In this document: one piece after another, positions 1 to 64,000 of the stretch | How the letters are laid out: the number at the start of each line of letters is the position of its first letter | How positions within the stretch are numbered: position 1 is the stretch's first letter | DNA from: a virus | Lineage: Duplodnaviria; Caudoviricetes | Virus record (IMG/VR): IMGVR_UViG_3300028833_003296 | Coordinates: 15,736-79,735 of that record | DNA: 64,000 nt | Reading direction: 5' to 3' (one strand) | Notes under the pieces: model-generated | The model's database searches: none | What the model was told of the DNA's origin: nothing | What the model saw: the letters and a program-made list of their open reading frames with translations, nothing else | Translations under genes and position numbers: made by a program

Positions 1-2613
1 TTTAGTATATGTTATCTTTTGATATTGCCCACTTGCATGTGCATAGAAAATTAATTTTGACGGTTTTCCGAATTGATTGTAATTTGGTGGCAAACGTAAC
101 AAACCAGAATTATAATATTTTTGTTCTGGTAATTGCTCTATTGTATCATCGTCTACAACAACATCTCTACCGCAACAAGTATGTACTTGATATATGAAAG
201 GAATTTCGTCAACAGATACATATTTATTCTTTATCTCTTTAAAATTCGTTGTCATAAAAACAACAGAAGATACGTCATCTACATTGGTTACATCAGAATT
301 AAGAGTTATTCCTATCTTGAAATAAATACACGTACCAACATAATCTTCCGTATCAAAAGAATCTGAATACTCTACACGTTCAACCAAATCGAAATTTGAA
401 TCATAAAGAAATATTGTAGCTGAACAATCTGTCAGTGTCAACGTGAAAGGACACAACTGAATAAAATTAGGAGTACGTTTGTGCTGGAAAAAAGTATCTC
501 GTTGTACAATAGTACTCATATTGCCATCGTTTTCTATATATCCATATTCTAATGGTAAACTATACTCTTTTAAAGATGCATTATTTCCAAGTACTGAATT
601 TAATGATTCAGCAAAAGACTTGGTAACTTCTTGTAGCGTGGTAAGTTCCAATACTTCTGTTGGTGCTAAATCTTCTCCATCTATACGCCTTACGTTTAAC
701 CAAAAATGATGAACACGAGAACCGAAAGATTTTGCTAATACAGATGCTTTTGTAATATCTGGCGTTTCCTGACCATCTGGAGCTAATGATTCGTCACCTA
801 TATAATAGCCTTCTGCATCTATATATCTACCAGTCCACTTGTATGTATCTTTGTCTAAAATTCTTACTTTTACAAAACCGTCAATATCTATCTTCGTTCG
901 GATATGCTTTGCATTGTTTTGAAACAATTGACTTTCCTTTAACCCGCTGTTTGGACTATCTGGTCTTACAGTACCCTGCTCCATTTTTGATGCAGGAATA
1001 TTTTCAGATACTGATGTTTGGAATTTCGGAATCCATTCTTCTATTTCATCCGCCTTGTCTTTCGCTTCTTGTGCAATTGCAATATCATCCTCCATTGCTT
1101 CTGCTACTGATTCAGCAAAAGGCTTAATGATTTGTTGTGTAGTAGTAAGTTCGAGTAATTCAGAAGGTGCAATATCTTCATTGTTATCGGGAATCACAAC
1201 TACGTAGAGATACCTAATGTCTTCTGAGAAACTCTTAGCTTCAATTGTTTGCCTTGTTGTTTCTTGATTTGTCGCAACTGCACTTACGTTTCCCAAGAAG
1301 TTATCATCTGCATCAGTGCATCTTATAACATATGTATGATTATTTACACCATCAATAAACTTTATGGATTGGAATGTCCTGTAGTCAATTTTGGTATAAA
1401 TTCTATTTGTGGCAGACGTTATCATTTGCGATATGGGAATATCAGTAATAAGCGTATTTCCGTCATATTTTAGACTAATACCACCTTGTATCATGCTATC
1501 CGCAGGAATCGACGATGTAGTAGTGGAAGGTGATTTCGGAATCCATTCGTCAATATCCGTTACGACATCTTTAATGTCATCTATGGCATCAACACAATCT
1601 TCTACATCGGTGCTTATTTGTTGCAGACTGTCGTTTATGTTTGTATATCCAGAGTCTATCTTGAAAACGTTTTCGGTAGGGCTTACGTTTCCACCACCAA
1701 CTTTCTTGAATTGTACGGCAACACGCTTATAAATATCATCGGAAATGAAATATTCCGAAATACCATCTGTATTATTATAAATAGAAGCCAATGCGGTATT
1801 ATCATAATTCAAACCAGCAATCTGCCTAATATAGTAACCTTCGTTGCAAGAAACTCTAACTGGTGTCTTTATGATAGCCATGACATTTGTAGAACTCCCC
1901 CATGTTTCCAAAACAGAGCCAACGTTAGAACTAAATCCGCCTTGTGTCAAAAGACTATTTGGGTTAAAACCTCTGTAAAGACCGTCTTTCAAATCAACTA
2001 TATCAGCCAATGCACTTGACAATCCGCTGCCGTTGTGCCTTGCCATCAATAGCCACTTTGTTTCGTCGTAGTCTGCCGACATATCGCCAACGTAAATATA
2101 TTCAGACCACGTATCACTTCCATTGTCAGGTACTGCGTAAATGGTTTTGTTATCTATTGTTGCAATGGTGTTTGGTCTTGTCGGTGTAGCTTCCGTTGTA
2201 AACCCACTCTCCCTCAATGATGCAAGAAACTCTTCTTTCGTCTTCCCTTCATTCCCAGGTATAGCCTTCCAAATCTCATACGCGCTCAAACCATCGTCGC
2301 CCTTGGTGCCATGGAAGGAACCGCCGTTTTGGTATTCACCGTCGAGTGTGTCGCCGTCAGTTCCTACGTAGAAGTAGATGTTTTCTCCCACTACGTAGCC
2401 CGTGCGCTTCTGCTTGTCGGTCAAGTCGCCAGTGGGCAGGTCGTCTATACTGTTAAGGAACTGATAACCGCCCACCGCTCCATGGTGTTGCTCCGCCATG
2501 TAGAGTGCCATTGCCTTCAGGAGGTTGCCGATGAGCGTATTGGTGTTGGAACTTGGAGCCGTGTTTTTCGACACGATTTCTGCCAGTCGCTTTATTTTGT
2601 CAATAGATTCCAT
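1..2613 (-). CDS. Tail fibre / receptor-binding protein with alpha/beta-hydrolase-like region, partial (runs off window; absent from ORF track)
   Basis: Manual translation from ATG 2613 (MESIDKIKRLAEIVSKN) found no stop down to base 1. Contains GDDGLSAYEIWKAIPGNEGKTKEEFLASL, a duplicated internal module (DEWIPKSPS..IPADSMIQG / EEWIPKFQT..IPASKMEQG) and GLLRLPPNYNQFGKPSKLIFYAHASG at the edge. Confidence 0.8.
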   Translation of the reverse strand, partial: MESIDKIKRLAEIVSKNTAPSSNTNTLIGNLLKAMALYMAEQHHGAVGGYQFLNSIDDLPTGDLTDKQKRTGYVVGENIYFYVGTDGDTLDGEYQNGGSFHGTKGDDGLSAYEIWKAIPGNEGKTKEEFLASLRESGFTTEATPTRPNTIATIDNKTIYAVPDNGSDTWSEYIYVGDMSADYDETKWLLMARHNGSGLSSALADIVDLKDGLYRGFNPNSLLTQGGFSSNVGSVLETWGSSTNVMAIIKTPVRVSCNEGYYIRQIAGLNYDNTALASIYNNTDGISEYFISDDIYKRVAVQFKKVGGGNVSPTENVFKIDSGYTNINDSLQQISTDVEDCVDAIDDIKDVVTDIDEWIPKSPSTTTSSIPADSMIQGGISLKYDGNTLITDIPISQMITSATNRIYTKIDYRTFQSIKFIDGVNNHTYVIRCTDADDNFLGNVSAVATNQETTRQTIEAKSFSEDIRYLYVVVIPDNNEDIAPSELLELTTTQQIIKPFAESVAEAMEDDIAIAQEAKDKADEIEEWIPKFQTSVSENIPASKMEQGTVRPDSPNSGLKESQLFQNNAKHIRTKIDIDGFVKVRILDKDTYKWTGRYIDAEGYYIGDESLAPDGQETPDITKASVLAKSFGSRVHHFWLNVRRIDGEDLAPTEVLELTTLQEVTKSFAESLNSVLGNNASLKEYSLPLEYGYIENDGNMSTIVQRDTFFQHKRTPNFIQLCPFTLTLTDCSATIFLYDSNFDLVERVEYSDSFDTEDYVGTCIYFKIGITLNSDVTNVDDVSSVVFMTTNFKEIKNKYVSVDEIPFIYQVHTCCGRDVVVDDDTIEQLPEQKYYNSGLLRLPPNYNQFGKPSKLIFYAHASGQYQKITYTK

Positions 2614-2616
2614 ACC

Positions 2617-3660
2617 TTAATTGAATGTTGAGTCAAATGAGTTATCGAATATTCGTCCGTGCGAACGGAAGTCGCAAATACTGAGTGTGCCAGAGGGTTT
2701 GAACTTAAACGTGAATCGCGGCATCTCCGCATCGTCGTTGGTGTAGGATGGCTTTGCCTCGATGATGACGACGCGCGTCACCTGTTCCACTGGGGGGTTC
2801 TCCTTGTTGTCTGCCAGGAATGTTTCTTTGGATCGCAACATATCTTTCCAGAGGTTCACGCTGCCGAACGGGATTACGCCGCTGTCGGCCGTGTATTCAA
2901 TCCTTTCGTCCACGTTGTAGCAAATGAATTTCCCGTTGATCATCGAAGTTTCGTGGGAGAATTCCGTATTATCCTCGATATTGCCCGTGCAATACACGTA
3001 CTCCATGCAGCCGAATGCGTTCCTGAAGTTTACACATATCACGTCGTGCAGTGTCTCGCTCTCCACGTCGAATTGCTGCGTTCTACTGCCAGCGTTGACG
3101 GTGTAGGATACGAGAATGCCGATGGAGTCGTCAACGAAAAGAGACGGCGAAACGTCAACATGCTTGATGAGCGTATCGTCTGCCACGGGCGACAAATTGA
3201 ATGTCTTCGTGGAAAGATCATCGTAAACGGCTTGAACGGTCACGTCGTCGTTGCCGATGTAATGCAATGCCTCGGTGCGATGTAGCGACGTTACGCGACG
3301 ACCTTGTGCCAAGGTGAGGAAATGGCCGTCGATGACATTTGCTGCAGAACCCAGAAGATGGGCGTTGCAATGTCGAACGTTGAATGTTACGCTGTCGGAA
3401 CCATTGTCAGCCGTAACCGATATCGTTACGCTTGCCAATAGCGATTGATCTATGCTTGCACGCAAGAGGTTTGGCAAGGCACTGAGGAATACGCGACCGC
3501 CAACAGCATACAACGTTTCATCATAGATTACCGATGCAGTGCCGCTGATGGGCGTTACTGATACGATAATCTCCACTGAAGTTTGGTCGGTGGAAATCTC
3601 CATGTCGGGCACTCCTGGAGTGAAGTACAATTGGTCGTATTCCGTTATGATGCTTACCAT
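2617..3660 (-). CDS. Phage tail/structural protein
   Basis: 347 aa. The FRNAFGCMEYVYCTG segment aligns by eye with FENSLGGMDTFRAYG in 37724-42955. Confidence 0.65.
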   Translation of the reverse strand: MVSIITEYDQLYFTPGVPDMEISTDQTSVEIIVSVTPISGTASVIYDETLYAVGGRVFLSALPNLLRASIDQSLLASVTISVTADNGSDSVTFNVRHCNAHLLGSAANVIDGHFLTLAQGRRVTSLHRTEALHYIGNDDVTVQAVYDDLSTKTFNLSPVADDTLIKHVDVSPSLFVDDSIGILVSYTVNAGSRTQQFDVESETLHDVICVNFRNAFGCMEYVYCTGNIEDNTEFSHETSMINGKFICYNVDERIEYTADSGVIPFGSVNLWKDMLRSKETFLADNKENPPVEQVTRVVIIEAKPSYTNDDAEMPRFTFKFKPSGTLSICDFRSHGRIFDNSFDSTFN

Positions 3661-3678
3661 GTCTTTGCTTATTTAAGG

Positions 3679-3713
3679 CAAATTTAGTTTTCGTTGCGGG
3701 GAAATAAAAATAC
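3679..3713 (-). promoter_or_regulatory. Prophage A late-type promoter GTATTTT-N20-TAAATTTG
   Basis: Bacteroidetes -7 box TAnnTTTG with the same upstream motif and 20-nt spacing as 9887-9921 and 21282-21316. Confidence 0.6.
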
Positions 3714-3716
3714 GCA

Positions 3717-4166
3717 TCACAGATTGCCAACAAGCCCTTTCTTCTCGAAGATGTCTTGCAGGGCTGTAGCGATGAGTCCATTGTATGCCTGGCCGTAATA
3801 GCTTGCCTCGAATTCTGACAAGCGCATCACGCTGGAGTAATATTTTCGAGAGAACCAGTCGCGTTTCTTCCTGTGCTTGTCGCTGGTCTTCCAGTCCTTC
3901 AGGAATTCCAAATCGCCAGGGTTGCCACGATAATAGCCGTTACCAGTTCCTGCGGCTACATAGATACCATACTCAAAGAAACGGTGTTCGATGCTTTTGC
4001 CGTTGAGCGTTCCCGTTATCGACCGATACAATGCGCCAGTGCGATAGATGCCGAGCTTCAGCATCCGCTCGCGCCAATAGACCGTCATCTCCTTGGTCCA
4101 TTCTTCCTCATACTTGCGCAGGTCTTCCTCGCTAACGGGAGGCTGCATGTTATTCTTCCCATTCAT
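3717..4166 (-). CDS. Phage neck/tail-completion-like protein
   Basis: 149 aa in the structural operon. Weak similarity (YRTGAL / VRTGRL) to 50826-51224. Confidence 0.55.
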   Translation of the reverse strand: MNGKNNMQPPVSEEDLRKYEEEWTKEMTVYWRERMLKLGIYRTGALYRSITGTLNGKSIEHRFFEYGIYVAAGTGNGYYRGNPGDLEFLKDWKTSDKHRKKRDWFSRKYYSSVMRLSEFEASYYGQAYNGLIATALQDIFEKKGLVGNL

Positions 4167-4647
4167 CCGAATTGAAGACTAAGTTTTCGGGGATGTCATT
4201 CTCCACCATGAAATACAAACCCGTTGCACCATTGAACGAATATCGGCCCAACTCCTTATAGTAAACTTTTTCGAGTGCCAGGTAATACATATCCTGACCA
4301 TATACGAGCTTTGCTTTGTCGCTGATCATCTTCGACAGGAACTGCTTGAATATTCTCCTGCAGAGTGCCATCTTCGCCTTCCTGTCTTCTGGGTCGTTGT
4401 AAGTGGTACCAGCCAACACCCACACCGTATAGACCGAACGAGTGAACCAACCAGGCTTGTTGTTGTGCACGTTGTTGTCGGTCATGTCGTCGATGACGAT
4501 AAAGTTCTCCGTCTTTCTGTATTCCGCCATGATGCCCTCGATGTTGTCGGGACCAGAGCAGAACACGGGCTTGAAGCCATGTTGCTTGCAGAGCTTGTTT
4601 TTCTTCGCAAGCATCTCGAAATATTCCAGTGGGTTGAATGCGTCCAT
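4150..4647 (-). CDS. Conserved phage structural-region protein
   Basis: 165 aa overlapping its neighbour. Positional equivalent of 60751-61335. Confidence 0.6.
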   Translation of the reverse strand: MDAFNPLEYFEMLAKKNKLCKQHGFKPVFCSGPDNIEGIMAEYRKTENFIVIDDMTDNNVHNNKPGWFTRSVYTVWVLAGTTYNDPEDRKAKMALCRRIFKQFLSKMISDKAKLVYGQDMYYLALEKVYYKELGRYSFNGATGLYFMVENDIPENLVFNSDEWEE

Positions 4648-4649
4648 AC

Positions 4650-5435
4650 CTATTTATTATATTTACGTTTGAATTCCTCTGCCTCTCGTGCCTTCTCGTT
4701 GAGTTCGGTCAATGCCCGTAGGCAGGGTATCTGTTCCACGGTCTTTTCCTTGGTTACGTCGCCATCGGTCAACACGCGCAACTGTGCGTTGGCTATCTTC
4801 AGGAAGTTCACCCTGCCTTGCTCGTTGCCCGTGGCTGGCTTGAAGAAATGCGGGAACATCTTGCCGAAAAACGCCTTGACGTAGCCAAACCAATAGAGCA
4901 CAGCCACCTCTTCGGTCTCGTCGAGCTTTATCTTCGCCGGATTTCCCTTCTTGTCTCGATAGAGCAGACAGGCAAGGTTGTCGATGTGCTTTCGTTCCTT
5001 CGTGGAGATGAAAAGCTGGTAGAGCCGTTCCATGTTCAGGTAGTCGATGAATGCTACCTCTCGCATGATCACATCGACCGCACGATAGCCACGGATGCGA
5101 TCCAACCTCACACCCATGTCATCGTACGAGTCGATGTAATCAAACTGGTGTATCAAACTTTGTATCTGCCATGTCTTCAGCTCGAAGTAATGCCGTTTGC
5201 CACGGCCATTGTTGCGGATATATCCATACACCCCACTGGGAGTCTTTCGCACCACCTTGATTCCCGTGAACCGGAGCAGCATATATGTTTTCACCTCTTC
5301 CATCGTCTGGAAGTGGGAAAGCAGGAAAAACACATAGCGCAGTTGTCTTTGCGTGAGTTCCTTCCATGACCGTGGAGCCTTCAGGTTGACCACGTTGCCA
5401 TTCACGCTGCAGCCTGGTGTGATGAGCCTGTCCAT
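4650..5435 (-). CDS. Conserved phage protein (structural region)
   Basis: APRSWKELTQRQL matches LPNRWEGLTQKQY of 61332-62186. Start moved to ATG 5435 after the upstream stop. Confidence 0.65.
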   Translation of the reverse strand: MDRLITPGCSVNGNVVNLKAPRSWKELTQRQLRYVFFLLSHFQTMEEVKTYMLLRFTGIKVVRKTPSGVYGYIRNNGRGKRHYFELKTWQIQSLIHQFDYIDSYDDMGVRLDRIRGYRAVDVIMREVAFIDYLNMERLYQLFISTKERKHIDNLACLLYRDKKGNPAKIKLDETEEVAVLYWFGYVKAFFGKMFPHFFKPATGNEQGRVNFLKIANAQLRVLTDGDVTKEKTVEQIPCLRALTELNEKAREAEEFKRKYNK

Positions 5436-5439
5436 ACAT

Positions 5440-5703
5440 CTACATGAATAGCCAGACACACAGGAACCCGCCGATTACACCGATTTGTCCCCATTGGATG
5501 TCCGCCCAGTCGAAGCGTGTTCCCTTGATTACCTTGTCGTAGAATTTCTTGCCGAAGAGAGCTGTTTCGGAAGCGAGTGCGCCGGTGAGTGCGCAGGCAA
5601 TGTTCGACCAATCGGCACCACCCTTCAGGGCAAGTGCCACGATAGTTAAGATAATAAAAGCACAGATGATGTGCTTGATTTTGTCTAATCCGAATTGTTT
5701 CAT
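5440..5703 (-). CDS. Small membrane protein
   Basis: 87 aa hydrophobic. Clear homologue of 33335-33598 (ALALKGGA.WS.I.CA ... GQIGV..GFLC.WL.M). Confidence 0.7.
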   Translation of the reverse strand: MKQFGLDKIKHIICAFIILTIVALALKGGADWSNIACALTGALASETALFGKKFYDKVIKGTRFDWADIQWGQIGVIGGFLCVWLFM

Positions 5704-5715
5704 ATTGATTGTTTT

Positions 5716-6303
5716 TTATTTATCAGGACCAAGTATAAAATCACTTGTTCCAAGTTTCCCAAATAGTTGACCACTTACTTTGTCGTACACATAACCAACA
5801 ATACCAATTCTGACAGGAATTAAATTAATACGAATAATTCCATTCTCATCTTTTGCGTAAAAATTATAAATATTGTGAACTCCTCCTCTGTTATCTCCAA
5901 TTCCCCATTTGAACAAATTAATACCATTTATGGTATAATCTACACTCGACACTGTTTTTTTTGTTTCTGTCCAAGAAAATTTAATTGTATTTCTGTTTAC
6001 ATCAATTTGTATACGTTCGTTGCGCGGTACTGTTATATCGTTATATACATTTTCCGTATTATTAGTCCAAACGATGCCGTTAGTTTTTGTCCAAAATCCA
6101 ATTTTATATGGGTTTCCGTATATAATTGCTGCATAGGCGTTTTGATTAGATATTCTCATGAAGTCAAGATGCCAAGACCAATTGTTATTAATTTTAATAG
6201 GTACGTAAATATATTCTGCGCCACTATTTCTTAAATATTCCACCTCTGCGTCATACGGCAAATCATTCTGTGATGTTCTCCTTTTCATTAATCCAAGATT
6301 CAT
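5716..6303 (-). CDS. Tail-fibre-associated beta-sandwich (LamG-like) protein
   Basis: PYDAEVEYL N-terminus and LIPVR..GYVYDKVSGQLFG..GT.DFILGPD C-terminus, typical of Bacteroidales phage fibre modules. AT-rich core. Confidence 0.55.
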   Translation of the reverse strand: MNLGLMKRRTSQNDLPYDAEVEYLRNSGAEYIYVPIKINNNWSWHLDFMRISNQNAYAAIIYGNPYKIGFWTKTNGIVWTNNTENVYNDITVPRNERIQIDVNRNTIKFSWTETKKTVSSVDYTINGINLFKWGIGDNRGGVHNIYNFYAKDENGIIRINLIPVRIGIVGYVYDKVSGQLFGKLGTSDFILGPDK

Positions 6304-6314
6304 ACGCTGCCCTC

Positions 6315-7247
6315 CTATGAATTGAATTTAACCACGGTCACTTGCCAACCGCCTCCATTATATACGGCATTGACCTCACAAATGTCGCCACTTTTTATTT
6401 CGTAACCGTCGGCTTTTAAAACAGTATCCTGAGTGTCGAAGTGAAGACAGTCATCAGCTGCTGCGGTAAAGAAGAGAAGGAATCCCTCGATGTAATCACT
6501 AACCACGGATGGGAGAGTAACGGTGATAGCGCCGCTTTGCGTAATGCGGTAATACTTGCCAGCTTCTGCTGAGAAGGATAAGGAATTGGGAACGACAATT
6601 TGCATTCGGTTTTCCTTGCCGCTGATGTCTTGATGCTGCTTCAGGAAGTTCTGCTCATTCACCCATTGCTCTGTGGCATAGCCCGACAACGATTGATGCT
6701 CTGTCAAGTAGTGTTGTTCTCTTACCCATTGCTCTGTGGCATAGCCCGACAACGATTGATGCTCTGTCAAGTAGTGTTGGTCTCTCACCCATTGTTGAGT
6801 GGCATAGCCAGTCATGTCTTGGTTTTGGCTACCAATGCCAATCATGTAGCAAATGTTGTATATCCTCACTTGGTCATCTGGGATATGTTGCTCACTGGTG
6901 GCATCCACTATATCAAACGTCTCCCCAACCTTCCCTTTGTATCGCCAGTTATCCCCATTGGCTATGCCTTTCACCTCCAGTCCATAACTGTCGATTTGCT
7001 GTACGTTTGACGGGATGGTAATGGCGAGTTGCTGCCTGTCGTTCACCGTTACCAACGTCCACCCCAGCACATGAGCTTCAGCGGTACGGGGAACGGTGAT
7101 GCGCTTGCCGCACGACGTAAGGATGCAGACATCGGTGGTCGAGTCCACTACTGGTTCGGACACCGAGTCTTCTGCAGGGAGTTTGCGAGTCAGGTCCAAC
7201 AACAGTGTGAAGTCGTTGCCCTTGGTGATTGAGAGTATATCTTTCAT
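6315..7247 (-). CDS. Baseplate-upper/tail fibre anchor protein with internal repeats
   Basis: N-terminal ITKGNDFTL matches ITRGNDFVL of 36256-37701. Contains GYATEQWVREQHYLTEHQSLS repeats. Confidence 0.6.
   Translation of the reverse strand: MKDILSITKGNDFTLLLDLTRKLPAEDSVSEPVVDSTTDVCILTSCGKRITVPRTAEAHVLGWTLVTVNDRQQLAITIPSNVQQIDSYGLEVKGIANGDNWRYKGKVGETFDIVDATSEQHIPDDQVRIYNICYMIGIGSQNQDMTGYATQQWVRDQHYLTEHQSLSGYATEQWVREQHYLTEHQSLSGYATEQWVNEQNFLKQHQDISGKENRMQIVVPNSLSFSAEAGKYYRITQSGAITVTLPSVVSDYIEGFLLFFTAAADDCLHFDTQDTVLKADGYEIKSGDICEVNAVYNGGGWQVTVVKFNS
6661..6812. repeat. 63-bp in-frame tandem repeat, about 2.4 copies
   Basis: acccattgctctgtggcatagcccgacaacgattgatgctctgtcaagtagtg at 6661 and 6724, partial copy at 6787. 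Confidence 0.9.
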
Positions 7248-7252
7248 TGCGA

Positions 7253-8086
7253 TTATCCGTTAAAGAGAAACATGGTTGATTCCTTCGTGTTCTCATGATC
7301 CACGAAGTGATTGTATTTATATTCGTCCGAATCCGCGTATGCGGGATAGTCGTCGATGCTGTCGTCGAGCGTGTTCATCAGTCGTCTGTACATCACTTTC
7401 TCTGCCGATTTGTCGCCACTCACGTGCAAGCCAATCAACTGTTGTATGAGCAGGATAATCTTTGCGTTTTCGGATGATACGGCATCAGTCACCGTCTCCG
7501 TCAGCAGCTGCTCCATGTAGGCGTTGCCGATGTGCCTGCGTATGATGCCGTCTGCCTCCATGATGAGTGGCTGTGCCTTGCGCCAGTCGTTGATGGTGGG
7601 AGAATCCACGCCCGCATACTTAGCGAGAAAATCAAACTGCCAGAAGAGCGTAGGAACAAGGCTTTGGCGCAACGGCAGTGCGCCCCAACCCTCCAATTTG
7701 AAGAGCTGGCCAAACAGGGCGCACTCCATGCGTTTTTCCTCTACGTCGAGTTGACTCTTCAGGGCATCCGTTCGCATCTTGCTTGCAGGAGCCGTGTCTT
7801 GTGTGCTCACCACGCCGAATCCCGTTGCCGTCAGCACGAGGTCAAGACTGCGGAAGTTGCGGAGAAAGGCACGGAACGAGATGAGTGCCTTTGCCGAGCA
7901 CACCAAGTTGCCGTCTTCGCCAGTCTCCACAGCTTCCACGCCTACGTTGCCCAATATCTCTGTCGCCACTTCCTCCGTTGCCCTTCGTATGGCCTTCGTC
8001 AACGTCTCGTACACGTCGTTGTTCTTGGTCATGGCCACGGGGAGTGCCGCTTCAAATTCCTCTTTCGATATATATATGTTAGCCAT
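7253..8086 (-). CDS. Head-tail connector-like protein (DUF6712-like)
   Basis: 277 aa directly after the portal. Positional homologue of 62189-63067. Confidence 0.55.
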   Translation of the reverse strand: MANIYISKEEFEAALPVAMTKNNDVYETLTKAIRRATEEVATEILGNVGVEAVETGEDGNLVCSAKALISFRAFLRNFRSLDLVLTATGFGVVSTQDTAPASKMRTDALKSQLDVEEKRMECALFGQLFKLEGWGALPLRQSLVPTLFWQFDFLAKYAGVDSPTINDWRKAQPLIMEADGIIRRHIGNAYMEQLLTETVTDAVSSENAKIILLIQQLIGLHVSGDKSAEKVMYRRLMNTLDDSIDDYPAYADSDEYKYNHFVDHENTKESTMFLFNG

Positions 8087-9530
8087 TGCCGTTAGGTTTT
8101 ACCGTTTTCTTTTCCTTATTCTCGTCGAGCGTCGTCAGTACAATCATCGGCACGTCAACGTCCACCTTGTCCTGCCACCCGTTAAACCAGATGAGCACCC
8201 TGAAGGGATGCAGCAGCATGTCATGAAAGGCGGTCTCACACGCCTGTTTCAGCAGGAACAGCTCCCGCTTGTCGCTGCCTGAGTTGTTCATCGCGCTCTT
8301 TCCTGGCGTTGCGCCTACGAGGTTGGGATGCACGTTGTCGCCATAGCAGATGCTGTTGGCAGCTTCCTGCACGTCGTCGCTCCAGTCGCCGCCCTCCTTC
8401 TTTCCGCTTTCCACGTCGTAGATGCGTACCATTCGCACCTCCTTGCCGCTGGCAGGTTCCACGTAGTAGCCCGTCACCCATGTCTTACCGATGTTCTCGC
8501 TACCCGTCACGAACTGCTCAATGTTGAGTTTCTCCTGCTTGATGCGCTCCTTGCGCTTAGCCTGGTCGGTGATTCCCTCCTGGTCGCAAAGGTTATCCCA
8601 ATAATCCTTGTGCACTTCCACCTGAAAGCGTGGCGGTGCCGAGTTGCGTATCTTCGCCCGTTTGCCCTTGCCGATAAGCTCGTAGATGTCGTACCAAGCA
8701 TCCTTGAAGATGGCGGCGTAGAACGGGATGGGGTAATACTGATAACCGGGAGTGGGAAAACGGGTGAGCACGGCAAACTTGCGGTCTCTCGTTGCCCGTC
8801 CTGCTGGGTCGCTCTTCAGCGGTTCGCGCTTCTTTCCCGTCTTTGGGTCGGGGTCATATCCAAGGCGAATGCGCAGGTCTCCCCACGGATCCGTCTCGTC
8901 GAGCAACGGAATCACCTCCACCTCGTCGGGGTTCACGTGGTTTTTCCAGTTGGCATAAAACACGTGTTCTATCTTCCCTCCCTTGTTGGCCTTCTCGAAA
9001 CGGCAATAGCAACTCTCCTTGTGTCGCATCTGCACGATGTGACAACCTTGGTTGTCGAGGATGATCACCGTCACCGTGAAGTAGAAGTATTTCATGTCAA
9101 GGCATTGCTCCACGAAGAATCGCTGCAGCATGTTCCTGAAGGCGAACGTCTTGATTTCGCTGTCGGCGGTCTGCTTCTGCGTGGCGATGTCGAAGAACCT
9201 CACCCCCTGCCCGTAGCACGTCAGCACGTTGAACAGCTTGTTTTGGCTCATCACCATGTTCTCTCCCACCTTCTCTATCACATGGAAGGGCAGTTGGTCG
9301 TCGTACCCGAACGGGATATACTCATATTTCTTGTTGCCGATGGTGAGGGGTCTGGCACTGATGGTACCGTTGTCATCAAAGATGGTGCTCGAATTCTCCG
9401 CGTATTCGGCATTGGCAGTAGAGTGATTGGTCACGTAAGGACCGTTGATTCCCACCCCACCAATGGCATACACCTCGTTGTCGCCATTCATGCCTATCAT
9501 CTTCATGCCTTGCTTCTTGTTCTTTGCCAT
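8079..9530 (-). CDS. Portal protein
   Basis: About 483 aa in the structural operon. C-terminal NNSGSDKRELF motif. Start set at MAKNKKQ because the upstream extension is a heptamer repeat. Confidence 0.7.
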   Translation of the reverse strand: MAKNKKQGMKMIGMNGDNEVYAIGGVGINGPYVTNHSTANAEYAENSSTIFDDNGTISARPLTIGNKKYEYIPFGYDDQLPFHVIEKVGENMVMSQNKLFNVLTCYGQGVRFFDIATQKQTADSEIKTFAFRNMLQRFFVEQCLDMKYFYFTVTVIILDNQGCHIVQMRHKESCYCRFEKANKGGKIEHVFYANWKNHVNPDEVEVIPLLDETDPWGDLRIRLGYDPDPKTGKKREPLKSDPAGRATRDRKFAVLTRFPTPGYQYYPIPFYAAIFKDAWYDIYELIGKGKRAKIRNSAPPRFQVEVHKDYWDNLCDQEGITDQAKRKERIKQEKLNIEQFVTGSENIGKTWVTGYYVEPASGKEVRMVRIYDVESGKKEGGDWSDDVQEAANSICYGDNVHPNLVGATPGKSAMNNSGSDKRELFLLKQACETAFHDMLLHPFRVLIWFNGWQDKVDVDVPMIVLTTLDENKEKKTVKPNGNG

Positions 9531-9539
9531 AATCACTAA

Positions 9540-9630
9540 AACACTCAACACTAAACACTCAACACTAAACACTCAACACTAAACACTCAACACTCAACAC
9601 TAAACACTCAACACTAAACACTCAACACTA
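9540..9630. repeat. Heptamer tandem repeat (AACACTC/AACACTA) x13
   Basis: 91 bp counted directly. Fills the gap between 9628-9882 and the portal gene. Confidence 0.95.
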
Positions 9631-9882
9631 CAAATACACCTCGCTGCCCATGAACTCGAAGATGCAGATGTCGCGAATCTCGCGCACCTGTCCGTTCACT
9701 GGGTTCTGCAGTCGGTGGGTACCGCCGTGCCAATGGCTGCCCTTCACCAGCCAACCATTGTACTCCAGGATATCACCCGTTGAGAGTTTCCAACAGCGCA
9801 GGTTTACCGTCTGCCTACGGATGCGTGCAATGTCCAGCTGCTTGCGCATCTCCGTGTAATGTATGGGTTTCTTGTTGTTCAT
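9628..9882 (-). CDS. Conserved small phage protein upstream of portal
   Basis: 84 aa, first gene after the late-type promoter. Confidence 0.7.
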   Translation of the reverse strand: MNNKKPIHYTEMRKQLDIARIRRQTVNLRCWKLSTGDILEYNGWLVKGSHWHGGTHRLQNPVNGQVREIRDICIFEFMGSEVYL

Positions 9883-9886
9883 ATTG

Positions 9887-9921
9887 CAAAGATACGCTTA
9901 ACAAGCCCTACTTAAAAATAC
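9887..9921 (-). promoter_or_regulatory. Prophage A late-type promoter GTATTTT-N20-TATCTTTG
   Basis: Motif and spacing counted directly. Confidence 0.6.
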
Positions 9922-9930
9922 TGCGACGAA

Positions 9931-9961
9931 AAAAGGCAGCTGCCCTCACGGGTGGCTGCCT
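9931..9961 (-). terminator. Intrinsic terminator
   Basis: GGCAGC..CC-GUGA-GG..GCUGCC followed by U6 on the minus strand. Confidence 0.7.
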
Positions 9962-10123
9962 CTCCGATTAACATAAAATATAATTATGACAGTTCATCTA
10001 TGAGACTATTAATCTACAAAACTAACCTTTAACCTAATAACAAAAGTACATTTTACACAAATCATTAAAACTTAAACAATATGAAAAAATTAAAATTGGT
10101 ACTCAATCATTTCCTTGTCTGTA

Positions 10124-10160
10124 AAAACCCTGTCGCGCCTCACGGCGAGGCAGGGAAAAA
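10124..10160. terminator. Intrinsic terminator-like hairpin
   Basis: CCCTG..GCC-TCAC-GGC..CAGGG with an A-run on its left, giving a U-run on the minus strand. Confidence 0.55.
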
Positions 10161-10370
10161 TTAACAAAATTCATCTCAAAAAAAACTATTAACCAAATAA
10201 CTGTTTTTGAAAAATCCTTTTGACTTATGAAAAAAAAATTACTGAAAAAAATTACTGCGAGTGTAATCATCATCCGGGCATCGCCATGCCACGGTTTTTT
10301 CACAACTAACTAAAAACTTTATTACCATGAAAAATAATACTCTGCAAATGTACACATATTCCATCGTCCG

Positions 10371-10412
10371 AAAAAATACACGGTGCATATCCGTCACGGA
10401 CGGCACCGTGCC
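10371..10412 (-). terminator. Intrinsic terminator
   Basis: CACGGTGC / GCACCGTG stem with a U-run on the minus strand, downstream of 10446-10715. Confidence 0.6.
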
Positions 10413-10445
10413 TTAGTATTATCTAATGAAATAGGTATCTCTCTC

Positions 10446-10715
10446 TCATCGCAGTCGCCACATCTGCCATACGGGGCTGCCGTCGCCATCCTGAATGAGC
10501 ATATAGCCAGCCCATAGCATGTAGTCCACTATCACGCTGTCCTCGATGGTGAGGATGGGCGACAGGTCGTCCATCACCTGCAGCGTGGTCTTACGCTCCT
10601 CTATCAGCGACATGTTCTGGTCGTACACCGTCTGACGGGTGGAGAAATAACTGTCCAACACAGCCTTCTCTATGTCGCTTGCCTTCAGTTGCTTTTCTTT
10701 CCTTGCCATAGTCAA
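10446..10715 (-). CDS. Small winged-helix-like phage protein
   Basis: 89 aa. Pattern similar to 51424-51723 (V..YM..AGY / V..AL..AGY, terminal W). Confidence 0.6.
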   Translation of the reverse strand: MTMARKEKQLKASDIEKAVLDSYFSTRQTVYDQNMSLIEERKTTLQVMDDLSPILTIEDSVIVDYMLWAGYMLIQDGDGSPVWQMWRLR

Positions 10716-11026
10716 TCCTTTCTTACGTTTTCCAATATGATTTCTATGCCTTTTACCTGTTCAAACCACCAAACGAACCCTCTCAGTCCGTCCAAACTCT
10801 TCATGCACTCTTCTGCCCTGGAGTTATCCTCCCGATAGGCAGCAATGATAAAATCGTCATATTCACGAATAGAATCCAAAAGGTCTTCCTTCACGAATTT
10901 TATCAAGTCGTACAGGTCTTGGAGGTTTTCTTCCGTAAACTTTGCCGTGTATTTGCCCAGTTTCACCTCTGCCGTAGGTACGATGACCGATGTATTGCCG
11001 TTCTTTTCCATAGTCGTTCCCTCCAT
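10712..11026 (-). CDS. Hypothetical phage protein
   Basis: SVIVPTAEVKLGKYTAKFTE nearly identical to the N-terminus of 53342-53653. Confidence 0.7.
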   Translation of the reverse strand: MEGTTMEKNGNTSVIVPTAEVKLGKYTAKFTEENLQDLYDLIKFVKEDLLDSIREYDDFIIAAYREDNSRAEECMKSLDGLRGFVWWFEQVKGIEIILENVRKD

Positions 11027-11190
11027 TAAAATAATGTTCCTAAACTATTCGCTATCGCGCCCATCAAGAGCATGGCGAGCAGCCATGCGTGTACGCTCAA
11101 CACTTCGCCATGGGTGAAGTTCTCACCGCAAAGAGTGGAAAATGTGTTGCTCCTTTTGCTTAGCCAATCATTCTTTCTCATAACTTGCAT
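11026..11190 (-). CDS. 54-aa protein with C-terminal hydrophobic helix (not in ORF track)
   Basis: MQVMRKNDWLSKRSNTFSTLCGENFTHGEVLSVHAWLLAMLLMGAIANSLGTLF. TAATG overlap with the next gene. Conserved copy at 52350-52514. Confidence 0.75.
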   Translation of the reverse strand: MQVMRKNDWLSKRSNTFSTLCGENFTHGEVLSVHAWLLAMLLMGAIANSLGTLF

Positions 11191-11359
11191 GTTTTTAAAG
11201 ATTCATAAAAAAGATTCTACGTTTGATGGTGCAAATGTAACTATTATTATTCACACACGCAAATTTTGTGTAACTAATATTATTCTTATTAACATTATTT
11301 AGTGAATAATATTAATCACAATTATAATAATTGTGTAACTTTGCTCAAAATTTCAAATT

Positions 11360-11620
11360 ATGGAGAATCGAATAAAAATCGTGATAAAGGAAAAAGGCTT
11401 TACGATTACGAGCCTTGCAGAAAAATTGGGAATGACACGCGAAAACCTTTCAAGAACAATAGTCAACCCATCTTCGCCAACATTGGAAAAACTTTCCGAG
11501 GCACTTGACGTTCCCGTGTGGCAATTCTTCGCCTCTCGTGAGGATGTTTTGGGCGATTCCGATTCTACATCCATCACTTGTCCCCATTGCGGCAAGGAGA
11601 TCCAGATAGAGGTAAAATAA
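11360..11620 (+). CDS. XRE-family HTH regulator with C-terminal CPHCG zinc ribbon
   Basis: IKEKGFTITSLAEKLGMTRENLS HTH. Homologue of 53833-54099. Confidence 0.85.
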   Translation: MENRIKIVIKEKGFTITSLAEKLGMTRENLSRTIVNPSSPTLEKLSEALDVPVWQFFASREDVLGDSDSTSITCPHCGKEIQIEVK

Positions 11621-11651
11621 AAAAGCCCCAACCTTGCTGGGCTGGGGTTTG
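11619..11651. terminator. Bidirectional terminator
   Basis: AAAAAAGCCCCAACC..GGGCTGGGGTTT between convergent units. Near-copy at 54099-54131. Confidence 0.65.
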
Positions 11652-11668
11652 GTGTTAAAGTGATCTTT

Positions 11669-11738
11669 TTAAACGTATTGCGGAACTGGTCTGTCTATCA
11701 GGTGACCAGCGTCAATATCCTCTTTATATTTTTCAATA
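11669..11738 (-). pseudogene. hicB: 3' remnant of hicB-like gene
   Basis: DNA identical to about 54149-54218, encoding IEKYKEDIDAGHLIDRPVPQYV*. Confidence 0.8.
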
Positions 11739-11816
11739 AATGGCTGAATCGTCTAAACAAGAAGATAGATTTAGGCAAAATAAAGCCAAAACTAAAACAA
11801 ACAAAAATTTTTTCAT
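11733..11816 (-). pseudogene. Truncated or micro lipoprotein ORF (27 aa)
   Basis: MKKFLFVLVLALFCLNLSSCLDDSAIY* has a lipoprotein signal with an LSSC lipobox. It ends at the junction with the hicB remnant. Confidence 0.5.
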
Positions 11817-11881
11817 GTTCAATTGTTATTTGATTTTTTGATTTTAAGAGGTCAAAATCTCATTTTATTCAAGTGGGATAA

Positions 11882-12571
11882 TTATTTCTTCTTTCTGACA
11901 TTGAAAGGTCCAAGGCTCGTTATACCGTCAACGTGTTCAAACAACTGTGGCTCAACGTTTGCCTGCATAGGGTCAAGTATGAAGTCTATACCCTCTCGCC
12001 TTGCCAGCTTGGCAGCTGGGACGAAATCGGAATCCCCAGAGAAAAGTACAATGGTATCAACAAACCCTTTAAGAGCTAAAGTGGCGATATCCACGCCTAT
12101 TTTCATATCAATGCCTTTTTGCTGTACGTCCAAGTATACTTCATTTTCCGACAAATCTTCCAGTTTCTTCTTTCCAGACAGCAATTCTTTCACGCGACCA
12201 GGATAAATCTGCCAGTTATGATTGTCTTTCAATGTGCCTATGCGTAAGGCTACCTTGCGCTTTCGCTTCAACTCCTCCAGCAACTCCATACGGAACTTGT
12301 ACTCAGCAGTTTTACTGAAGTCGAACAGTTTCTTACTTACAGGATTGTGTACCTTCTTGTCTATTGGTGGACAGTCATAATAGAAAATACGGTAGAGCGT
12401 GTTACTTTTACCTACATGTTTCATCGCCATTGTATAAAGATGGTTGGCCACTTGGGCACCTGTCATCTTCTTATCTTTATTATAAAGGGAATTGAAACGC
12501 TTTACGAAGAATCCGCCGTCTATTAATACAGCAATCTTCACGGGTGGAAAACTGTTTTCTTTCTTTTTCAT
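11882..12571 (-). CDS. NYN/LabA-DUF88 (PIN-like) nuclease
   Basis: AVLIDGGF, QQKGIDMKIGVDIA and LFSGDSDFVPA motifs. Start set at MKKKENS. Confidence 0.9.
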   Translation of the reverse strand: MKKKENSFPPVKIAVLIDGGFFVKRFNSLYNKDKKMTGAQVANHLYTMAMKHVGKSNTLYRIFYYDCPPIDKKVHNPVSKKLFDFSKTAEYKFRMELLEELKRKRKVALRIGTLKDNHNWQIYPGRVKELLSGKKKLEDLSENEVYLDVQQKGIDMKIGVDIATLALKGFVDTIVLFSGDSDFVPAAKLARREGIDFILDPMQANVEPQLFEHVDGITSLGPFNVRKKK

Positions 12572-12670
12572 TATGCAAAAAATAATGCCCAGGGGTCGGC
12601 ACATCCATTATCAAGAATAAGCGGCAAAGCAGATTGCGGCTTTCGGATGTGCGTCGCCATGAGCCTAATC
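12572..12670 (-). ncRNA. Structured 5' leader of NYN gene (candidate cis RNA)
   Basis: GCACATCC/GGATGTGC stem, inner AAAGC/GCTTT and TTAT/ATAA hairpins, outer stem, U-run before ATG. Canonical promoter TTTG-N20-TATATTTG at 12677-12708. Confidence 0.5.
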
Positions 12671-12730
12671 ATGTTGCAAATATAAACATTTTATATATTT
12701 CCTCCAAATTTAGAGGGTGAAAATTATCGT

Positions 12731-12773
12731 TTTCAGTCTAAATTTAATATTTAAATACAAATATCTGATGTTT
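12731..12773. repeat. 43-bp direct repeat, copy 1
   Basis: tttcagtctaaatttaatatttaaatacaaatatctgatgttt, identical at 13734-13776. Confidence 0.9.
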
Positions 12774-12839
12774 TCACGGATGTTTTCTCGTCATAAAAAG
12801 CCAGAACATTTCTGCCCTGGCTTACCTAAAGTGATCTTT

Positions 12840-12938
12840 TTAAATGTATTGTGTAACTGGCTTATCTATCAGGACACCAGCATCAATATCCTTTTTATAC
12901 CTATCAATGAATGTGCTAATCTTATTGATAGTTGTTTA
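12840..12938 (-). pseudogene. hicB: Second, diverged 3' remnant of hicB-like gene
   Basis: Encodes TTINKISTFIDRYKKDIDAGVLIDKPVTQYI*, immediately after the DUF2335 stop. Confidence 0.7.
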
Positions 12939-13412
12939 TTATCTTCTTAGCTTTTGAGGATAATTTTCTTCACCATCATTATTTTCTTCCTTGTCTTTTA
13001 ATCCATCCGAACCAAAGAACATGCCTACAATGGCAAAGAAAGACGAGAAACAAGAAATAGCGGCAAACCACGGATGGTCGAAGTAAAGTGCAAATGCGGT
13101 GAGAAAGATAAAAAGAGCAAGGGAAAGGAAGGCATACAACATCCCACGCCTATTGACCTCCCTGTCGTCTTTTTGCTGTTGCTCGATTATATCAAGCCGC
13201 CTCTCCATATCTTTATGGCGGTTCTCTTGTTCCTTTTTGGTAACGTCGATAAACATATCAACGATGCGAGGGTCTATCCTTTGGTAATGTTCAAGTTCTT
13301 GGGGAGATGGCAGGGCACTGTCATCCACAGTAAGAGTTTGCTCAGTCTGCTTGCCCGTACCTTGAACGGTGGAAACCAATGTCTCCCTTCGATTAATAGA
13401 CTTCTTAGCCAT
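12939..13412 (-). CDS. DUF2335-family membrane protein
   Basis: LPSPQELEHYQRIDP..EQENRH motif followed by two transmembrane segments. Confidence 0.8.
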   Translation of the reverse strand: MAKKSINRRETLVSTVQGTGKQTEQTLTVDDSALPSPQELEHYQRIDPRIVDMFIDVTKKEQENRHKDMERRLDIIEQQQKDDREVNRRGMLYAFLSLALFIFLTAFALYFDHPWFAAISCFSSFFAIVGMFFGSDGLKDKEENNDGEENYPQKLRR

Positions 13413-13644
13413 TTTCCGTTATCACCTTGTTAAATGCTTTTCTTGCGTCGTTTTTAATGAGAGTTTGGTCATTTCGTAAGTTTTCACCATCACTTTTTGG
13501 TGAAAACACCTGTTTTCGCATTTCCTTTATGTCTTCAGATCCGTTCTCATATCTACCATTAGCAGACTTTCCTATCATAAAAAGGCCACGAGCTATGGTA
13601 AAAAACGATTCAGAGAAAAAACTCGCAATGTTAAACACAATCAA
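13405..13644 (-). CDS. Small partner protein upstream of DUF2335 gene
   Basis: 79 aa, 8-bp overlap with the DUF2335 gene. Confidence 0.6.
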   Translation of the reverse strand: MIVFNIASFFSESFFTIARGLFMIGKSANGRYENGSEDIKEMRKQVFSPKSDGENLRNDQTLIKNDARKAFNKVITENG

Positions 13645-13733
13645 TCACCTCCTTTCATTTTCGGATTACAAATATAGAAATAAAATACGTATCTTCCAAA
13701 TATTCTGACCATTAAAATTGTTTTTCGTTTAAA

Positions 13734-13776
13734 TTTCAGTCTAAATTTAATATTTAAATACAAATATCTGATGTTT
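13734..13776. repeat. 43-bp direct repeat, copy 2
   Basis: Identical to 12731-12773. Confidence 0.9.
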
Positions 13777-13885
13777 ACCCGTCATTTTCGTGCGGTCATG
13801 AAAAGGAGAAAGGGCGCGGTGCATCGGCTTGCATCACGCCCAAACTTTACGGTGTGTCATCATTTTCGTGGGGTCACGAAAATGG

Positions 13886-14323
13886 TTACGGGTTCACGGC
13901 ATCCTCACCGTCTTCTGCATCCTCGTCGGGGAAATAGATGTCAGCTTCGCGGATTTTCAAGTCCTTGTAGAGGTCAACGGCCTTGAAACGCTTGCCGAGG
14001 TAGAGGTTCATTCGGCATCCCACCACGTTGTCACGGGCATTGAAGTCGTCGGCAGTGTCGGCAGGCTTCGTCTTCAAGCCAATACTGAAGATACCAAGGT
14101 CGTCGATACGTACCGCCTTGCCTTCGAGAAGCAGTTCACGCAGACAGTTCTCCGTCTCGATGAGAACACCGCGTATCAATGCCTCAGAGAATGCGCAGTG
14201 GTGGTTGGCCATGTGCTTAATGAACTCGTCGAACTCCATGAGCTCGTGGGTAGCGCGTGCGTACCATTTTCCCTTGAAGTCGCTACCGTCGCGGTTGTCT
14301 TGTCTTACTTTGTAGTGAATCAT
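13886..14323 (-). CDS. HU/IHF-related DNA-binding protein (Bacteroidetes HU-HIG type)
   Basis: IRGVLIETENCLRELLLEGKAVRIDDLGIF. Paralogue at 55036-55470. Confidence 0.85.
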   Translation of the reverse strand: MIHYKVRQDNRDGSDFKGKWYARATHELMEFDEFIKHMANHHCAFSEALIRGVLIETENCLRELLLEGKAVRIDDLGIFSIGLKTKPADTADDFNARDNVVGCRMNLYLGKRFKAVDLYKDLKIREADIYFPDEDAEDGEDAVNP

Positions 14324-14495
14324 TGTTTGTTGAGTGTTTAATGTTTAGTGTTTAGCGGGAGTTTCCCACCGATGCAAAGATACGCACCCTCACTGGCGCA
14401 AATACGAATGTATGCGGTTACGTGCGTTTATAATCGGGAAATTGTGGTAGTTTGCCGTTTTATTGTCTTACCTTTGCGGCCGCTTTAAGACACAC

Positions 14496-14714
14496 ATGAT
14501 GACATTCAGAATTAAACCATACGGCAGAACGGAGCTGGCACAGCTCTACTGCCCTGACATCTTGCCTGAGTCGGCTTGGAAGAAGTTCCGCCGATGGATG
14601 GAGGTACACCCCACGCTCATGGGCGTAATGGAGAAGTCGGGCTACACCCATAGCCAACGCACCTTCACGTCGCTTCAGGTGAGCCAAATAGTGGCCGCCT
14701 TGGGCGAACCATAG
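14496..14714 (+). CDS. DUF4248-family protein
   Basis: YGRTELAQLYCP..AWKKFRRW..QRTFTSLQVSQIVAALGEP. Same protein sequence at 55643-55861. Confidence 0.85.
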   Translation: MMTFRIKPYGRTELAQLYCPDILPESAWKKFRRWMEVHPTLMGVMEKSGYTHSQRTFTSLQVSQIVAALGEP

Positions 14715-14717
14715 TTT

Positions 14718-14787
14718 TTAACAAATTTTTTGGCTATATCTTTGGCGATTATATATACAATTTTCGGCAAAGATATATGCAATAATC
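14718..14787. repeat. 60-70-bp palindromic element, copy 1 of 3
   Basis: ttaacaaattttttggctatatctttggcgattatatatacaattttcggcaaagatata. Also at 26121 and 55865. Confidence 0.9.
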
Positions 14788-15241
14788 TGGGAATATACAT
14801 TTGTAAAGAAAAAGTTTTTTTGTTTCCATCCCGTTTCCAAGCGGAAAACAGAGATGGAAATTTTCAGGCAATTTCGCAAAAATGTGCCGATGACAATAGG
14901 AAATTTGGCATTTTTGACGGGAAGGGAAGCGGAAACGATGGAAATTAAAAAACGAAAGGCCGTGTTTTGCAACGTTTTTGCACGGTGTATTTTTCTGAAA
15001 TGGCCATAAACAAAGGGATTTTTGGATTTTGAGACCGAAAAATCCAAAAATCACTCGCGCAACAGCCCCCACTGCCCTACGCAGACAAAGGCAATTGCCT
15101 CTCTGACTTTAACGGAATATGTAAACATTAATTCCCGTGACGCTCAATTTCCCTGTGTGGAAATTGCCACGCCTCGTTTGCGGTGGCACGAAAAAAATTG
15201 CCAAGACGCAATGCCTTGGCAACGACGATGGTATGAGTGTA

Positions 15242-16864
15242 TCAATTCCCACCAAACGAAGAGACGACGGCACCAGCCATGCGGAGTTGCAACTTGGGGA
15301 ACTTCTCCACGCCGATGCAGAGGGTGTCGAAGGCATCGGAGCCGTCGGTGCGGTTCTCCAGCTTGTCTTCCTCTGTCTCTGCCAGCTTCTCGCCTCGCTT
15401 GTCTTTCTTACCCATATAGACACCAGCGGTCTGGATGGAGAGAAGGAGGTCGCGGTTGTTGTCCTTGTTGATGAGTACCTGGTGCGCTGCCCTGCCCTGC
15501 AACATGCGGTTGATGAGTGCCTGCTTCTCGATGTGCCCCATCTGGCGACCGATGCAGACATCATTGACGTACCAACCTTCACGCCTTAGCCCTGAGACGA
15601 TGGTGGCGTGGAAGTCGTCGTTGTGCAATGCGTAGTTGTTGGAGATGAACGTGGTATCGTAATAGAAGATGACCTGCTTGAAGGCATAGTACATATAATA
15701 GTTGCAGAAGTCGTCAACCAGTTCGGGAATCTTGCGCTCATACTTCACGTAGAAACTCTTCACCACGCGCAGTTTGTTGTCGTCGCCCACCTGACCTACC
15801 ACGCACCAGTTGATATTGGCATTGGCATCGAAGGCGATGATGAGCGGCAGGCCGCAGTCAACGTCGGAGTCCATCCTGCAGTCTTCCTTCTGCAATCGCT
15901 CGAAGTCGTAATTGAGGTTGTCGAGGTGTGAGATGTTCGGTGCGGTGTAGAGGTTGATGGGACGGAGGGCACTGTAGAATCCATCCTTCGACATGGTGAG
16001 TCGCAGACCGAGGATGGAGGTGGCGAAGGTGAGGGCCGGCAGGTTGCGCTTCATGTCGTAGAAATACCGCTCACCCAGTATGGCAAGGTTCTCGATGCTG
16101 GAGTATTCCTTGTAGAGTGTCAGGTTGCCACGAAAGAAATTCAGTTCCTGGTTCAACCGCGACAGCTTGCGCTGGTAGTATTCCTCCCGTTCGGGGTGCT
16201 GCAGCAGCTGCTGCTTGGTCTTCCACACGGCATAGACAAGACCCTCCACCACGGAGAGAACGTCGGAGTCCATCTGCTGCTCGTAACCAAGGAACCACGA
16301 ACCCGCCTTGGTGACGGGCATATCGCTTGTGATGGTCATGCCATGATGCAGGTAACACTTGGAGAAATACATCTCGTTGCCACGGTTAGCCTGAAACGTC
16401 TCGTTCTTCAGCTGCTCGAAGTCGATGAACTTTGCCTCGTCTATCATCAAGCCATCGAGCGACATGGAGTTGCTGGTACCTACACGATCCTGAGAGATGA
16501 GCGTGATGTATGAGCCGTTGTAAAAAGAGATGATGTTGTCGTAGTTCTCTGGTTCCCAGATGGGCGGTGCCCAATGCCATGCCTTTGCCGGTCGGTGGCC
16601 AAGGCAATAGTGTTGGTCCTTGCGATAGCCCCAGCTGTTCAGGTGCATCAGAATAGACGGCAGGATGTTGGTGAGACCGCGCTTCACGCTCGGTACCACG
16701 AAACCAAGCGAGCAACGAGGCATAGCCTGAAGGAACTGCAAGGCACGTGAAGCCTGTATCACTCCCTTGCCGATACCACGGCCACAAACCGCCACGAGCG
16801 TACGGGGAGACATCGACAGCAGGTAATACTGTGCGTCATTGAGGTATATCTTCTTCTTCTCCAT
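15242..16864 (-). CDS. terL: Terminase large subunit
   Basis: Walker A-like GRGIGKG, Walker B LMIDEAK, nuclease AFDAN and DGSDAFD motifs. 540 aa. Confidence 0.85.
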   Translation of the reverse strand: MEKKKIYLNDAQYYLLSMSPRTLVAVCGRGIGKGVIQASRALQFLQAMPRCSLGFVVPSVKRGLTNILPSILMHLNSWGYRKDQHYCLGHRPAKAWHWAPPIWEPENYDNIISFYNGSYITLISQDRVGTSNSMSLDGLMIDEAKFIDFEQLKNETFQANRGNEMYFSKCYLHHGMTITSDMPVTKAGSWFLGYEQQMDSDVLSVVEGLVYAVWKTKQQLLQHPEREEYYQRKLSRLNQELNFFRGNLTLYKEYSSIENLAILGERYFYDMKRNLPALTFATSILGLRLTMSKDGFYSALRPINLYTAPNISHLDNLNYDFERLQKEDCRMDSDVDCGLPLIIAFDANANINWCVVGQVGDDNKLRVVKSFYVKYERKIPELVDDFCNYYMYYAFKQVIFYYDTTFISNNYALHNDDFHATIVSGLRREGWYVNDVCIGRQMGHIEKQALINRMLQGRAAHQVLINKDNNRDLLLSIQTAGVYMGKKDKRGEKLAETEEDKLENRTDGSDAFDTLCIGVEKFPKLQLRMAGAVVSSFGGN

Positions 16865-17435
16865 CGTCCTTGATTTCTACGAATTCCGCATCCTGGATGT
16901 CTGCACCCAACTTTCGTTTCATGCGCTGTATCTTGCCGCGCAGGTCCTTGACGGGTGCGATGCCGATAACCGTCGGGTCGTCGGTAGGTTCGATTTGGTG
17001 AGGGATGATATCGTCGTAGTCGAACGGTTGCTGGTCTATCTCTCCCACACGGTTGTACTTGGCATAATCGGCGTTGGCTTTCTCGGCGGCACGGTTGTCA
17101 TGGTCGCGCATGGCCTGTCGGTAAACCTCATCCGTGCGACGGTTGAACACGAAGCGATGCCACTCCTTGGTCTCCGCCTCGATGTTGCCGATGAGTATCT
17201 TGATGAGCCTGATGTCATCGTATGCCTCACGCTGCTTGATGTCGGGATGCATCGTCATGTCCTGCTGCACCATCTCTCGCGTGGTCTTCGAGGGGAAGTT
17301 GAGCCAGAACGTATAGAGGGCACGCAGTCGAAGCAAGCGCACTTGGATGTGTTGCGGCACGTTGCGCTCGTTCATGTCATCGACCGATGCAAACAGGTTG
17401 AGCTGGTAATCGTCTATCTTAGCTGGTAGGCTCAT
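16836..17435 (-). CDS. Probable terminase small subunit
   Basis: 199 aa helical protein overlapping the terL start. Confidence 0.55.
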   Translation of the reverse strand: MSLPAKIDDYQLNLFASVDDMNERNVPQHIQVRLLRLRALYTFWLNFPSKTTREMVQQDMTMHPDIKQREAYDDIRLIKILIGNIEAETKEWHRFVFNRRTDEVYRQAMRDHDNRAAEKANADYAKYNRVGEIDQQPFDYDDIIPHQIEPTDDPTVIGIAPVKDLRGKIQRMKRKLGADIQDAEFVEIKDDGEEEDIPQ

Positions 17436-17454
17436 GGGAATTGTGGGTTATGGG

Positions 17455-17592
17455 TTAGAGGTAAACGTCGGCACGCCCGACTTGCGGGAGAATCCATCCC
17501 AACAAGCCGAGCGTGTGGATGCCAGTTCCGAGGTATGATTGCACGGGGCAATCACTCAGAGGCTTCAGCAGCTGCTGTATCTGATTGGTCAT
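17455..17592 (-). pseudogene. Truncated conserved phage gene (probable PLD-like family N-terminus)
   Basis: MTNQIQQLLKPLSDCPVQSYLGTGIHTLGLLGWILPQVGRADVYL* stops after 45 aa. Family assignment is from memory of related phages. Confidence 0.4.
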
Positions 17593-18487
17593 TGCTTTCC
17601 TCAGACGGAGACGTAGGCTGCTCTTCAGATGGCTCAAACACGATACCAAGGTCCAGGAGTGATGAGCGCATCTTGTCTGTCACCATATCGGCGGCAAGGA
17701 GGATGTTCACTCTTTCCTGCATACTCTCACGCAACTTGTTGGCTGCAGCGAATGCTTCAGCGGTACCTTCCTTGGCGGCAGCTGACACGAGCGAAGCCAA
17801 CTTTTCGGTGTTCTTGCTGATGTAGCTACGGGCGGAGAGGATGCTGCTGTTTGATTCGGTGTCTTTAGGGGATGCAGGTTCGGTAGGTGTTGCAGGTTTG
17901 GTAGGGGTGTTATCGAAGGCATCGTACTTCTCCATCTGCGACATGTAGCGTTTGTCCATCGACGCGAGAAGCTGCAGTTTGTCGTAGCGTTGGCACGACG
18001 GCAGGTCTTCCATCGACTTCAGTTCCTCGAATGTCGCCTTGATGTCCTTGTACAGTTTGCCGTTGTCTTCCCACAGCTGCTTGATTTCGTCGGGAAGTTG
18101 GTCGTGGTCTTGGCGACGGCCAAGGCGCAAAATGTTCGCTGGTTGCTCGGAGTCAACCGTTTCGGTACCATCCTCTGGCTGACCAGCGGAAAGAATCTTC
18201 TCTGCAGACGGAATCACTTCACGATCGAGACGGTTCACCTGTTCCAAGGTAAGGCCGTCGAGACGATACTTCAGGTGTATCTTCAATTCATACTCAATCT
18301 TTCCGACGATGCTTTTCGGTCGCTGTACCGCCAACTGGAGGTAACGGCGATAGGCCACGTTGCGCGGATTGATGCGGAAAAGGAGCTGTGCGCCATCGGC
18401 AATGTCATCATTCGACTTCTGCTCGATGTTCAGCCAGTCCTGAATCTGCTTCGTAAATTTGGGGTCTACTTTCATGTTTTCAATCAT
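17552..18487 (-). CDS. Conserved phage hypothetical protein
   Basis: About 311 aa. Start moved downstream of the terminator hairpin. Confidence 0.7.
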   Translation of the reverse strand: MIENMKVDPKFTKQIQDWLNIEQKSNDDIADGAQLLFRINPRNVAYRRYLQLAVQRPKSIVGKIEYELKIHLKYRLDGLTLEQVNRLDREVIPSAEKILSAGQPEDGTETVDSEQPANILRLGRRQDHDQLPDEIKQLWEDNGKLYKDIKATFEELKSMEDLPSCQRYDKLQLLASMDKRYMSQMEKYDAFDNTPTKPATPTEPASPKDTESNSSILSARSYISKNTEKLASLVSAAAKEGTAEAFAAANKLRESMQERVNILLAADMVTDKMRSSLLDLGIVFEPSEEQPTSPSEESNDQSDTAAAEASE

Positions 18488-18489
18488 TT

Positions 18490-18525
18490 TAAAAAGGGCA
18501 GGCATACGTTTAAGCAGCCTGCCCT
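18490..18525 (-). terminator. Intrinsic terminator after capsid/tail-tube genes
   Basis: GGGCAGGC..GCCTGCCC followed by a U-run on the minus strand. Confidence 0.65.
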
Positions 18526-18571
18526 CCAACCTAAAATATAAAATTATGACTATCTATCATTTTCCTGTTGC

Positions 18572-19180
18572 TCAGTTTCCTTGCTGTTGCGTCTTCAGCG
18601 TATCGGTTGCACCGTCGATGGTTCCACCTTCGGTGACGATATCGCCAGGATAGAAAGGAGTGGCTGCCATGTCTTCACAACTCACCTCGATGGTGGTAGT
18701 GTTGGCATCGTTGCTGCCCTTTCCCCATGCCTGAGACGGATTGACGGAGACGTTGAATGCTTCACTACCGAAGACGCGCACTTGACCGTCGCGCTGTGGA
18801 ACGAGGATGATCACGTCATCGTTGTTCAGTTCGGTAATCAATCCCGTTACCTTCTTGGCGGTACCGGGGAGAACGAGAGAGATGGAGTTGTTGAAGTGGA
18901 AACTTCCGTAGCTGCCCGCTTGCTCACTCTTTGGTTCGCTTTCGCTGGGAACGAGGTCAACCTTATGCCATTTGGCATCAGCTGCCAACCCGAAGTTGCC
19001 TTCATAGACGGCTACGTGGTCAAGGTCGGTGGCACCGTTGCGTGGCAATGTTGGCCAAGTTGCGATTTCCTTGCGGCGGATGAAATAGAAGTGGTCGCGC
19101 ACTCCAGGCAGGGAAACCTCGCCTGGGCAGAACTCCACGTCTTCGTAGAGGTTATTGGTATTGGTGCATGTAGTTGCCAT
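18572..19180 (-). CDS. Probable major tail (tube) protein
   Basis: 202 aa beta-rich protein directly after the capsid gene. Call is positional. Confidence 0.45.
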   Translation of the reverse strand: MATTCTNTNNLYEDVEFCPGEVSLPGVRDHFYFIRRKEIATWPTLPRNGATDLDHVAVYEGNFGLAADAKWHKVDLVPSESEPKSEQAGSYGSFHFNNSISLVLPGTAKKVTGLITELNNDDVIILVPQRDGQVRVFGSEAFNVSVNPSQAWGKGSNDANTTTIEVSCEDMAATPFYPGDIVTEGGTIDGATDTLKTQQQGN

Positions 19181-19215
19181 AGTTACATTCCTTGTCTAAT
19201 GTTATACATGTTACA

Positions 19216-20169
19216 TTACTGAGCGAGCTTCGCAACGAAGAGACGTTCCTTGCTGATTGACTCGAATTCGCAACCGAAGAAGGCTGTCATGATGAACTGC
19301 AGTACGAATGCGCTGTGCTTCTCAACGGCAACCGTTTCCTCCTCACCTGTCTGGTTGACACCAACAAGCATGTTCTGCTTGGTTGAGAGGTGAATGAATT
19401 GGGAGTTGGCCTTGTTGGACAATGCCACAATCTCACACTTGTTTTCAGAGCCTTCGAGGAAGGTTTGGTTAAACTCCTTGTTGTAGGCGATGGCACCAGT
19501 GGTGGCCTTGTAGTCGTCGTTGTAAGCATCGAGGATGCTGGGAGCAACGAAGAGTTTCGTCTTTCCATCAGTCAAGAGAGGATTAGCGGCACGATAGATG
19601 CTCTTCAGCACGTCAACGGCATTGTTTGCCGTGATTTCTTCAGTGAGCTGCAGGAAGTTTCCTTTTGCTGCAGCAATGTTGGTAGCTGCTATCTCGGTCG
19701 CCGTAATGGTGTCGAAACCGTTGAAGAGGTCAACCGTTCCCGTGCCGTTGGCATTGCGCACGGCATCCCACATGTGGCGATACAGTCCGTCACCAACTTT
19801 CTTGGCAATGAAGTTCAACACCTCACGGGCGATATCCACGTTCTTCAGGCCTTCGCCCTTGGTGATGGAATTGCCGTAGATGCTGCTGTAAACCTTGTTG
19901 GGAGAGAAGTTCTTCACCAAGCTACCGAAATAGGTATAGAGGGTACGACCTGCAATGGCGATGTCGCTGTCATCCACGCGAGTTTCGCTGTATGGTCCGA
20001 GTTCCGCAACGCCCGAAAGTTCTCCTACCGTCTCGCTGTAGCGAATGCCAGTGCGGAGAGAGACGTGCTGCAAGAACTTGCCAAGGGCGAAGACTGGCAT
20101 CATGAGTATCTCTTTGCGATACTTAGCTGCACTCGTTGAGAGTGCCTGGGGAGTGATGTTTACGTTCAT
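19216..20169 (-). CDS. Major capsid protein
   Basis: 317 aa immediately after the Clp-type protease. Confidence 0.75.
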   Translation of the reverse strand: MNVNITPQALSTSAAKYRKEILMMPVFALGKFLQHVSLRTGIRYSETVGELSGVAELGPYSETRVDDSDIAIAGRTLYTYFGSLVKNFSPNKVYSSIYGNSITKGEGLKNVDIAREVLNFIAKKVGDGLYRHMWDAVRNANGTGTVDLFNGFDTITATEIAATNIAAAKGNFLQLTEEITANNAVDVLKSIYRAANPLLTDGKTKLFVAPSILDAYNDDYKATTGAIAYNKEFNQTFLEGSENKCEIVALSNKANSQFIHLSTKQNMLVGVNQTGEEETVAVEKHSAFVLQFIMTAFFGCEFESISKERLFVAKLAQ

Positions 20170-20174
20170 AGTTC

Positions 20175-21254
20175 TTAGAGATTCTTAATTCTGTTGAAAC
20201 TTTTACGAGCTTCCTCCAGGAAGTCGTATTCTTCATGCTCTTCACTGCCAGACGGCTTGCCATCGGTATTGTCGCCAGGAGCACCCTTCAGGTTCTTGAT
20301 GGTCTCGTTGGCCGTAGCGAGGTCATCCTGTGCCTTCTTGAGCTTTGCGTTGGCATCGTCGAGTTTCTTCTGCAAGGCATCCTTTGCCTCGCGCTCATCC
20401 TTTACCTCCTGCTCAAGTGCGCCCAATCGGTCATCGATGGTCTTCATCTGGTCTTGAGTCAACGAGATGCTGCCATCGTCGTTGGGCTTAAAACCGTCGG
20501 TAACGGCAAGGAGTGCCATTACGCTCATAAAGATTTTGATCATTGGTTTATCGTTTACTGCGGGGTCGTTATGGAACATGGACTTAATCGCATCCACCGA
20601 CTTTCGGAAAAGCGACTTAGTTGGATCTGCGCCTTCCACGGGGACAGGCGGGAGTCCGTACTCCTTGAATATGTTATTTGAAAAGTTTCGCGCGTTCTTC
20701 TTGATGCTTTCATCGTCACGGATGGAGTCGATGAGTCCGAAGTCGAGTGCGTCCTGAGGACTGAGCCACGCTGCCGTGTCCATTTTCTTCATGCACTCTT
20801 CCATGGTCTTTCCCGACTTCTTGGCATAGAGCGACGCAATCACCTTGTCAATGGTGTCGAGGTCGTTGCGTTCCTTCTTGTATTTCTCGATGATGCGGTC
20901 AAGTTCTTGCTTGTTGGCACTCTGCCACTCCATCACTGCCGTACTGCAATTATGGATGAGCATCAGCGAACCGTCAACCATATCCACCGTCATGGCTCCC
21001 ATGGTGAGGAAGGTTGCAGCCGATGCCGTCATGCCCAGGATGTGCATGTGCACCTTGCCGTGGTCCCTTACGAGCTGGTAAATCTCCAAGCCTGCATCGA
21101 CGTAGCCGCCAGGACTGCTCACTGCAACGTGCACCTCTTCGTCCTTGTGGGCAGAGAGGAAGTCGCGCACGTCCTTGACGGTGGTACCGCGTTGGCCGGT
21201 CCACCAGTCATAACCCATGCCAATTGTGCCTGTTATTACGAATTGATATTCCAT
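20175..21254 (-). CDS. ClpP-type head maturation protease with scaffold-like tail
   Basis: VSSPGGYV, GMTASAATF, LMLIHN motifs. Coiled-coil C-terminus. Confidence 0.9.
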   Translation of the reverse strand: MEYQFVITGTIGMGYDWWTGQRGTTVKDVRDFLSAHKDEEVHVAVSSPGGYVDAGLEIYQLVRDHGKVHMHILGMTASAATFLTMGAMTVDMVDGSLMLIHNCSTAVMEWQSANKQELDRIIEKYKKERNDLDTIDKVIASLYAKKSGKTMEECMKKMDTAAWLSPQDALDFGLIDSIRDDESIKKNARNFSNNIFKEYGLPPVPVEGADPTKSLFRKSVDAIKSMFHNDPAVNDKPMIKIFMSVMALLAVTDGFKPNDDGSISLTQDQMKTIDDRLGALEQEVKDEREAKDALQKKLDDANAKLKKAQDDLATANETIKNLKGAPGDNTDGKPSGSEEHEEYDFLEEARKSFNRIKNL

Positions 21255-21281
21255 GTGCGACTAAGAAATATTGATTTATTG

Positions 21282-21316
21282 CAAAGGTAAACGAGGAAAT
21301 TTTTTGCTAAAACTAC
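21282..21316 (-). promoter_or_regulatory. Prophage A late-type promoter GTAGTTT-N20-TACCTTTG
   Basis: Motif and spacing counted directly, upstream of the protease gene. Confidence 0.55.
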
Positions 21317-21732
21317 ACGAAACCCTTGATTATAGGGCATATTTGCGGTGAAGAATAGGCAACTGACACCTCCGTCAACTGCGATTCTGAAGAATCTTTC
21401 GGGTGTACGCGCTGCTGGGTGACGATGGGATAAGGCCGTTCGTCGGTACCGATGAGATAGTAAACGCCGTCGATGGATCGACAGAGAAACACCAGACGGT
21501 CAGGGTTGGGCATCCACTCCACACAGGTTTGAAACGTGAGTTTGGCGGAGTAAATGCGGTTTCCGTTCTCGATTTTGTCGGAAATCACAAGTTGTGCGGG
21601 TCGTTTGATGTGCTCCACGGGCGTAAAGGTGACATCCTTGCTAATCACGGCCTCGGTCTCGCTCGTGCGACGGAAGCCTGTAATGAGTTGCGAGGGAACG
21701 GATGAGATGGAAATGATGTTGTTGAGTATCAT
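21313..21732 (-). CDS. Conserved phage hypothetical protein
   Basis: About 139 aa from MILNNI. Confidence 0.65.
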   Translation of the reverse strand: MILNNIISISSVPSQLITGFRRTSETEAVISKDVTFTPVEHIKRPAQLVISDKIENGNRIYSAKLTFQTCVEWMPNPDRLVFLCRSIDGVYYLIGTDERPYPIVTQQRVHPKDSSESQLTEVSVAYSSPQICPIIKGFV

Positions 21733-21828
21733 GCTTGCAAATGTTTTGTTTTGTTCGGAAATGTTCGGGGTTGTTTGGCACTGCCAAAATATCAATATCT
21801 TATCCTTTCTTTTTTATGTTAAAAGAAT

Positions 21829-22311
21829 TTAATCGCCTTTTCTGTTGCGACTTTTTTTTCTGAGGTCGATTCCTCGGCTGGTATAATTGTCGCGCATTCG
21901 ATAGTAACGTTGCCTGATGGTGTCTGCATAGTCGATGCTGATGCCGTGCTTCTCGCACCAGGCATAAATGGCGGTCATGGTCTTACAACCCAAGGCCGAC
22001 ATGTCTCCAAGTTCCACCCATAGGTTTCTGTTGAACAAAAGCTCGCAACATTCCACGACGGCATTCTTGCCACGTGGCGAAAGGTAGTTGTAATTGGCAG
22101 CGGGTTTGGTTTTGCTGTCGGGAATGCGGATGGCCGTCAAGTCGTCGGCGGCTACGTCGGGTTGCTTGCCTGCTGGCAGACGGTCGATGAAACAGTGAAT
22201 GGTACCGTTCTCCACGCTCTGTGGCGGAAACTCAACAGGGTTGCCCAACGAATGCTGTAGAAACTGGCTGACGAAGGGCTGCAGCTTTACATAGATACAA
22301 AATTGGCTCAT
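21829..22311 (-). CDS. Conserved phage protein, candidate late regulator
   Basis: About 160 aa between origin and head operon, with a basic helical C-terminus. Regulatory role is inferred. Confidence 0.55.
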   Translation of the reverse strand: MSQFCIYVKLQPFVSQFLQHSLGNPVEFPPQSVENGTIHCFIDRLPAGKQPDVAADDLTAIRIPDSKTKPAANYNYLSPRGKNAVVECCELLFNRNLWVELGDMSALGCKTMTAIYAWCEKHGISIDYADTIRQRYYRMRDNYTSRGIDLRKKSRNRKGD

Positions 22312-22439
22312 AATCAAGATGTTTAGATGCTGCAAAGATAGCAAGTTTACGGCACTTTTCCAAAGATAACGGGAAAATTTCATCATATACATGGAAATTA
22401 TCTCTCATATTTCCCTCAAAATTTCTCTCGCACGTGTAT

Positions 22440-22670
22440 ATATATTTGATGTAGCATTTGTAGCATTGTAGCATCAAATACTAATTGATTGATAATCAAA
22501 ATGTTATGTTTTATACTGATGTTACAATATACTCAAAAGTGCTGCTACATTGCTACAAACTGGGTGTTTTCGCGTCTCGATGCTACAAAATGCTACAATC
22601 GTGCTACAATCATTTACAGAGTTAAACGCTTGATTATCAACGATGCACAAAATGCTACAGATGTTACATT
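22440..22670. other. Putative replication origin with TGCTACA/TGTAGCA iterons
   Basis: Three TGTAGCA, six TGCTACA and two TGTTACA copies plus TTGATAATCAA/TTGATTATCAA palindromes, just downstream of the primase-helicase. Confidence 0.65.
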
Positions 22671-22773
22671 CGGTTTTTGCGTATTATCATCAATTCTTTT
22701 CGCTTAGAGACGAAAAAAGGCGTCCGACTGGAGCCGAACGCCACTAACGACGAATTGAACAAATAGCGGTAAT

Positions 22774-25700
22774 TTAGTAAGGTGCCGCTTCCTTTTCTGG
22801 TGGTGGAAATGGTAAATCCTCCTCTTTCCTCTCTTCCCTGGCATCTGCCACGTCTTCCATGTCGGGCAAATCGCCTGTATAACTATCAAGATTGATGCCA
22901 AACTTGTCGCTGATCATCTTGTAGTCGAAACATAGCGGGCGGTCTTGATGCCAAATGGTCTTATAGCCTATCACCTTGTCACCGTCCATCATTTGTTCCA
23001 GTATTGCCTGCCCATTGGTGTTGAACTTCTTGAATCTTTCCGGATTAGAGGCGGTACCAAGGTATTCTGGTGATATCTGCAAATAGTGAAGGATTGACTC
23101 TGAGGGCAACAGTCGTTCGTCCATCTGTCTTCCAAGCTGCCTGTAGGTGGCCAACATGATGTTCTTTCTTATCATCAGGATTTGGCGGGGTGCCTCGAAG
23201 TGGAACGCGTCTTTGCTCTTGTTGGTCTTCAGGCTGTCCTTGGTCTTGATGATATAGTCTTGTCCATACATGAAACTGCCTTTTTGCTGGGCACTGCTGA
23301 TGATGTTCCAGAAGCCCGACACTTCATCGGTGGAAGCGCACATCTCATTCTGCCTGACGATGCCGTTCACGCAGATAGTGAGCAGGTCTTCGTATGCGAA
23401 CGGAAAGTCCAACACTCCCTGCAGGGCAAGATAGGCAGAGAGGGGTATAAGCCAGTTGCGCTCGATGCGGTCCATAATCTCGCGTCCCTTCAACCTGAAT
23501 TCAACGTCTGCCTCTGCTTTCTTCCATGCTCCGCCAAACGATGCCTCGAACTTCTCGCGGTGCTTCAGTATGTCGAGCGTGATATGTGTGGCTCCCATCA
23601 GGCGGTAATGCAGCAGTTCAGTGAATCGGTTTCTCTCCTCCTGGGTGTGGTGCTGCTTGTCATAGGTGAGGTAGATAAGCCGGGTAAACAGGGCGATATC
23701 TGCCGTCGGCATTTCCTGACCTGTGATGATCACGCCTGAATCCACGCGAGCTTGCTCACGCTTCTTGTCCTTGTCCATGTTCATCCTACTTCTACCGATG
23801 CCTCCCCACAGGTCTTTCAGCCATTCAATCTTCTTGATGTCAATGCCGTTCTTGTACTCGTCCAGGTGTATGAGCGCATTGCTCACGCTGGCCACTGCAT
23901 CGGCCAATGCCGGTACCGATGCCGTTTCGATGTTCTGCGGCTCGTTGTCGGTCATGAAAAATGTCATCAACGTCTCTGCCAGTTCGGTCTTTCCCGAACC
24001 TTTTGGACCGAAGATGTTCAGCAACGGGAAGAATCTCGCCTTGGGCTTTACGATATCCCTGAACAAAGTAGCAAGGTAGAACGACAATCCCACCTTCGCA
24101 TTGTCGCCGAACACTTCTACAATCTTGCTGAAGTATTCGCGTAGGGTGAAGTTGGAATAGTTCTGGTGACGGAACTTTCTTTCGTTGGTAAACAGTTCGG
24201 TGGAGTCCTTATAGAGTTGGCTCATGGCGGGCAGGTAGTATTTGCCAGCCTTCAGGCGAACGATGCCCATGTTGTCGATGGGCTGCCATTGGCCGTCTTC
24301 CTGCGCTCCGTTGCAGAAGCAGAAGAAGCCTTGCTTTTGCCAACCAAGTTGCTTTATCTCTACGGCGGTCTCTGTCACCTTGGCCAAGTATCTTTGCAAC
24401 TGTATCAGCGGTTCCTCGCTTGCCAACCACGTGTAGTTACCGATGCCGAGCAGTTTCTTGCGGAGTGCCTTGGCGGAGGTGAATACCTCCATGTCGAGTT
24501 CAATGATTTCCTTCTTGTCTTCTGGATCGTCGTTGTTAATCTCGAACAAGCGCACTGGGCGTATGTCGTCCTTGATGTGAAAGAGCGGTTTCAAGGTGAA
24601 GTTCGACCATTGTATTTCGGCACCCTCCTTGTTGGTACCATAATAGCAATGGTGTTTCTCGATGAATCCAAACTGCCTGAGCATGTCGATATCGCCACTC
24701 TTGTTGCGTCGGCTCTGCTCTTCCATGCGCCTGCGCTTGGCTGCCTTGAATGCGTTCTGCCACTCGTCCTTGTGGCCGTAGGTGCCCGATAGCTTGGTGA
24801 TGTATGCCTTCTGGATGTTCTCGTCGGTAATGAAGACTATCAGGTCGCATATCTTGTTAATCAGCGACAGGCGGTCCTCGGTGGTGGCTCCGTCATCCCA
24901 CTCCTTGCGGGCATACCATACCAAGAATTCCTCTTCTCCCATGGTGGAGAACTTGACGGTGTCGGTGATGTAGCTGTCGGGGTCCAACTTCTTTCCCGTC
25001 TCGTTGGGTATCTCGCGCACACTGACGGTAAAGCCTTGCCTTACTGCCAACGAACCGTTCTTGATGACGTTCTTGTCACCAGCTCCCATCTTCTCCCCTG
25101 CCTTGGGCACGTCGGAGTCGGGAATGAAACAAAGCGTGGCATTGAATCGCCTGAGCATGTCCAATTGGCTCTCAGTCCATGCACCGCCGAGCGACGCAAC
25201 GGTGTTGAGAATGCCGATGCTCTGCAACTTCATCACGTCGGGACCGCCTTCCACCAAGTATAGCTTTTCCTCCTGGCGTGCCTTGCGTGCGGCGGTGTCG
25301 ATACCGAAAACGGATTTGTCCTTGTGGTAAATCTCGCTTTCGCTGGAGTTCATGTACTTGCGGTCTTCATGCTCCGACAATGTGCGGGCCGTCCATCCCG
25401 TGATGCGCGAATAGCGGTCGCGGATGGGAATCATCAGCCTGTTGCGGTAGAACGAGTAGAGCTTGCCCGTCTTCTCGCTCTTGCGGAGCACGCCCATCTC
25501 TTCGAGTATCTCCAACTGCAATGCCTTGCCGTCGCACCAGCTGGTGAGGTCGTCCCATGAGTCGGGCGCAAAACCGATGCGCATCTCCTTGCAGTATTCC
25601 TTGTCCCAACGGCTCAACATGTAGCCCTTGGCTGCCTTGGCTTCAGGCGTGTCGGCCTGCAGGCACTCCTCGAAGTACTGACAGAGGTAGTCGTTGTAGA

Positions 25701-26061
25701 TAAACATGGTCTCACGTCGCTTCTGCGCTTCCTCCTCCTCTGGCGTAGCCTGGTAGTCGGTCTCCTTCAGGTCGATGTGCAATTCATCCTTCAGCAGCTT
25801 CTTCACCGCCAACGGGAACGGGAGGTTTTCGGCCTTCATCACGAAGCCGATGACGTTGCCTCCCTCGTTGCAATTGCCGAAACAATGCCAAGTGCCCTTG
25901 GATGGCTGCACACAGAAACTCGGTGTCTTCTCCTCGTGGAACGGGCAACACGCCCAGAGGCGGCCACCCTTCTTATGAAACTGACCGCCGATGTAATTAG
26001 ACACCACGTCTTCGATGTCTATACGGTCGAGAATCATGTCAATGTACTTTTGTTCAATCAT
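22774..26061 (-). CDS. DNA primase-helicase (CHC2 zinc finger, Toprim, P-loop)
   Basis: CCPFHEEKTPSF..WHCFGNC, LVEGGPDV, FIPDSD, GPKGSGKT motifs. 1095 aa. Confidence 0.92.
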   Translation of the reverse strand: MIEQKYIDMILDRIDIEDVVSNYIGGQFHKKGGRLWACCPFHEEKTPSFCVQPSKGTWHCFGNCNEGGNVIGFVMKAENLPFPLAVKKLLKDELHIDLKETDYQATPEEEEAQKRRETMFIYNDYLCQYFEECLQADTPEAKAAKGYMLSRWDKEYCKEMRIGFAPDSWDDLTSWCDGKALQLEILEEMGVLRKSEKTGKLYSFYRNRLMIPIRDRYSRITGWTARTLSEHEDRKYMNSSESEIYHKDKSVFGIDTAARKARQEEKLYLVEGGPDVMKLQSIGILNTVASLGGAWTESQLDMLRRFNATLCFIPDSDVPKAGEKMGAGDKNVIKNGSLAVRQGFTVSVREIPNETGKKLDPDSYITDTVKFSTMGEEEFLVWYARKEWDDGATTEDRLSLINKICDLIVFITDENIQKAYITKLSGTYGHKDEWQNAFKAAKRRRMEEQSRRNKSGDIDMLRQFGFIEKHHCYYGTNKEGAEIQWSNFTLKPLFHIKDDIRPVRLFEINNDDPEDKKEIIELDMEVFTSAKALRKKLLGIGNYTWLASEEPLIQLQRYLAKVTETAVEIKQLGWQKQGFFCFCNGAQEDGQWQPIDNMGIVRLKAGKYYLPAMSQLYKDSTELFTNERKFRHQNYSNFTLREYFSKIVEVFGDNAKVGLSFYLATLFRDIVKPKARFFPLLNIFGPKGSGKTELAETLMTFFMTDNEPQNIETASVPALADAVASVSNALIHLDEYKNGIDIKKIEWLKDLWGGIGRSRMNMDKDKKREQARVDSGVIITGQEMPTADIALFTRLIYLTYDKQHHTQEERNRFTELLHYRLMGATHITLDILKHREKFEASFGGAWKKAEADVEFRLKGREIMDRIERNWLIPLSAYLALQGVLDFPFAYEDLLTICVNGIVRQNEMCASTDEVSGFWNIISSAQQKGSFMYGQDYIIKTKDSLKTNKSKDAFHFEAPRQILMIRKNIMLATYRQLGRQMDERLLPSESILHYLQISPEYLGTASNPERFKKFNTNGQAILEQMMDGDKVIGYKTIWHQDRPLCFDYKMISDKFGINLDSYTGDLPDMEDVADAREERKEEDLPFPPPEKEAAPY

Positions 26062-26120
26062 CGTCTTTTAATTTCTTGGTGCAAATATAGAAACATGTCC
26101 TTTTTTCCGAAAAATACCGT

Positions 26121-26190
26121 TTAACAAATTTTTTGGCTATATCTTTGGCGATTATATATACAATTTTCGGCAAAGATATATGCAATAATC
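26121..26190. repeat. Palindromic element, copy 2 of 3
   Basis: 70 bp identical to 14718-14787. Confidence 0.9.
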
Positions 26191-26320
26191 CGGAAAGATT
26201 GGATATGCTGTTTCACCGTTCTCACTCTCGCTTGACTATCTGCATTTTCCTGATTGCAGGCACACGTGATTTCTTTCGCAAAAAAAAATTGCGAAACAAG
26301 TAAAAATATATTTGATTTTG

Positions 26321-26352
26321 TTTGCGTATTTCAAATGGTTTTCGTACCTTTG
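26321..26352 (+). promoter_or_regulatory. Canonical Bacteroidetes promoter TTTG-N20-TACCTTTG
   Basis: Exact consensus, about 75 nt upstream of the 20-aa ORF. Confidence 0.7.
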
Positions 26353-26404
26353 TATTGTCAATGAGAGACAAGCAGAGGAATCCGAAAATCTTGAAAAGAG
26401 TAGG

Positions 26405-26528
26405 AAAAACGAAAACCCGAAAGCCTTATGGAAGCCACAATTTTCATTAGGATTTGGAAATTCAAAATCAAACTCAAAGTTTGGATTTGAGAACCAAAGG
26501 GAGGGGAAACCCTCCCACCTTCGGGTTT
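26405..26528 (-). ncRNA. Candidate antisense antitoxin RNA (about 125 nt)
   Basis: Promoter TTTG-N19-TATCTTTG at 26535-26565 on the minus strand. The transcript covers the peptide ORF, its ends pair (GAAAACCCGAA / UUCGGGUUUUC) and it ends in a U-run. Confidence 0.5.
26428..26490 (+). CDS. 20-aa cationic amphipathic peptide, candidate type I toxin (not in ORF track)
   Basis: MEATIFIRIWKFKIKLKVWI*. Has its own promoter, 5'/3' UTR complementarity and a convergent antisense promoter. Confidence 0.6.
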   Translation: MEATIFIRIWKFKIKLKVWI

Positions 26529-26577
26529 TCGATGCAAAGATAGTCATATTTTTACTAACAACAAAATTTTTAACGCT

Positions 26578-26784
26578 ATGGAATTTCACGCTGAAATCGA
26601 AATGCCAGAAAAGAAATCTGGAAGAGGTGGCGCACGCGAAGGTGCGGGACGCAAACGCAAGGGAGTGCATTACTATGGATTCAGGGCAACCCAAGAGGTG
26701 CACGACATCCTCTCGAAAGTAAATGGCTCCAAAGCCGACTTTATCAACCAGTGCATCATTAAGGCTGTTGGCAACGGTGAATAA
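26578..26784 (+). CDS. Small DNA-binding protein (GGAREGAGRK motif, ribbon-helix-helix-like)
   Basis: SGRGGAREGAGRKRK followed by YGFRATQEVHDIL..SKADFINQCIIKAV. Confidence 0.7.
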   Translation: MEFHAEIEMPEKKSGRGGAREGAGRKRKGVHYYGFRATQEVHDILSKVNGSKADFINQCIIKAVGNGE

Positions 26785-26954
26785 ATACACGGGAATAGTT
26801 TGTTTGTATATAATATCATTAGCCATCTTGTACACCTTTCCTCTTGAACGTTCAAGGTTCTCAACCCTCCCTGTGCCAAGGTCTTGTTGTTTTTTATCTT
26901 GCAAGGTTCGCTTTTTGAGAACCTCTTGCACCAAGACCAAGGCACTTTTTTCGG

Positions 26955-27188
26955 TCACCTTTCAATAATATCTTGCAATGTACTGATGATGTCATCTAAG
27001 TTGCTTGCAGCATCTTCAAGGTCGCTGACATTATCAGACATAGATTCACCACGTTCTGAGTTTTGGATGGATTCAGGCAAATTGTCGTATGCCTCCTGTT
27101 CCTCTTCACCCACATTCTCAATGTCATTTTTGAGCGATTCAAGCTCAGAAATGATTTTTTCTATTCTGCTTCTTCTTTCCTTATTCAT
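26955..27188 (-). CDS. Small acidic coiled-coil phage protein
   Basis: MNKERR..EEEQEAYDNLPESIQ.SERGE pattern common in phage early regions. Confidence 0.75.
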   Translation of the reverse strand: MNKERRSRIEKIISELESLKNDIENVGEEEQEAYDNLPESIQNSERGESMSDNVSDLEDAASNLDDIISTLQDIIER

Positions 27189-27538
27189 GGCTTATCCTCC
27201 TTTTCTTCAAATTCTACACACATAGGGTCACTTCCATAACTGCCGCACTCAATGATATCACAGTTACCCCATGCGTTCTCGTCTTTTACGTCGTCACTGT
27301 CCTTATCCTTATGCCAATGCTTACAGTTCTTGCATATCAGTATCTCAGAAACACTGTTGATATATTTGTCAGTAGTGTTCACGCAATGGATAGTATTCGG
27401 GGCATCGGCAATATTCTTGTCAGCACAGTGGCTACAAAGCTCGTGAGTTTCATCCACCCACCAACAATAACCATGTTCAGGATTGTGACACGGATCTGTT
27501 TCCGTACAACCACATTTCTTACAAACTCCGTATGGCAT
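27185..27538 (-). CDS. Cys-rich zinc-binding phage protein
   Basis: CKKCGC, CSHC, CKNCKH motifs. Confidence 0.7.
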   Translation of the reverse strand: MPYGVCKKCGCTETDPCHNPEHGYCWWVDETHELCSHCADKNIADAPNTIHCVNTTDKYINSVSEILICKNCKHWHKDKDSDDVKDENAWGNCDIIECGSYGSDPMCVEFEEKEDKP

Positions 27539-27547
27539 ATTACCTCC

Positions 27548-27736
27548 TTAATCCCAAACTGAGAAATAATGCCTCCCATCAGGGCTGATGGCATCGCCAG
27601 CTTCCGGGCCACCGCCATTAAACCCGTCAGGGTTACGCACATCTGTTGCTCCTGGTCCCAACTCTGAGCCCTGCAACAGCCCGATTACAGTTGCCATAAC
27701 GTAGACGGCTGGCTTCTGATACTTTTTCTTGCTCAT
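27548..27736 (-). CDS. Small YxxP-leader peptide
   Basis: MSKKKYQKPAV..GLLQGS..SVWD. Same pattern as 33576-33764. Confidence 0.6.
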   Translation of the reverse strand: MSKKKYQKPAVYVMATVIGLLQGSELGPGATDVRNPDGFNGGGPEAGDAISPDGRHYFSVWD

Positions 27737-27746
27737 AAACTCGTCA

Positions 27747-28067
27747 TTACAGTTTGTCCAATATTTCGTTCACCATGTCATCCACCTTCCGCTCCAGCGC
27801 GATGGATGCCCTCAGTGCCTCCTGGCTGCGCGTCTTGAAGTAGGCCTTTTGGAGCCTTCGCATTCCCTCTACCTCCTTGGCCAATACAAGGCCATCCGGG
27901 AAAGGCAACTTGTCAACGGGCCTCCTGTCCAGCTCCCTCTGGACCGGGAGCCACACCCGCCTGTCCTCCAAGCTCGCACCTCTCACCATGTTCATGAAGG
28001 AAACCAAATCGTCACCCTCAATCCCCTCGATGTACACTCTTAATTTTTTGTCTATTGTAACTCTCAT
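27747..28067 (-). CDS. Hypothetical phage protein
   Basis: 106 aa, co-oriented in the early operon. Confidence 0.6.
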   Translation of the reverse strand: MRVTIDKKLRVYIEGIEGDDLVSFMNMVRGASLEDRRVWLPVQRELDRRPVDKLPFPDGLVLAKEVEGMRRLQKAYFKTRSQEALRASIALERKVDDMVNEILDKL

Positions 28068-28084
28068 AACATCCTACTTTAGAG

Positions 28085-28456
28085 TTAATTTATTAATTTG
28101 ATTTGATATCGCTCTGAAAATAATTCCTTTGCCCAATCTGGAGCATGGTTTAAAAAAACTGCATCGTTATGTGGTTCGTTATCTGCGTTTTCAAGAAACG
28201 TCTCAAGTTCTTTTACGTATTTCTTTACGAGAACTACCAAATCGGCATCAGGAACCTCACTACCTTGTATATGATACACCTGTTCAATATGATTAATGTC
28301 TTGCAAATATTTCATATTATACACAAGTTGTTCATTGTTGCCATGAACGTAGGTGACGGCAAGAATACGCGCAGCAGTGTCGCGTCGGATTGCTGGTACT
28401 CCGATGTTTTTAAATGCATCGAGCCAATTCTTGTAGATATTCTCTTCACATTTCAT
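28085..28456 (-). CDS. Hypothetical phage protein
   Basis: 123 aa, 1 bp after the recombinase stop. Confidence 0.65.
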   Translation of the reverse strand: MKCEENIYKNWLDAFKNIGVPAIRRDTAARILAVTYVHGNNEQLVYNMKYLQDINHIEQVYHIQGSEVPDADLVVLVKKYVKELETFLENADNEPHNDAVFLNHAPDWAKELFSERYQIKLIN

Positions 28457-28457
28457 T

Positions 28458-29336
28458 TCAACGCTTTCCTTTCCTTAATTTCAATTGTCCATGCTTTCTA
28501 TATAGATTATTTAAATCAGAATCACAAAGAATTGTGTCATACACCTGTTCGTAGGTGTAGTTTTTCATTGTGTCTGCAATCTGGGGAATGGTAAGGTCAC
28601 ATTCTATTTTTTTTATCATTTCCTCACGTTGAGTATCGTTAAGTGTAATGATTTGGTATTCACCATCCTTGTATTTACTTTCCCTTTCGATTTTTTGCTT
28701 CCGTTCTTGTTTTTCAATCATGGCACTACGTTTGATTCCCCATCTGTGTAGCCATCGAGTAATTGTATTGCGGTCAACGTTGAAGTTTTCGGCAAGTCTT
28801 CGCTCTGGAACTCCCCATTTGTATTGCTCAATTACCTTTTCTTTTTGTTCTGGCGTACACATTACGTCATCTGCTGTGCGAGAGCCTACAGGTCGTCCAA
28901 GTAAAATTCCAAGTTTCATCCTAAGTTTTAATCCTTCCTTGGTACGTTGCCGAATCATTTGCCTTTCAATTTCTGCAGCGAGGCCAAAAGCAAATGCTAA
29001 TACTTTCGATTGGATATCGTCATCGAGAGAAAAGTTGTCTTTAACTGTGTATATTTTGCATCCAACTTTCATGCAGAAATGAAGAATATCCATTACCATG
29101 TATAAGTCACGCCCTAAGCGGCTTATTTCAGCAGCAATAACAATATCATCCTTCTTTAATTTATTTAAGAGCGGTCCGAGGTTTCTCTTGTTTGGGTCTT
29201 TACCGCCGCTAACACCTTCATCTGTTATGAATTCGTCAATTTTCCAGTTTTTATCTTCGGCGAATTTCACAACTCCTTGTTTTTGCGAGTTAACGTCCTG
29301 TTCATCAGACGATACCCTTAAATATCCATATATCAT
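28458..29336 (-). CDS. Serine recombinase (resolvase/invertase, Mpi-like) with extended C-terminus
   Basis: MIYGYLRVSS, EISRLGR, DDIQSKVLAFAFGLAAEIER..QRTKEGL, C-terminal HTH. 292 aa. Confidence 0.9.
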   Translation of the reverse strand: MIYGYLRVSSDEQDVNSQKQGVVKFAEDKNWKIDEFITDEGVSGGKDPNKRNLGPLLNKLKKDDIVIAAEISRLGRDLYMVMDILHFCMKVGCKIYTVKDNFSLDDDIQSKVLAFAFGLAAEIERQMIRQRTKEGLKLRMKLGILLGRPVGSRTADDVMCTPEQKEKVIEQYKWGVPERRLAENFNVDRNTITRWLHRWGIKRSAMIEKQERKQKIERESKYKDGEYQIITLNDTQREEMIKKIECDLTIPQIADTMKNYTYEQVYDTILCDSDLNNLYRKHGQLKLRKGKR

Positions 29337-29397
29337 GTCGTTTCCCTTTCCTTTGGCATTTCATGTTTAGAAAAATATCCTTGTCTCTTGTCTGCTC

Positions 29398-29610
29398 TTA
29401 TTGCTGACTTTTGGTACCATATTCCCTGATGATCAGCTCTACATGCACGGGCGAATTGTCGAATCTCACTTCAGGAAAGTCCGAATCACGGAGCTTCATG
29501 TTCTCACCGAAATTAGTCCATATTCCACCCTCACACTTGGGCTTGTACTGCCCGATGTAAAGATCCACGTCTTCATCCCTTGCCATCCAACCTTCTAATA
29601 TTCTCTTCAT
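29398..29610 (-). CDS. Hypothetical phage protein
   Basis: 70 aa in the early operon. Confidence 0.6.
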   Translation of the reverse strand: MKRILEGWMARDEDVDLYIGQYKPKCEGGIWTNFGENMKLRDSDFPEVRFDNSPVHVELIIREYGTKSQQ

Positions 29611-29622
29611 GATTGTTCCTCC

Positions 29623-30039
29623 CTACAGTTCCAAGTCACATACTCCTTCTTCCTCAATGTATCTCTTGCATCCGTCGCATTCCTCCCTCTCTGGATAGGG
29701 GCAAACAGTCTCTTCCACGTACAAACCATGCACGGGTTTATCTTCTTCTTCGAAATTCAGGTCGAGACTGTCGTCTCTCATCACTGGCACACCATTGATG
29801 GTAACACCAAGCACTTGCCCGTTCTTGTCACGGTAGATTTCAATGTTAACGTCGTTTACTTCCTCTGGCCACTCAAAAGAAGACAACACAAGAGCCTTGC
29901 CTTTAGAATCGTACACGATAATGTCATAGTCGGAATTACCGCCACACAGGAACCACTTAACATGATTCTTCTCCAGTCTCACCTCTTTCATTTCTAAGCC
30001 AATCTTTTCAATGGCTTTCTCAAATTCATTTACTCTCAT
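29623..30039 (-). CDS. Hypothetical phage protein
   Basis: About 138 aa from MRVNEFEK. Confidence 0.6.
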   Translation of the reverse strand: MRVNEFEKAIEKIGLEMKEVRLEKNHVKWFLCGGNSDYDIIVYDSKGKALVLSSFEWPEEVNDVNIEIYRDKNGQVLGVTINGVPVMRDDSLDLNFEEEDKPVHGLYVEETVCPYPEREECDGCKRYIEEEGVCDLEL

Positions 30040-30145
30040 CACAAATCTTATTTTTAGAATATTCAATGTATTCGTTACACTTCAAGCAATAAGCACCATT
30101 GATGCAGTTGCGCTTTGACTCGCAAATATTACAGTCTTGATGCAT
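30026..30145 (-). CDS. 39-aa Cys-rich protein (not in ORF track)
   Basis: MHQDCNICESKRNCINGAYCLKCNEYIEYSKNKICDESK*. Fills the gap between its neighbours. Confidence 0.55.
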   Translation of the reverse strand: MHQDCNICESKRNCINGAYCLKCNEYIEYSKNKICDESK

Positions 30146-30146
30146 A

Positions 30147-30701
30147 CTACAATGTGTTGAGTCGCATAACCTTGATAATCTCCCTGCAGTTCTTGGTTCC
30201 CAACTTATTCTTGATATTGTGGAGCTGAACCTTTACCGTCTGTGGAGCCTTGCCCAAACGCCGTGCAATCTCGGTGAACGTGTAGCCGTAAAGGTAGAGT
30301 TGCACAACTTCTTTCTCAGCTGGAGAGAGCTTGGTTAAACTCTGCGGTTTACAAATGATGTTTTCATCCTTGCAAACTCCACGAAGCGGACATCTCACTT
30401 CCTCGAAATTCAAGATGTCGTTTGACATGTCTGGAGTCAACGTGTCAAGCTCGCCAAAGTTGCATCGGATGAATCTCTCCACGATTTGGAATGCGGAGAT
30501 GTCTTTGTCGGCGGCACTATTTGACTTCGGAGGATATAACAGTCTCAACCTTGACCATGCGCCAGGAAACCTGTTGCTGATGATCTGGATCATCCTTCCG
30601 CACAACTCCTTGTTGAATCTCGTCAACCGATTTTCGGTTCCGCCATTCTTCGAGAAGTACACATTTCCGTCTGGAGACACTCTGAACTCTATTGTTTCCA
30701 T
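30147..30701 (-). CDS. LuxR/sigma-region-4-type HTH DNA-binding protein
   Basis: LSPAEKEVVQLYLYGYTFTEIARRLGKAPQTVKVQLHNIKNKLG. Confidence 0.8.
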   Translation of the reverse strand: METIEFRVSPDGNVYFSKNGGTENRLTRFNKELCGRMIQIISNRFPGAWSRLRLLYPPKSNSAADKDISAFQIVERFIRCNFGELDTLTPDMSNDILNFEEVRCPLRGVCKDENIICKPQSLTKLSPAEKEVVQLYLYGYTFTEIARRLGKAPQTVKVQLHNIKNKLGTKNCREIIKVMRLNTL

Positions 30702-30901
30702 GACTCTTCCTGTATCGTTCTTATCAAGTTCTCGCGCTCATCGCGTCGAAGCTCGCTAACGGGGTTCTCCCTCAACTTGCCCGACATTGTTGCAGGTGGA
30801 TATTCATACCTGAAATTTAGGTATCTCAGAAACTTTCCCTTCTCTTTCTTAGTGAGACTTTGGTAATAAACCGTTGGGTCAATAACTTCATTTTTACTCA
30901 T
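30689..30901 (-). CDS. Cro-like first early gene
   Basis: 70 aa, divergent from the repressors. Call is positional. Confidence 0.55.
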   Translation of the reverse strand: MSKNEVIDPTVYYQSLTKKEKGKFLRYLNFRYEYPPATMSGKLRENPVSELRRDERENLIRTIQEESWKQ

Positions 30902-31060
30902 AATTTGCTTGTTTTAATCAATTATTAATATTAAATTTATGTGCAAAAGTAATTAAATTTATTACATTGTAATATTTTAATATTATTATTTATCATTTAT
31001 TAACGTATGATTTATTACACAAACGTTTATGTAAACAAATCTTAACAAGTAAATTTGGAT

Positions 31061-31384
31061 ATGAAAATTGAAAAGGTAAATCTTGGTGCATTAATACACC
31101 AAAAAGTAAAAGAGAAAGGTTGGTCAGATGCCAAATTTGCAAAGGCTATCGGACTACATAGGCAGAATGTCAAGAAAACTATATTTGACAAGGAAAGTTT
31201 AGACACAAACATGCTCTGTATTATATCAGAGCTGCTTGAATGTAATCTTTTTAATTACTTCAAAAGTAATACTATTAATGACTGCAAGGAGCTGAAGGCA
31301 ACTGTCACTATCGAGATGGGTAAACAGAAAACCGAAAAGACATTCACCGTCTTCTTCGGTGACAACAAAGTAAAGATTGAGTAG
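31061..31384 (+). CDS. XRE-family HTH regulator
   Basis: KEKGWSDAKFAKAIGLHRQNV..LDTNMLCIISELL. Confidence 0.8.
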   Translation: MKIEKVNLGALIHQKVKEKGWSDAKFAKAIGLHRQNVKKTIFDKESLDTNMLCIISELLECNLFNYFKSNTINDCKELKATVTIEMGKQKTEKTFTVFFGDNKVKIE

Positions 31385-31389
31385 ATATT

Positions 31390-31818
31390 ATGAAATACGT
31401 AGCCTTTAATTTAGACAAGTTGAGAGCCATTCTTGATTCTCGCAACCTGAAGGAACGGGATTTAGCTAAAATGATGTACGGACCTAAGACTCACCAGACC
31501 TTTCAGACAATCTTCACCAAATCATTTGGTGTCCAAAAACTGCTCGACATCTGCAATGCCCTGAACATTCCAATAGATTGTCTGTTCGACATCGAGTCAG
31601 AGGAAAACGAGAAAATTCCCGTGATTAAAGGAAATAACAATAACGTAAATAGTACGGTTATTCACAACGATTATACATCCCTGCAGTACGAAAACGACTC
31701 TCTCAGGAAACTAATTAATGAAAAAGACAAAAGAATTTCTGACCTGCAAAAAAGCCTGGATATTCTAAACGCTATTTTGCAGGACAAAAATCGGACAAAC
31801 AACAAAAAAAATGACTAA
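31390..31818 (+). CDS. CI-like repressor (XRE HTH plus coiled coil)
   Basis: LDSRNLKERDLAKMM..LLDICNALNIPIDCLF. Confidence 0.75.
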   Translation: MKYVAFNLDKLRAILDSRNLKERDLAKMMYGPKTHQTFQTIFTKSFGVQKLLDICNALNIPIDCLFDIESEENEKIPVIKGNNNNVNSTVIHNDYTSLQYENDSLRKLINEKDKRISDLQKSLDILNAILQDKNRTNNKKND

Positions 31819-31866
31819 TAGAGTTCCGATAATAAAGGGGGTCTCCCTCCTGTTTATGATGTAAAA

Positions 31867-31884
31867 AGTCCAGTAATCCCGACC
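31867..31884 (+). other. att core matching a tRNA-Pro 3' end (attP-like junction)
   Basis: AGT-CCAGT-AATCCCG-A-CC reads as T-loop end, T-stem 3' strand, acceptor 3' strand, discriminator A and CC. The 5' part of the tRNA is absent. The site lies between repressor and integrase. Confidence 0.7.
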
Positions 31885-31893
31885 TAATTAAAG

Positions 31894-31920
31894 TTAAAGG
31901 GTTGGTTTCCAACCCTTTAA
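31894..31920. repeat. Perfect 12-bp inverted repeat next to att core
   Basis: TTAAAGGGTTGG-TTT-CCAACCCTTTAA. Confidence 0.85.
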
Positions 31921-32018
31921 TCGTTGTCGGAGGTAAAATGGTCGGTGAAAAATCGGCAGTTACTTTCTTGTTTTATTATTCTTATCTAACAATAGGCCAT
32001 CACGCAAAAATTTTAAAG

Positions 32019-33212
32019 ATGGCTAAAAAAAATTTTATCAGTCGCGAAAAACAGAAAGCAATCGACGAGATCGTCGGTTGGAAACCGCCTGTGTTTCATC
32101 AGGCATCGGAATGCTACGTGTCAGTATCGGCTTTCGATCCTGCACGTGGTCAGTTCAGGATCAAGAAATTCATGCTCGGGCATGTGAAGGGTAAACGTCA
32201 GCAGAAGGTTTACGGTGAAGCACTAATTAAGAGGATTACAGAGAAACTGATGCAGGGATGGAATCCTTGGATTGAGATTATGCAACCGATGGAATATACT
32301 TCGTTCGACGAAGTATGCGAAAAGTACAAGGAATATCTAATGAAGATGCTGAAGGAACGTAGCATGAGGGAAGAGACGGTGGCATCATACACAAGTAGGT
32401 TGAAGGTTCTGATGGACTGGAAGGTTAAGGAGAAGATAAACCTGTACTACACTTACCAGTTTAACAAACGCATAGTTGGGCAGTTTCTGGACTATGTATT
32501 CGTTGAACGCAACAACACCATCAGGACCAGGAATAATTACCTGTTGTGGATTAAAGTGTTCTGCAAATATTTGCATGAACGTGGGTATGTTCCGAGTGAT
32601 CCCTCCGCAGCTTTCCACAACGTAAATCCAAAAGGGCATCAAGGAAAGAATAGGGACATAATTCCTGATGACATTCTCCAAGAGTTGCACGATTGGTTGG
32701 CAGTACACAACAAGCACTTCCTTTTGGCATGCTATGTATTGCATTATTGCCTGGTGCGACCACGCGAGATGAGTTTTCTTAAAATACGCGACTTCTCCAT
32801 AAAGAGACAAACGCTACATTTACATGGCGACACGACAAAGAACCATAACGATGCTGTCATTACCGTTCCACAGCAGGTACTGAAGTTAATGATTGAACTG
32901 AAGGTATTCGATAGTCCAGGGAATTATTATCTCTTTGGAAAGGGCTTTTCTCCTGGAGAAGAACGATGCAGCGAGAAACAATTCCGTGACTATTGGCACC
33001 ATTACGTCAGGAAAAACCTGAAGCTCACAAATCGCTACAAGTTCTACTCACTCAAGGATACTGGTATCACGAATATGCTACGGGCAAACACCGACATCTT
33101 AACGGTGAGAGATCAAGCAAGGCACAGTAGCATACTCATAACGGATATCTACACGCCAAAGGATATCAAAGCTGCCAACGAAATGCTGTTAAATTATCAC
33201 GGAATGCTCTGA
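32019..33212 (+). CDS. int: Tyrosine recombinase (phage integrase)
   Basis: LVRPRE, TK, YSLKDTG, QARHSS, TDIY motifs. Start set at MAKKNF. Confidence 0.92.
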   Translation: MAKKNFISREKQKAIDEIVGWKPPVFHQASECYVSVSAFDPARGQFRIKKFMLGHVKGKRQQKVYGEALIKRITEKLMQGWNPWIEIMQPMEYTSFDEVCEKYKEYLMKMLKERSMREETVASYTSRLKVLMDWKVKEKINLYYTYQFNKRIVGQFLDYVFVERNNTIRTRNNYLLWIKVFCKYLHERGYVPSDPSAAFHNVNPKGHQGKNRDIIPDDILQELHDWLAVHNKHFLLACYVLHYCLVRPREMSFLKIRDFSIKRQTLHLHGDTTKNHNDAVITVPQQVLKLMIELKVFDSPGNYYLFGKGFSPGEERCSEKQFRDYWHHYVRKNLKLTNRYKFYSLKDTGITNMLRANTDILTVRDQARHSSILITDIYTPKDIKAANEMLLNYHGML

Positions 33213-33273
33213 TATTATTAATTTGTCAGAAAAGATTGCTTAGTTCGCTCTCCTACTTTCCATCTTTCCTACA

Positions 33274-33312
33274 AAAATATAAGGTGTGAAATATCTTCGC
33301 ACCTTATATTTT
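33274..33312. terminator. Bidirectional terminator between integrase and late operon
   Basis: AAAATATAAGGTG / CACCTTATATTTT 13-bp inverted repeat. Confidence 0.8.
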
Positions 33313-33334
33313 GATGGAATCTTAATCATAAAAA

Positions 33335-33598
33335 TCACATCAGCAACCACGCGCACAGGAATCCTGCGACTACTCCGATTTGTCCGATGCGTATGTCATT
33401 CCAATCCCAGAACGTCTTCTTTTCGAGCAAGTCATAACCCTCCTTTGCAAACAGGGCTACCTCTCCCCAAAATGCGCCGATTGATGCACATACAATGTCA
33501 CTCCAACAAGCACCGCCTTTTAATGCGAGTGCTGTCACCGCCATGATGGCAAAAGCGAGAATGGGGTGAAATAGGTCATTCATATACCTTATCTTCAT
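33335..33598 (-). CDS. Small membrane protein
   Basis: Homologue of 5440-5703. Confidence 0.7.
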   Translation of the reverse strand: MKIRYMNDLFHPILAFAIMAVTALALKGGACWSDIVCASIGAFWGEVALFAKEGYDLLEKKTFWDWNDIRIGQIGVVAGFLCAWLLM

Positions 33599-33764
33599 AT
33601 CTTTCCTCCTTATAATTTAATTGTTTTACTTCATCCCATACGGAATACTCTTTTGCGTCGTTGAGAACGTTAGGTGAACCGATGTCATCAGCATTCGGTC
33701 CGCTACCACATAGCAAACCAAAGTCTGCTTCCACGATTGCTATAGTAGGTTTAATGTACCTCAT
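33576..33764 (-). CDS. Small YxxP-leader peptide
   Basis: MRYIKPTIAIVEADFGLLCGS..YSVWD. Overlaps both neighbours. Confidence 0.6.
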   Translation of the reverse strand: MRYIKPTIAIVEADFGLLCGSGPNADDIGSPNVLNDAKEYSVWDEVKQLNYKEERYEDKVYE

Positions 33765-36238
33765 AATCTATCTGCCATAAATGTTATACCATACTGAGCA
33801 AGGACAGCAGCAGCAACACATCTACCATGAAGAACACCACCTGCTGCATTATCATGCAACCCATCACCTGTATAAGTATCAATAGTGTCTTCACATACAC
33901 CATCCGACATTACATCAATAAATGTGCATCCGTTGTATAAAGCTGCTGTATGTATAGCATCATTATACAAAAAGAGTTTGTCTGCTCTTTCTTTATATTG
34001 TTCAGATGTTGTTACAAGTGTCTCGTTCTTTATCTTACACCATTGAACACCTTGTAGAAATATCTTAACGTTTGGGTATAAACTTCTCAATCTTTTAACA
34101 GCATATCTAATAGAATTATGTACTGTTCCCATTTCAGCTATTGTACTATCATCTGCCATAATAGCAACATCAGGAGAACCTATGGGAAGACCTGCTCCAT
34201 AATTTGTCAAACTATCATTTATTCCCAATGCAATTATTATTATATCAGGTATCCATTGTTCATTTATTCCTGCTATCATATCATCGATTCTGTCACCTAC
34301 TGCCTTGTTAGGCTCATTACTTCTATAAACCCAAGCAGTGCCATCTACTCCACATACAATTTTATTTTTATAACCACAGATATTAAAAAAAGTATTGGGA
34401 TAATGTTCAACATGGGTAATACTATCACCCAATATGGCAATATTCTTGTTAGATAAAGGTTTTGCAACTGAAGCTATCTTAGTATTAATGGGTGTTAAGT
34501 CGATATTATCACTAATATTATCTATTTCTTCTTTAATTTCCTCAACATCATCAACTAATCCTTTTTGTATCTCAACAATAGAAAAATTTGTTACAACTAC
34601 CTTACATCCACCTTTTAAATTGTTATAAGTTACAGTATTTGCTTGATATGTCTCATAATTCAAGAATCCTATATATGGTGTAGAGCTTTTAAATGTAAAT
34701 ACTTCATCAATATCTTCTTCTCCTGCCTGATGGAATGTTCCACTTAAAGGTTTAAGGGTAACTCCAGTATTGCTTGATTGCTGTGATGAAGACATCATCA
34801 ACCTCCAATTTGCAGTTCCACCACTACCATTGGTAGTAACCGCATGGAATCTGATACGATACTCTTTGTTATCTTCAAGAGTCGAACAATTCCAAAAAGC
34901 ACCATACATAGCTTGATAAGTAGACCCAGTTATAGTTACTTTACTTGCCGTAACATTCAGATTAATACCTATCGTATTGGCAGCAGTTATTGAACCTTGT
35001 TGTATGCCACTGTCTATTTCCTTTCCAAGCACAACTTCTTGCAATTCAGAAGAATCTCCACCTTGACCTATGCCTTCAACTGCCTGTTTATATTCATCAG
35101 TAAAGTCATTAGAAGACAGCCCTTTTCCGTCAACACCGCTACCGTCTACAAGGCTATTTTTAAATTCATCAAGACTTTCTACGGCATCCTCAAGACTTGT
35201 AATCTTCTTCTCTATACCGTCTTGAATTGAAATAATTGAGAATTCTGTTACTACAATTTTTGAGCCACCATAAAGATGAATAGTGCTACTGCTCTGCCAA
35301 TTCAAGAAACCTATGTAGGGCTTTGTTGCATCGAATGTAAACGTCACATCAATATCCTCTTCTCCTGCTGTATGATAAGTTGTATTAAGAGTTTGTACAA
35401 CTGCATTTGAGTCGGATGAAGCAGCTTTACTTGAACACATCAACCTCCAATTAGCTGCATTGCTCCCATTTGTAGTAACCGCATGAAACCTAATGTGGTA
35501 TTCCTTGCCAGCTTCAAGAGAGGAACAATCCCAGAAAGCACCGTATTTTCCTTGATATGATGTTCCAGTTATAGTGACTTTGTTCGTACCTTTCACCACA
35601 CTTATTCCAACTGCTGATGCTGTACTGATAGAACCGAGAGTTATACCACTGTCTATTTCCTTGTCACCTAAATCCGATGTTTGAGTTGATTCTTCCCAAT
35701 TATTCTCGTTGCTAAACCCACTAAGGTCAGCAAGAATATACCTGTACTGATAATACTTCCCATCAGTACCAATATATTTTATAGTCATGCCACCCTTTTT
35801 CTTGGTAGTGTCAGTGAAAGCCGTGAGTGCCGCTTGCAACGATGCGAATGGCGATGCGTTTGGGTATGCCGCACTGATGTCGTACACCCCGTCGCCAGCT
35901 TCCCCGCCTCCAAAGTCTTCCCACTTGCTGCTATCAGTCCAATCGCTCAACGCCCCCTTGAACTGCTTAGTTTCCCAGCTGTCTGAGGCAGTCTGGTATG
36001 TGATTACCATTCCGACGCAACGTAGTGTCTGTGGAACGGCTGCAATAGCCGTTGTAATGGTGTAATATCCGCTTTGCAATGAGTGTAGCTTGGTAACGTT
36101 ATACACGCCACCTGCAAGGCTATCCTTGTTGATGTCCGATTGTTTCTTGTTTTCAAGTGCCTCGTCCTTGATATATTTTGAATCCGCGAGCTTCTGGTTA
36201 TTCGTAATGGATATAAGCTCTGATGCTACTTGTGCCAT
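33761..36238 (-). CDS. Tail-associated protein with duplicated module and C-terminal SGNH/GDSL esterase
   Basis: ILGDSIT, GVDG, ALGIND and DGLH blocks. Two copies of the KEIDSG..YGAFW.CS.LE..RFHAVTTNGS..ANWRLM module. Confidence 0.85.
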   Translation of the reverse strand: MAQVASELISITNNQKLADSKYIKDEALENKKQSDINKDSLAGGVYNVTKLHSLQSGYYTITTAIAAVPQTLRCVGMVITYQTASDSWETKQFKGALSDWTDSSKWEDFGGGEAGDGVYDISAAYPNASPFASLQAALTAFTDTTKKKGGMTIKYIGTDGKYYQYRYILADLSGFSNENNWEESTQTSDLGDKEIDSGITLGSISTASAVGISVVKGTNKVTITGTSYQGKYGAFWDCSSLEAGKEYHIRFHAVTTNGSNAANWRLMCSSKAASSDSNAVVQTLNTTYHTAGEEDIDVTFTFDATKPYIGFLNWQSSSTIHLYGGSKIVVTEFSIISIQDGIEKKITSLEDAVESLDEFKNSLVDGSGVDGKGLSSNDFTDEYKQAVEGIGQGGDSSELQEVVLGKEIDSGIQQGSITAANTIGINLNVTASKVTITGSTYQAMYGAFWNCSTLEDNKEYRIRFHAVTTNGSGGTANWRLMMSSSQQSSNTGVTLKPLSGTFHQAGEEDIDEVFTFKSSTPYIGFLNYETYQANTVTYNNLKGGCKVVVTNFSIVEIQKGLVDDVEEIKEEIDNISDNIDLTPINTKIASVAKPLSNKNIAILGDSITHVEHYPNTFFNICGYKNKIVCGVDGTAWVYRSNEPNKAVGDRIDDMIAGINEQWIPDIIIIALGINDSLTNYGAGLPIGSPDVAIMADDSTIAEMGTVHNSIRYAVKRLRSLYPNVKIFLQGVQWCKIKNETLVTTSEQYKERADKLFLYNDAIHTAALYNGCTFIDVMSDGVCEDTIDTYTGDGLHDNAAGGVLHGRCVAAAVLAQYGITFMADRL

Positions 36239-36255
36239 ATTTTTATTCCTTTCCT

Positions 36256-37701
36256 TTAGTTTGCGATGATAGTAAATTTAGCCGTAACTCCGGCAAGCAT
36301 AGGTTCGTCAGAACGGAATATGTTCCAGTTCGTATTGTATTTTCCTTGGTTGGAAAAGTTCACGACACCGCCAAATTCATCTTTTATGCTCTTTACCGTC
36401 AATGGCGTTACGATATAAAGGTAATCTGCATTGGTAAACGGAACGCTATATGTCGTTGAAATGGAAGTTGCAAGCGTACTTTGACCTCCAGATACAACGT
36501 TAGCCGCACTTGTTCCCGCACCGACATAAGTTCTGTATGTAGAGTTGAAATACCCCGTCGCTGACTTCACGGCCACTCCCTTATGCGTTCCTGTTACGGT
36601 GAAATTGTAGGTGGTCTTTGAACTTGGCGTAACGGATATAGTTTTTTGCACGTTCGCCGCACCGTTCGCCGACTGCGCAGTTCCGTCGTATGTAACATTC
36701 AACGTATCAATAGACTTGCTTGCAGTTCCCTTGATGGTAACGGATGTCGTCTCTCCAACCTCTATGACAGTCTTTGTGGCACTTGCCGAGAGCGTAATGC
36801 CTCCGACCGCCAATTCCGTCAGTTCGTTCTTCAACTCGTCGATGGCAGCTTGCGCATTCGTGGCTTCCATTCCACTCTGAGTATTGTCGTACTTAATCTT
36901 CTCCGCTTTGCCTCCTCCGCCTTGGAAGTTCGTGGCTTGATAGTTCGTTCCATCGTAATAGACCTCTATCACCTTTCCTGCCTCCCACGAGTTTGTCGGA
37001 CTTGCGATAGCACCGTTGTAGTAGATGGACTTCGCTCCCGTTGCATTGATGTTAAGGGTTGGGGTGCTTGCGGTGTTGGCATTGGTCATCTTTATCTTCA
37101 TTGAACCGCCAGTACGCAATGCATAACTGGGTGCCGTTACCGTCTTTGCCGCCGTACCTCCAGCCGTCGAGCACTCAAAGTATCCAACCGACTGTTCTAC
37201 CTTTTGAAGAGCGTCATTCATTTGTCCCTTCGTGTAGTAATCAGACATATCCACCAATGTTCCAAGACCCGTGTTTGCATCTGCCTGATAGGTCATCACG
37301 TTCTCTGCAGGCACGAATCCATCCGGAGAAGATTCCACGACGTTAAAACAAGTACCAGGCTCCAAGTAGAACCGCTTGTCCAATCCACCAACCGTGAATA
37401 TAATCTCGATGCCATACCTACCGATTGGAAGCTTATCGTAGAAATTAATAATTACGTTGTTTCCTGGATTAAGATGCCAAGTATTCGAGCCATTTACGGC
37501 TTCGCCCTCACTCAGTATTGTTCTGCGTTTGTCTGCAGCCACGAGTTTCACTTCCGATATCGTCACCTCTCCTTCTATCTCCCGTTGCTCTATCCTTCGG
37601 TATCCAACCACCCTGTTCTCAACGAGATGCACACCAAGTACGAAGTCATTTCCCCTTGTGATACGGGGAACCTTATCGTTTAGTTCTATAACACTTACCA
37701 T
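36256..37701 (-). CDS. Tail fibre / baseplate-upper protein
   Basis: ITRGNDF N-terminus. CSTAGGTAAKTV..ANTASTPTLNINATGAK fibre motif. Confidence 0.7.
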   Translation of the reverse strand: MVSVIELNDKVPRITRGNDFVLGVHLVENRVVGYRRIEQREIEGEVTISEVKLVAADKRRTILSEGEAVNGSNTWHLNPGNNVIINFYDKLPIGRYGIEIIFTVGGLDKRFYLEPGTCFNVVESSPDGFVPAENVMTYQADANTGLGTLVDMSDYYTKGQMNDALQKVEQSVGYFECSTAGGTAAKTVTAPSYALRTGGSMKIKMTNANTASTPTLNINATGAKSIYYNGAIASPTNSWEAGKVIEVYYDGTNYQATNFQGGGGKAEKIKYDNTQSGMEATNAQAAIDELKNELTELAVGGITLSASATKTVIEVGETTSVTIKGTASKSIDTLNVTYDGTAQSANGAANVQKTISVTPSSKTTYNFTVTGTHKGVAVKSATGYFNSTYRTYVGAGTSAANVVSGGQSTLATSISTTYSVPFTNADYLYIVTPLTVKSIKDEFGGVVNFSNQGKYNTNWNIFRSDEPMLAGVTAKFTIIAN

Positions 37702-37723
37702 ATCTATTGTATTTAATCGTTAT

Positions 37724-40700
37724 CTATCCTCTGGTCGTAATGTTTAATGTCCTTTCCCCTTCGTAAAGATTCAACACGGGATGTCCCATCCAGCAGTCAT
37801 CGATGCCACGGTGTGAATTGGTCGGGGAATACGTGGGAGCACTTCCGTCATAAATCATTATCTCGTTGCATGACAATGGTTTTGTCATCGGAACGAACTC
37901 AGACGGGTTTTCCACAACCCACACCAATACTTCCTGGTACGTGTCTATCCTCATGATCTGCGAGCGCAGCTGCAATGATTGACCAGGTAACAGCGCGATG
38001 AATCTCGCCTGATAGCCACCGCAGAAGAAAAGTCCGGCGTTCCACTTATAGAGATCTTCCGTCGTATTTGGAATAAGCTGCTTGTTTTCGTTCCCGTCAT
38101 ACTCGATATTCTCGAATGCAATGATTCTCGGATCAGCGCAAACCATTACGGCATTACCCCTCAGAGCCTCTATATACTGACTGTTAGGGTTCGTGAGCAA
38201 GGTTGGCCAATTAGCCGTAAAAGTATCGGCTTCGTTTACAATTGTCAGCCTCGTTCCGTTTCTTCTGTACGCCATCACCCATTTCTTCGAGTCATGAACG
38301 CCGTTGTTATCGAATAACCTGAATGGGTAAACTGTCTTTTCGCCAACCACAATACCATTGTCTGGAAATGCAAGGATTGTGTCACCCTTCCAATCGTATT
38401 GACTGTATTGGTTGTAATTGTCCTTTACCTCAATAATTGAGTCATAGAAAGGTAATGCAACCACTCTCGGCTCACTTGTGTTATTTCCATTGAGAGCTTC
38501 GTTTCTTGCCTTGAATTGCACGGATTTTACGGTTACGTTTGCCACATCGGATGGATCCATAAACTCTCCCATGTTAATGATTACGGGATAGTAGTAATCG
38601 TCATAGCCCACCACAGTCACGTTCTCCGTTGTCAAACCCTGTAAGTCCAAATCACCCTCGATCTCGGTTTTCTTTCCGATGATGGTAACGCTCTGGTTGT
38701 TGCCGTTAATACGTACACCAGCCTGCTCCAAGCCATTTCTGGTGACTCTTAGGTTAATCTGGTCTTTTGTCAGGTCGATTTGTCCTTGCCAATCTTCCTC
38801 TGCCCGTCGCCAGTCAGTTGGCAAATTGCCCTTCTCAAGTTGGAGCCCAACGATGCGGAACGATCCCGTTCCCTGCTTGGTAATGTACATTGGCAGTATC
38901 TGTCCGTCACCCTTAATGGTGAAACAAAGTCTTTTCCAAGTTGGGGGTATGGCAGAACTTCCGTCAGGTATCACGACGGCGTTCGCGGGATTTCCCCTCC
39001 TGACCTGAATAGTTGGTACAGTCTCTTGGTTATCCGCCAGTTTCACATAGAAAGACAAGATATAATCAGCATCGTCTTCAAGCTTAAGGTTTGGCTGTTT
39101 TGTTGCATCAGACGGAATACACAATCCTTTACCAGCCTCGTTGACAGTAACCAACAGGCTTTCTGTAAACGGTGCCGGTTCGTCAGTGCTGCCAAGGGCG
39201 AGATACACGTTTCCGAACTTTTCATAGCGTTTCGGGGCATTGTTTTCACGTTCCTTGAAGTCGGAGTTGAGCAACAAGTTCCTGCCTCCAATCGTCCTTC
39301 CATTCACGGTTTCCGTGATGGAATTGAGCAGCTGCAGTATTGAAGAATCAGCGGTAAGGCTAAAAACGGCTTGATATATCCTATCGGTAACGGAAACCAC
39401 TGCCGCTTGAGCGGAATAAAGCTGTCTCCAAGCAAGTCTCGTAGTATTGCCCTCCGTCTTCTCGTAACAAATATATTGGTCGTAATAATCTCCTTCCAAG
39501 AATTCACGGGTGATTGGATCTGTCAAGTTCTGGCGCACATACCAATAATCACCAACCTTTACGGTGACATCTGATGGCGGTCTTTGCAATGGATCTTCAG
39601 ACTGAACGAATGTATGCGGCTGCTCGATTTCCGCACTCATGTCATTAATCGACTTCTGCCGAGCATTGGCTATGTCTGTCGAAAGGGTCTGCCTTGCGTT
39701 GAAAACATCCTCCCATTTCTCGTTGAAGACCGCACTTGTTATAGTAGTTGAAGCAACATTGTTCTGCGTGTCTATCAAACTTGGATAAGTGTCCCAATAA
39801 GAAATGCCTGGTGCATCTCCATCTTCCGCAGCCACTTTCCATGAACTGTCGTTGTTAAGATATGTACCAAGCGCATTAAGGGCAGTTTTCAGCTCGTCAA
39901 TGGTGACAGTCACCTGACTTCCGCCCACTGTCTTTTGTATGGTTCCGTTAAATGAATCAAGCGCACCCAGCAAATCAAAGTATTGCGCCACTTCGTTGGC
40001 GAACATCTGCCGCAGCATGGCCTTTTCCTTTGCCGTTATGATATCATCGGATGCGATGTTGTTAATCATATCCATTTGGTACGCGTTGATGGCACGTTCC
40101 AAATCCCCCATGGCATGATAGAGCGTTGACCACAGCGTATTGTGAACAGTAGCCAGAGTATTAGTGGCGGTAGGCAATCCTATTCTGCTTGCATACGCAT
40201 TCCAACCACTAATTAAGTCTGCGTCGGCGAGGTTGACGCTCGTGCCAAGGTTCTCATCGGCTATCCAAGACGGGATGATGGATGATGTATGTCCCTCTAC
40301 ACTGTAATTGTTGTCAAGGAAAACGTGTAAATAGTAAAACGAACTTTCAAAAGTTCGATAGATTCGTTCGTTATCATCGCTAATAGAGGTAAAATTCAAG
40401 CTACTTTGCTGATTCTGTAATTTCACGTATTCAGCCACCATCTCATCCCATCTCTGCCGTAGTTGCATCTTCGCGTCGCCGCCAGTGATAAAGTCATCTG
40501 ACAGAATCTTTTCGACTGACGTTGCCAGGTCATCGTCATTGCCCGATGAAGAGAGGGCATAGAATTTTCCATAAATCTTGCTGTCCCTTGCATCGAAGAA
40601 AGTCTTACGGTGAGAGGAAAGGTTAAAGTCGTTGATGCCATGGTAGAATGCCAAGAATGGAGCATGTAAATCAGTATCGAGAGCATTGTAAGCAGACAGG

Positions 40701-42955
40701 TAAACCGCAGCCCTGCGCTCCCTTGCGTCCGCGTCGTTACCCCGATAGCCAAGCATCACAATCTCATCACCGATTGTGGCATCCATCGGGTTTCCGTCCC
40801 ATAGGGGATTACCGTTGTCCCCGTTTCCTAACCCGTCACATGGTATGGGATTCGCGCCGTCTGTCGTCGGTATGCCGTTAGGTATGCCATCGTCACCTAC
40901 AGCCCCATATATCGTAATCCAATGACACGGTACGGTTTCTCCGTTGATGATACGGTCCTCGGTGTTTTCGCTTACGCTATGTACCACTGCCCAATAATAT
41001 TTGTTGCTCACATGGCGAGAAGCCTGCCCAACTTGTATTTCCTCCACGGAGTGGAACGACCTGCAAAGTGCTTGGTCGCCTGGTTTCCATGTCTGGTTAA
41101 CCCTCTTTCCGTTGCTGTCGCTTGCCTTGAAATAGAGGGTATTCCCTTCAAGCAAGCAACCTGTATATTGGTCTGGGTCTTGCGGAAACGTTAAGTCAGC
41201 TGCTGCTATGTCCACCACGACAAAACCTTCTGCTGGGGTGAGGAATATGGCTCCTCCAACAGCTCGAACCCTGTCAATTACCAACTCGAAGAAATGTGCC
41301 AAGCCCGTAACGACAAGGTTTTTGGTCTTGATGGAATCAGAGTTGGTGATGTTTCCACTCGTTATCTCATCGGCTATGAGATTGGCAAACCAGGCAATGC
41401 CTTTTCTGATGCCATTTACCGTCATTTCCTTGATATATCCCCAAGGGTTATTGACTGGGCCGAACGATGAACCGGACAAGTGGAAGTTTTCCCGCATGAA
41501 GGTAATGGCACCCGATGCCACATCATTGACATCCTTTCTCAATATTTTAAGCCAATCCTGACTGTCATCGGTCAGCTTACTTGCTTCATCAGCCAAAGCA
41601 GCATAAATCTTTTGCGAGTTGGCAAGCAGGTATTTTCCGAACATGCCCAAGGATGCCAACACGGGAAGATTGGCGTGTGAATGCCCCACACCGCTACCTG
41701 AAGAAGAGCCGACACTGCCCAACGACTCAAGCAGGTAACTGAGAATAGCCTCGATGGTCGTAACGGTCCATTCCTCGGAATAGGGATTCTGAACAGGAAA
41801 GAGAGCACCGCTGCTCAGCTGAAGCCGTGGATACTCTGCCAGGCGCGGAGCGATATCTAACGACCCAAGCTCAGGAACATTTACGTTCAGTGCTTTCCGT
41901 GCCCGTGTCCGAGGGAGGTTGAGATATGGGCTGTCTTCTGCATATTTATAGGTGAAAGTATAGGTGCTTGGAAGTTCCTTTTCTTGATAAGTTACGTCGC
42001 TTTCGGTTACGACAATGCGACGGATGGAAGAGTCCACATAGATATACTTGGCTATCGACGGGAAGAAATCGAGTAACCACAGCCGTTCCTTCTGGTCCAG
42101 GTAACCGGTGTTCTTCTTATACTTGCGAACGGTGTCCACCCGATATTCCTCAAAGTTATCCTCTATCTCCGCCACGTTGTGCGTATGCTCAGCAGTGTTC
42201 TCGCTGTCACCGTATGCCCTGAACGTGTCCATTCCTCCCAGTGAGTTCTCGAAGAGCACCCAAACCTCCTCTTCGGATTTCATGTCACTGGGCACGTATC
42301 GCTGCACGTATGTCAGTCTTTCCTCATTTGCGTTTTCCGCCCATACGTCGTAGAAAATGGGCATCTGATCGCAGCTTCCGGCAATGGTGGCATATTGCGT
42401 AGGTATGGTCATGCATTGGCCAGCGGTCATCACAGCCAGTGTCAACATCTGCGTTGTGCCATCCTCGAAATGTGCCAGGCAACGAATGGTGGCATCCACC
42501 GTGGCATAATAGGTAAGGAATTCTGGTGAGAGATAGGCCACCTGCTTAACGTTTGGTTGCCATGTCAGGAAGTTCTGCGTAAGGAAAGACACCACGTCTC
42601 CGTCAAAACGGTCAACGCCTGCCCTCAACACTCGGAACTGACATGCTTGCGGTTCACTCGAGCCATTGTTGACACCCGACATCTCCACCTTGAAATCCTT
42701 CACGATATTCGGCTGAAGATAGGACGACTGGGTATCCTGCAGCTTGAAAGACAGCAAGGGTGCAATCACGTTCTTCAGGTCAATCTCGATGCTGTACAAA
42801 TCACTTGGACTATATGTGTGTTGCAATACGTTTGTCCAACTGCCATCCTCGTTAGCCATGTAGAGGATGAACGAAATGTCAGACGTGGTATTGACGATAA
42901 TCTTTTTCAAATTGCCCAGCAGGCTAAGCGAATCAGGATTATTGAGTATTTCCAT
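37724..42955 (-). CDS. Large tail/host-specificity protein
   Basis: About 1743 aa. Contains GGRNLLLNSDF and LQLEKGNLPTDW carbohydrate-binding-like module. Start set at MEILNN downstream of its promoter. Confidence 0.75.
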   Translation of the reverse strand: MEILNNPDSLSLLGNLKKIIVNTTSDISFILYMANEDGSWTNVLQHTYSPSDLYSIEIDLKNVIAPLLSFKLQDTQSSYLQPNIVKDFKVEMSGVNNGSSEPQACQFRVLRAGVDRFDGDVVSFLTQNFLTWQPNVKQVAYLSPEFLTYYATVDATIRCLAHFEDGTTQMLTLAVMTAGQCMTIPTQYATIAGSCDQMPIFYDVWAENANEERLTYVQRYVPSDMKSEEEVWVLFENSLGGMDTFRAYGDSENTAEHTHNVAEIEDNFEEYRVDTVRKYKKNTGYLDQKERLWLLDFFPSIAKYIYVDSSIRRIVVTESDVTYQEKELPSTYTFTYKYAEDSPYLNLPRTRARKALNVNVPELGSLDIAPRLAEYPRLQLSSGALFPVQNPYSEEWTVTTIEAILSYLLESLGSVGSSSGSGVGHSHANLPVLASLGMFGKYLLANSQKIYAALADEASKLTDDSQDWLKILRKDVNDVASGAITFMRENFHLSGSSFGPVNNPWGYIKEMTVNGIRKGIAWFANLIADEITSGNITNSDSIKTKNLVVTGLAHFFELVIDRVRAVGGAIFLTPAEGFVVVDIAAADLTFPQDPDQYTGCLLEGNTLYFKASDSNGKRVNQTWKPGDQALCRSFHSVEEIQVGQASRHVSNKYYWAVVHSVSENTEDRIINGETVPCHWITIYGAVGDDGIPNGIPTTDGANPIPCDGLGNGDNGNPLWDGNPMDATIGDEIVMLGYRGNDADARERRAAVYLSAYNALDTDLHAPFLAFYHGINDFNLSSHRKTFFDARDSKIYGKFYALSSSGNDDDLATSVEKILSDDFITGGDAKMQLRQRWDEMVAEYVKLQNQQSSLNFTSISDDNERIYRTFESSFYYLHVFLDNNYSVEGHTSSIIPSWIADENLGTSVNLADADLISGWNAYASRIGLPTATNTLATVHNTLWSTLYHAMGDLERAINAYQMDMINNIASDDIITAKEKAMLRQMFANEVAQYFDLLGALDSFNGTIQKTVGGSQVTVTIDELKTALNALGTYLNNDSSWKVAAEDGDAPGISYWDTYPSLIDTQNNVASTTITSAVFNEKWEDVFNARQTLSTDIANARQKSINDMSAEIEQPHTFVQSEDPLQRPPSDVTVKVGDYWYVRQNLTDPITREFLEGDYYDQYICYEKTEGNTTRLAWRQLYSAQAAVVSVTDRIYQAVFSLTADSSILQLLNSITETVNGRTIGGRNLLLNSDFKERENNAPKRYEKFGNVYLALGSTDEPAPFTESLLVTVNEAGKGLCIPSDATKQPNLKLEDDADYILSFYVKLADNQETVPTIQVRRGNPANAVVIPDGSSAIPPTWKRLCFTIKGDGQILPMYITKQGTGSFRIVGLQLEKGNLPTDWRRAEEDWQGQIDLTKDQINLRVTRNGLEQAGVRINGNNQSVTIIGKKTEIEGDLDLQGLTTENVTVVGYDDYYYPVIINMGEFMDPSDVANVTVKSVQFKARNEALNGNNTSEPRVVALPFYDSIIEVKDNYNQYSQYDWKGDTILAFPDNGIVVGEKTVYPFRLFDNNGVHDSKKWVMAYRRNGTRLTIVNEADTFTANWPTLLTNPNSQYIEALRGNAVMVCADPRIIAFENIEYDGNENKQLIPNTTEDLYKWNAGLFFCGGYQARFIALLPGQSLQLRSQIMRIDTYQEVLVWVVENPSEFVPMTKPLSCNEIMIYDGSAPTYSPTNSHRGIDDCWMGHPVLNLYEGERTLNITTRG

Positions 42956-42973
42956 TGCAAATGTATTTTTCCA

Positions 42974-43008
42974 CAAAGTTAGGGTGTTTTCGTATAACTG
43001 AAAAGGAC
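42974..43008 (-). promoter_or_regulatory. Prophage B late-type promoter GTCCTTT-N20-TAACTTTG
   Basis: Motif and spacing counted directly. Confidence 0.65.
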
Positions 43009-43012
43009 ACCC

Positions 43013-45148
43013 CTAACTGGAAGGAACAACCATAAGATATACCGTCGTACGCGTGTAAGTACCATCGACAATCGTATATGATGTTTGCTCATAATAGCGA
43101 TGGGCAATCATGTATGCACTTGGAACCGGTGGATAAATGACGCGGAATGTCCGCTCCTTGTCTGCCCCCGAATTGTTGTATTCACTCTCTGATACGCTCT
43201 GCCTGTCACCCATGGCAGCCCATTGGTACTGTGCTTTCATGATGGGCAGTACGTCATCAACGTCGGGAGCTTTGGAGAAAGAGTCGTCAACATGGTACCG
43301 CAACGACCGGAACTCACATTCCATCGGACCGTCATTACCGCCAAGGATGAACTTCAATTTCCCAACCAGGAAGGGAACGCCTCTTACCGTGACCTTGGAA
43401 TGGGCAGGCAACGTCTGTTTTTTCGATTGCGGGAGCAGCAGGTTCATCTTCACCGTCTGCAGGGCGTTTCGCAAAAGCGTATCGTATTCACGGTAGAACT
43501 TTTCGAAGATGCCACACGGTCCATAATAATACAAGGCATAACCATACCATATAGACAAAGGAATGTCATAATTCCACAAGGGTCCCGAAAACCACTTGTC
43601 GATCGACGAGAGTGAACCCTTGGTATAGGCGTTGGAATAGCCAGGGTTCATGATATACGAGAATGCAAGCATCGGGAGAAGTTTGTTGGAATCCTCTTCG
43701 GCCTCGCCACCTTCAGCATCATAAACCTCCAACTTGGAGTTAAGCGTAGTGTATTTACCCACATAGAGCCATTTGCCAAACGTGAAGTCAGCACTTGGAA
43801 GCAAGGAAGGAACACCCTCCCATGTCTGGGTTCTCGGTTTCAGTACTCGATACTCAGGAATGCAGTCAGGAATCTCCACCTTCTCCGCTTCAATATCCTC
43901 ACCGGTGTCGTATGGCATGGATGCGTCTGCCACCTTCACCTTGACGCGGTTGAAACCCGAGAAGCCGTCCTTATAGAATGCTCCCGTATATGGATCCAAG
44001 TAGGCAGAGGGATTGTCGGCTATAAGCGAAGAGATGTTGTCGTACGTGGTGGCATTCTCATCGTCACCGTCGGTACCGAGAGTTTTCTTGGAAGACAGCA
44101 CGATTCGCTTGTAATCCTTGGGGGCCTTGTACTCAACGGTCGGCTCATCCGTCAGGCAATCCGTAAGATCCAGCGAAGAATTTGATGCCAATACGTCTTT
44201 CAGGAATATGACATTAGCCGTGCGAGTGCCTTCATCCGACGTAAATTCACAGCAAAACTTCTTGCGAAACACCGTAAGAAACTCTGTGCAAGTAACGTCT
44301 GGCAGCAAGTCGGCAATCTTGAGCTGCCCGTTTACGATTGGGTCTATCACGTTGTTCAACAGCACCATGTCAACGAAAGGTTCGGTCTCACTGAAGAAGT
44401 TGGATTGCAACGTATAGCCGAAATGCTTGAATATCCTCGACAACACATAATTCGTCTTGACGAAGGGTGAGATGTAATAACCAGGAGTAATCGTGATGGG
44501 AACCTGGTTCACGTATTCCGTTCGCTGATAAGCTCCGTAGAAATCACAGGTATCCCCTATTCCGTTAGGATAGTTTGTTCCTGGCCTGTTGTCTATATCT
44601 TTAAATATGGTGCAATAGGCATTGATAACCTTGTAGTTTAAGCCTTCGTCCATACCAGAGTCATCATCCACGAGTACGGGGAATATCGCCAAGCGGTCGG
44701 AATAACGGCTCCTACCCAATCGTAACTTCCGGCATTCCTCAATGGCTGATTGCACTCGCGCCTCGATGTTGTTGCCGCCAAATTGTATGATATCGTCTGC
44801 AAATATCTCTTTCAGGCGAACGTTTTGTATGCGCGAATAGAAAGAACCGTCATTGATGTAGAACGACGTGGAGATATTGCCCTTGTGTTTGGCCGACAAC
44901 ACGAACTGCCTGCACTGGGCGTAATACTCACCGTCTTGTATGCTGGCGCGGATGGCCTTTGCCTTGGATTGCGAAGCCAACAAGTCAGGATAGCCAAGGA
45001 TTCGACGGTTGTGGTCAGAGGCGGGCAGGTCAACGGGTACCGTTTGCTCGCCATACTCATAGAAAAAGGGATTGGTGCGTTCCACCTCAATCTGCGCACC
45101 CTCTGCGAGCTCGTAAGGCTCTCCCTTGTCAAGATTGGTTATTCTCAT
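43013..45148 (-). CDS. Tail hub/distal tail protein
   Basis: 711 aa directly after the tape measure (ATGA overlap), IEVERTNPFF N-terminus. Confidence 0.65.
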   Translation of the reverse strand: MRITNLDKGEPYELAEGAQIEVERTNPFFYEYGEQTVPVDLPASDHNRRILGYPDLLASQSKAKAIRASIQDGEYYAQCRQFVLSAKHKGNISTSFYINDGSFYSRIQNVRLKEIFADDIIQFGGNNIEARVQSAIEECRKLRLGRSRYSDRLAIFPVLVDDDSGMDEGLNYKVINAYCTIFKDIDNRPGTNYPNGIGDTCDFYGAYQRTEYVNQVPITITPGYYISPFVKTNYVLSRIFKHFGYTLQSNFFSETEPFVDMVLLNNVIDPIVNGQLKIADLLPDVTCTEFLTVFRKKFCCEFTSDEGTRTANVIFLKDVLASNSSLDLTDCLTDEPTVEYKAPKDYKRIVLSSKKTLGTDGDDENATTYDNISSLIADNPSAYLDPYTGAFYKDGFSGFNRVKVKVADASMPYDTGEDIEAEKVEIPDCIPEYRVLKPRTQTWEGVPSLLPSADFTFGKWLYVGKYTTLNSKLEVYDAEGGEAEEDSNKLLPMLAFSYIMNPGYSNAYTKGSLSSIDKWFSGPLWNYDIPLSIWYGYALYYYGPCGIFEKFYREYDTLLRNALQTVKMNLLLPQSKKQTLPAHSKVTVRGVPFLVGKLKFILGGNDGPMECEFRSLRYHVDDSFSKAPDVDDVLPIMKAQYQWAAMGDRQSVSESEYNNSGADKERTFRVIYPPVPSAYMIAHRYYEQTSYTIVDGTYTRTTVYLMVVPSS

Positions 45149-48100
45149 GTCTTACTTCCTATTTTGCGTGACTGACTGCGTAGTTTTTGTTGTGCGTCGA
45201 GCTCGTCAAGGGCCACGAACGACTTGATGCCCCTTGTCTCCAGTCTCTCCAGAACGGAGAGCAACCTCGTTATGGTTTCGGGATTGACGGTCTCCATCTG
45301 ATTGGTACGCACCACGACGGTACCGCCATTGACACCTTTGGCTGCTGGTTGACTCCCTTGTGCATGCCCCGTCATGTAGCCACCCTGTTGCAATCCGCGC
45401 ACTTGTTGCTGCAGCAAATACTTGCGCATGTCAAGCGTACTGATGGTACCAACACGCTGCGCACGGTCAATGATGTCAATGAGTGGGGCGACCGTTGGAT
45501 TGGTGACTGCGGCATTGCTTGCCACCCACTCACGGCTTTTCCCCGTAGGACCTTCACCGACGATAACAGTAGGATGGTCAATATACCCGCGTTTGAGCGG
45601 ATCGTATTTGGCATGGAACATCTTACCGTCTTGCTTGCGTTCTATGTCCATGCTGCCACCACTGGCGAGACCAGTTGCCATGGGAGCGTCCTTATCCGTC
45701 TCCTTGCGACGCTTCTGGGGTTCCTTATTCTTTGGAACGGGAATGCCTTCGCTTTTCTCGTCGATGGAACCGCCATCCTCAAGACCCGTGGCGACACGGG
45801 AACCCGACACCTGGTTAGACGACGTAGCACCGCTAAGAGTCATTCGCTTCACCTTCTCTCGCTCTGCATTGGCTGCAGCCAACTGTGCCGCACCCGTCAC
45901 TCCCATCAGGGCTGCAGCGATGGGACCTGCAATGGGACCGAGTTCCGATATCGCCTTCATGATGCTGACGGCGGTATCGGCAATGATCTGCGAAGCCTTG
46001 ATGGCAAAGTTGACATCCGCGTATTTCTTTTGAATCTTCAGCTTCTCGTTGGCTTTCTTGTTCTCTATGTCGGTGGTATCCTCCCCAGCTTGGCGAGCTG
46101 CCTCTATCTCCGCATCGTACTTGGCATCCACATTGGCAATCTCCGCTTCCTGAAGGGCAGAAAACGCTGAGCCGAAGAGCTGGGAGTAATAGTCGAACTG
46201 CTGCTTCCAGGATTCCATTTTCAGGTTTTTCAGAGCATCTTGATAGTCAACTTCAGAGAGGAACCCTTCGTCGCGCTGTTCCTGCAGCTGCAGTTTTTGC
46301 TTCTCGAAGATTTCCTTTTGGGATATAAGACCATATTGCTCACGGATGGAGAATATCTTATTCTCACGGTCTCTCTCCATGTTTTTAACCGCTTCATTGT
46401 ATTGCTCCTGGGTGAGCTTCTTTTGTTTCAGGTGCTCTCTCAGCAAAGCCAATTCTCGCTCATACTGCTCTTGTGCCTTCACAAGTCCGTATTGCTCACG
46501 AATGTTGTATTGGGTTTGAGCCGTACTTTCCTCATAATCCCTAATCAGCTTAGCCTTGGCTTGCTCATACGCCTGGGTAATGCCGTTCACGTCCTCCCCA
46601 TGAGCCTTGGCATAGTCAACGGCAGCCTTGTAGTAGGCTTCCAGTGCATCAAGTTGCAGTTTATGGTTGCGTTCACGTCTCTCTTCTTCTGTCATGGCAG
46701 CTTCGCTAAGCTGCTTCTGCGCATCGTAGTATTGCTGCATGGCATCAAGATGTTTTTGCTGGAATGCCCGACGTGCCTTCTCCTCATTGTCTTGTTGTTG
46801 TAAGACGATGCGTTGTTTGTCGTTGCTGTCCTTGATCTGCAGCTGACGTGCCTTTTCAGTAAATCCCTTCTCAATGTCATAAATCTTTGCTGTATGAGCC
46901 ATCTCCATGGCCAAAGCTTGGGAATTGTATTGCTCCTGGCTGATTTTCCTCTGGATAAGGTTCTGCTTGAGAGCCTCCATTGCCTGATTGTAGAGTTTCT
47001 CTTGTGCATCCAGTTCTGCATTGCGTTCGTTGGCGAATGCGGATTTTTGTTCCTGTCCCACCTTGTCAGCGCTACTCCCAGTGTTTTTCTCATGGTTCAA
47101 GAAAGTGGGATTCAGAATCGACTGTCCTTGCCCGCCATTCTCCTTGACTATCTTCCAAAGCCTGTCGTTCTGTGCCGAATAGGCTTTCACTATGGCTTCC
47201 TCTTTCCTGATTATCTGGGTACGATCTGCAATGCCCCTTTGTTGCACTTTCAGATATTCAGTCTTGTCTCCAGGATCCCACGCGTAATTGAGCTTCACTC
47301 GGTCAAGTTGACCTTTGTCGTTATGAACATCGTTGAAACGAACCATGCCATCGTCACCAATATTCTGAGTGTCCAAGTCCACGCCAGTCTTCCTCTTGGC
47401 ATTAGCCTTGATATTGGTCACGTTTTGTTTCTGTTGGTCGATATTGTCCTGGGCATCCATGATCTTGCGCTGGTTCTCCTTGATACGCTCGTATGCCACC
47501 TCTGCAAGTGCAGCCTGTTTCAATTTATTGATATACGAGTCTATGATCTTCGTGTTTTGCTTGAAAAGGTTTCCCTCTCCGTTGATGGATGCATGATATC
47601 CTGGTACCAGCTTCTGCAAGTCCTGTATGGCAGCCTTACGTTTGTCGTATGATTCGTTGGCATCGTTGATGGTCTTGCGAAGCGACTTAATCTTGGTAAT
47701 CTGCTCCGATGTGGTATCGTTGACACTCTTCTTGATGCTGTTGTTCTGTGCTTGGATATCTTCTGCAAGTTTTTTGTGTAAAGACATAAAGTCAACAACA
47801 GCCTTAGAAGCCTCCTTATTACGGGTTATCCATCCATAGAGAGCCGTTCCTGCTGCAATGATGGCAGTTGCCAATGCCACATAGACGTTGGCCTTACATG
47901 TCTTATTGAACAATTTCATGGCAGCAGTGGCTCGCGTGGTGTTACCGCTGAACGTGGCTATGGCAGCACTCATGAGCAAGCCAATGCCCCTCATGGTGGT
48001 GGCTGCTGTCTGCCAGGCTATGGTAACGGCGCGAGCTACTTTGGTCTGTACGATATAATTCCTGATTTGCGCATTGAGTGCTATCATGGCCACACTGAAT

Positions 48101-49257
48101 CCCATAACGGCCACGGTGACTGCCAACATGGTTTTCCTATGCGTGAGCAGATAGGTGATAGCTTTCAAGATGTTTATCTGGAAGCCACCGAAAGTCTCAT
48201 CTATCGCTTCTTTCCATGGGAGCAATGCCTGACCGAGTCTCATTTGGGCATTCTGCAAATCCGTGGTTTTCCTCAATGCCCTATCAGCTGCCGACACATA
48301 GGTTTCACCAGCATCAGCCAACTGGTTTTCCACGATGCTTGCCACCGCCTTCATGAAGTCGCCCGTCTCGGCAATCTTCTCATCTATTTCAGCAGCTGAG
48401 ATGCCAAGATTATCGAGGATCATCTTGCTCTTACGACCAAGACCTGTGACAATTGAGTTGGTCATGTACTCCACGGACTGCCCCGTCTGTTGTGCTTTCA
48501 ACTGTGCAAAAGCAAGATATTTTCCGAGATCTTCCAACGGAATCCTGAAGTCTTTGGCTTGAACGGCTGCCTTCATCAGCTCGAAATCGTTCACGGTTCC
48601 CTTGGTTGACTTTCGTAAGTTCTCCAGCAATTCAGCATTTTTGTCTATATTGTTGAAAGCATGTGCCACGCCATCGGCAGACTCGGCAAGTTCTATGGAA
48701 TCAGAAATGAGAAAACGTAAATTATCTCTTAATTTACCTCCTAAGAACTCCGCTAATTTAACAAAAATAGAACCTCGCAAAAAACTCATAGTATTTTCTT
48801 CAAGAAGTGAACCTTTTAATCCTTTCGCACTATCTTTTAACTGATTAATTCTTGCAGTAACATATTTAAGTCTGTCCTCCAACTTTATATACGCATCAGG
48901 ATTAAGTGATTTAGAAGTGTCATCAAGCTGTTTCTGAAGCTGCTTGGCTTGCTTCTTCAACTGGTTCATCGTGAGACAATTCACTTTAAGACTATTGGTT
49001 TGTTTGGCTATTTTCTCGGTGTTTGCTTTAATTTCCCTTCCAACTTCATTATATAATTTCTTGAGGTCTCTATATTGTTGGGATTCCTTCTTGCCTGCAG
49101 CCTCGAGCTTGATCATCTGGTCAAGTCGACGTTTGTTCTCTGCCCGAAGGTCACCAGTTGCCTTTTCTATCTTACGTATTTCCTGCTGAGCCTTGGCTGA
49201 CTCAACATCGACGATATACTTGATTTCGTCTTCTGAGATATGTTTGTTGTTTGCCAT
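45145..49257 (-). CDS. Tail tape measure protein
   Basis: 1370 aa, long coiled coils, central hydrophobic Ala-rich segments. Confidence 0.88.
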   Translation of the reverse strand: MANNKHISEDEIKYIVDVESAKAQQEIRKIEKATGDLRAENKRRLDQMIKLEAAGKKESQQYRDLKKLYNEVGREIKANTEKIAKQTNSLKVNCLTMNQLKKQAKQLQKQLDDTSKSLNPDAYIKLEDRLKYVTARINQLKDSAKGLKGSLLEENTMSFLRGSIFVKLAEFLGGKLRDNLRFLISDSIELAESADGVAHAFNNIDKNAELLENLRKSTKGTVNDFELMKAAVQAKDFRIPLEDLGKYLAFAQLKAQQTGQSVEYMTNSIVTGLGRKSKMILDNLGISAAEIDEKIAETGDFMKAVASIVENQLADAGETYVSAADRALRKTTDLQNAQMRLGQALLPWKEAIDETFGGFQINILKAITYLLTHRKTMLAVTVAVMGFSVAMIALNAQIRNYIVQTKVARAVTIAWQTAATTMRGIGLLMSAAIATFSGNTTRATAAMKLFNKTCKANVYVALATAIIAAGTALYGWITRNKEASKAVVDFMSLHKKLAEDIQAQNNSIKKSVNDTTSEQITKIKSLRKTINDANESYDKRKAAIQDLQKLVPGYHASINGEGNLFKQNTKIIDSYINKLKQAALAEVAYERIKENQRKIMDAQDNIDQQKQNVTNIKANAKRKTGVDLDTQNIGDDGMVRFNDVHNDKGQLDRVKLNYAWDPGDKTEYLKVQQRGIADRTQIIRKEEAIVKAYSAQNDRLWKIVKENGGQGQSILNPTFLNHEKNTGSSADKVGQEQKSAFANERNAELDAQEKLYNQAMEALKQNLIQRKISQEQYNSQALAMEMAHTAKIYDIEKGFTEKARQLQIKDSNDKQRIVLQQQDNEEKARRAFQQKHLDAMQQYYDAQKQLSEAAMTEEERRERNHKLQLDALEAYYKAAVDYAKAHGEDVNGITQAYEQAKAKLIRDYEESTAQTQYNIREQYGLVKAQEQYERELALLREHLKQKKLTQEQYNEAVKNMERDRENKIFSIREQYGLISQKEIFEKQKLQLQEQRDEGFLSEVDYQDALKNLKMESWKQQFDYYSQLFGSAFSALQEAEIANVDAKYDAEIEAARQAGEDTTDIENKKANEKLKIQKKYADVNFAIKASQIIADTAVSIMKAISELGPIAGPIAAALMGVTGAAQLAAANAEREKVKRMTLSGATSSNQVSGSRVATGLEDGGSIDEKSEGIPVPKNKEPQKRRKETDKDAPMATGLASGGSMDIERKQDGKMFHAKYDPLKRGYIDHPTVIVGEGPTGKSREWVASNAAVTNPTVAPLIDIIDRAQRVGTISTLDMRKYLLQQQVRGLQQGGYMTGHAQGSQPAAKGVNGGTVVVRTNQMETVNPETITRLLSVLERLETRGIKSFVALDELDAQQKLRSQSRKIGSKT

Positions 49258-49287
49258 AAAAAAAGCTGTCTGTTGTTATCATTAGTG

Positions 49288-49322
49288 CAAAGATAGCAAC
49301 AGACAGCGATATGGTAAAGGAC
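49288..49322 (-). promoter_or_regulatory. Prophage B late-type promoter GTCCTTT-N20-TATCTTTG
   Basis: Upstream of the tape measure gene. A partial duplicate lies at about 49603-49630. Confidence 0.65.
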
Positions 49323-49332
49323 AGGACGCTCA

Positions 49333-49494
49333 TCAACGACTTCTCCACCAAACCCAGAAGGGTATAGCGAGAACGGGGGTCAGCAAAAGGCATAATCCGA
49401 AATACAGAAAGCATGTAAACCATGACCAATCCTCATTCTTGATGAAGAAAGGCATTGATATGAGAATTATAATTATGTAAATTACGGTGAACAT
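49333..49494 (-). CDS. 53-aa two-helix membrane protein, cassette 1 (not in ORF track)
   Basis: MFTVIYIIIILISMPFFIKNEDWSWFTCFLYFGLCLLLTPVLAIPFWVWWRSR*. Confidence 0.75.
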   Translation of the reverse strand: MFTVIYIIIILISMPFFIKNEDWSWFTCFLYFGLCLLLTPVLAIPFWVWWRSR

Positions 49495-49521
49495 ACACTT
49501 ACTCTTTCCTTCATTTTACAT

Positions 49522-49559
49522 TGCAAATGTAAGCATTTGTCTTGAATTATGCAAGGGGA
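49522..49559 (-). promoter_or_regulatory. 38-bp repeated promoter, copy 1
   Basis: tgcaaatgtaagcatttgtcttgaattatgcaagggga, reading CTTG-N20-TACATTTG on the minus strand. Confidence 0.75.
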
Positions 49560-49630
49560 AATTCCAATTCTTAATGGTAATAATCCCTTTTTTTGTTTTC
49601 TGAACAGACAGCAATATCTTAAAGGACAGG

Positions 49631-49783
49631 CTATGGTCTTCTCAACCACCAATAGAGTAATCCAGAAACAGGAGTAAAGAACGTACTGATAAGCAAGAAC
49701 CACTTCCATTCATGCTTATCAGAAGCTGGGTATAGAACCAGCATCAATAACAGTCCGATGATAAAAGAAAAAATCACTATCAT
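49631..49783 (-). CDS. 50-aa two-helix membrane protein, cassette 2 (not in ORF track)
   Basis: MIVIFSFIIGLLLMLVLYPASDKHEWKWFLLISTFFTPVSGLLYWWLRRP*. Confidence 0.7.
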   Translation of the reverse strand: MIVIFSFIIGLLLMLVLYPASDKHEWKWFLLISTFFTPVSGLLYWWLRRP

Positions 49784-49813
49784 AATATTTATCCTTTCTC
49801 CTTATTATTCTAT

Positions 49814-49851
49814 TGCAAATGTAAGCATTTGTCTTGAATTATGCAAGGGGA
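49814..49851 (-). promoter_or_regulatory. 38-bp repeated promoter, copy 2
   Basis: Identical to copy 1. Confidence 0.75.
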
Positions 49852-49879
49852 TTTCCCTATTTTGCGATAGGAGAAAAGC

Positions 49880-50038
49880 CTATCCCTTGAATACGAACTT
49901 ATATAGAAAAATACCTATAGGAAGAGTGAAAGCAGCACAAAGACCCAAATAAATAAAACAAGCGAGCCATGACCAATCTTCCGCCTTGATGACGAAGAAC
50001 ATGGATATTAGTATTGCAAAGATGTAGATTGAAAGCAT
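49880..50038 (-). CDS. 52-aa two-helix membrane protein, cassette 3 (not in ORF track)
   Basis: MLSIYIFAILISMFFVIKAEDWSWLACFIYLGLCAAFTLPIGIFLYKFVFKG*. Paralogue of cassette 1. Confidence 0.75.
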   Translation of the reverse strand: MLSIYIFAILISMFFVIKAEDWSWLACFIYLGLCAAFTLPIGIFLYKFVFKG

Positions 50039-50068
50039 AATCTTTTCCCTTTCTCCTTGTTATTATGC

Positions 50069-50106
50069 TGCAAATTTAAGCATTTGTCTTGAATTATGCA
50101 AGGGGA
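50069..50106 (-). promoter_or_regulatory. 38-bp repeated promoter, copy 3
   Basis: One mismatch versus copies 1-2 (TAAATTTG). Confidence 0.75.
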
Positions 50107-50111
50107 AATCC

Positions 50112-50597
50112 CTATTTTTGATGGTAATAATCCCTATTTTTGTTTTCTGGATAGACGACACCATCCGTCTTGTCTATGTGAACGAACTCCTCTTTAAACT
50201 CGAAAGACAGTACTGTGTTGCCACCTTGGTGCGCAATCAGTAAACTTCCTTTAGTGATGATGTCCATACCGATGATGAAGTCGATGTCAGCGAGTGGGAT
50301 ATCGTGTTCCATGACATCTACGATGACAGCATGGTTCTGATCGCCAGGCATGGCGACGGACACAACTGCCCTACAAGTGTATTTGCCCTTGATTCCAAGA
50401 AAGCTTTGAGAATAGCCAGCCGTTTCGAGCTTCAGGAATTCAGACACCTTATCCCTTATGACAGAATATGTTGCTCCAGTATCCCATATAGCAGGAATGA
50501 CTACCTCACGACGATTGATGGGGTTGACAATACGAATGGGGGTTATGAGTTTGGTAGCAATACCATCAAACTCCTTCTGATAGACGTTATCTTGCAT
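50112..50597 (-). CDS. Retropepsin-like (clan AA) aspartic protease
   Basis: AIWDTGAT catalytic motif and DFIIGMDII. Start set at MQDNVY. Confidence 0.85.
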   Translation of the reverse strand: MQDNVYQKEFDGIATKLITPIRIVNPINRREVVIPAIWDTGATYSVIRDKVSEFLKLETAGYSQSFLGIKGKYTCRAVVSVAMPGDQNHAVIVDVMEHDIPLADIDFIIGMDIITKGSLLIAHQGGNTVLSFEFKEEFVHIDKTDGVVYPENKNRDYYHQK

Positions 50598-50823
50598 AGC
50601 GTGACGGTTTTGGGGTGAAACAACTGGAATCTTGTCCGCACCGTTGGACAATGAAAGTCCCTGGCTGATAGCCTTCACCGACCATCTTCATCCACAGCGA
50701 GGCACAATCATCTCCGAAGCCGATGACTTGAAGGTTTTTGATAGCCACGCACTTGTTGCCAAATACTTGATAGTAGGCATCGGCATGTTTTACGAAATAC
50801 TCGAAATCTGTTATCTGTTCCAT
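50587..50823 (-). CDS. DUF5678-like small protein
   Basis: FEYFVKH..YYQVFGNKCVAIKNLQVIGFGDD pattern. Overlaps the protease start. Confidence 0.65.
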   Translation of the reverse strand: MEQITDFEYFVKHADAYYQVFGNKCVAIKNLQVIGFGDDCASLWMKMVGEGYQPGTFIVQRCGQDSSCFTPKPSRYAR

Positions 50824-50825
50824 TT

Positions 50826-51224
50826 CTATTTTGATTTTGGGTTGAGTGACTTTTCAAGCTGCTCGCGTATCTCCCTGCGCACCTCTTCGTTGAAACCGTA
50901 GCGGAGGTTGGGGAAGGTCTCATTATAAAGGATAGGCCACGCAATTTTATTATAAAGGTTATGTTGTCCAGATGCTCTGACACCTTTTTTCTTTCGATAT
51001 CGAATATCAAGAAACCTCAAGTGCAACGGAATGTAGTGGAGAATAGAATATTGGTCTATTGTAATTTGTGTTAGTGGTACAGGATGATCAGCAAATCTAC
51101 GCAATCGTCCTGTACGTACTTGAAATGCACCAACTGATAGCCTCCATGCAGTCTGGATTTTGTTTATTCCCTCCTTGAGGGTGTCGTGCACGAATTTCTT
51201 CCTTACTAAACTGTCTGTTACCAT
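50826..51224 (-). CDS. Phage neck/tail-completion-like protein
   Basis: 132 aa, weakly similar to 3717-4166. Confidence 0.55.
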   Translation of the reverse strand: MVTDSLVRKKFVHDTLKEGINKIQTAWRLSVGAFQVRTGRLRRFADHPVPLTQITIDQYSILHYIPLHLRFLDIRYRKKKGVRASGQHNLYNKIAWPILYNETFPNLRYGFNEEVRREIREQLEKSLNPKSK

Positions 51225-51240
51225 ATCATTTGACTCATTT

Positions 51241-51276
51241 TAAAAAGGGCACCGCGTTTCACAACGGGGTGCCCGC
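51241..51276 (-). terminator. Intrinsic terminator-like hairpin
   Basis: GGGCACC..CGTT-TCAC-AACG..GGTGCCC with a U-run on the minus strand. Confidence 0.5.
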
Positions 51277-51314
51277 GCATGTTTTACAAAAACTCATTCG
51301 TTTAATTATTGTTG

Positions 51315-51349
51315 CAAATATATACCAATTATTTATAACGTTAAAGGAC
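51315..51349 (-). promoter_or_regulatory. Prophage B late-type promoter GTCCTTT-N20-TATATTTG
   Basis: Motif and spacing counted directly. Confidence 0.6.
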
Positions 51350-51423
51350 ATCGCATTTCACAACGGGATGTCCTTGTGACACTCCAATCGGATGGAGCCT
51401 TTATTAAATGATGGTAAAAAAAA

Positions 51424-51723
51424 TTATTGTTCTTTCTCTCGGAACATCCACTTGAACTGAAGTCCATGGGATGACGGACGGTTGCAGAACTTGTAGCCCG
51501 CCTCACTCAGGGCATGATAGACCAGGCTTGCATCCACCTTCGCTGACGGGTCGATTTGCTTGATGGCAGACACCACTTCCTCGGTGGAGAACCAATGCGT
51601 GGTCTCAGACGGGCCAATGGCTGGCTCAAAGCTCATGCCAATCGCCTTCACGTAGATGCTCAAGTCATATTGCCGAGCCTTCTCGTCCTCACGTTCGTTT
51701 TCTCTTTTTTCATTCTTCGCCAT
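51424..51723 (-). CDS. Small winged-helix-like phage protein
   Basis: Similar pattern to 10446-10715. Confidence 0.65.
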   Translation of the reverse strand: MAKNEKRENEREDEKARQYDLSIYVKAIGMSFEPAIGPSETTHWFSTEEVVSAIKQIDPSAKVDASLVYHALSEAGYKFCNRPSSHGLQFKWMFREKEQ

Positions 51724-51961
51724 GGTTGTTGTCTTTAAGTGAATTACTGATGGTACGAAAGTCCTTTATCAAGAAGCGAAACTCAGCGATGAGCTTCAGG
51801 TATTGTTTGTCTTCTGCATCAAGGATGCCCTGTGCCGCTTCGAGCAGCATGTCCGTGGCCTGCTCAAACACGCTGATGCGGTTTTCCAGGATATCAGGAT
51901 CCATGAGATACCGCACCACCTTGGATGCGTCATCATTCAAATTTACAACTGTTGTAGCCAT
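51710..51961 (-). CDS. Hypothetical phage protein
   Basis: 83 aa, overlapping the next gene. Confidence 0.6.
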   Translation of the reverse strand: MATTVVNLNDDASKVVRYLMDPDILENRISVFEQATDMLLEAAQGILDAEDKQYLKLIAEFRFLIKDFRTISNSLKDNNHGEE

Positions 51962-51983
51962 ATCCTTAGTATATTAACATTAT

Positions 51984-52337
51984 TCATTTATTGTCCTGCC
52001 ACTCTCCCTTTCCCTGAAAACGGCCTGTATCCAAATTGTACTCAAGTACCTTCTTCACGGGCTCGAAAGAGATGCGGGCAATGCTTGTATCCACCTTTCC
52101 CGACTCAATGGAGATTTGCCCTTTCCTGTCACCGCTAACGCAAAAATGTACGTGCGCCGCATGGCCTTCGGGCTTATGTTTCTCCAGCGTTCTCTTCAGC
52201 CGATGCACGAACACGTCGAAATCTTCCTTTCTCGAGAATGCCACGTGGTTGGCTCCACGCATCATCGCAACGGCATCCTCATAAAACTTGGGGTATTTTG
52301 CCCTCTCGAAGAAGTTGTCACAAAAACAGTAAATCAT
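51984..52337 (-). CDS. Hypothetical phage protein
   Basis: About 117 aa, co-oriented. Confidence 0.6.
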   Translation of the reverse strand: MIYCFCDNFFERAKYPKFYEDAVAMMRGANHVAFSRKEDFDVFVHRLKRTLEKHKPEGHAAHVHFCVSGDRKGQISIESGKVDTSIARISFEPVKKVLEYNLDTGRFQGKGEWQDNK

Positions 52338-52349
52338 AGTCAATCCTCC

Positions 52350-52514
52350 TTAAAATATTGTTCCTAAACTGTTCACCAATGCGCCCATCAAGAGCATTGC
52401 CACCAACACAACATGTACGCTCAACACTTCCCCATGGGTGAAGCTCTCACCGCAAAGGGTGGAGAACGTGTTGCTCCTTTTGTTTAGCCAATCATTCTTT
52501 CTCATAACTTGCAT
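52350..52514 (-). CDS. 54-aa protein, homologue of 11026-11190 (not in ORF track)
   Basis: MQVMRKNDWLNKRSNTFSTLCGESFTHGEVLSVHVVLVAMLLMGALVNSLGTIF*. Confidence 0.75.
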   Translation of the reverse strand: MQVMRKNDWLNKRSNTFSTLCGESFTHGEVLSVHVVLVAMLLMGALVNSLGTIF

Positions 52515-52758
52515 ATTTTAAAGGTTTATACTAAATAATCTTGTATCGGCTTAGGGATTCGAACCCGTTGCGCTCATTCCCACTATTAAATTCTTCTTGC
52601 GCTGCCTTACTGTTGATTCTTTTTGCCGATATAATAAACGGGAGTCCATTCCATTGCTTTCTAAATTGAATGTATGGGGTAGAACTATTACTCTGGGTGA
52701 ACTCCCGCGGTCGGATACCTTTTTCTCAGGGTCTCTATGTTCGATTTTCAAGCAAGTA

Positions 52759-53229
52759 TTATTTTTCTTCGCCATAGCCAGCCAATTGCAAAAGCCAGCC
52801 GATGAATAACACAAATGCTCCTACGAGCATGAGCACTCCCGCTACAATCCACAATGTACCCTTTCCACCACACAACAAACCAAGCACAGTACCGATAAGC
52901 ATTAAGGCCAAAGATGTATATAAGAAGTATTTCTCGAATTTCGTAAGCGATTTAGTTTCGTGAACTTTATGCAACGCAAGATATGAGACACCTTTATGTG
53001 CGAGCTTTACCGTACCATCGAATGATGTTATATATCCTATTCCTTTCATTTTGTTAAACACAAAGTTGCAAAGGTGGTATCTCGCGGTGTCCTTTACAAA
53101 CTTCTCATACAATTGTTTCAGCACATCTTCAACCATAAAAATCTGTGGCTGCTCATTCAGCGTATCGAGAAGGAAAAGTGCAATCTCAAATTCCATGTCT
53201 GTCGGAAAGTATTTTCTTAGTTTATCCAT
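52759..53229 (-). CDS. Winged-helix-like protein with two C-terminal transmembrane helices
   Basis: GYITSFDGTVKLAHKGVSYL wing motif, then hydrophobic segments. Confidence 0.6.
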   Translation of the reverse strand: MDKLRKYFPTDMEFEIALFLLDTLNEQPQIFMVEDVLKQLYEKFVKDTARYHLCNFVFNKMKGIGYITSFDGTVKLAHKGVSYLALHKVHETKSLTKFEKYFLYTSLALMLIGTVLGLLCGGKGTLWIVAGVLMLVGAFVLFIGWLLQLAGYGEEK

Positions 53230-53341
53230 GATTATTTGTCTTTAATGGAAAGTCGAATATTTCTTCAAGTTGTTTCCTTATTATGCCATTCTTTCCTCGT
53301 GCGTGGCTCCATGTAGCGGATGGCCTACGGGATAGGGGTCT

Positions 53342-53653
53342 TTATTCTTCTTTTTCATGATTTGTTTTGACGTATTTGGTATCTATTTCGCCAATGGCTT
53401 CAAAAACATCCAAGTATCCATGCAGACGACTGAGCAAATGTACGATAGTTCCAGCGTTATTTTTACTAAAAACGTCGTAAGTCGATATGATATAATCCTG
53501 AATTTCCAAGATACTATCCTTGAATCCATCCTTGACGAAATCGCCTATGTTATACAAGCGATCCAAGTCTTTTTCGGTGAACTTGGCCACGTAATCTCCA
53601 AGTCTTACCTCTGCCGTCGGTACGATGACCGATGAATTTTCTTTCTTTGCCAT
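53342..53653 (-). CDS. Hypothetical phage protein
   Basis: Homologue of 10712-11026. Confidence 0.7.
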   Translation of the reverse strand: MAKKENSSVIVPTAEVRLGDYVAKFTEKDLDRLYNIGDFVKDGFKDSILEIQDYIISTYDVFSKNNAGTIVHLLSRLHGYLDVFEAIGEIDTKYVKTNHEKEE

Positions 53654-53832
53654 AGTCTTTAATTGTTATGTTTGACGGTTGCAAAGATAAAGTAATATTT
53701 TAATATCTCCAAACATTTAATAAAATATTGCTTTGTTATTAACTCTTTTTAATAAAATATTACTTTAAGTTTTTGTTATTTGAATAAAATATTACTATCT
53801 TTGCCACTGAATAGATAATTAAGGAATATTTT

Positions 53833-54099
53833 ATGAAACTAAGAATAAAAGATATTTTGCAAGAAAAAGGTCTTACGTCTGTTGCTTTTTCCAAAATGCT
53901 CGGAGTGTCAGAAGTAACGATAAGCAATTTAATTAATGGAAAAACAATGCCATCCTTAAACACTTTGGAACATGCTGCTGAAATATTAAACGTCCCCATC
54001 TGGCAACTCTTCGCAGATCCAGCGGAAATCCAAACCAAAGATAATACTTTTATCACCTGCCCACATTGTGGCAGGGAGATACAGATAGAGGTGAAATGA
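53833..54099 (+). CDS. XRE-family HTH regulator with CPHCG zinc ribbon
   Basis: LQEKGLTSVAFSKMLGVSEVTISNL..PSLNTLE..ITCPHCGREIQIEVK. Confidence 0.85.
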   Translation: MKLRIKDILQEKGLTSVAFSKMLGVSEVTISNLINGKTMPSLNTLEHAAEILNVPIWQLFADPAEIQTKDNTFITCPHCGREIQIEVK

Positions 54100-54148
54100 A
54101 AAAGCCCCAACCTTGCGGGGCTGGGGGCTTGGTGTTAAAGTGATCTTT

Positions 54149-54580
54149 TTAAACGTATTGCGGAACTGGTCTGTCTATCAGGTGACCAGCGTCAATATCC
54201 TCTTTATATTTTTCAATAGATGCCTTAATCTTTTCGATTGTCGATGAAGTGGGTGATTTCATTCCACATGCGTATTGTCGCAGAAGCGAGGCATTCATGC
54301 CAGCGTAAGATGCAAAGGCAGTGACGTTTATCATGTAGTAACTGAAAAAGGCACCTACATCAAAGATGAATTCAAACTCCAGTTCAGGTATCTCCTTCCC
54401 CTCTTTCCTTAGGTATTCCTTCTCTTCTTCATAGCAAAGCTTGAAATCTTCAACTGCCTTTCGTGCCGTTTTGCCATCACCGATGAGCAAGGGAATTCCT
54501 TCATGCTCTCCTGCCATGAAGCAAGAAAACAAATCCTTGCCTGTCTCTACTATAACACTTATCTTTTTTGCCATACTCAT
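54149..54580 (-). CDS. hicB: HicB-family antitoxin
   Basis: Partial RNase H-like N-terminus (ISVIVETGKD..GDGKTARKAVEDF) plus C-terminal HTH (AGMNASLLRQYACG). Downstream of hicA. Confidence 0.8.
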   Translation of the reverse strand: MSMAKKISVIVETGKDLFSCFMAGEHEGIPLLIGDGKTARKAVEDFKLCYEEEKEYLRKEGKEIPELEFEFIFDVGAFFSYYMINVTAFASYAGMNASLLRQYACGMKSPTSSTIEKIKASIEKYKEDIDAGHLIDRPVPQYV

Positions 54581-54641
54581 GTTCTTTTTAAAAAAGTGAC
54601 CTATATGTGTATTGATTCAGTTACGGAAGAGGAACACGGGC

Positions 54642-54824
54642 TTAAAGCCCGAGTTCCTGATAGATAGATTTCAAAGTACCTTTTGGCACTTCTTCCGTTC
54701 CATGCCGCCCGACTCTTGTTTGTCTTCCATTTTTGGAATTCTCCCAAAGATCGTGACGAGCACCATGATGAAGTAGAAAGCATCCTGCTTTTCTTAACTT
54801 CTTGTACAACTCGTTGTACTTCAT
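54642..54824 (-). CDS. hicA: HicA-family toxin
   Basis: MKYNELYKKLRKAGC..HGARHDLW..VGRHGTEEVPKGTLKSI. Confidence 0.9.
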   Translation of the reverse strand: MKYNELYKKLRKAGCFLLHHGARHDLWENSKNGRQTRVGRHGTEEVPKGTLKSIYQELGL

Positions 54825-55035
54825 GTTACAATACATTTTAGATCACTTTGTCATTTCTGACGATGCAAAGGTAACAAAAAAGTTATTATTATGCAAATAT
54901 TTTGGTAACTTTTTTGCAACCGAATGTGTTTTTTCCATTTTCAGGATAGCAAGGCGACAAAGAAAGGGCGTGGTGCATTGGCTTGCATCACGCCCTAACG
55001 GTTTACCCATCATTTTCGTGGGGTCACGAAAATGG

Positions 55036-55470
55036 TTACGGGTTCACGGCATCCTCGCCTTCGGCATCCTCGTCGATGGAATAGAAGTCGGCTTCGCGAA
55101 TCTTCATGTCCTCGAAGAGACGGGCAGCACGGAATCGCTTGCCCAAGAAGAGATTCATTCGACAGCCCACCACGTTTTCACGGGCATTGAACTTGTCGGC
55201 GGTTTCGGCTGCCTTGGTTTTCAGTCCGATTTTGAAGATACCCAGCTCATCCATGCGCACTGCCTTTCCTTCGAGCAACAGTTCACGCAGACAGTTCTCC
55301 ATCTCGATAAGCACGCCACGGATGGTTGCCTCCGAGAATGGCGAATGATGGGTTGCAAGGTGGTTGATGAACTCGTCGAACTCCATGAGCTCGTGCGTAG
55401 CGCGTGCGTACCATTTTCCTTTGGTCTCGCTACCCTCGCGGTTGTTTTGTTTTACTTTGTAGTGAATCAT
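55036..55470 (-). CDS. HU/IHF-related DNA-binding protein (HU-HIG type)
   Basis: Close paralogue of 13886-14323. Confidence 0.85.
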   Translation of the reverse strand: MIHYKVKQNNREGSETKGKWYARATHELMEFDEFINHLATHHSPFSEATIRGVLIEMENCLRELLLEGKAVRMDELGIFKIGLKTKAAETADKFNARENVVGCRMNLFLGKRFRAARLFEDMKIREADFYSIDEDAEGEDAVNP

Positions 55471-55642
55471 TGTTTGTTGCGTGTTTAATGTTTAGTGTTT
55501 AGCGGGAGTTTCCCACCGATGCAAAGATACGCAGCCGTGAGCGGGCAAATACGAATGTATGCGGTTACGTGCGGTTATAGATGGGAAAATATGGTAGATT
55601 GCGGTTTTATTGTCTTACCTTTGCGGCCGCTTTAAGACACAC

Positions 55643-55861
55643 ATGATGACATTCAGAATTAAACCATACGGCAGAACGGAGCTGGCACAGCTCTACTGCC
55701 CAGACATCCTGCCCGAATCGGCTTGGAAGAAGTTCCGCCGATGGATGGAGGTACACCCCACGCTCATGGGCGTGATGGAGAAGTCGGGATACACCCATAG
55801 CCAACGCACCTTCACGTCGCTTCAGGTGAGCCAAATAGTGGCTGCCTTGGGCGAACCATAG
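55643..55861 (+). CDS. DUF4248-family protein
   Basis: Same protein as 14496-14714, with few synonymous DNA differences. Confidence 0.85.
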   Translation: MMTFRIKPYGRTELAQLYCPDILPESAWKKFRRWMEVHPTLMGVMEKSGYTHSQRTFTSLQVSQIVAALGEP

Positions 55862-55864
55862 TAA

Positions 55865-55924
55865 TTAACAAATTTTTTGGCTATATCTTTGGCGATTATA
55901 TATACAATTTTCGGCAAAGATATA
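55865..55924. repeat. Palindromic element, copy 3 of 3
   Basis: 60 bp identical to copies 1 and 2. Confidence 0.9.
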
Positions 55925-56156
55925 GTGTATTTTTAGAGGGAAGAAATAATCATTCATTCAAGATTTACAAATGTCTCCTCGAAGCCATCTTTCATTGGAT
56001 TTTGTCACAAAGGGAAACATTTTTTGGGATATCTAACTTTATATATTAATAAAGAGGAAAAAACAGGGAAAAAAGAGGGAAAAATAAAAATATCAATTAA
56101 ATAATAGTAAAATAGTTACTTTTCTTTCAAAAAATTTGGTTATTCGTAGTAATTTT

Positions 56157-56221
56157 ACTACTTTTGCAACAGAAATCAAAAATAATTCGATCTTTGACTA
56201 CTTTTGCAACAGAAATCAAAA
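56157..56221 (+). promoter_or_regulatory. Duplicated promoter segment upstream of second hicAB
   Basis: actacttttgcaacagaaatcaaaa twice, each containing TACTTTTG. Confidence 0.65.
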
Positions 56222-56239
56222 TTAAACGAAATTATAAAT

Positions 56240-56437
56240 ATGAAAGTAATAAAAGTAAGGAAGATCCTGAAGGCGTTGAGAGATGACGGATGGACACTCA
56301 AGCATCAGGTAGGGAGTCACGCCCAGTACGTTCATCCCATTAAACCCGGGAAGGTGACAATCAATGGCACAGGCAACGACGACGTGTACGGTGATCTATT
56401 GAAAAGCATTGAGGAGCAATCGGGGCTGGAGTTTTAG
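56240..56437 (+). CDS. hicA: HicA-family toxin
   Basis: KALRDDGWTLKHQVGSHAQYVHPIKPGKVTI. Confidence 0.9.
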   Translation: MKVIKVRKILKALRDDGWTLKHQVGSHAQYVHPIKPGKVTINGTGNDDVYGDLLKSIEEQSGLEF

Positions 56438-56569
56438 CGAACTCCTTCCCCTCTACTTAAATTCTTCCTAAATTCGATTATTGAGGTTTCCAGAGTGGCA
56501 GTAAAGAATCATAATGATTTGTGCCACTCTTTATAAAGGAATTATGATAGAAAAGATAACTTAATTTTT

Positions 56570-56977
56570 ATGGCAACTGTAATTATGAACACCGCACGTA
56601 CCGAAAACGGGTATAGTTGCGCTTGCGATCTGCTCCCAGGTTGGGTAGTAGCATGCTCAGGCGACTTTGAGCAGTTCAAGAAAGAAGTCGAAGACAGCAT
56701 CAAGTTCTATATTGACTGCGCGAAAGAGGATAACGACGTATATCCTGCAGTCTTTGACGAGGAATACGAAATTGTCTATAAGTTTAACGTCCAATCGCTA
56801 CTCGAATTTTATCGCGGCATTTTCTCTTTTTCATCACTGGAGACCATCACTGGTATCAATCAAAAGCAGTTGGCTCACTATGCATCAGGTATTAGTAAGC
56901 CACGTCCTAAACAAGCAGAAAAGATTGCTAACGGCCTGCACAAGTTGGCGAAAGAGATGATGGCAGTAACAGTATAA
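56570..56977 (+). CDS. hicB: HicB-family antitoxin with HTH
   Basis: YSCACDLLPGWVV..FKKEVEDSIKFY plus TGINQKQLAHYASGISKPRPKQ. Confidence 0.8.
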   Translation: MATVIMNTARTENGYSCACDLLPGWVVACSGDFEQFKKEVEDSIKFYIDCAKEDNDVYPAVFDEEYEIVYKFNVQSLLEFYRGIFSFSSLETITGINQKQLAHYASGISKPRPKQAEKIANGLHKLAKEMMAVTV

Positions 56978-57116
56978 ATCACAAATTAATCCCGAAATCT
57001 TTTGCAGGTTTCGGGATTTTCTTACTAAATAATTTTCTCGTAAGGATATACCCCTTGAAAGGTGGAAGGTGCAAACCTTGATAATTATCATTCAATGGGT
57101 ATGATTCTTCTTTAAA

Positions 57117-57782
57117 TTATCCGTTTTCTGCAAATTGTTTCCATTTATCAGGGATTCTATAGGTAATAGTACCTACTGTTACTTCATCATCCATAACAGC
57201 TTCGGCGAATCTTATTTCATTCAGATCGAGCAAAGAAGGCTTACCCCCATGACGCATCAAATTGTCAGTTAAATCTCGACAAGAAACAGATGGTGGAAAA
57301 TAGACCTTAATTTTCTTATCTTTAAAATGCCTCTGTATAAACTCTAAAGGCGGAACAAGGTCACTATCAGCACTTATCAACACAAGAGAGTCAGTTTTAT
57401 TGAGTATGCAGTCTGCCATCATACGAACAGAGATATTTACGTCCGTTCTTTTTTCTTCTGGCCGTGGAATTGTACCCTTACACAAAGGACATGTAATGTT
57501 TTTTGTAAAATATTTGCCCCTGACGATTTCAAAACGATGGCCATTTAACAACCTGTTAGCATTCAAAAATGCACTTTGCCTACTGTTTTTATCTGGCCTT
57601 AATGGAGATGCCGTAAAATAAACTACTTTCACAAGCTCTTGGTCTGGTCCTAAAAAACTATTGCAAAACTTCACCATATCGAGCCAGTAATATTTACCCC
57701 ATTTGGCATCGGCTTTACGGGAGCGTCTTAAACCATAGTAGAAGTTGAACCCGTCCACATAGAAAGTAATTCTTTTTGTCAT
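57117..57782 (-). CDS. NYN/LabA-DUF88 (PIN-like) nuclease with CxxC insertion
   Basis: FYVDGFNFYYG, EEKRTDVNIS, LISADSDLVPPL motifs and CPLC. Confidence 0.9.
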   Translation of the reverse strand: MTKRITFYVDGFNFYYGLRRSRKADAKWGKYYWLDMVKFCNSFLGPDQELVKVVYFTASPLRPDKNSRQSAFLNANRLLNGHRFEIVRGKYFTKNITCPLCKGTIPRPEEKRTDVNISVRMMADCILNKTDSLVLISADSDLVPPLEFIQRHFKDKKIKVYFPPSVSCRDLTDNLMRHGGKPSLLDLNEIRFAEAVMDDEVTVGTITYRIPDKWKQFAENG

Positions 57783-57850
57783 AGATATTATAAAAATAGC
57801 CGCTCGGAAGCGGCTGGTCTCTACAAGAAAGTAGAGCGATGCTTGTTAAT
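57783..57850 (-). ncRNA. Two-hairpin leader of second NYN gene
   Basis: CTCTAC/GTAGAG and AGCCGCT/AGCGGCT hairpins, then AUUUUU before ATG. Promoter TTTG-N20-TAACTTTG at 57857-57888. Confidence 0.5.
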
Positions 57851-57995
57851 ATGTTGCAAAGTTAATTATTTATTTTTATATTTCCAAATTTATATGCTAA
57901 AAAAATTTCATTACGTAGTATTTTTAACACTTTGAAAACCAAAAAGGGGATGTCGAGCAAATGCATCCCCATGAACAATAATTATCAAACATCTA

Positions 57996-58229
57996 TTACT
58001 CTATGGCCACAAAACCACACTGGAGAAGGTCGGTGAGGAAGTGGTCTGGAGTATCGGTACGGACAATGGTGCCGTCGAGTTGCTTGAGCCGATGGGCGAA
58101 CCGCTGCATATATTCTGCATCGGTACCTTGGTTGTCGAAGAAACTACCTGTATGCAGTTGGTGGACGAAGTCTGTTGGAGAGGTGGCGGTTATCCTACCG
58201 CCATCCCTCAGTGTGTAGGTTGTTGTCAT
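57996..58229 (-). CDS. Small partner of amidoligase
   Basis: 77 aa from MTTTYTL, ATGA overlap with the amidoligase stop. Confidence 0.7.
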   Translation of the reverse strand: MTTTYTLRDGGRITATSPTDFVHQLHTGSFFDNQGTDAEYMQRFAHRLKQLDGTIVRTDTPDHFLTDLLQCGFVAIE

Positions 58230-59170
58230 GCTGCCAATTTTCTTGTTCTTATTTTGAAATATAACTTCTCGCTGTCGGTAAGGAAAGGAACGGTATCGAG
58301 CGTTGTGCGCTGCTGCACCATGCCTTGCTTTGCAAAGGTAATCATTTTTGCGAGAAAATGAATCCATGCAGACATTTTTGTGAAGTTTGTCGTGCCACCG
58401 TGTTGGCGGAACTCCACCGTCTGGTGGCGTGCGAACGCTTCAAGGTTTACCTTGTGGTAGCGGTCGTTGCGAAATGCCCTACGCAGGTCAGTGATGGTTT
58501 GAGCGTTCCTGATGATTGCTTCACTAATGTTTGCCAAACCTTTGCAATAGCGGTTGTTCCTGCGTGAGCGTGGCATGAAGCCGTCGATGACACCCTCCAG
58601 CCTCTTATAGGTAATGGCGAGGTTGCGCCATGTGGGCATGTCGAAGTCTGCAGCGTCCATGTGGATGTGCAGTCCGCAGCTGTCGTTTACCTTCGCGTCG
58701 CAGAGGTCAAGCACCCAGCAAACCTTCTCCAGTTCCTCAAGTCCCTGCTCTCCATGAAGGATGGGACTTACCAGTTCGAAGGTCTGATTACCCGAAAGGC
58801 TGCTGTCGGTGACCAGCTTCCAGTGGTCGCGGTGGTCGGTGTGGTTGTATCCTTCGACTGCCACGTTGATGCCAGCTGCGCGAAGCTCTCTGGCAACCTT
58901 CTCGCGCGTACAGTTGTATGCCTCAATCTCGATGCCAAAGTTGCGGTTGAAAGTGTAGTCCAGTTGTGGAGCCACCGTAGCTGCTGCCGTGGCTGCCGTA
59001 GCCAGCGTCTCGCGCATCATCCGTGCGTAGATGTTCTGTACGAATCCGTAATTACCGTTGGTAACAAGGTCGGCTACCTGTCTGCGTGTCAATCCAAGTG
59101 CGAGAAGCTGCTGTATCTTTGCCGTCTTGGTTGCGTTTTGGTTGAGAATGTTTTGAATTTGCTCGTTCAT
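58226..59170 (-). CDS. Putative amidoligase (COOH-NH2 ligase type 2) with N-terminal HTH
   Basis: FGIEIE, WKLVTDSS, FELVSPIL, SCGLHIH, RYHKVNL, TVEFRQH motifs. Confidence 0.88.
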   Translation of the reverse strand: MNEQIQNILNQNATKTAKIQQLLALGLTRRQVADLVTNGNYGFVQNIYARMMRETLATAATAAATVAPQLDYTFNRNFGIEIEAYNCTREKVARELRAAGINVAVEGYNHTDHRDHWKLVTDSSLSGNQTFELVSPILHGEQGLEELEKVCWVLDLCDAKVNDSCGLHIHMDAADFDMPTWRNLAITYKRLEGVIDGFMPRSRRNNRYCKGLANISEAIIRNAQTITDLRRAFRNDRYHKVNLEAFARHQTVEFRQHGGTTNFTKMSAWIHFLAKMITFAKQGMVQQRTTLDTVPFLTDSEKLYFKIRTRKLAA

Positions 59171-59300
59171 AACTGTCTGGTTTTTAATTAATTATTGTTC
59201 TTTTGTTAATGCAAATTTAACACTATATTACGGAACGTGCAAGTTATATCTGCTTTATAATCAGGTGTTTAGAGTAGTTTAGCTTGTGATAAATATTGAT

Positions 59301-59335
59301 AAAAAAAGAACAAACGCATCACTGCGTCTGTTCTC
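59301..59335 (-). terminator. Terminator after lysis cassette
   Basis: GAACA.ACGCA-TCAC-TGCGT.TGTTC with a U-run on the minus strand. Confidence 0.65.
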
Positions 59336-59434
59336 AACTGGTGATTTTTAACTGCGAGTGTTATCCTAAAAATCCCCCACCCTAAAAAAACAATTTTTTT
59401 CTTTTAACAAGACCTATAAAAATGAAATTGTATG

Positions 59435-60061
59435 TCACTTCGTAATCCTAACGTACTTTGCATGGGTGATGATGCTGTGAGGATTATGGCTCACTACATC
59501 GAGGTGTATGGCCTTGCAGCCGAAACGAAAAAACAAGAAGCGTTTGGGTATCTTGTGTACGATGAAGTCAAGGGTGTCGCGGTTCTCTATGGAGCCCGTG
59601 AACGTGTCTTCGTGTATGCAGCCGTCGAGCGAAAGCCAAGAATCCACATACGTGAGACAGCGCAGGGTATCGTTTGCCGCCTCTATGGAATCGTTGATTG
59701 CGGGTCGCTGAATGATGCTGTCGCGCACAGGAACCATGATATCGTGGCTTGTCTTGGTAGTGGCTTGAGCCAGTTCCATGAGCCTTCTATTCTTGATGCC
59801 GAGTTCTCGGGTGATGTTCAGTAGGGTGTCGTTGCTTTCTTTCAGTTCTGAAACCTTCAGGTTAAGTGCCTGGATCTCTGCCACGCTCTTGCCAAGAGAG
59901 GTACGATATTCCACTTTCATTTCGGGTGCAAGCAGCGCAGCCTGGTTTTCCTTGAGCCGTTGGATCTCCGCCCTGTAGTCCATGATCTTGATGACGGATG
60001 CCGAGAGTGCAGCAATCAAGACGACGGGGATTGCAAATTTCAGGATATTGAAGTTTGTCAT
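59435..60061 (-). CDS. Spanin-like (Rz-type, DUF6549-like) protein
   Basis: N-terminal transmembrane anchor and coiled coil, directly after the endolysin. Confidence 0.6.
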   Translation of the reverse strand: MTNFNILKFAIPVVLIAALSASVIKIMDYRAEIQRLKENQAALLAPEMKVEYRTSLGKSVAEIQALNLKVSELKESNDTLLNITRELGIKNRRLMELAQATTKTSHDIMVPVRDSIIQRPAINDSIEAANDTLRCLTYVDSWLSLDGCIHEDTFTGSIENRDTLDFIVHKIPKRFLFFRFGCKAIHLDVVSHNPHSIITHAKYVRITK

Positions 60062-60076
60062 AGATGGTGGCTTTGA

Positions 60077-60484
60077 TTATTTGACGTGAATGACCTGCAT
60101 GCGATTGCCAGTTGTGGAATACGATACGTGTACCCAGTTGTATCCGTGTTCGTCTATGAGCTGGTCGAACGGCAAGCCCAACTTAACGATTAGGTTGAAC
60201 AGCACCTTATTGTCTTGCGGCAAGTCGCTCACCGAGCGAATGTCAGCAGCCTGTCCCTTGATATGCTGGCTCTTGGCTGCACCACCGACTACTCTGTTGA
60301 GCTTGGCACATCGGTACCCTGAAGATACGATGATGGGCTTGCCATAGGCTTCACGCAACGGGTCGAGCACGTTGTCAACGAGAGCCGTGAGGTTGGCCAC
60401 TATCTTTCTGTCGGGCGTATTGTCTATGCCCTTGCGTTTGGCCGTCGGGCTATTGGTAAGCTCGTGAATGGTAAAATGCTTCAT
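60077..60484 (-). CDS. Endolysin, peptidase M15A family
   Basis: SSGYRC..LNRVVGGA..SQHIKGQAADI and WVHVSY zinc-peptidase motifs. Confidence 0.9.
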   Translation of the reverse strand: MKHFTIHELTNSPTAKRKGIDNTPDRKIVANLTALVDNVLDPLREAYGKPIIVSSGYRCAKLNRVVGGAAKSQHIKGQAADIRSVSDLPQDNKVLFNLIVKLGLPFDQLIDEHGYNWVHVSYSTTGNRMQVIHVK

Positions 60485-60720
60485 TGTCTTCGGTCTAATC
60501 GTTCGTCGATGTAGTTCTTAATCTCCCCGCTCTTGGTGCGGATGAACATGGCCACTCCGAAGATGCTACCGGCATAGACCATGGTTTGCCCTGCATACCA
60601 CAGTACGCCTTCCACCACGTCGCCCGTCATGAAGAATGAGCAAAACGTGAGTACCAGTCCTGAGAGGAGCATCACCACTGCCGTACCGTATTGAATCTTA
60701 TCCTTACTGTCTGGTGTCAT
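60481..60720 (-). CDS. Holin
   Basis: 79 aa, two transmembrane segments, overlapping the endolysin start. Confidence 0.75.
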   Translation of the reverse strand: MTPDSKDKIQYGTAVVMLLSGLVLTFCSFFMTGDVVEGVLWYAGQTMVYAGSIFGVAMFIRTKSGEIKNYIDERLDRRQ

Positions 60721-60740
60721 CTGTAAATGATTTTATAGGG

Positions 60741-60775
60741 CAAAGATAGCTTATTCAATCGTTGCGGCAAAGGAC
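60741..60775 (-). promoter_or_regulatory. Prophage B late-type promoter GTCCTTT-N20-TATCTTTG
   Basis: Upstream of the holin. Spacing counted directly. Confidence 0.65.
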
Positions 60776-61335
60776 TTACTCAGGGCATGCGTACCAAGCA
60801 TGTCGGGGGCTGTGGCATCGAGCATGAGCGTCCATCCATACGACCGCAATTCAGACGACACGAAGGGTATGATCTCCGCCTTGTCGAGGTTCTCTCGGCA
60901 CAACCATTCCAAGTTGCCCTTCTCCGAGTCTGCCATCATCCAGGCATGCACCTTGCTGAGCAGCTTCAGAGATTCGTCGCTGGCTATCATGCGCTCCATG
61001 AGGTCGGAGCGGTCGGTCATGCGCATGGCAACGGTCACTGCCAGTCGTTGCGTCACTTGGTAAGACCTGCGTCCATCGCCAAGCATGTCGAACTCGCCGT
61101 AATCTACAAAGAGAAACGAGCCGATGAGCTTGTCGAGACGTTGCTGGATATCCTCGAACGTCTGACCGTACACATAGTTTTCTATCTCTGGCACACGGCT
61201 TATCTTTGGCAGTTCATCGAGGGCAAACAGCAATTCATCGTATTGGCGAAGCTGGCTCTTTCCCATGGTGGCCATCGCCTTGATGCCTTTCTTACTGGGG
61301 AACTGTGCGAAATAAAGAAACAATTCGGTTATCAT
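60751..61335 (-). CDS. Conserved phage structural-region protein
   Basis: 194 aa, coupled to the upstream gene. Confidence 0.65.
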   Translation of the reverse strand: MITELFLYFAQFPSKKGIKAMATMGKSQLRQYDELLFALDELPKISRVPEIENYVYGQTFEDIQQRLDKLIGSFLFVDYGEFDMLGDGRRSYQVTQRLAVTVAMRMTDRSDLMERMIASDESLKLLSKVHAWMMADSEKGNLEWLCRENLDKAEIIPFVSSELRSYGWTLMLDATAPDMLGTHALSKSFAATIE

Positions 61336-62186
61336 ATCATGTCGTTGATTACTTCGATGGGCAGACCAGTCTCAAGGCTGATGGTGGGAGTGTCCATCTT
61401 CAGTCCTCTCATCTGTCGCACGGCGTCGATGGTTTTCTTTCTGAGAATACGCAAATAGGTGAGAACGTTCATCTGCTCCACTTCCTGGTTGTTGCCAAGG
61501 CCGTCTGCAGAGAGGTCGTATAGCGCGTCCATGGCATCGGTGGCGATAGCGGCCTTGTTTTTATCCTTGAACTTAGCCAACAGGGAGAATTCAGTCTTGG
61601 TGAAGAGAAAGGTGTTTATCGCCTGGAAGTTCCACGAGATGGCAACGAGCGTTTCCATGGGCAGCTTGGCAAACTCCTTAGACAAGGCGTGTGCCCGTTC
61701 GCTGTCGTATGTGCCAGGACAATAAAGTATGGCAGCCATGAACGGCAGGGAATCGTTGCCTTGGCTGATGAGTGCACGAGCTTCCAGATACTGGAGAGCG
61801 GTAAGTGAGCACGTAAGCTGGTTGAAATCGGTGCGCACATGATATCCCTCGTAAGTTGTGCCATTCAGTACCAATTTAGGCATAAGCTGGGCACAGAAGC
61901 AGAGATTTACGAGGAACCGCCCTTCCTGGTCTTCATTGAAGAGGAAAGTGAGCCGTTGTGACAGGGCGATGAGCGTGGCCATCGTCTCTTCATCCTTTAT
62001 CTTTGAGAGCTTCCAGTCCATGAGGTTGCAAAGCAATCGGATGCGCACTTCACCAGGTGAGATTTCCCCTGCGGCCATGCGCAACAGATCCTTTACAAGC
62101 AGTTGGTACTGCTTTTGTGTCAAGCCTTCCCATCTGTTGGGAAGGGAAACCATCTTACCGTTGCTTATGAGTGAGATATCATTCAT
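61332..62186 (-). CDS. Conserved phage protein
   Basis: Homologue of 4650-5435. Confidence 0.7.
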   Translation of the reverse strand: MNDISLISNGKMVSLPNRWEGLTQKQYQLLVKDLLRMAAGEISPGEVRIRLLCNLMDWKLSKIKDEETMATLIALSQRLTFLFNEDQEGRFLVNLCFCAQLMPKLVLNGTTYEGYHVRTDFNQLTCSLTALQYLEARALISQGNDSLPFMAAILYCPGTYDSERAHALSKEFAKLPMETLVAISWNFQAINTFLFTKTEFSLLAKFKDKNKAAIATDAMDALYDLSADGLGNNQEVEQMNVLTYLRILRKKTIDAVRQMRGLKMDTPTISLETGLPIEVINDMI

Positions 62187-62188
62187 GG

Positions 62189-63067
62189 TTATGGTGCCAT
62201 TACTATTATATCGTCATTTGTATTGTATGCTGCAAACGAGGCAAAGTCGGTGGTGTCTCCATCGAGAAGCATATCAACATTCTCAAGCAATTGGTCAGCT
62301 TCAGCATCCAGTCGGTCAGCCAAGGCAAGTGCATTGCCGTGTTCATCCTTGCCATTGCGCGATGCCGTATTGTCATCGAAGAGGTTACGGATGGTAGGCG
62401 GGAACTCCAGGATGTCGAACCGTCGCAGCGCCTTGGCAATGGTCTTCTTGGCAAGTGCGAGGTTGAGCATGGCAATGATGCGCTCATCGTCGGTCTTGTC
62501 GTAATAGGCAGAGAGCCGTTCGTCGAGCGTTTCCTTCTGCAATGGTACCGTGCGAAAGAAGAAGAGGTAAGAGAGGTCGATGGGATAGATGGTGTCGAAA
62601 TCATCCGCCGACTTGATTTGGCAGTTGTCTATCAGCTTGAAGTAACGCGCCTCTCTCCACTTAGCTGCAGGACTGGTGGTGTCAGACTCTTCAGGAACGG
62701 TACTGGTGAGCGTACTGATGAGCGTATCCATGGCATTGAAATAATTCTCCGTATAGGCACGTCGCATCTGCTCCAGTTCATACTTGTAAACGTCAGTGCC
62801 CGCCTTGCGACGATTGATGGTATCGAACACCAGTTGCACGGAGAGTGTCATGTTGGCCACTGCAGAGCGCAGTGCATCGAGCAAGACTTCGTCTTCACTG
62901 TCCACTATAGCCGAAAAGACAGACGGCGAAATCACGCTTTCCACACGTTTCTTCGCCGTGCGCCCAGACGATTGCATGTCGTCGAGCGTATTGCTTGTTT
63001 CCACGCCCTGTACGTATTCCGAGAAGGTGGCAAGGCTGTCGAATAATGAAAAGAGTATGTTCTTCAT
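62189..63067 (-). CDS. Head-tail connector-like protein (DUF6712-like)
   Basis: Start MKNILF overlaps the portal stop. Positional homologue of 7253-8086. Confidence 0.6.
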   Translation of the reverse strand: MKNILFSLFDSLATFSEYVQGVETSNTLDDMQSSGRTAKKRVESVISPSVFSAIVDSEDEVLLDALRSAVANMTLSVQLVFDTINRRKAGTDVYKYELEQMRRAYTENYFNAMDTLISTLTSTVPEESDTTSPAAKWREARYFKLIDNCQIKSADDFDTIYPIDLSYLFFFRTVPLQKETLDERLSAYYDKTDDERIIAMLNLALAKKTIAKALRRFDILEFPPTIRNLFDDNTASRNGKDEHGNALALADRLDAEADQLLENVDMLLDGDTTDFASFAAYNTNDDIIVMAP

Positions 63068-64000
63068 GACTGTTGTTGGTTTATACGGTCCTTGGGTGCT
63101 ATGTCTTCCTGCCGCTGGGGCACTTCCCGATAGAAACCAATGCGATATCCCTGGGCGTAGTAGCCGGGGAAATTCACGCGCAAAGCCATGTTGAGCGGTT
63201 CTGCGCAAATCTCGTCTTCAGGAGTGAGCGACATGATGTAGATGAGATAATTGTAGTAAGCGTCGGAACCCGACTTGCTGATGATTCCGTCCTTGGAAAC
63301 AGCGGAGATGGAGGCATCCAGTCCGACACTTGAAAGGAGAGCTTCCTCGGCGCGTTTGTCGTATGCTATCATCGACTCGATATACTCCTTATATTTCATG
63401 TCGATGTTCTCGATGCGCCACGACTGTTCGTGACCGCTGCCGTCCATGAACGAGAACGTGGAGTATGCCTTGCCCTGATTACGCTCACCGGAAAGGTACT
63501 GGCCGAACTTGCGCAGCTCATAGCGTATGTACTCAATGACCGTGGACTCGCGCATCTCGTCGCCAATCTCAATGCCGTTGTACTTGATGAGTTCCTGGTT
63601 ATTGGCCTTGCGCTTCTTGTTTTCCTCACAGAGCTTGCTGATCTGGTTTCGCTTAGATTCCACCCAGGCATTGGGAATGATGATGTGCAACTTGGCTGCC
63701 AGGGAGTTTTTCAGGAACGAGTTGATGTAAATGGCAGTCTTGTTGGAGCCTTGTATGTATGGACGTGCCCCTTGGTGCGTCTCGTTTGCCCCGTAGAACT
63801 CATCCACTGATTTTTCGCGATGATGGCTGACGGCTGCATAGAGATAGTCGTCGAACTCCTTCAGGGAGAACTTAGGGTATATCTTATATTGTCCGGTACC
63901 AAAGAACCACTTGCCTACGGCGATGTGATGGAAATCGCCATACTGGATGAGCTCCGTTGCCACGTCCGTTCGGGTAGTGGCCAACAGGCAATGCTTGTTT
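63064..64000 (-). CDS. Portal protein, C-terminal part (runs off window)
   Basis: Frame is open to the edge. SKSGSDAYYNY resembles NNSGSDKRELF of portal A, in the same gene context. Confidence 0.6.
   Translation of the reverse strand, partial: NKHCLLATTRTDVATELIQYGDFHHIAVGKWFFGTGQYKIYPKFSLKEFDDYLYAAVSHHREKSVDEFYGANETHQGARPYIQGSNKTAIYINSFLKNSLAAKLHIIIPNAWVESKRNQISKLCEENKKRKANNQELIKYNGIEIGDEMRESTVIEYIRYELRKFGQYLSGERNQGKAYSTFSFMDGSGHEQSWRIENIDMKYKEYIESMIAYDKRAEEALLSSVGLDASISAVSKDGIISKSGSDAYYNYLIYIMSLTPEDEICAEPLNMALRVNFPGYYAQGYRIGFYREVPQRQEDIAPKDRINQQQS

Follow-up and report, generated by a model that had tools for sequence, protein, structure and literature searches.

Locus and question

Does the gap between two genes of the rumen Bacteroidales phage described here hold a type I toxin-antitoxin (TA) module, and if so, how closely does it follow the systems already known? 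The gap (516 bp) lies within a 64,000-nucleotide stretch of DNA, called the window throughout, that is part of a 79.7-kb virus record rated complete by CheckV; public sequencing runs containing the window come from sheep and other ruminant gut samples. On one side is a primase-helicase gene on the minus strand (22774–26061), and on the other a lone plus-strand gene (26578–26784), downstream of which further minus-strand genes follow. A first-pass annotation, made from the letters of the sequence, had placed here a small ORF with its promoter, a fold-back mRNA, a convergent antisense RNA and an RHH gene. Every sequence feature that it listed is present where it had been placed, and the region can be described as follows.

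26310–26336, unstranded: palindrome TTGA-N15-TCAA (ATTTGA...TCAAAT at this locus) with the sense −33 element at its centre, a candidate operator
26321–26352, plus strand: sense promoter of the Bacteroidetes type, with −33 TTTG at 26321–26324, a 20-nt spacer and −7 TACCTTTG at 26345–26352
26355–26371, plus strand: short 5′-terminal hairpin of the sense transcript, read from the sequence
26372–26406, plus strand: DUF805b RNA motif (Rfam RF02914) in the 5′ leader, 43.9 bits
26405–26529, minus strand: predicted antisense RNA of ~125 nt, from promoter, fold and covariance, with predicted ends
26410–26423, unstranded: closing helix P1, arm just ahead of the ORF (5′ in the mRNA, 3′ in the antisense RNA)
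26424–26451, unstranded: hairpin 1, containing the ATG, from folds and invariant columns
26428–26490, plus strand: small ORF of 20 codons plus stop, from its open frame and codon periodicity
26453–26498, unstranded: hairpin 2, ORF body and stop codon, from folds on both strands
26499–26516, unstranded: hairpin 3, GC-rich, 7-bp stem and 4-nt loop, from fold and covariation
26518–26531, unstranded: closing helix P1, distal arm (3′ in the mRNA, 5′ in the antisense RNA)
26535–26565, minus strand: antisense promoter, with −33 TTTG, a 19-nt spacer and −7 TATCTTTG
26578–26784, plus strand: gene for a 68-residue protein with a Gly/Arg arm and a predicted strand-helix-helix
26873–26951, plus strand: long hairpin then a T6 run, candidate sense terminator, read from the sequence

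Distribution and neighborhoods of the cassette

Relatives were sought in three ways, by protein, by DNA pattern and by covariance model. The cassette was found in more than 100 IMG/VR contigs (Prevotella/Segatella/Bacteroidales phages), in 7 of 151 sampled bacterial genomes of the same family, and in metagenome contigs and genomes titled Prevotella, Segatella copri and Bacteroidales, with at least 24 distinct peptide lineages counted; among 50,697 deposited phage genomes, blastn detected nothing that matches the region. The proposal of a three-part module is borne out by this survey, since the peptide, the antisense RNA and the RHH-like gene recur together in Bacteroidales phages.

The cassette always forms a plus-strand island amid minus-strand genes, in neighborhoods that differ from one lineage to the next. 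It adjoins a primase in the window and in L003, a serine recombinase in L074, a P22-type antirepressor together with a GerE gene in L207, and other genes elsewhere. The surroundings are often phage regulatory regions with antirepressor and HTH genes, which suits a regulatory switch no less than a TA pair. The peptide/antisense pair also occurs apart from an intact protein gene: in L117 it adjoins an integrase gene and no protein gene follows, and in one genome the protein genes of two tandem copies 1,975 bp apart are truncated and a sense promoter is lacking. Type I loci are known to occur as tandem repeats (PMC8594479); the phage under study carries a single copy of the cassette, which we counted against the type I TA reading. 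Decayed copies were found as well, on bacterial contigs. In L201 nothing but the distal arm and the antisense box is left, beside a degenerate protein gene; in L233 and L234 the ORF is truncated and starts with GTG, and the antisense promoter is missing. Two alleles of hairpins 1 and 2 and the peptide occur between identical flanks in S. copri phages, a pattern that would suit a sense/antisense pair that determines specificity.

The position of the cassette in the window, intergenic and adjoining a primase-helicase gene, could also be accounted for by an element that acts as DNA, such as a replication origin or a recombination site, with inverted repeats that mimic RNA helices. Yet the primase neighbor is confined to the window's own clade, its place being taken elsewhere by a resolvase, an antirepressor or other genes; the helices tolerate G·U pairs, which would be A·C mismatches in DNA; consensus promoters bracket the element on both strands; and a coding signal is present. 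We disfavor an explanation at the DNA level and consider it very improbable, and on these same grounds the replication-origin reading was set aside.

Coding signal in the small ORF

Comparison of the lineages indicates that the small ORF is a real coding sequence under selection. Its frame is open in each intact copy and, from a conserved ATG, for 16–26 codons in 15 of 15 lineages, the other two frames meeting stops after a mean of 3 and 9 codons, and it stays open despite differences between lineages in the length and sequence of hairpin 2. Across 14 distinct alleles of 20 codons, column entropy averages 0.88, 0.49 and 1.01 at codon positions 1, 2 and 3, respectively. The second position of codons 12, 14, 16, 18 and 20 is T without exception, whereas the first and third positions of these codons are free. 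The invariant T at alternate second codon positions gives a cationic peptide with alternating hydrophobic residues; judging from these alleles, the pattern is one of selection for a hydrophobic residue at every second position, which an RNA helix does not yield. In the S. copri phage population the changes within the ORF are two synonymous and one Leu-to-Phe, and the bases right after the stop codon vary freely.

The encoded peptides have a net charge of +3 to +5 in all lineages (+4 in the window) and a GRAVY of 0.2–1.4. The hydrophobic moment peaks at 165–170 degrees in 10 of 15 peptides, with p < 0.05 against shuffles in 9 of those 10, and the helical moment is low. Thus, the ORF with alternating hydrophobic and basic residues that had been described for the window is real, and its cationic, beta-periodic character extends to the relatives. 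As expected of a type I toxin gene, it codes for a small protein (below ~60 residues). A hydrophobic helical membrane peptide, which is typical of type I toxins though not universal among them, is not what it encodes, and the hydrophobic transmembrane helix found in nearly all known type I toxins was absent from the 15 peptides tested.

Convergent promoter and predicted antisense RNA

The pattern TTTG-N18-21-TAnnTTTG is matched exactly at 26321–26352 on the plus strand and at 26535–26565 on the minus strand, and the window holds 12 such sites where 1.24 are expected from shuffles. The claim of a sense promoter therefore stands as an exact match to the Bacteroidetes pattern, and that of a second promoter firing back across the ORF stands likewise, the site being convergent and conserved. 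The antisense TAnnTTTG −7 box is kept in 15 of the 15 lineages checked and is present in each further intact copy of the ORF; a −33 TTG or TTTG at 19–20 nt accompanies it in 9 of the 15. On the sense strand, the TAnnTTTG box lies at equal distance in 13 of 15 lineages. The antisense promoter sits between the structured element and the downstream gene, and in several lineages its −33 element overlaps the start codon of the protein gene.

An antisense RNA of ~125 nt ending in a U-run is predicted from this promoter and a U5 run, as the first-pass annotation had it. Its start near 26529 is assumed, a few bases past the −7 box, and its stop is taken to be the U5 run at 26409–26405. In all lineages P1 is followed by a U-rich tail. 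The predicted RNA (26529–26405) spans the whole ORF (26428–26490) and the initiation region, and at the level of sequence it is an antisense gene with its own promoter and complementarity to the mRNA, as is expected in a type I system. We infer that both the sense and the antisense RNA are made, with the ends given here.

Contigs from four RNA-library runs contain the ORF region (X24, a permuted contig from one tiny run) and the protein gene (X21 and X23). Since they are contigs, they carry no strand, ends or expression level, and DNA carry-over may have contributed to them; they are a weak hint of expression. Most of the stretch was left uncovered by them, from which nothing follows. One RNA-library contig starts at 26543, which may reflect processing or merely an assembly break.

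RNA structure and the strand that folds

The segment at 26410–26423, just before the ORF start, pairs with 26518–26531 at 13 of 14 positions, and the GC hairpin between the two arms is present at 26499–26516, both as first described. The sole mismatch in P1 is A·C on the plus strand and is thus a G·U pair on the minus strand. Both strands fold into the same four-way junction, with z = −4.9 for the plus and z = −6.3 for the minus strand against shuffles. A covariance model (R1), seeded from eight sequences in the antisense orientation, scores 152 bits in the window and has 33 instances in relatives; two lineages (L034 and L054) were not reached by it at E ≤ 0.01 and were assigned by eye together with the layout of ORF, promoter and helices.

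In the R1 alignment, which is fitted to the model and thus biased toward structure, 91.7% of the cells are standard pairs and 27 of the 35 base pairs have changed on both sides. The covariation is 0.45, compared with 0.14 in shuffles (0 of 500 reach 0.45) and at most 0.13 with slid partners, and it is the slid controls that argue for a real structure. Changes on both sides are seen in 11 of 13 pairs of P1, in 7 of 7 pairs of the helix at the tip of hairpin 2 and in 5 of 7 pairs of hairpin 3, where 99% of the cells are paired. The pairing proposed for the window is therefore conserved in its homologues as a covarying RNA structure. Hairpin 2 varies in length and sequence across lineages, and hairpin 1 is weaker on the minus strand. 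Conservation within the antisense RNA is highest in the TTTCCAAAT block (26445–26456, plus strand), which starts within hairpin 1 and is largely unpaired in the minus-strand fold. MAFFT alignments with RNAalifold recovered hairpin 3 alone; the full structure required the curated seed and the covariance model.

Which of the two RNAs is selected to fold was left undecided by the summed whole-molecule minimum free energies (−728 vs. −710 kcal/mol, with 35 vs. 43 G·U pairs). Strand-specific pairs in P1, counted with one sequence per lineage, number 17 that form on the minus strand only (G·U there, A·C on the plus strand) and 8 that form on the plus strand only, and a gapless count gives 18 for the minus and 5 for the plus strand. 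The wobble pairs thus modestly favor the minus strand, and the fold-back helix is not assignable to the mRNA alone; by this count, the closing helix belongs to the antisense RNA no less than to the mRNA. Moreover, neither inspection of the sequence nor a hairpin scan found a plus-strand terminator after the 3′ arm of P1, so the sense transcript probably continues into the downstream gene. The proposal of a fold-back mRNA can therefore be kept as a possibility only: the helix exists and covaries, but its 3′ arm is probably not at the 3′ end of the mRNA, and the wobble pairs favor the antisense RNA. Further downstream, the long hairpin with its T6 run (26873–26951), which was missing from the output of the hairpin scan due to its overly long loop, is likely the terminator of the sense transcript, as read from the sequence.

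These wobble counts (17 vs. 8 per lineage; 18 vs. 5 gapless) would also fit an antisense RNA that is the only functional product, with the ORF opposite it untranslated. It would then be a phage small RNA with a defined structure, whose target lies in trans or in the leader of the protein gene. The largely unpaired TTTCCAAAT block on the minus strand could then seed other targets. Such an RNA does not account for the three-base periodicity of the ORF with its invariant second-position T at alternate codons, nor for a frame that is open in all lineages despite varying hairpin lengths. The ATG is also kept at the distance from DUF805b to start codons (see below), which is not expected of a non-coding complement. 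We consider it unlikely that the antisense RNA is all that is selected here.

The leader carries a DUF805b motif

The sense leader begins with the short hairpin at 26355–26371; relatives have a hairpin at the equivalent site with different stems, as judged by eye only. The sequence that follows it, 26372–26406, matches the DUF805b motif of Rfam with 43.9 bits (E = 1.1e-10), above the gathering score of 35.6, and the relatives L003, L004 and L022 score 47–52 bits. The motif had been overlooked in the first reading of the sequence. It ends 21 nt before the ATG of the small ORF (26428), and in two unrelated loci the distance from DUF805b to the start codon is 22 nt (L080) and 17 nt (L082); in RNA-library contigs DUF805b is likewise found at a similar spacing before start codons. 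By score and by position before a start codon, the leader is a member of the DUF805b RNAs, and it differs from the other DUF805b loci in that it precedes a 20-codon ORF within a sense/antisense pair. The cassettes of the L005 group, L034, L054, L065 and L074 have a different hairpin and a purine-rich tail and stay below the DUF805b threshold. The Rfam entry (RF02914, clan CL00115) files DUF805b as cis-regulatory and gives no mechanism, and our literature search found no discussion of the motif.

Downstream protein and candidate operator

The 68-residue protein begins with a disordered, Gly/Arg-rich arm (GGARxGAGRK), after which a strand-helix-helix domain is predicted. Pfam, PHROGs, NCBIfam and PDB sequence profiles yielded no match to it, and none of its 73 homologue clusters carries a name. 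AlphaFold2, run with 49 sequences, predicts the disordered arm, an extended segment and two confident helices (residues 39–47 and 52–64), with a mean pLDDT of 74 that rises above 90 for residues 31–60. Foldseek found no match to this model in the PDB. With VIA-align, the titles of most among the matches listed name RHH-type regulators or TA antitoxins (AmrZ, ArtA, ParG, CopA, Arc and omega), whose fold class we largely take to be RHH; these matches are weak, with Z of 3.0–3.7 and an rmsd of ~2 Å over ~40 residues. Thus, of the claim that an RHH-type DNA-binding gene follows the ORF, the GGARxGAGRK arm holds and the predicted model looks RHH-like, but sequence comparison places the protein in no family and the structural matches score low. 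In Bacteroidales genomes, LexA/S24-type repressors also start with this Gly/Arg arm and the segment after it.

When lineages are aligned on the sense −7 box, the arms of the palindrome TTGA-N15-TCAA are kept in nearly all of them, and L054, L065 and L217 have longer perfect arms of 8–10 bp. The palindrome lies over the sense −33 element and is a candidate operator, to which the downstream protein may bind. Between the stop codon of the ORF and the start of the protein gene are 88 nt, and the protein start lies in unstructured, A/U-rich sequence.

The combination of convergent promoters, an antisense RNA and an RHH-like protein is open to a reading without a toxin, namely that of a regulatory switch serving a phage decision or immunity circuit, in which the peptide would act as a regulatory micro-protein or as a translated leader by which the mRNA is kept alive. 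Parallels are the face-to-face promoters of coliphage 186 and the P22 immI region, where the sar RNA occurs with Arc and Mnt. The layout fits this main rival in several ways: a sense transcript that extends to the protein gene has to traverse the antisense promoter, whose −33 element overlaps the protein start codon in several lineages, a conserved palindrome covers the sense −33 element, and the N-terminal arm is shared with LexA/S24-type repressors. The neighbors, too, are often regulatory (P22-type antirepressor, GerE and HTH_3 genes), and the peptide is without a transmembrane helix. A mere translated leader, however, would have no need of a physico-chemical pattern in the peptide that is strictly kept while sequence and hairpin drift, and a circuit built around the regulator does not explain why the peptide/antisense pair is also found without an intact protein gene. 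In addition, the 88-nt gap and the unstructured protein start leave no path for coupling or attenuation visible. Due to the regulatory neighborhoods and the probably co-transcribed DNA-binding gene, a non-toxic switch stays alive as a rival, which we regard as a real possibility though on balance a doubtful one.

A working model of the cassette

The explanation we put first, with chances that we judge to be about even, is that of a self-contained phage cassette that resembles type I TA systems, works in the mode of Ibs/Sib and carries a DNA-binding regulator in addition. It builds on an ORF under coding selection, a conserved antisense promoter, a covarying RNA and parts that occur together across the relatives compared. 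The sense promoter would give an mRNA with the 5′ hairpin, the DUF805b leader, the small ORF and the RHH-like gene, with no terminator between them. From the convergent promoter, 40 nt 5′ of the protein gene, would come the ~125-nt antisense RNA, a four-way junction complementary to the ORF throughout and to the region of initiation. Once paired, the two RNAs would not allow translation of the peptide or would lead to cleavage of the mRNA, and the antisense RNA would in this way act as the repressor. The 20-residue peptide with its charge of +4 would be toxic, harming the cell once the antisense RNA drops, probably via membranes, and the downstream protein would bind the palindrome at the sense −33 element and so set the level of the sense transcript. 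The role first suggested for the module, in prophage maintenance or abortive infection, is a conjecture beyond this model.

A more specific version of this type I-like model goes further and is held more tentatively, at somewhat less than even chances. According to it, the cassette would be the first type I TA family of Bacteroidota and of their phages, with a new class of toxin, a cationic, beta-amphipathic peptide of 16–26 residues in place of a membrane helix, an antisense RNA in the form of a four-way junction, an RHH autoregulator, and exchangeable alleles that prevent cross-neutralisation between co-resident phages. The distinct Bacteroidales type I family suggested by the first-pass annotation thus gains from the architecture, the conservation and the antisense promoter, but the analogy it drew to the fold-back mRNAs of Hok and AapA is weak.

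Comparison with known systems

In architecture, and in architecture only, Ibs/Sib of E. coli is the closest working analogue. It shares with the cassette a very short ORF (18–19 codons in Ibs, 16–26 here), an ORF that lies wholly under a cis-antisense RNA of ~125–140 nt from a convergent promoter, and the occurrence of tandem copies. Ibs peptides are extremely hydrophobic membrane helices, whereas those of the cassette are cationic with a beta-type periodicity. The cassette is also phage-borne in Bacteroidota, is followed by a DNA-binding gene and has an antisense RNA predicted to fold into a four-way junction. Among type I systems, an antisense RNA that spans the entire ORF is described for Ibs/Sib only (PMC8594479). 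The Rfam family SIB_RNA reaches 17.2 bits in the region (E = 3.1) against a gathering score of 56 and does not match, nor does any other type I family in Rfam; the cassette is a member of no described type I family.

With Hok/Sok and AapA1/IsoA1, the cassette has in common a cis-antisense RNA and a long-range helix that sequesters the region just 5′ of the start codon. In those systems the 5′–3′ pairing uses the true 3′ end of the mRNA and is undone by 3′ trimming, whereas the mRNA of the cassette seems to continue into another gene and the wobble pairs favor the helix of the antisense RNA. It is this probable continuation into the downstream gene that weakens the fold-back analogy, and we know of no described type I system in which the sense transcript runs into a regulator gene. 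The toxins of Hok/Sok and AapA1/IsoA1 are helices of 30–52 residues, unlike the peptide considered here.

The downstream part of the cassette recalls omega of omega-epsilon-zeta and Arc/Mnt, in which a small protein of the RHH kind accompanies a module and a palindrome lies over the promoter; in P22 immI, RHH repressors likewise occur beside a short antisense RNA. By contrast, the protein of the cassette has no sequence similarity to any RHH family and a weak fold match (Z 3–3.7), and nothing in those modules corresponds to the gene order or to the peptide. In the CopA/tap/repA region of plasmid R1, an antisense RNA covers a short translated leader ORF before a second gene, and an antisense RNA over a short ORF upstream of a second gene is also what is seen here. 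There, however, the stop of the leader is coupled to the downstream start and the leader sequence is not conserved, while here there is a gap of 88 nt and a conserved peptide pattern.

Significance

Type I TA systems are known only from Proteobacteria, Firmicutes, Tenericutes and one cyanobacterial candidate, a narrow range that has been ascribed to search bias (PMC12390103, 2025). In our literature search we found no type I or antisense system described in Bacteroides or Prevotella phages, and no description of this module. A conserved candidate in gut and rumen Bacteroidales phages would extend type I TA to a dominant gut phylum and, if true, would add a type of peptide that is invisible to searches based on hydrophobicity. 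The orphan DUF805b motif gains a concrete context as a leader ~20 nt before start codons, and the compact sense/antisense pair, with its natural allelic variants, is testable in Bacteroides genetics. Even if the peptide should prove non-toxic, the cassette is a clear example of a single DNA stretch selected simultaneously for a peptide and for an RNA fold.

Variation and decay of the cassette

The small cassette, which comprises the cationic-peptide ORF, the predicted antisense RNA that covers it and the gene for the 68-residue protein, lies entirely within a stop-free frame on the minus strand (26236–26958, 240 codons in the window; 719–1480 in a related contig, L217). In relatives, gene callers report this long frame across the cassette as a gene, most likely a spurious call that masks the cassette in annotations.

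Two distinct alleles of hairpins 1 and 2 of the antisense RNA, together with the peptide, were found in the Segatella copri phage population of a single metagenome (contigs L005:2777–2929 vs. L006:2774–2929). The peptides are 23 and 20 codons long, and copies with either allele share an identical closing helix, hairpin 3, promoter pair and protein gene. Hairpin 3 itself differs between L006 and another related copy (L161:7538–7683), where the loop is the exact reverse complement and the copies are otherwise near-identical. The loop difference represents a hairpin-mediated inversion.

Decayed copies of the cassette are present in bacterial contigs. In one remnant (L201:1430–1700), all that survives is the distal arm of the helix, the antisense box and the protein gene, the last of these degenerate, and two others (L233 and L234, around 1501–1622) have a shortened ORF with a GTG start and lack the antisense promoter. 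One genome of the family Bacteroidaceae (L237) carries two copies of ~345 nt each, 1,975 bp apart (3705–4051 and 5680–6025), in both of which the protein gene is truncated and the sense promoter is missing. The two copies are bordered by one and the same 40-nt sequence, which occurs a third time, on its own, 1.3 kb further along (7297–7359). This arrangement may represent an array of repeated cassettes or a small mobile unit.

RNA-library contigs over the cassette

The RNA-library runs were available as contigs only, which carry no strand information and may include DNA carry-over. In a very small cDNA run (X24), a 124-nt contig falls within 26413–26506 and is circularly permuted, with 26464–26506 connected to 26413–26493 and six letters common to both sides of the joint. 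Possible sources are template switching by reverse transcriptase on a structured RNA, a circular molecule, or a relative that carries a tandem copy. A 339-nt contig from a second run (X21) is identical to 26543–26881; it starts 35 nt 5′ of the protein-gene ATG, immediately beyond the antisense -7 box, and ends within the 5′ arm of the putative terminator. The contig could reflect an mRNA that is processed or has its own start, or simply an assembly break at the variable element.

Cassette parts in other contexts

In several Bacteroidales genomes (L075–L078, match from 3001), the DNA-binding portion at the N-terminus of LexA/S24-peptidase-type repressors consists of the GGARxGAGR arm of the 68-residue protein and the strand-like segment that follows it. 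The arm is also found at the N-terminus of larger, unrelated phage proteins (L066–L071). The DUF805b motif likewise occurs in unrelated contexts, with 17–25 nt between the motif end and the start codon (L080:1501–1560; L082:1501–1552; contigs of X21 and a further RNA-library run, X23, matching window 26374–26409). In S. copri, one such copy lies ahead of an ORF of 23 codons, and another copy is found upstream of a 64-residue small protein with a signal peptide and Cys. DUF805b looks like a general leader at fixed spacing from start codons.

Follow-up and report, generated by a model that had tools for sequence, protein, structure and literature searches.

The 64-kb stretch of DNA analysed here (the window) contains a rumen Prevotella prophage in which three promoter-plus-ORF units on the minus strand separate an Asp-protease-like gene from the gene for the tape measure protein (TMP). 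ORF1 (49333-49494, 53 amino acids), the member closest to the TMP gene, ORF2 (49631-49783, 50 amino acids), the most divergent of the three, and ORF3 (49880-50038, 52 amino acids) each encode a predicted two-helix membrane micro-protein. In promoter 3 (50071..50102), a spacer of 20 nt separates a -33 element from a Bacteroidetes -7 box (consensus taken from PMC12632263), and the ORF3 start codon follows 30 nt downstream; promoter 1 (49524..49555), which serves ORF1, and promoter 2 (49816..49847), which serves ORF2, are identical to each other over the 38-nt core. This 38-nt repeat occurs exactly three times in the 64 kb (49522-49559, 49814-49851 and 50069-50106) with 0, 0 and 1 mismatches, where chance predicts no such repeat, and the repeat family reaches 83 nt when extended. 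At the sequence level, the three near-identical -33/-7 promoters are 27-30 nt upstream of the start codons of their ORFs. A palindrome spanning the -7 box, sought across the window as a shared operator, was present at these three promoters only. They also differ in type from the four late-type promoters of the prophage.

The array carries two scars, both on the minus strand. Upstream of promoter 1, the Asp-protease-like gene's 3' end is present a second time (49560..49602), within a duplication of the protease 3' end and the promoter (49502-49618 versus 50049-50165, 83% identical). Next to it (49603..49630), the upstream part of the TMP promoter and terminator is repeated, 89% identical to 49298-49325; this copy has a -33-like element and the beginning of the 5' arm but no -7 box. 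The preliminary description of this DNA had listed three 38-bp promoter repeats, each before a two-helix ORF of 50-53 amino acids, together with a duplicated protease 3' end and a duplicated TMP-promoter fragment. The repeat coordinates and ORF calls agree with this, both scars lie where it had placed them, and the protein motifs that it quoted for ORF1/ORF3 and for ORF2 are present in the translations. The GC content of the array is 0.363, compared with 0.478 for the TMP gene, 0.451 for the protease-like gene and 0.455 for the prophage part of the window. Independent assemblies, in contigs from three sequencing runs of three studies, gave the same order ORF1-ORF2-ORF3, so a misassembly is unlikely. 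A DNA search of a phage collection with the region gave no match; among viral contigs, an exact search for the promoter turned up a single relative (L002).

The array is directly preceded by the Asp-protease-like ORF (50112..50678, minus strand), which matched PF13650 (E 1e-4) and PF13975 (E 5e-4), both under the curated cut-offs, and whose final ~50 nt overlap the upstream region of promoter 3. This gene is accessory, with homologues in the related loci L002, L007, L027-L031 and L033 and none in L003-L006; a protein-pattern search for it in viral contigs found nothing. On the other side lies the TMP gene (45145..49257, minus strand, 1370 amino acids), which matched phrog_25337 and phrog_167 (both tail length tape measure protein) as well as phrog_32115, and whose product is 35% identical to annotated TMPs of Porphyromonas phages.

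Between the array and the TMP gene, a single predicted intrinsic terminator closes the stack just before the TMP start codon, and the TMP promoter lies within it (49258..49322, minus strand). In the direction of transcription, a -33-like element (49316-49322) is followed by the hairpin arms (49289-49307 and 49265-49283), with a -7 box at the end of the 5' arm (49288-49295), then by a run of seven T (49258-49264) and the TMP start codon. The hairpin with its seven T (49258-49307) folded with -27.6 kcal/mol (z -4.4) and was also detected by a repeat finder; a simple consensus terminator scan did not list it because its loop is long. The same layout is kept in ten relatives with different arm sequences (z -5.5 to -10.7). 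Such a terminator containing a promoter is a neat and reusable insulation device.

ORF1 is 48% identical to ORF3 and 35% identical to ORF2, and each of the three proteins has two hydrophobic segments. AlphaFold2 modelled ORF1 as a helical hairpin (pLDDT 83; helices 2-17, 25-37 and 40-52). All three were recognised by the family HMM (E-values of 1e-24 for ORF1, 3e-13 for ORF2 and 4e-22 for ORF3), and the family comprises 34 clusters at 50% identity in which length and motifs are conserved. Compared with orthologues elsewhere, the ORFs had dN/dS values of 0.11-0.27: 0.11 for ORF1 against its orthologue in a chromosomal array, 0.22 for ORF2, whose orthologue P0005 was found on at least 25 contigs, and 0.27 for ORF3 against a chromosomal-array orthologue with 96% identity. 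Judged by this substitution pattern, ORF1, ORF2 and ORF3 are real genes under purifying selection. A -7 box lies 20-60 nt upstream of the start codon in 54 of 75 distinct family genes, and the non-coding 5' region with the promoter repeats is better conserved than the ORFs themselves. At the sequence level, each unit combines a housekeeping-type Bacteroidetes promoter with a gene for a predicted inner-membrane helical hairpin of ~50 amino acids. The family is mostly unannotated because of the small size of its members: none of 29 members tested had a significant Pfam family, searches of PHROG, NCBIfam and PADLOC with the micro-proteins gave no match, and neither ESM Atlas nor Foldseek against viral structures revealed a meaningful relative. 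Mimicry of the TMP was considered as well and rejected: the members showed no similarity to the TMP of their own phage, and none of the small ORFs in the window is TMP-like.

Of 80 viral contigs from related phages, 62 have a family member upstream of the TMP gene; a single copy is usual, and two or three are sometimes present. With the family HMM, no member was found between p132 and the TMP gene in the remaining 18 loci, at least five of which carry a divergent member below the HMM threshold; in L047-L049 and L054, p132 is directly followed by the TMP gene. Nearly all Prevotella and Bacteroides prophage loci examined have a member in the TMP-adjacent slot, and the lineage is widespread, with rumen, gut, oral and vaginal Bacteroidales prophages. 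The family is absent from the Porphyromonas and Parabacteroides relatives. The ORFs are thus conserved and under purifying selection, and arrays of divergent members recur in relatives; both findings support the reading given in the preliminary description.

Its proposal that the array grew by tandem duplication and local diversification did not hold. Synonymous sites are saturated among the three paralogues (pS 0.75-0.90), whereas an orthologue elsewhere is much closer to each of them (dS 0.06-0.52). Therefore, the array was built by recombination of old types and not by divergence in place, and the scars reflect unequal recombination that stacked old, already distinct cassettes. With the conserved promoter and flanks as recombination sites, cassettes are exchanged among phages and also pass from phages into chromosomes.

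The family is also present in about 7% of Prevotella species genomes, and 15 of the 29 family-positive genomes lack this TMP. One chromosomal locus, adjoining pflB, is a five-cassette array, and behind its last cassette 15 nt of the TMP promoter of the phage have been preserved. Since this chromosomal array bears phage scars, at least that transfer went from phage to host. The orphan copies retain their promoters and stay under purifying selection; captured cassettes are maintained by the bacteria. Their neighbours are ordinary host genes, e.g. for a TonB-dependent receptor, a sulfatase, peptidases and an ABC transporter, with no recognisable defence island around them, and some orphans are syntenic across species (L065, L066 and L067). 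A gene of 284 aa next to the chromosomal array had no family match and bears no relation to the window's own ORF of that length.

We compared member type with TMP type in 63 loci ordered member-p132-TMP, using TMP residues 1-200 and statistics without phylogenetic correction. Member type correlated with the TMP N-terminal region (Mantel r 0.80), and the partial correlation given p132 was 0.65, kinship being ignored in both values; for the intervening p132 the partial r was only 0.20. In clusterings at k = 10 and 14, AMI was 0.76-0.79 for member and TMP versus 0.58-0.61 for p132. The co-variation vanished at coarse clustering (k = 6). This suggests, and does no more than suggest, that member type tracks the N-terminal type of the TMP across an intervening gene. 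To that extent it would fit the earlier idea that each member may match a different TMP.

Twelve RNA runs hold the array. They were chosen for holding it, and their contigs cannot show transcription, strand or level. In three of four runs, selected for the array, the array is covered by RNA contigs and the tail genes only to a small extent, and in one run the whole tail region was covered at a depth similar to that of the array. Because of this selection, and since contigs are unable to rank expression, the uncovered flanks are no evidence. The deepest RNA contig is the chromosomal array, and it extends upstream of the first promoter of that array.

The units have their own promoters and their own terminator, and they form extra DNA of deviant base composition between otherwise adjacent genes, which are hallmarks of morons (PMC3594210, after Juhala et al. 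2000). Moron-like units beside the TMP gene had already been proposed for this DNA, and the promoters, the terminator and the slot shared with HK97 gp15 (PMC3594210) agree with that proposal. We regard the region as a stack of three morons whose best reading, by sequence and by analogy, is superinfection exclusion, a reading to which we would give roughly an even chance. Morons are by definition also expressed from the repressed prophage; here, the array promoters would fire in the lysogen, and the terminator would keep the lysogen transcripts out of the tail genes. The TMP promoter appears to sit within the 5' arm and loop of the terminator, so that presumably late transcripts would start in the loop, lack the 5' arm and escape termination. 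In the cytoplasmic membrane, the micro-proteins may interfere with the TMP of an incoming phage of matching type, as analogy and co-variation suggest, and this interference would block channel formation and DNA entry, as has been described for HK97 gp15, T4 Imm and TP-J34 Ltp. Stacking several different members would then widen the range of phages excluded. Against superinfection exclusion, the family has no homology to any known exclusion protein, the orphans lie among ordinary host genes outside recognisable defence islands, the co-variation is lost at coarse clustering, and the family's presence in ~80% of the lineage might instead point to a function in the phage's own life cycle.

The closest parallel is HK97 gp15, a YebO-like inner-membrane protein that is encoded in the same slot with its own promoter and terminator and has non-phage homologues (Cumby et al. 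2012; PMC3594210). In both cases, a small inner-membrane protein is encoded by a tail-operon gene that immediately precedes the TMP gene and has its own promoter and terminator, and homologues are common outside prophages. Exclusion by gp15 depends on the tail and TMP genes of the incoming phage, and it is escaped by swapping tail genes (PMC10883804). The architecture of the still unnamed micro-protein family parallels that of gp15 without homology. There is no sequence relationship to gp15/YebO (no Pfam match among 29 array-family members), and the array family belongs to another phylum, uses another promoter type and has two helices. Moreover, the array family is not sporadic, being present in ~80% of a whole phage lineage, and stacks two to five divergent members, chromosomal arrays included; its function is here a prediction.

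T4 Imm, another small membrane protein with two hydrophobic helices, blocks DNA entry and has been reported to bind the TMP (bioRxiv 10.64898/2026.03.06.709160). The co-variation between member and TMP would fit an Imm-like TMP interaction, although Imm comes from a lytic contractile-tailed phage, is expressed early and is encoded by a single-copy gene that is not beside the TMP gene. No homology between Imm and the array family was detected. Ltp of TP-J34 and Sie2009 of Tuc2009, both from Gram-positive prophages, are likewise prophage-expressed and membrane-anchored and block DNA injection by siphophages; the TMP has been identified as the target of Ltp, as cited in PMC10883804. Instead of micro-hairpins encoded next to the TMP gene, these are lipoproteins or larger anchored proteins whose genes are close to the lysogeny module, and they have no sequence relation to the array family.

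More tentatively, Bacteroidales phages and their hosts may trade a library of self-promoted membrane hairpins, each tuned to one N-terminal type of TMP. Phages would stack them against several rivals, and bacteria would capture arrays (up to five cassettes beside pflB) as heritable, prophage-free immunity to DNA injection, with the promoter as the recombination joint and the promoter-containing terminator as the insulator. Prevotella, Segatella and Bacteroides dominate the rumen and the human gut, their phage resistance is poorly understood, and our literature and database searches found no injection-blocking exclusion protein for these genera. If entry is indeed blocked in a TMP-type-specific manner, this would account in part for how the host range of these phages is structured and provide a compact, testable model for the recognition of a TMP by a 50-residue hairpin. 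It would also mean that hosts build arrays of captured exclusion genes.

An unlikely alternative to superinfection exclusion is a lysogenic-conversion or housekeeping micro-protein unrelated to phages. It would modulate a membrane protein of the host, be it a transporter, a sensor or a lipid enzyme, or else membrane stress, and phages would have acquired it for generic fitness, in the way that HK97 gp15 stems from YebO of the host. This explanation fits the absence of the phage from about half of the Prevotella genomes with the family, the partly syntenic positions of the orphans beside metabolic and envelope genes, the housekeeping type of the promoters and the negative outcome of the search with defence models. 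It leaves unexplained, however, the fixed TMP-adjacent place in ~80% of the related phages, the co-variation with the TMP N-terminal region across p132 and the stacking of divergent members by phages and hosts, and the phage scars beside pflB run against it.

We consider it rather improbable that the micro-proteins are lytic-cycle partners of the phage's own TMP, protecting the producing cell from a pore-forming TMP or aiding tail assembly or ejection. Their high prevalence, their fixed position beside the TMP gene and the co-variation with its N-terminal region would be expected of such partners. But a terminator separates the array from the TMP gene, the promoters are unlike the four late-type ones, and the family is absent from related phages with homologous TMPs; divergent multiple copies in one phage and promoter-bearing orphans in phage-free genomes are also hard to explain in this way.

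Several type I toxin families consist of small hydrophobic proteins encoded in tandem arrays with conserved 5' regions. In the enterobacterial ldr, ibs/sib and zor/orz loci, as in the array, a promoter and a tiny hydrophobic ORF are repeated, and the stronger conservation of the 5' region also points in this direction. Nevertheless, small membrane toxins, whether type I toxin-antitoxin-like, abortive-infection or holin-like peptides, are a very improbable explanation. The array shows no antisense RNA signals, has two helices instead of one, lies in a tail operon and shares one terminator, and its promoters are of a strong constitutive type with no evident antitoxin. No cassette has a consistent antisense -7 box: on the plus strand, none lies within any cassette, and the only ones nearby are at 49239 (TMP start) and at 50113 and 50135 (protease 3' end), which weakens a type I toxin-antitoxin identity. 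A holin or lysis cassette was rejected because the endolysin gene (60077-60484; phrog_894, E 1e-38) is ~10 kb away from the array.

Finally, chance ORFs between repeated regulatory DNA might have been suspected from the very short ORFs and the better conserved promoter repeats, but this reading is already refuted by the 34 clusters with conserved length and motifs, dN/dS values of 0.1-0.3 in many comparisons and the confident helical-hairpin model.

Among the minus-strand tail, lysis and head genes, which extend from about 33.7 kb onward and include an endolysin (60077-60484, minus strand, phrog_894), the tail tape measure protein (TMP) is encoded at 45145-49257 (minus strand, 1370 aa, phrog_25337 and phrog_167). 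A tyrosine integrase is encoded at 31902-33212 (PF00589), and the window forms the final 64 kb of the 79.7-kb IMG/VR virus record. Relatives of the TMP were found in prophages of Prevotella, Segatella, Hoylesella and Bacteroides and, more remotely, in Porphyromonas gingivalis phages; the closest metagenomic relatives came from ruminant samples.

ORF calls and a repeat scan of the 64 kb bore out the preliminary description of three 38-nt promoter repeats, each before an ORF of 50-53 aa: ORF1 (53 aa, 49333-49494), ORF2 (50 aa, 49631-49783) and ORF3 (52 aa, 49880-50038), all on the minus strand. The 38-nt sequence lies 27-30 nt upstream of each ORF, and these were its only three sites in 64 kb (0, 0 and 1 mismatches; none expected). 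Within it lie a -33 element and, after a spacer of 20 nt, a -7 box matching the Bacteroidetes consensus (PMC12632263). Comparison of repeats within the window showed that the two described scars, a duplicated protease 3' end and a TMP-promoter fragment, are also real: 49502-49618 repeats 50049-50165, including the final ~50 nt of the Asp-protease-like gene, and 49603-49630 repeats 49298-49325. Contigs of three independent sequencing runs bridged the cassettes in the identical order. The Asp-protease-like gene and an overlapping 78-aa ORF (50112-50823; DUF5678-like in relatives, from precomputed weak matches) are themselves an accessory insertion in the slot, present only in some relatives (L002, L007, L027-L031, L033).

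A profile built from the three ORFs and one relative was searched against 1.8 billion representatives and yielded a family of 34 clusters at 50% identity, nearly all members being either short (50-55 aa) or long (68-80 aa, with an acidic tail). The dN/dS values of orthologue pairs were 0.11, 0.22, 0.27 and 0.10, and pN/pS of other family pairs was 0.2-0.3. The three ORFs are genuine genes, and the conservation on which the preliminary description depended is present (34 clusters, dN/dS 0.10-0.27). Each protein has two hydrophobic segments, and AlphaFold2 with the family alignment predicted a helical hairpin (pLDDT 83) with a kink at a conserved Thr-Pro in the second helix. Pfam, PHROGs, PADLOC, NCBIfam, ESM Atlas and a viral fold library gave no naming match for the family. 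Mimicry of the TMP by members was sought and not found, nor did the window contain a TMP-like small ORF.

The survey of related prophages suggested in the preliminary description was made by searching all fetched loci with the family HMM and with BLAST against the neighbouring proteins of the window. Of 80 IMG/VR loci encoding a related TMP, 62 had at least one member (one in 54, two in 6, three in 2); the other 18 had none above threshold, at least 5 of them carrying a divergent member. In the Prevotella and Bacteroides loci a member almost always adjoins the TMP gene, in the order member-p132-TMP or p132-(protease)-member-TMP, p132 being a neighbouring phage protein, and the same searches detected no member in the Parabacteroides and Porphyromonas relatives. 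Present in most loci and missing in others, the gene is an accessory one, but it persists to an unusual degree in the lineage. The two three-member loci (L084, L085) represent an independent array. In L084 (1797-2921) a gene for a two-helix 140-aa membrane protein overlaps at its end with the first member, which lacks its own promoter; a clear promoter precedes only the third. Judged from sequence features, the window's array qualifies as a moron on every count: a predicted promoter and terminator of its own, low GC (0.363 vs 0.478 for the TMP gene) and relatives in which p132 directly adjoins the TMP gene. The lineage uses the stretch from p99 (chaperone-like) to p132/TMP as a general cargo slot (L022-L026:1-4000; L052, L054), where a DNA methylase (PF00145), HicA/HicB, SocA_Panacea and a gene annotated as 'acr candidate' are found.

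The stop of ORF1 and the start of the TMP gene are separated by a hairpin with 19-nt arms (49258-49322 region; -27.6 kcal/mol, z -4.4), followed by seven T and the start codon. Its 5' arm ends in a -7 box, and some 20 nt upstream of that box is a characteristic -33-like element; this pair was confirmed at four sites, before the TMP gene and three other late genes. A transcript from the TMP promoter would begin in the hairpin loop and lack the 5' arm, so that the element would both halt cassette transcripts and launch TMP transcription. In ten relatives the arm sequences are quite different, but the -33-like element, the -7 box in the 5' arm, the complementary 3' arm, the T-run and the start codon are all kept, and the folds are far more stable than those of shuffled sequences (z -5.5 to -10.7). 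The same layout occurs at L003:3165-3240 and in L021, L023, L027, L035, L037, L039, L041 and L077. This promoter within a terminator looks like a compact insulator, blocking transcripts from upstream and starting the operon that comes next. In loci with the member-p132-TMP order (L022:4160-4240; also L032, L034, L036, L045, L046), an inverted repeat without a T-run, downstream of the member, pairs a segment just upstream of the -7 box of the p132 promoter with the first p132 codons, which could mask the p132 start codon in read-through transcripts.

Growth of the array by tandem duplication had been proposed. Duplication followed by local diversification does not fit: synonymous sites are saturated among the three paralogues (pS 0.75-0.90), and a chromosomal array or other phages provide a far closer orthologue of each (dS 0.06-0.52). 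Their promoters are identical at 37-38 of 38 positions. In two relatives (L028, L030), p83, p99 and p132 are 100% identical, yet protease, member and TMP differ; in L002 the same promoter drives a member of 70 aa, downstream of which a remnant of the 3' end of an ORF3-type gene survives. Given the saturated paralogues, the closer orthologues elsewhere and the swapped relatives, the array was assembled from pre-existing cassettes by recombination; at the junction 49602/49603 the beginning of the TMP promoter of one phage meets the end of the protease gene of another.

The family also occurs outside this phage. Among 401 Prevotella species genomes, 29 carry the family, 17 this TMP type, 14 both and 15 the family without the TMP. 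Of 20 fetched loci, 4 lie beside an intact TMP gene, 3 among p132/p99 fragments and 13 among ordinary host genes; most orphan copies keep a promoter, and genes for a TonB-dependent receptor, a sulfatase, peptidases and an ABC transporter are examples of their neighbours. In rearranged or decayed Prevotella loci (L039:3487-6155, L064:3711-5651, L041:2355-3925), several members alternate with truncated 5' pieces of the TMP gene and with fragments of p132, p99 or the protease gene. On rumen bacterial contigs of up to 62 kb, a five-cassette array (L055:4015-5234; also L012-L020, L056-L058) lies between a 284-aa gene of unassigned function and pflB/pflA, in the order ORF1-type, ORF2-type, 70-aa type, ORF3-type, 77-aa type. 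Right after its last cassette stand 15 nt that match the beginning of the window's TMP promoter exactly, and its spacers resemble the protease 3' end; both features point to transfer from phage to chromosome. Contigs frequently break at this array; the L062 variant is limited to three cassettes, and in one RNA contig the order differs again. A deletion within the chromosomal locus gave P0003 (82 aa; Logan contig, 6355 nt), in which the initial ~43 codons of the 284-aa gene are joined to an ORF1-type member from its residue ~16 onward.

We regard the moron architecture and the gene family as very well supported. As to function, the array closely resembles HK97 gp15 in its slot, its own promoter and terminator, its inner-membrane location and the existence of non-phage homologues (PMC3594210, PMC10883804), but its members belong to an unrelated, unnamed micro-protein family. 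Exclusion by gp15 depends on the tail and TMP of the incoming phage (PMC3594210, PMC10883804), and T4 Imm, also a small membrane protein, was reported to bind the TMP (bioRxiv 10.64898/2026.03.06.709160). Across 63 distinct member-p132-TMP loci, in statistics that ignore phylogeny, member divergence followed TMP residues 1-200 (Mantel r 0.80; partial r given p132 0.65), p132 followed these residues more weakly given the member (partial r 0.20) though it lies between, and p132 tracked TMP residues 800-1100 (partial r 0.73) more than the adjacent TMP N-terminus. Clustering agreed with this at k = 10 and 14, not at k = 6. Such interleaved co-variation, with phylogeny ignored, is suggestive of a physical member-TMP interaction. 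The main rival, a micro-protein that serves host fitness and is unrelated to phages, is in our view rather unlikely. Orphan and arrayed host copies are held under purifying selection. These selected copies, the gp15 parallel, Imm-TMP binding and the co-variation, all indirect, make exclusion through the TMP at the DNA-entry step the best candidate mechanism, with about even confidence. The array is a gp15-like moron made of an unrelated family that is lineage-wide, stackable and swapped with host chromosomes, its cassette stack apparently insulated by a promoter-containing terminator.

Contigs of 12 RNA runs contain the array, which speaks for its presence in the libraries rather than for its transcription; one run covers tail genes as well, and the deepest RNA contig is the chromosomal array. 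In two RNA libraries (X6, X9; contigs at 90-95% identity that may derive from relatives), the other covered places of a 16-kb stretch were the accessory genes of the hicAB edge (54646-54824) and the NYN-nuclease region (56231-57836). p132 is annotated as 'neck' in Porphyromonas phages, and its co-variation with TMP residues 800-1100 may point to an interaction or to a recombination module common to both.
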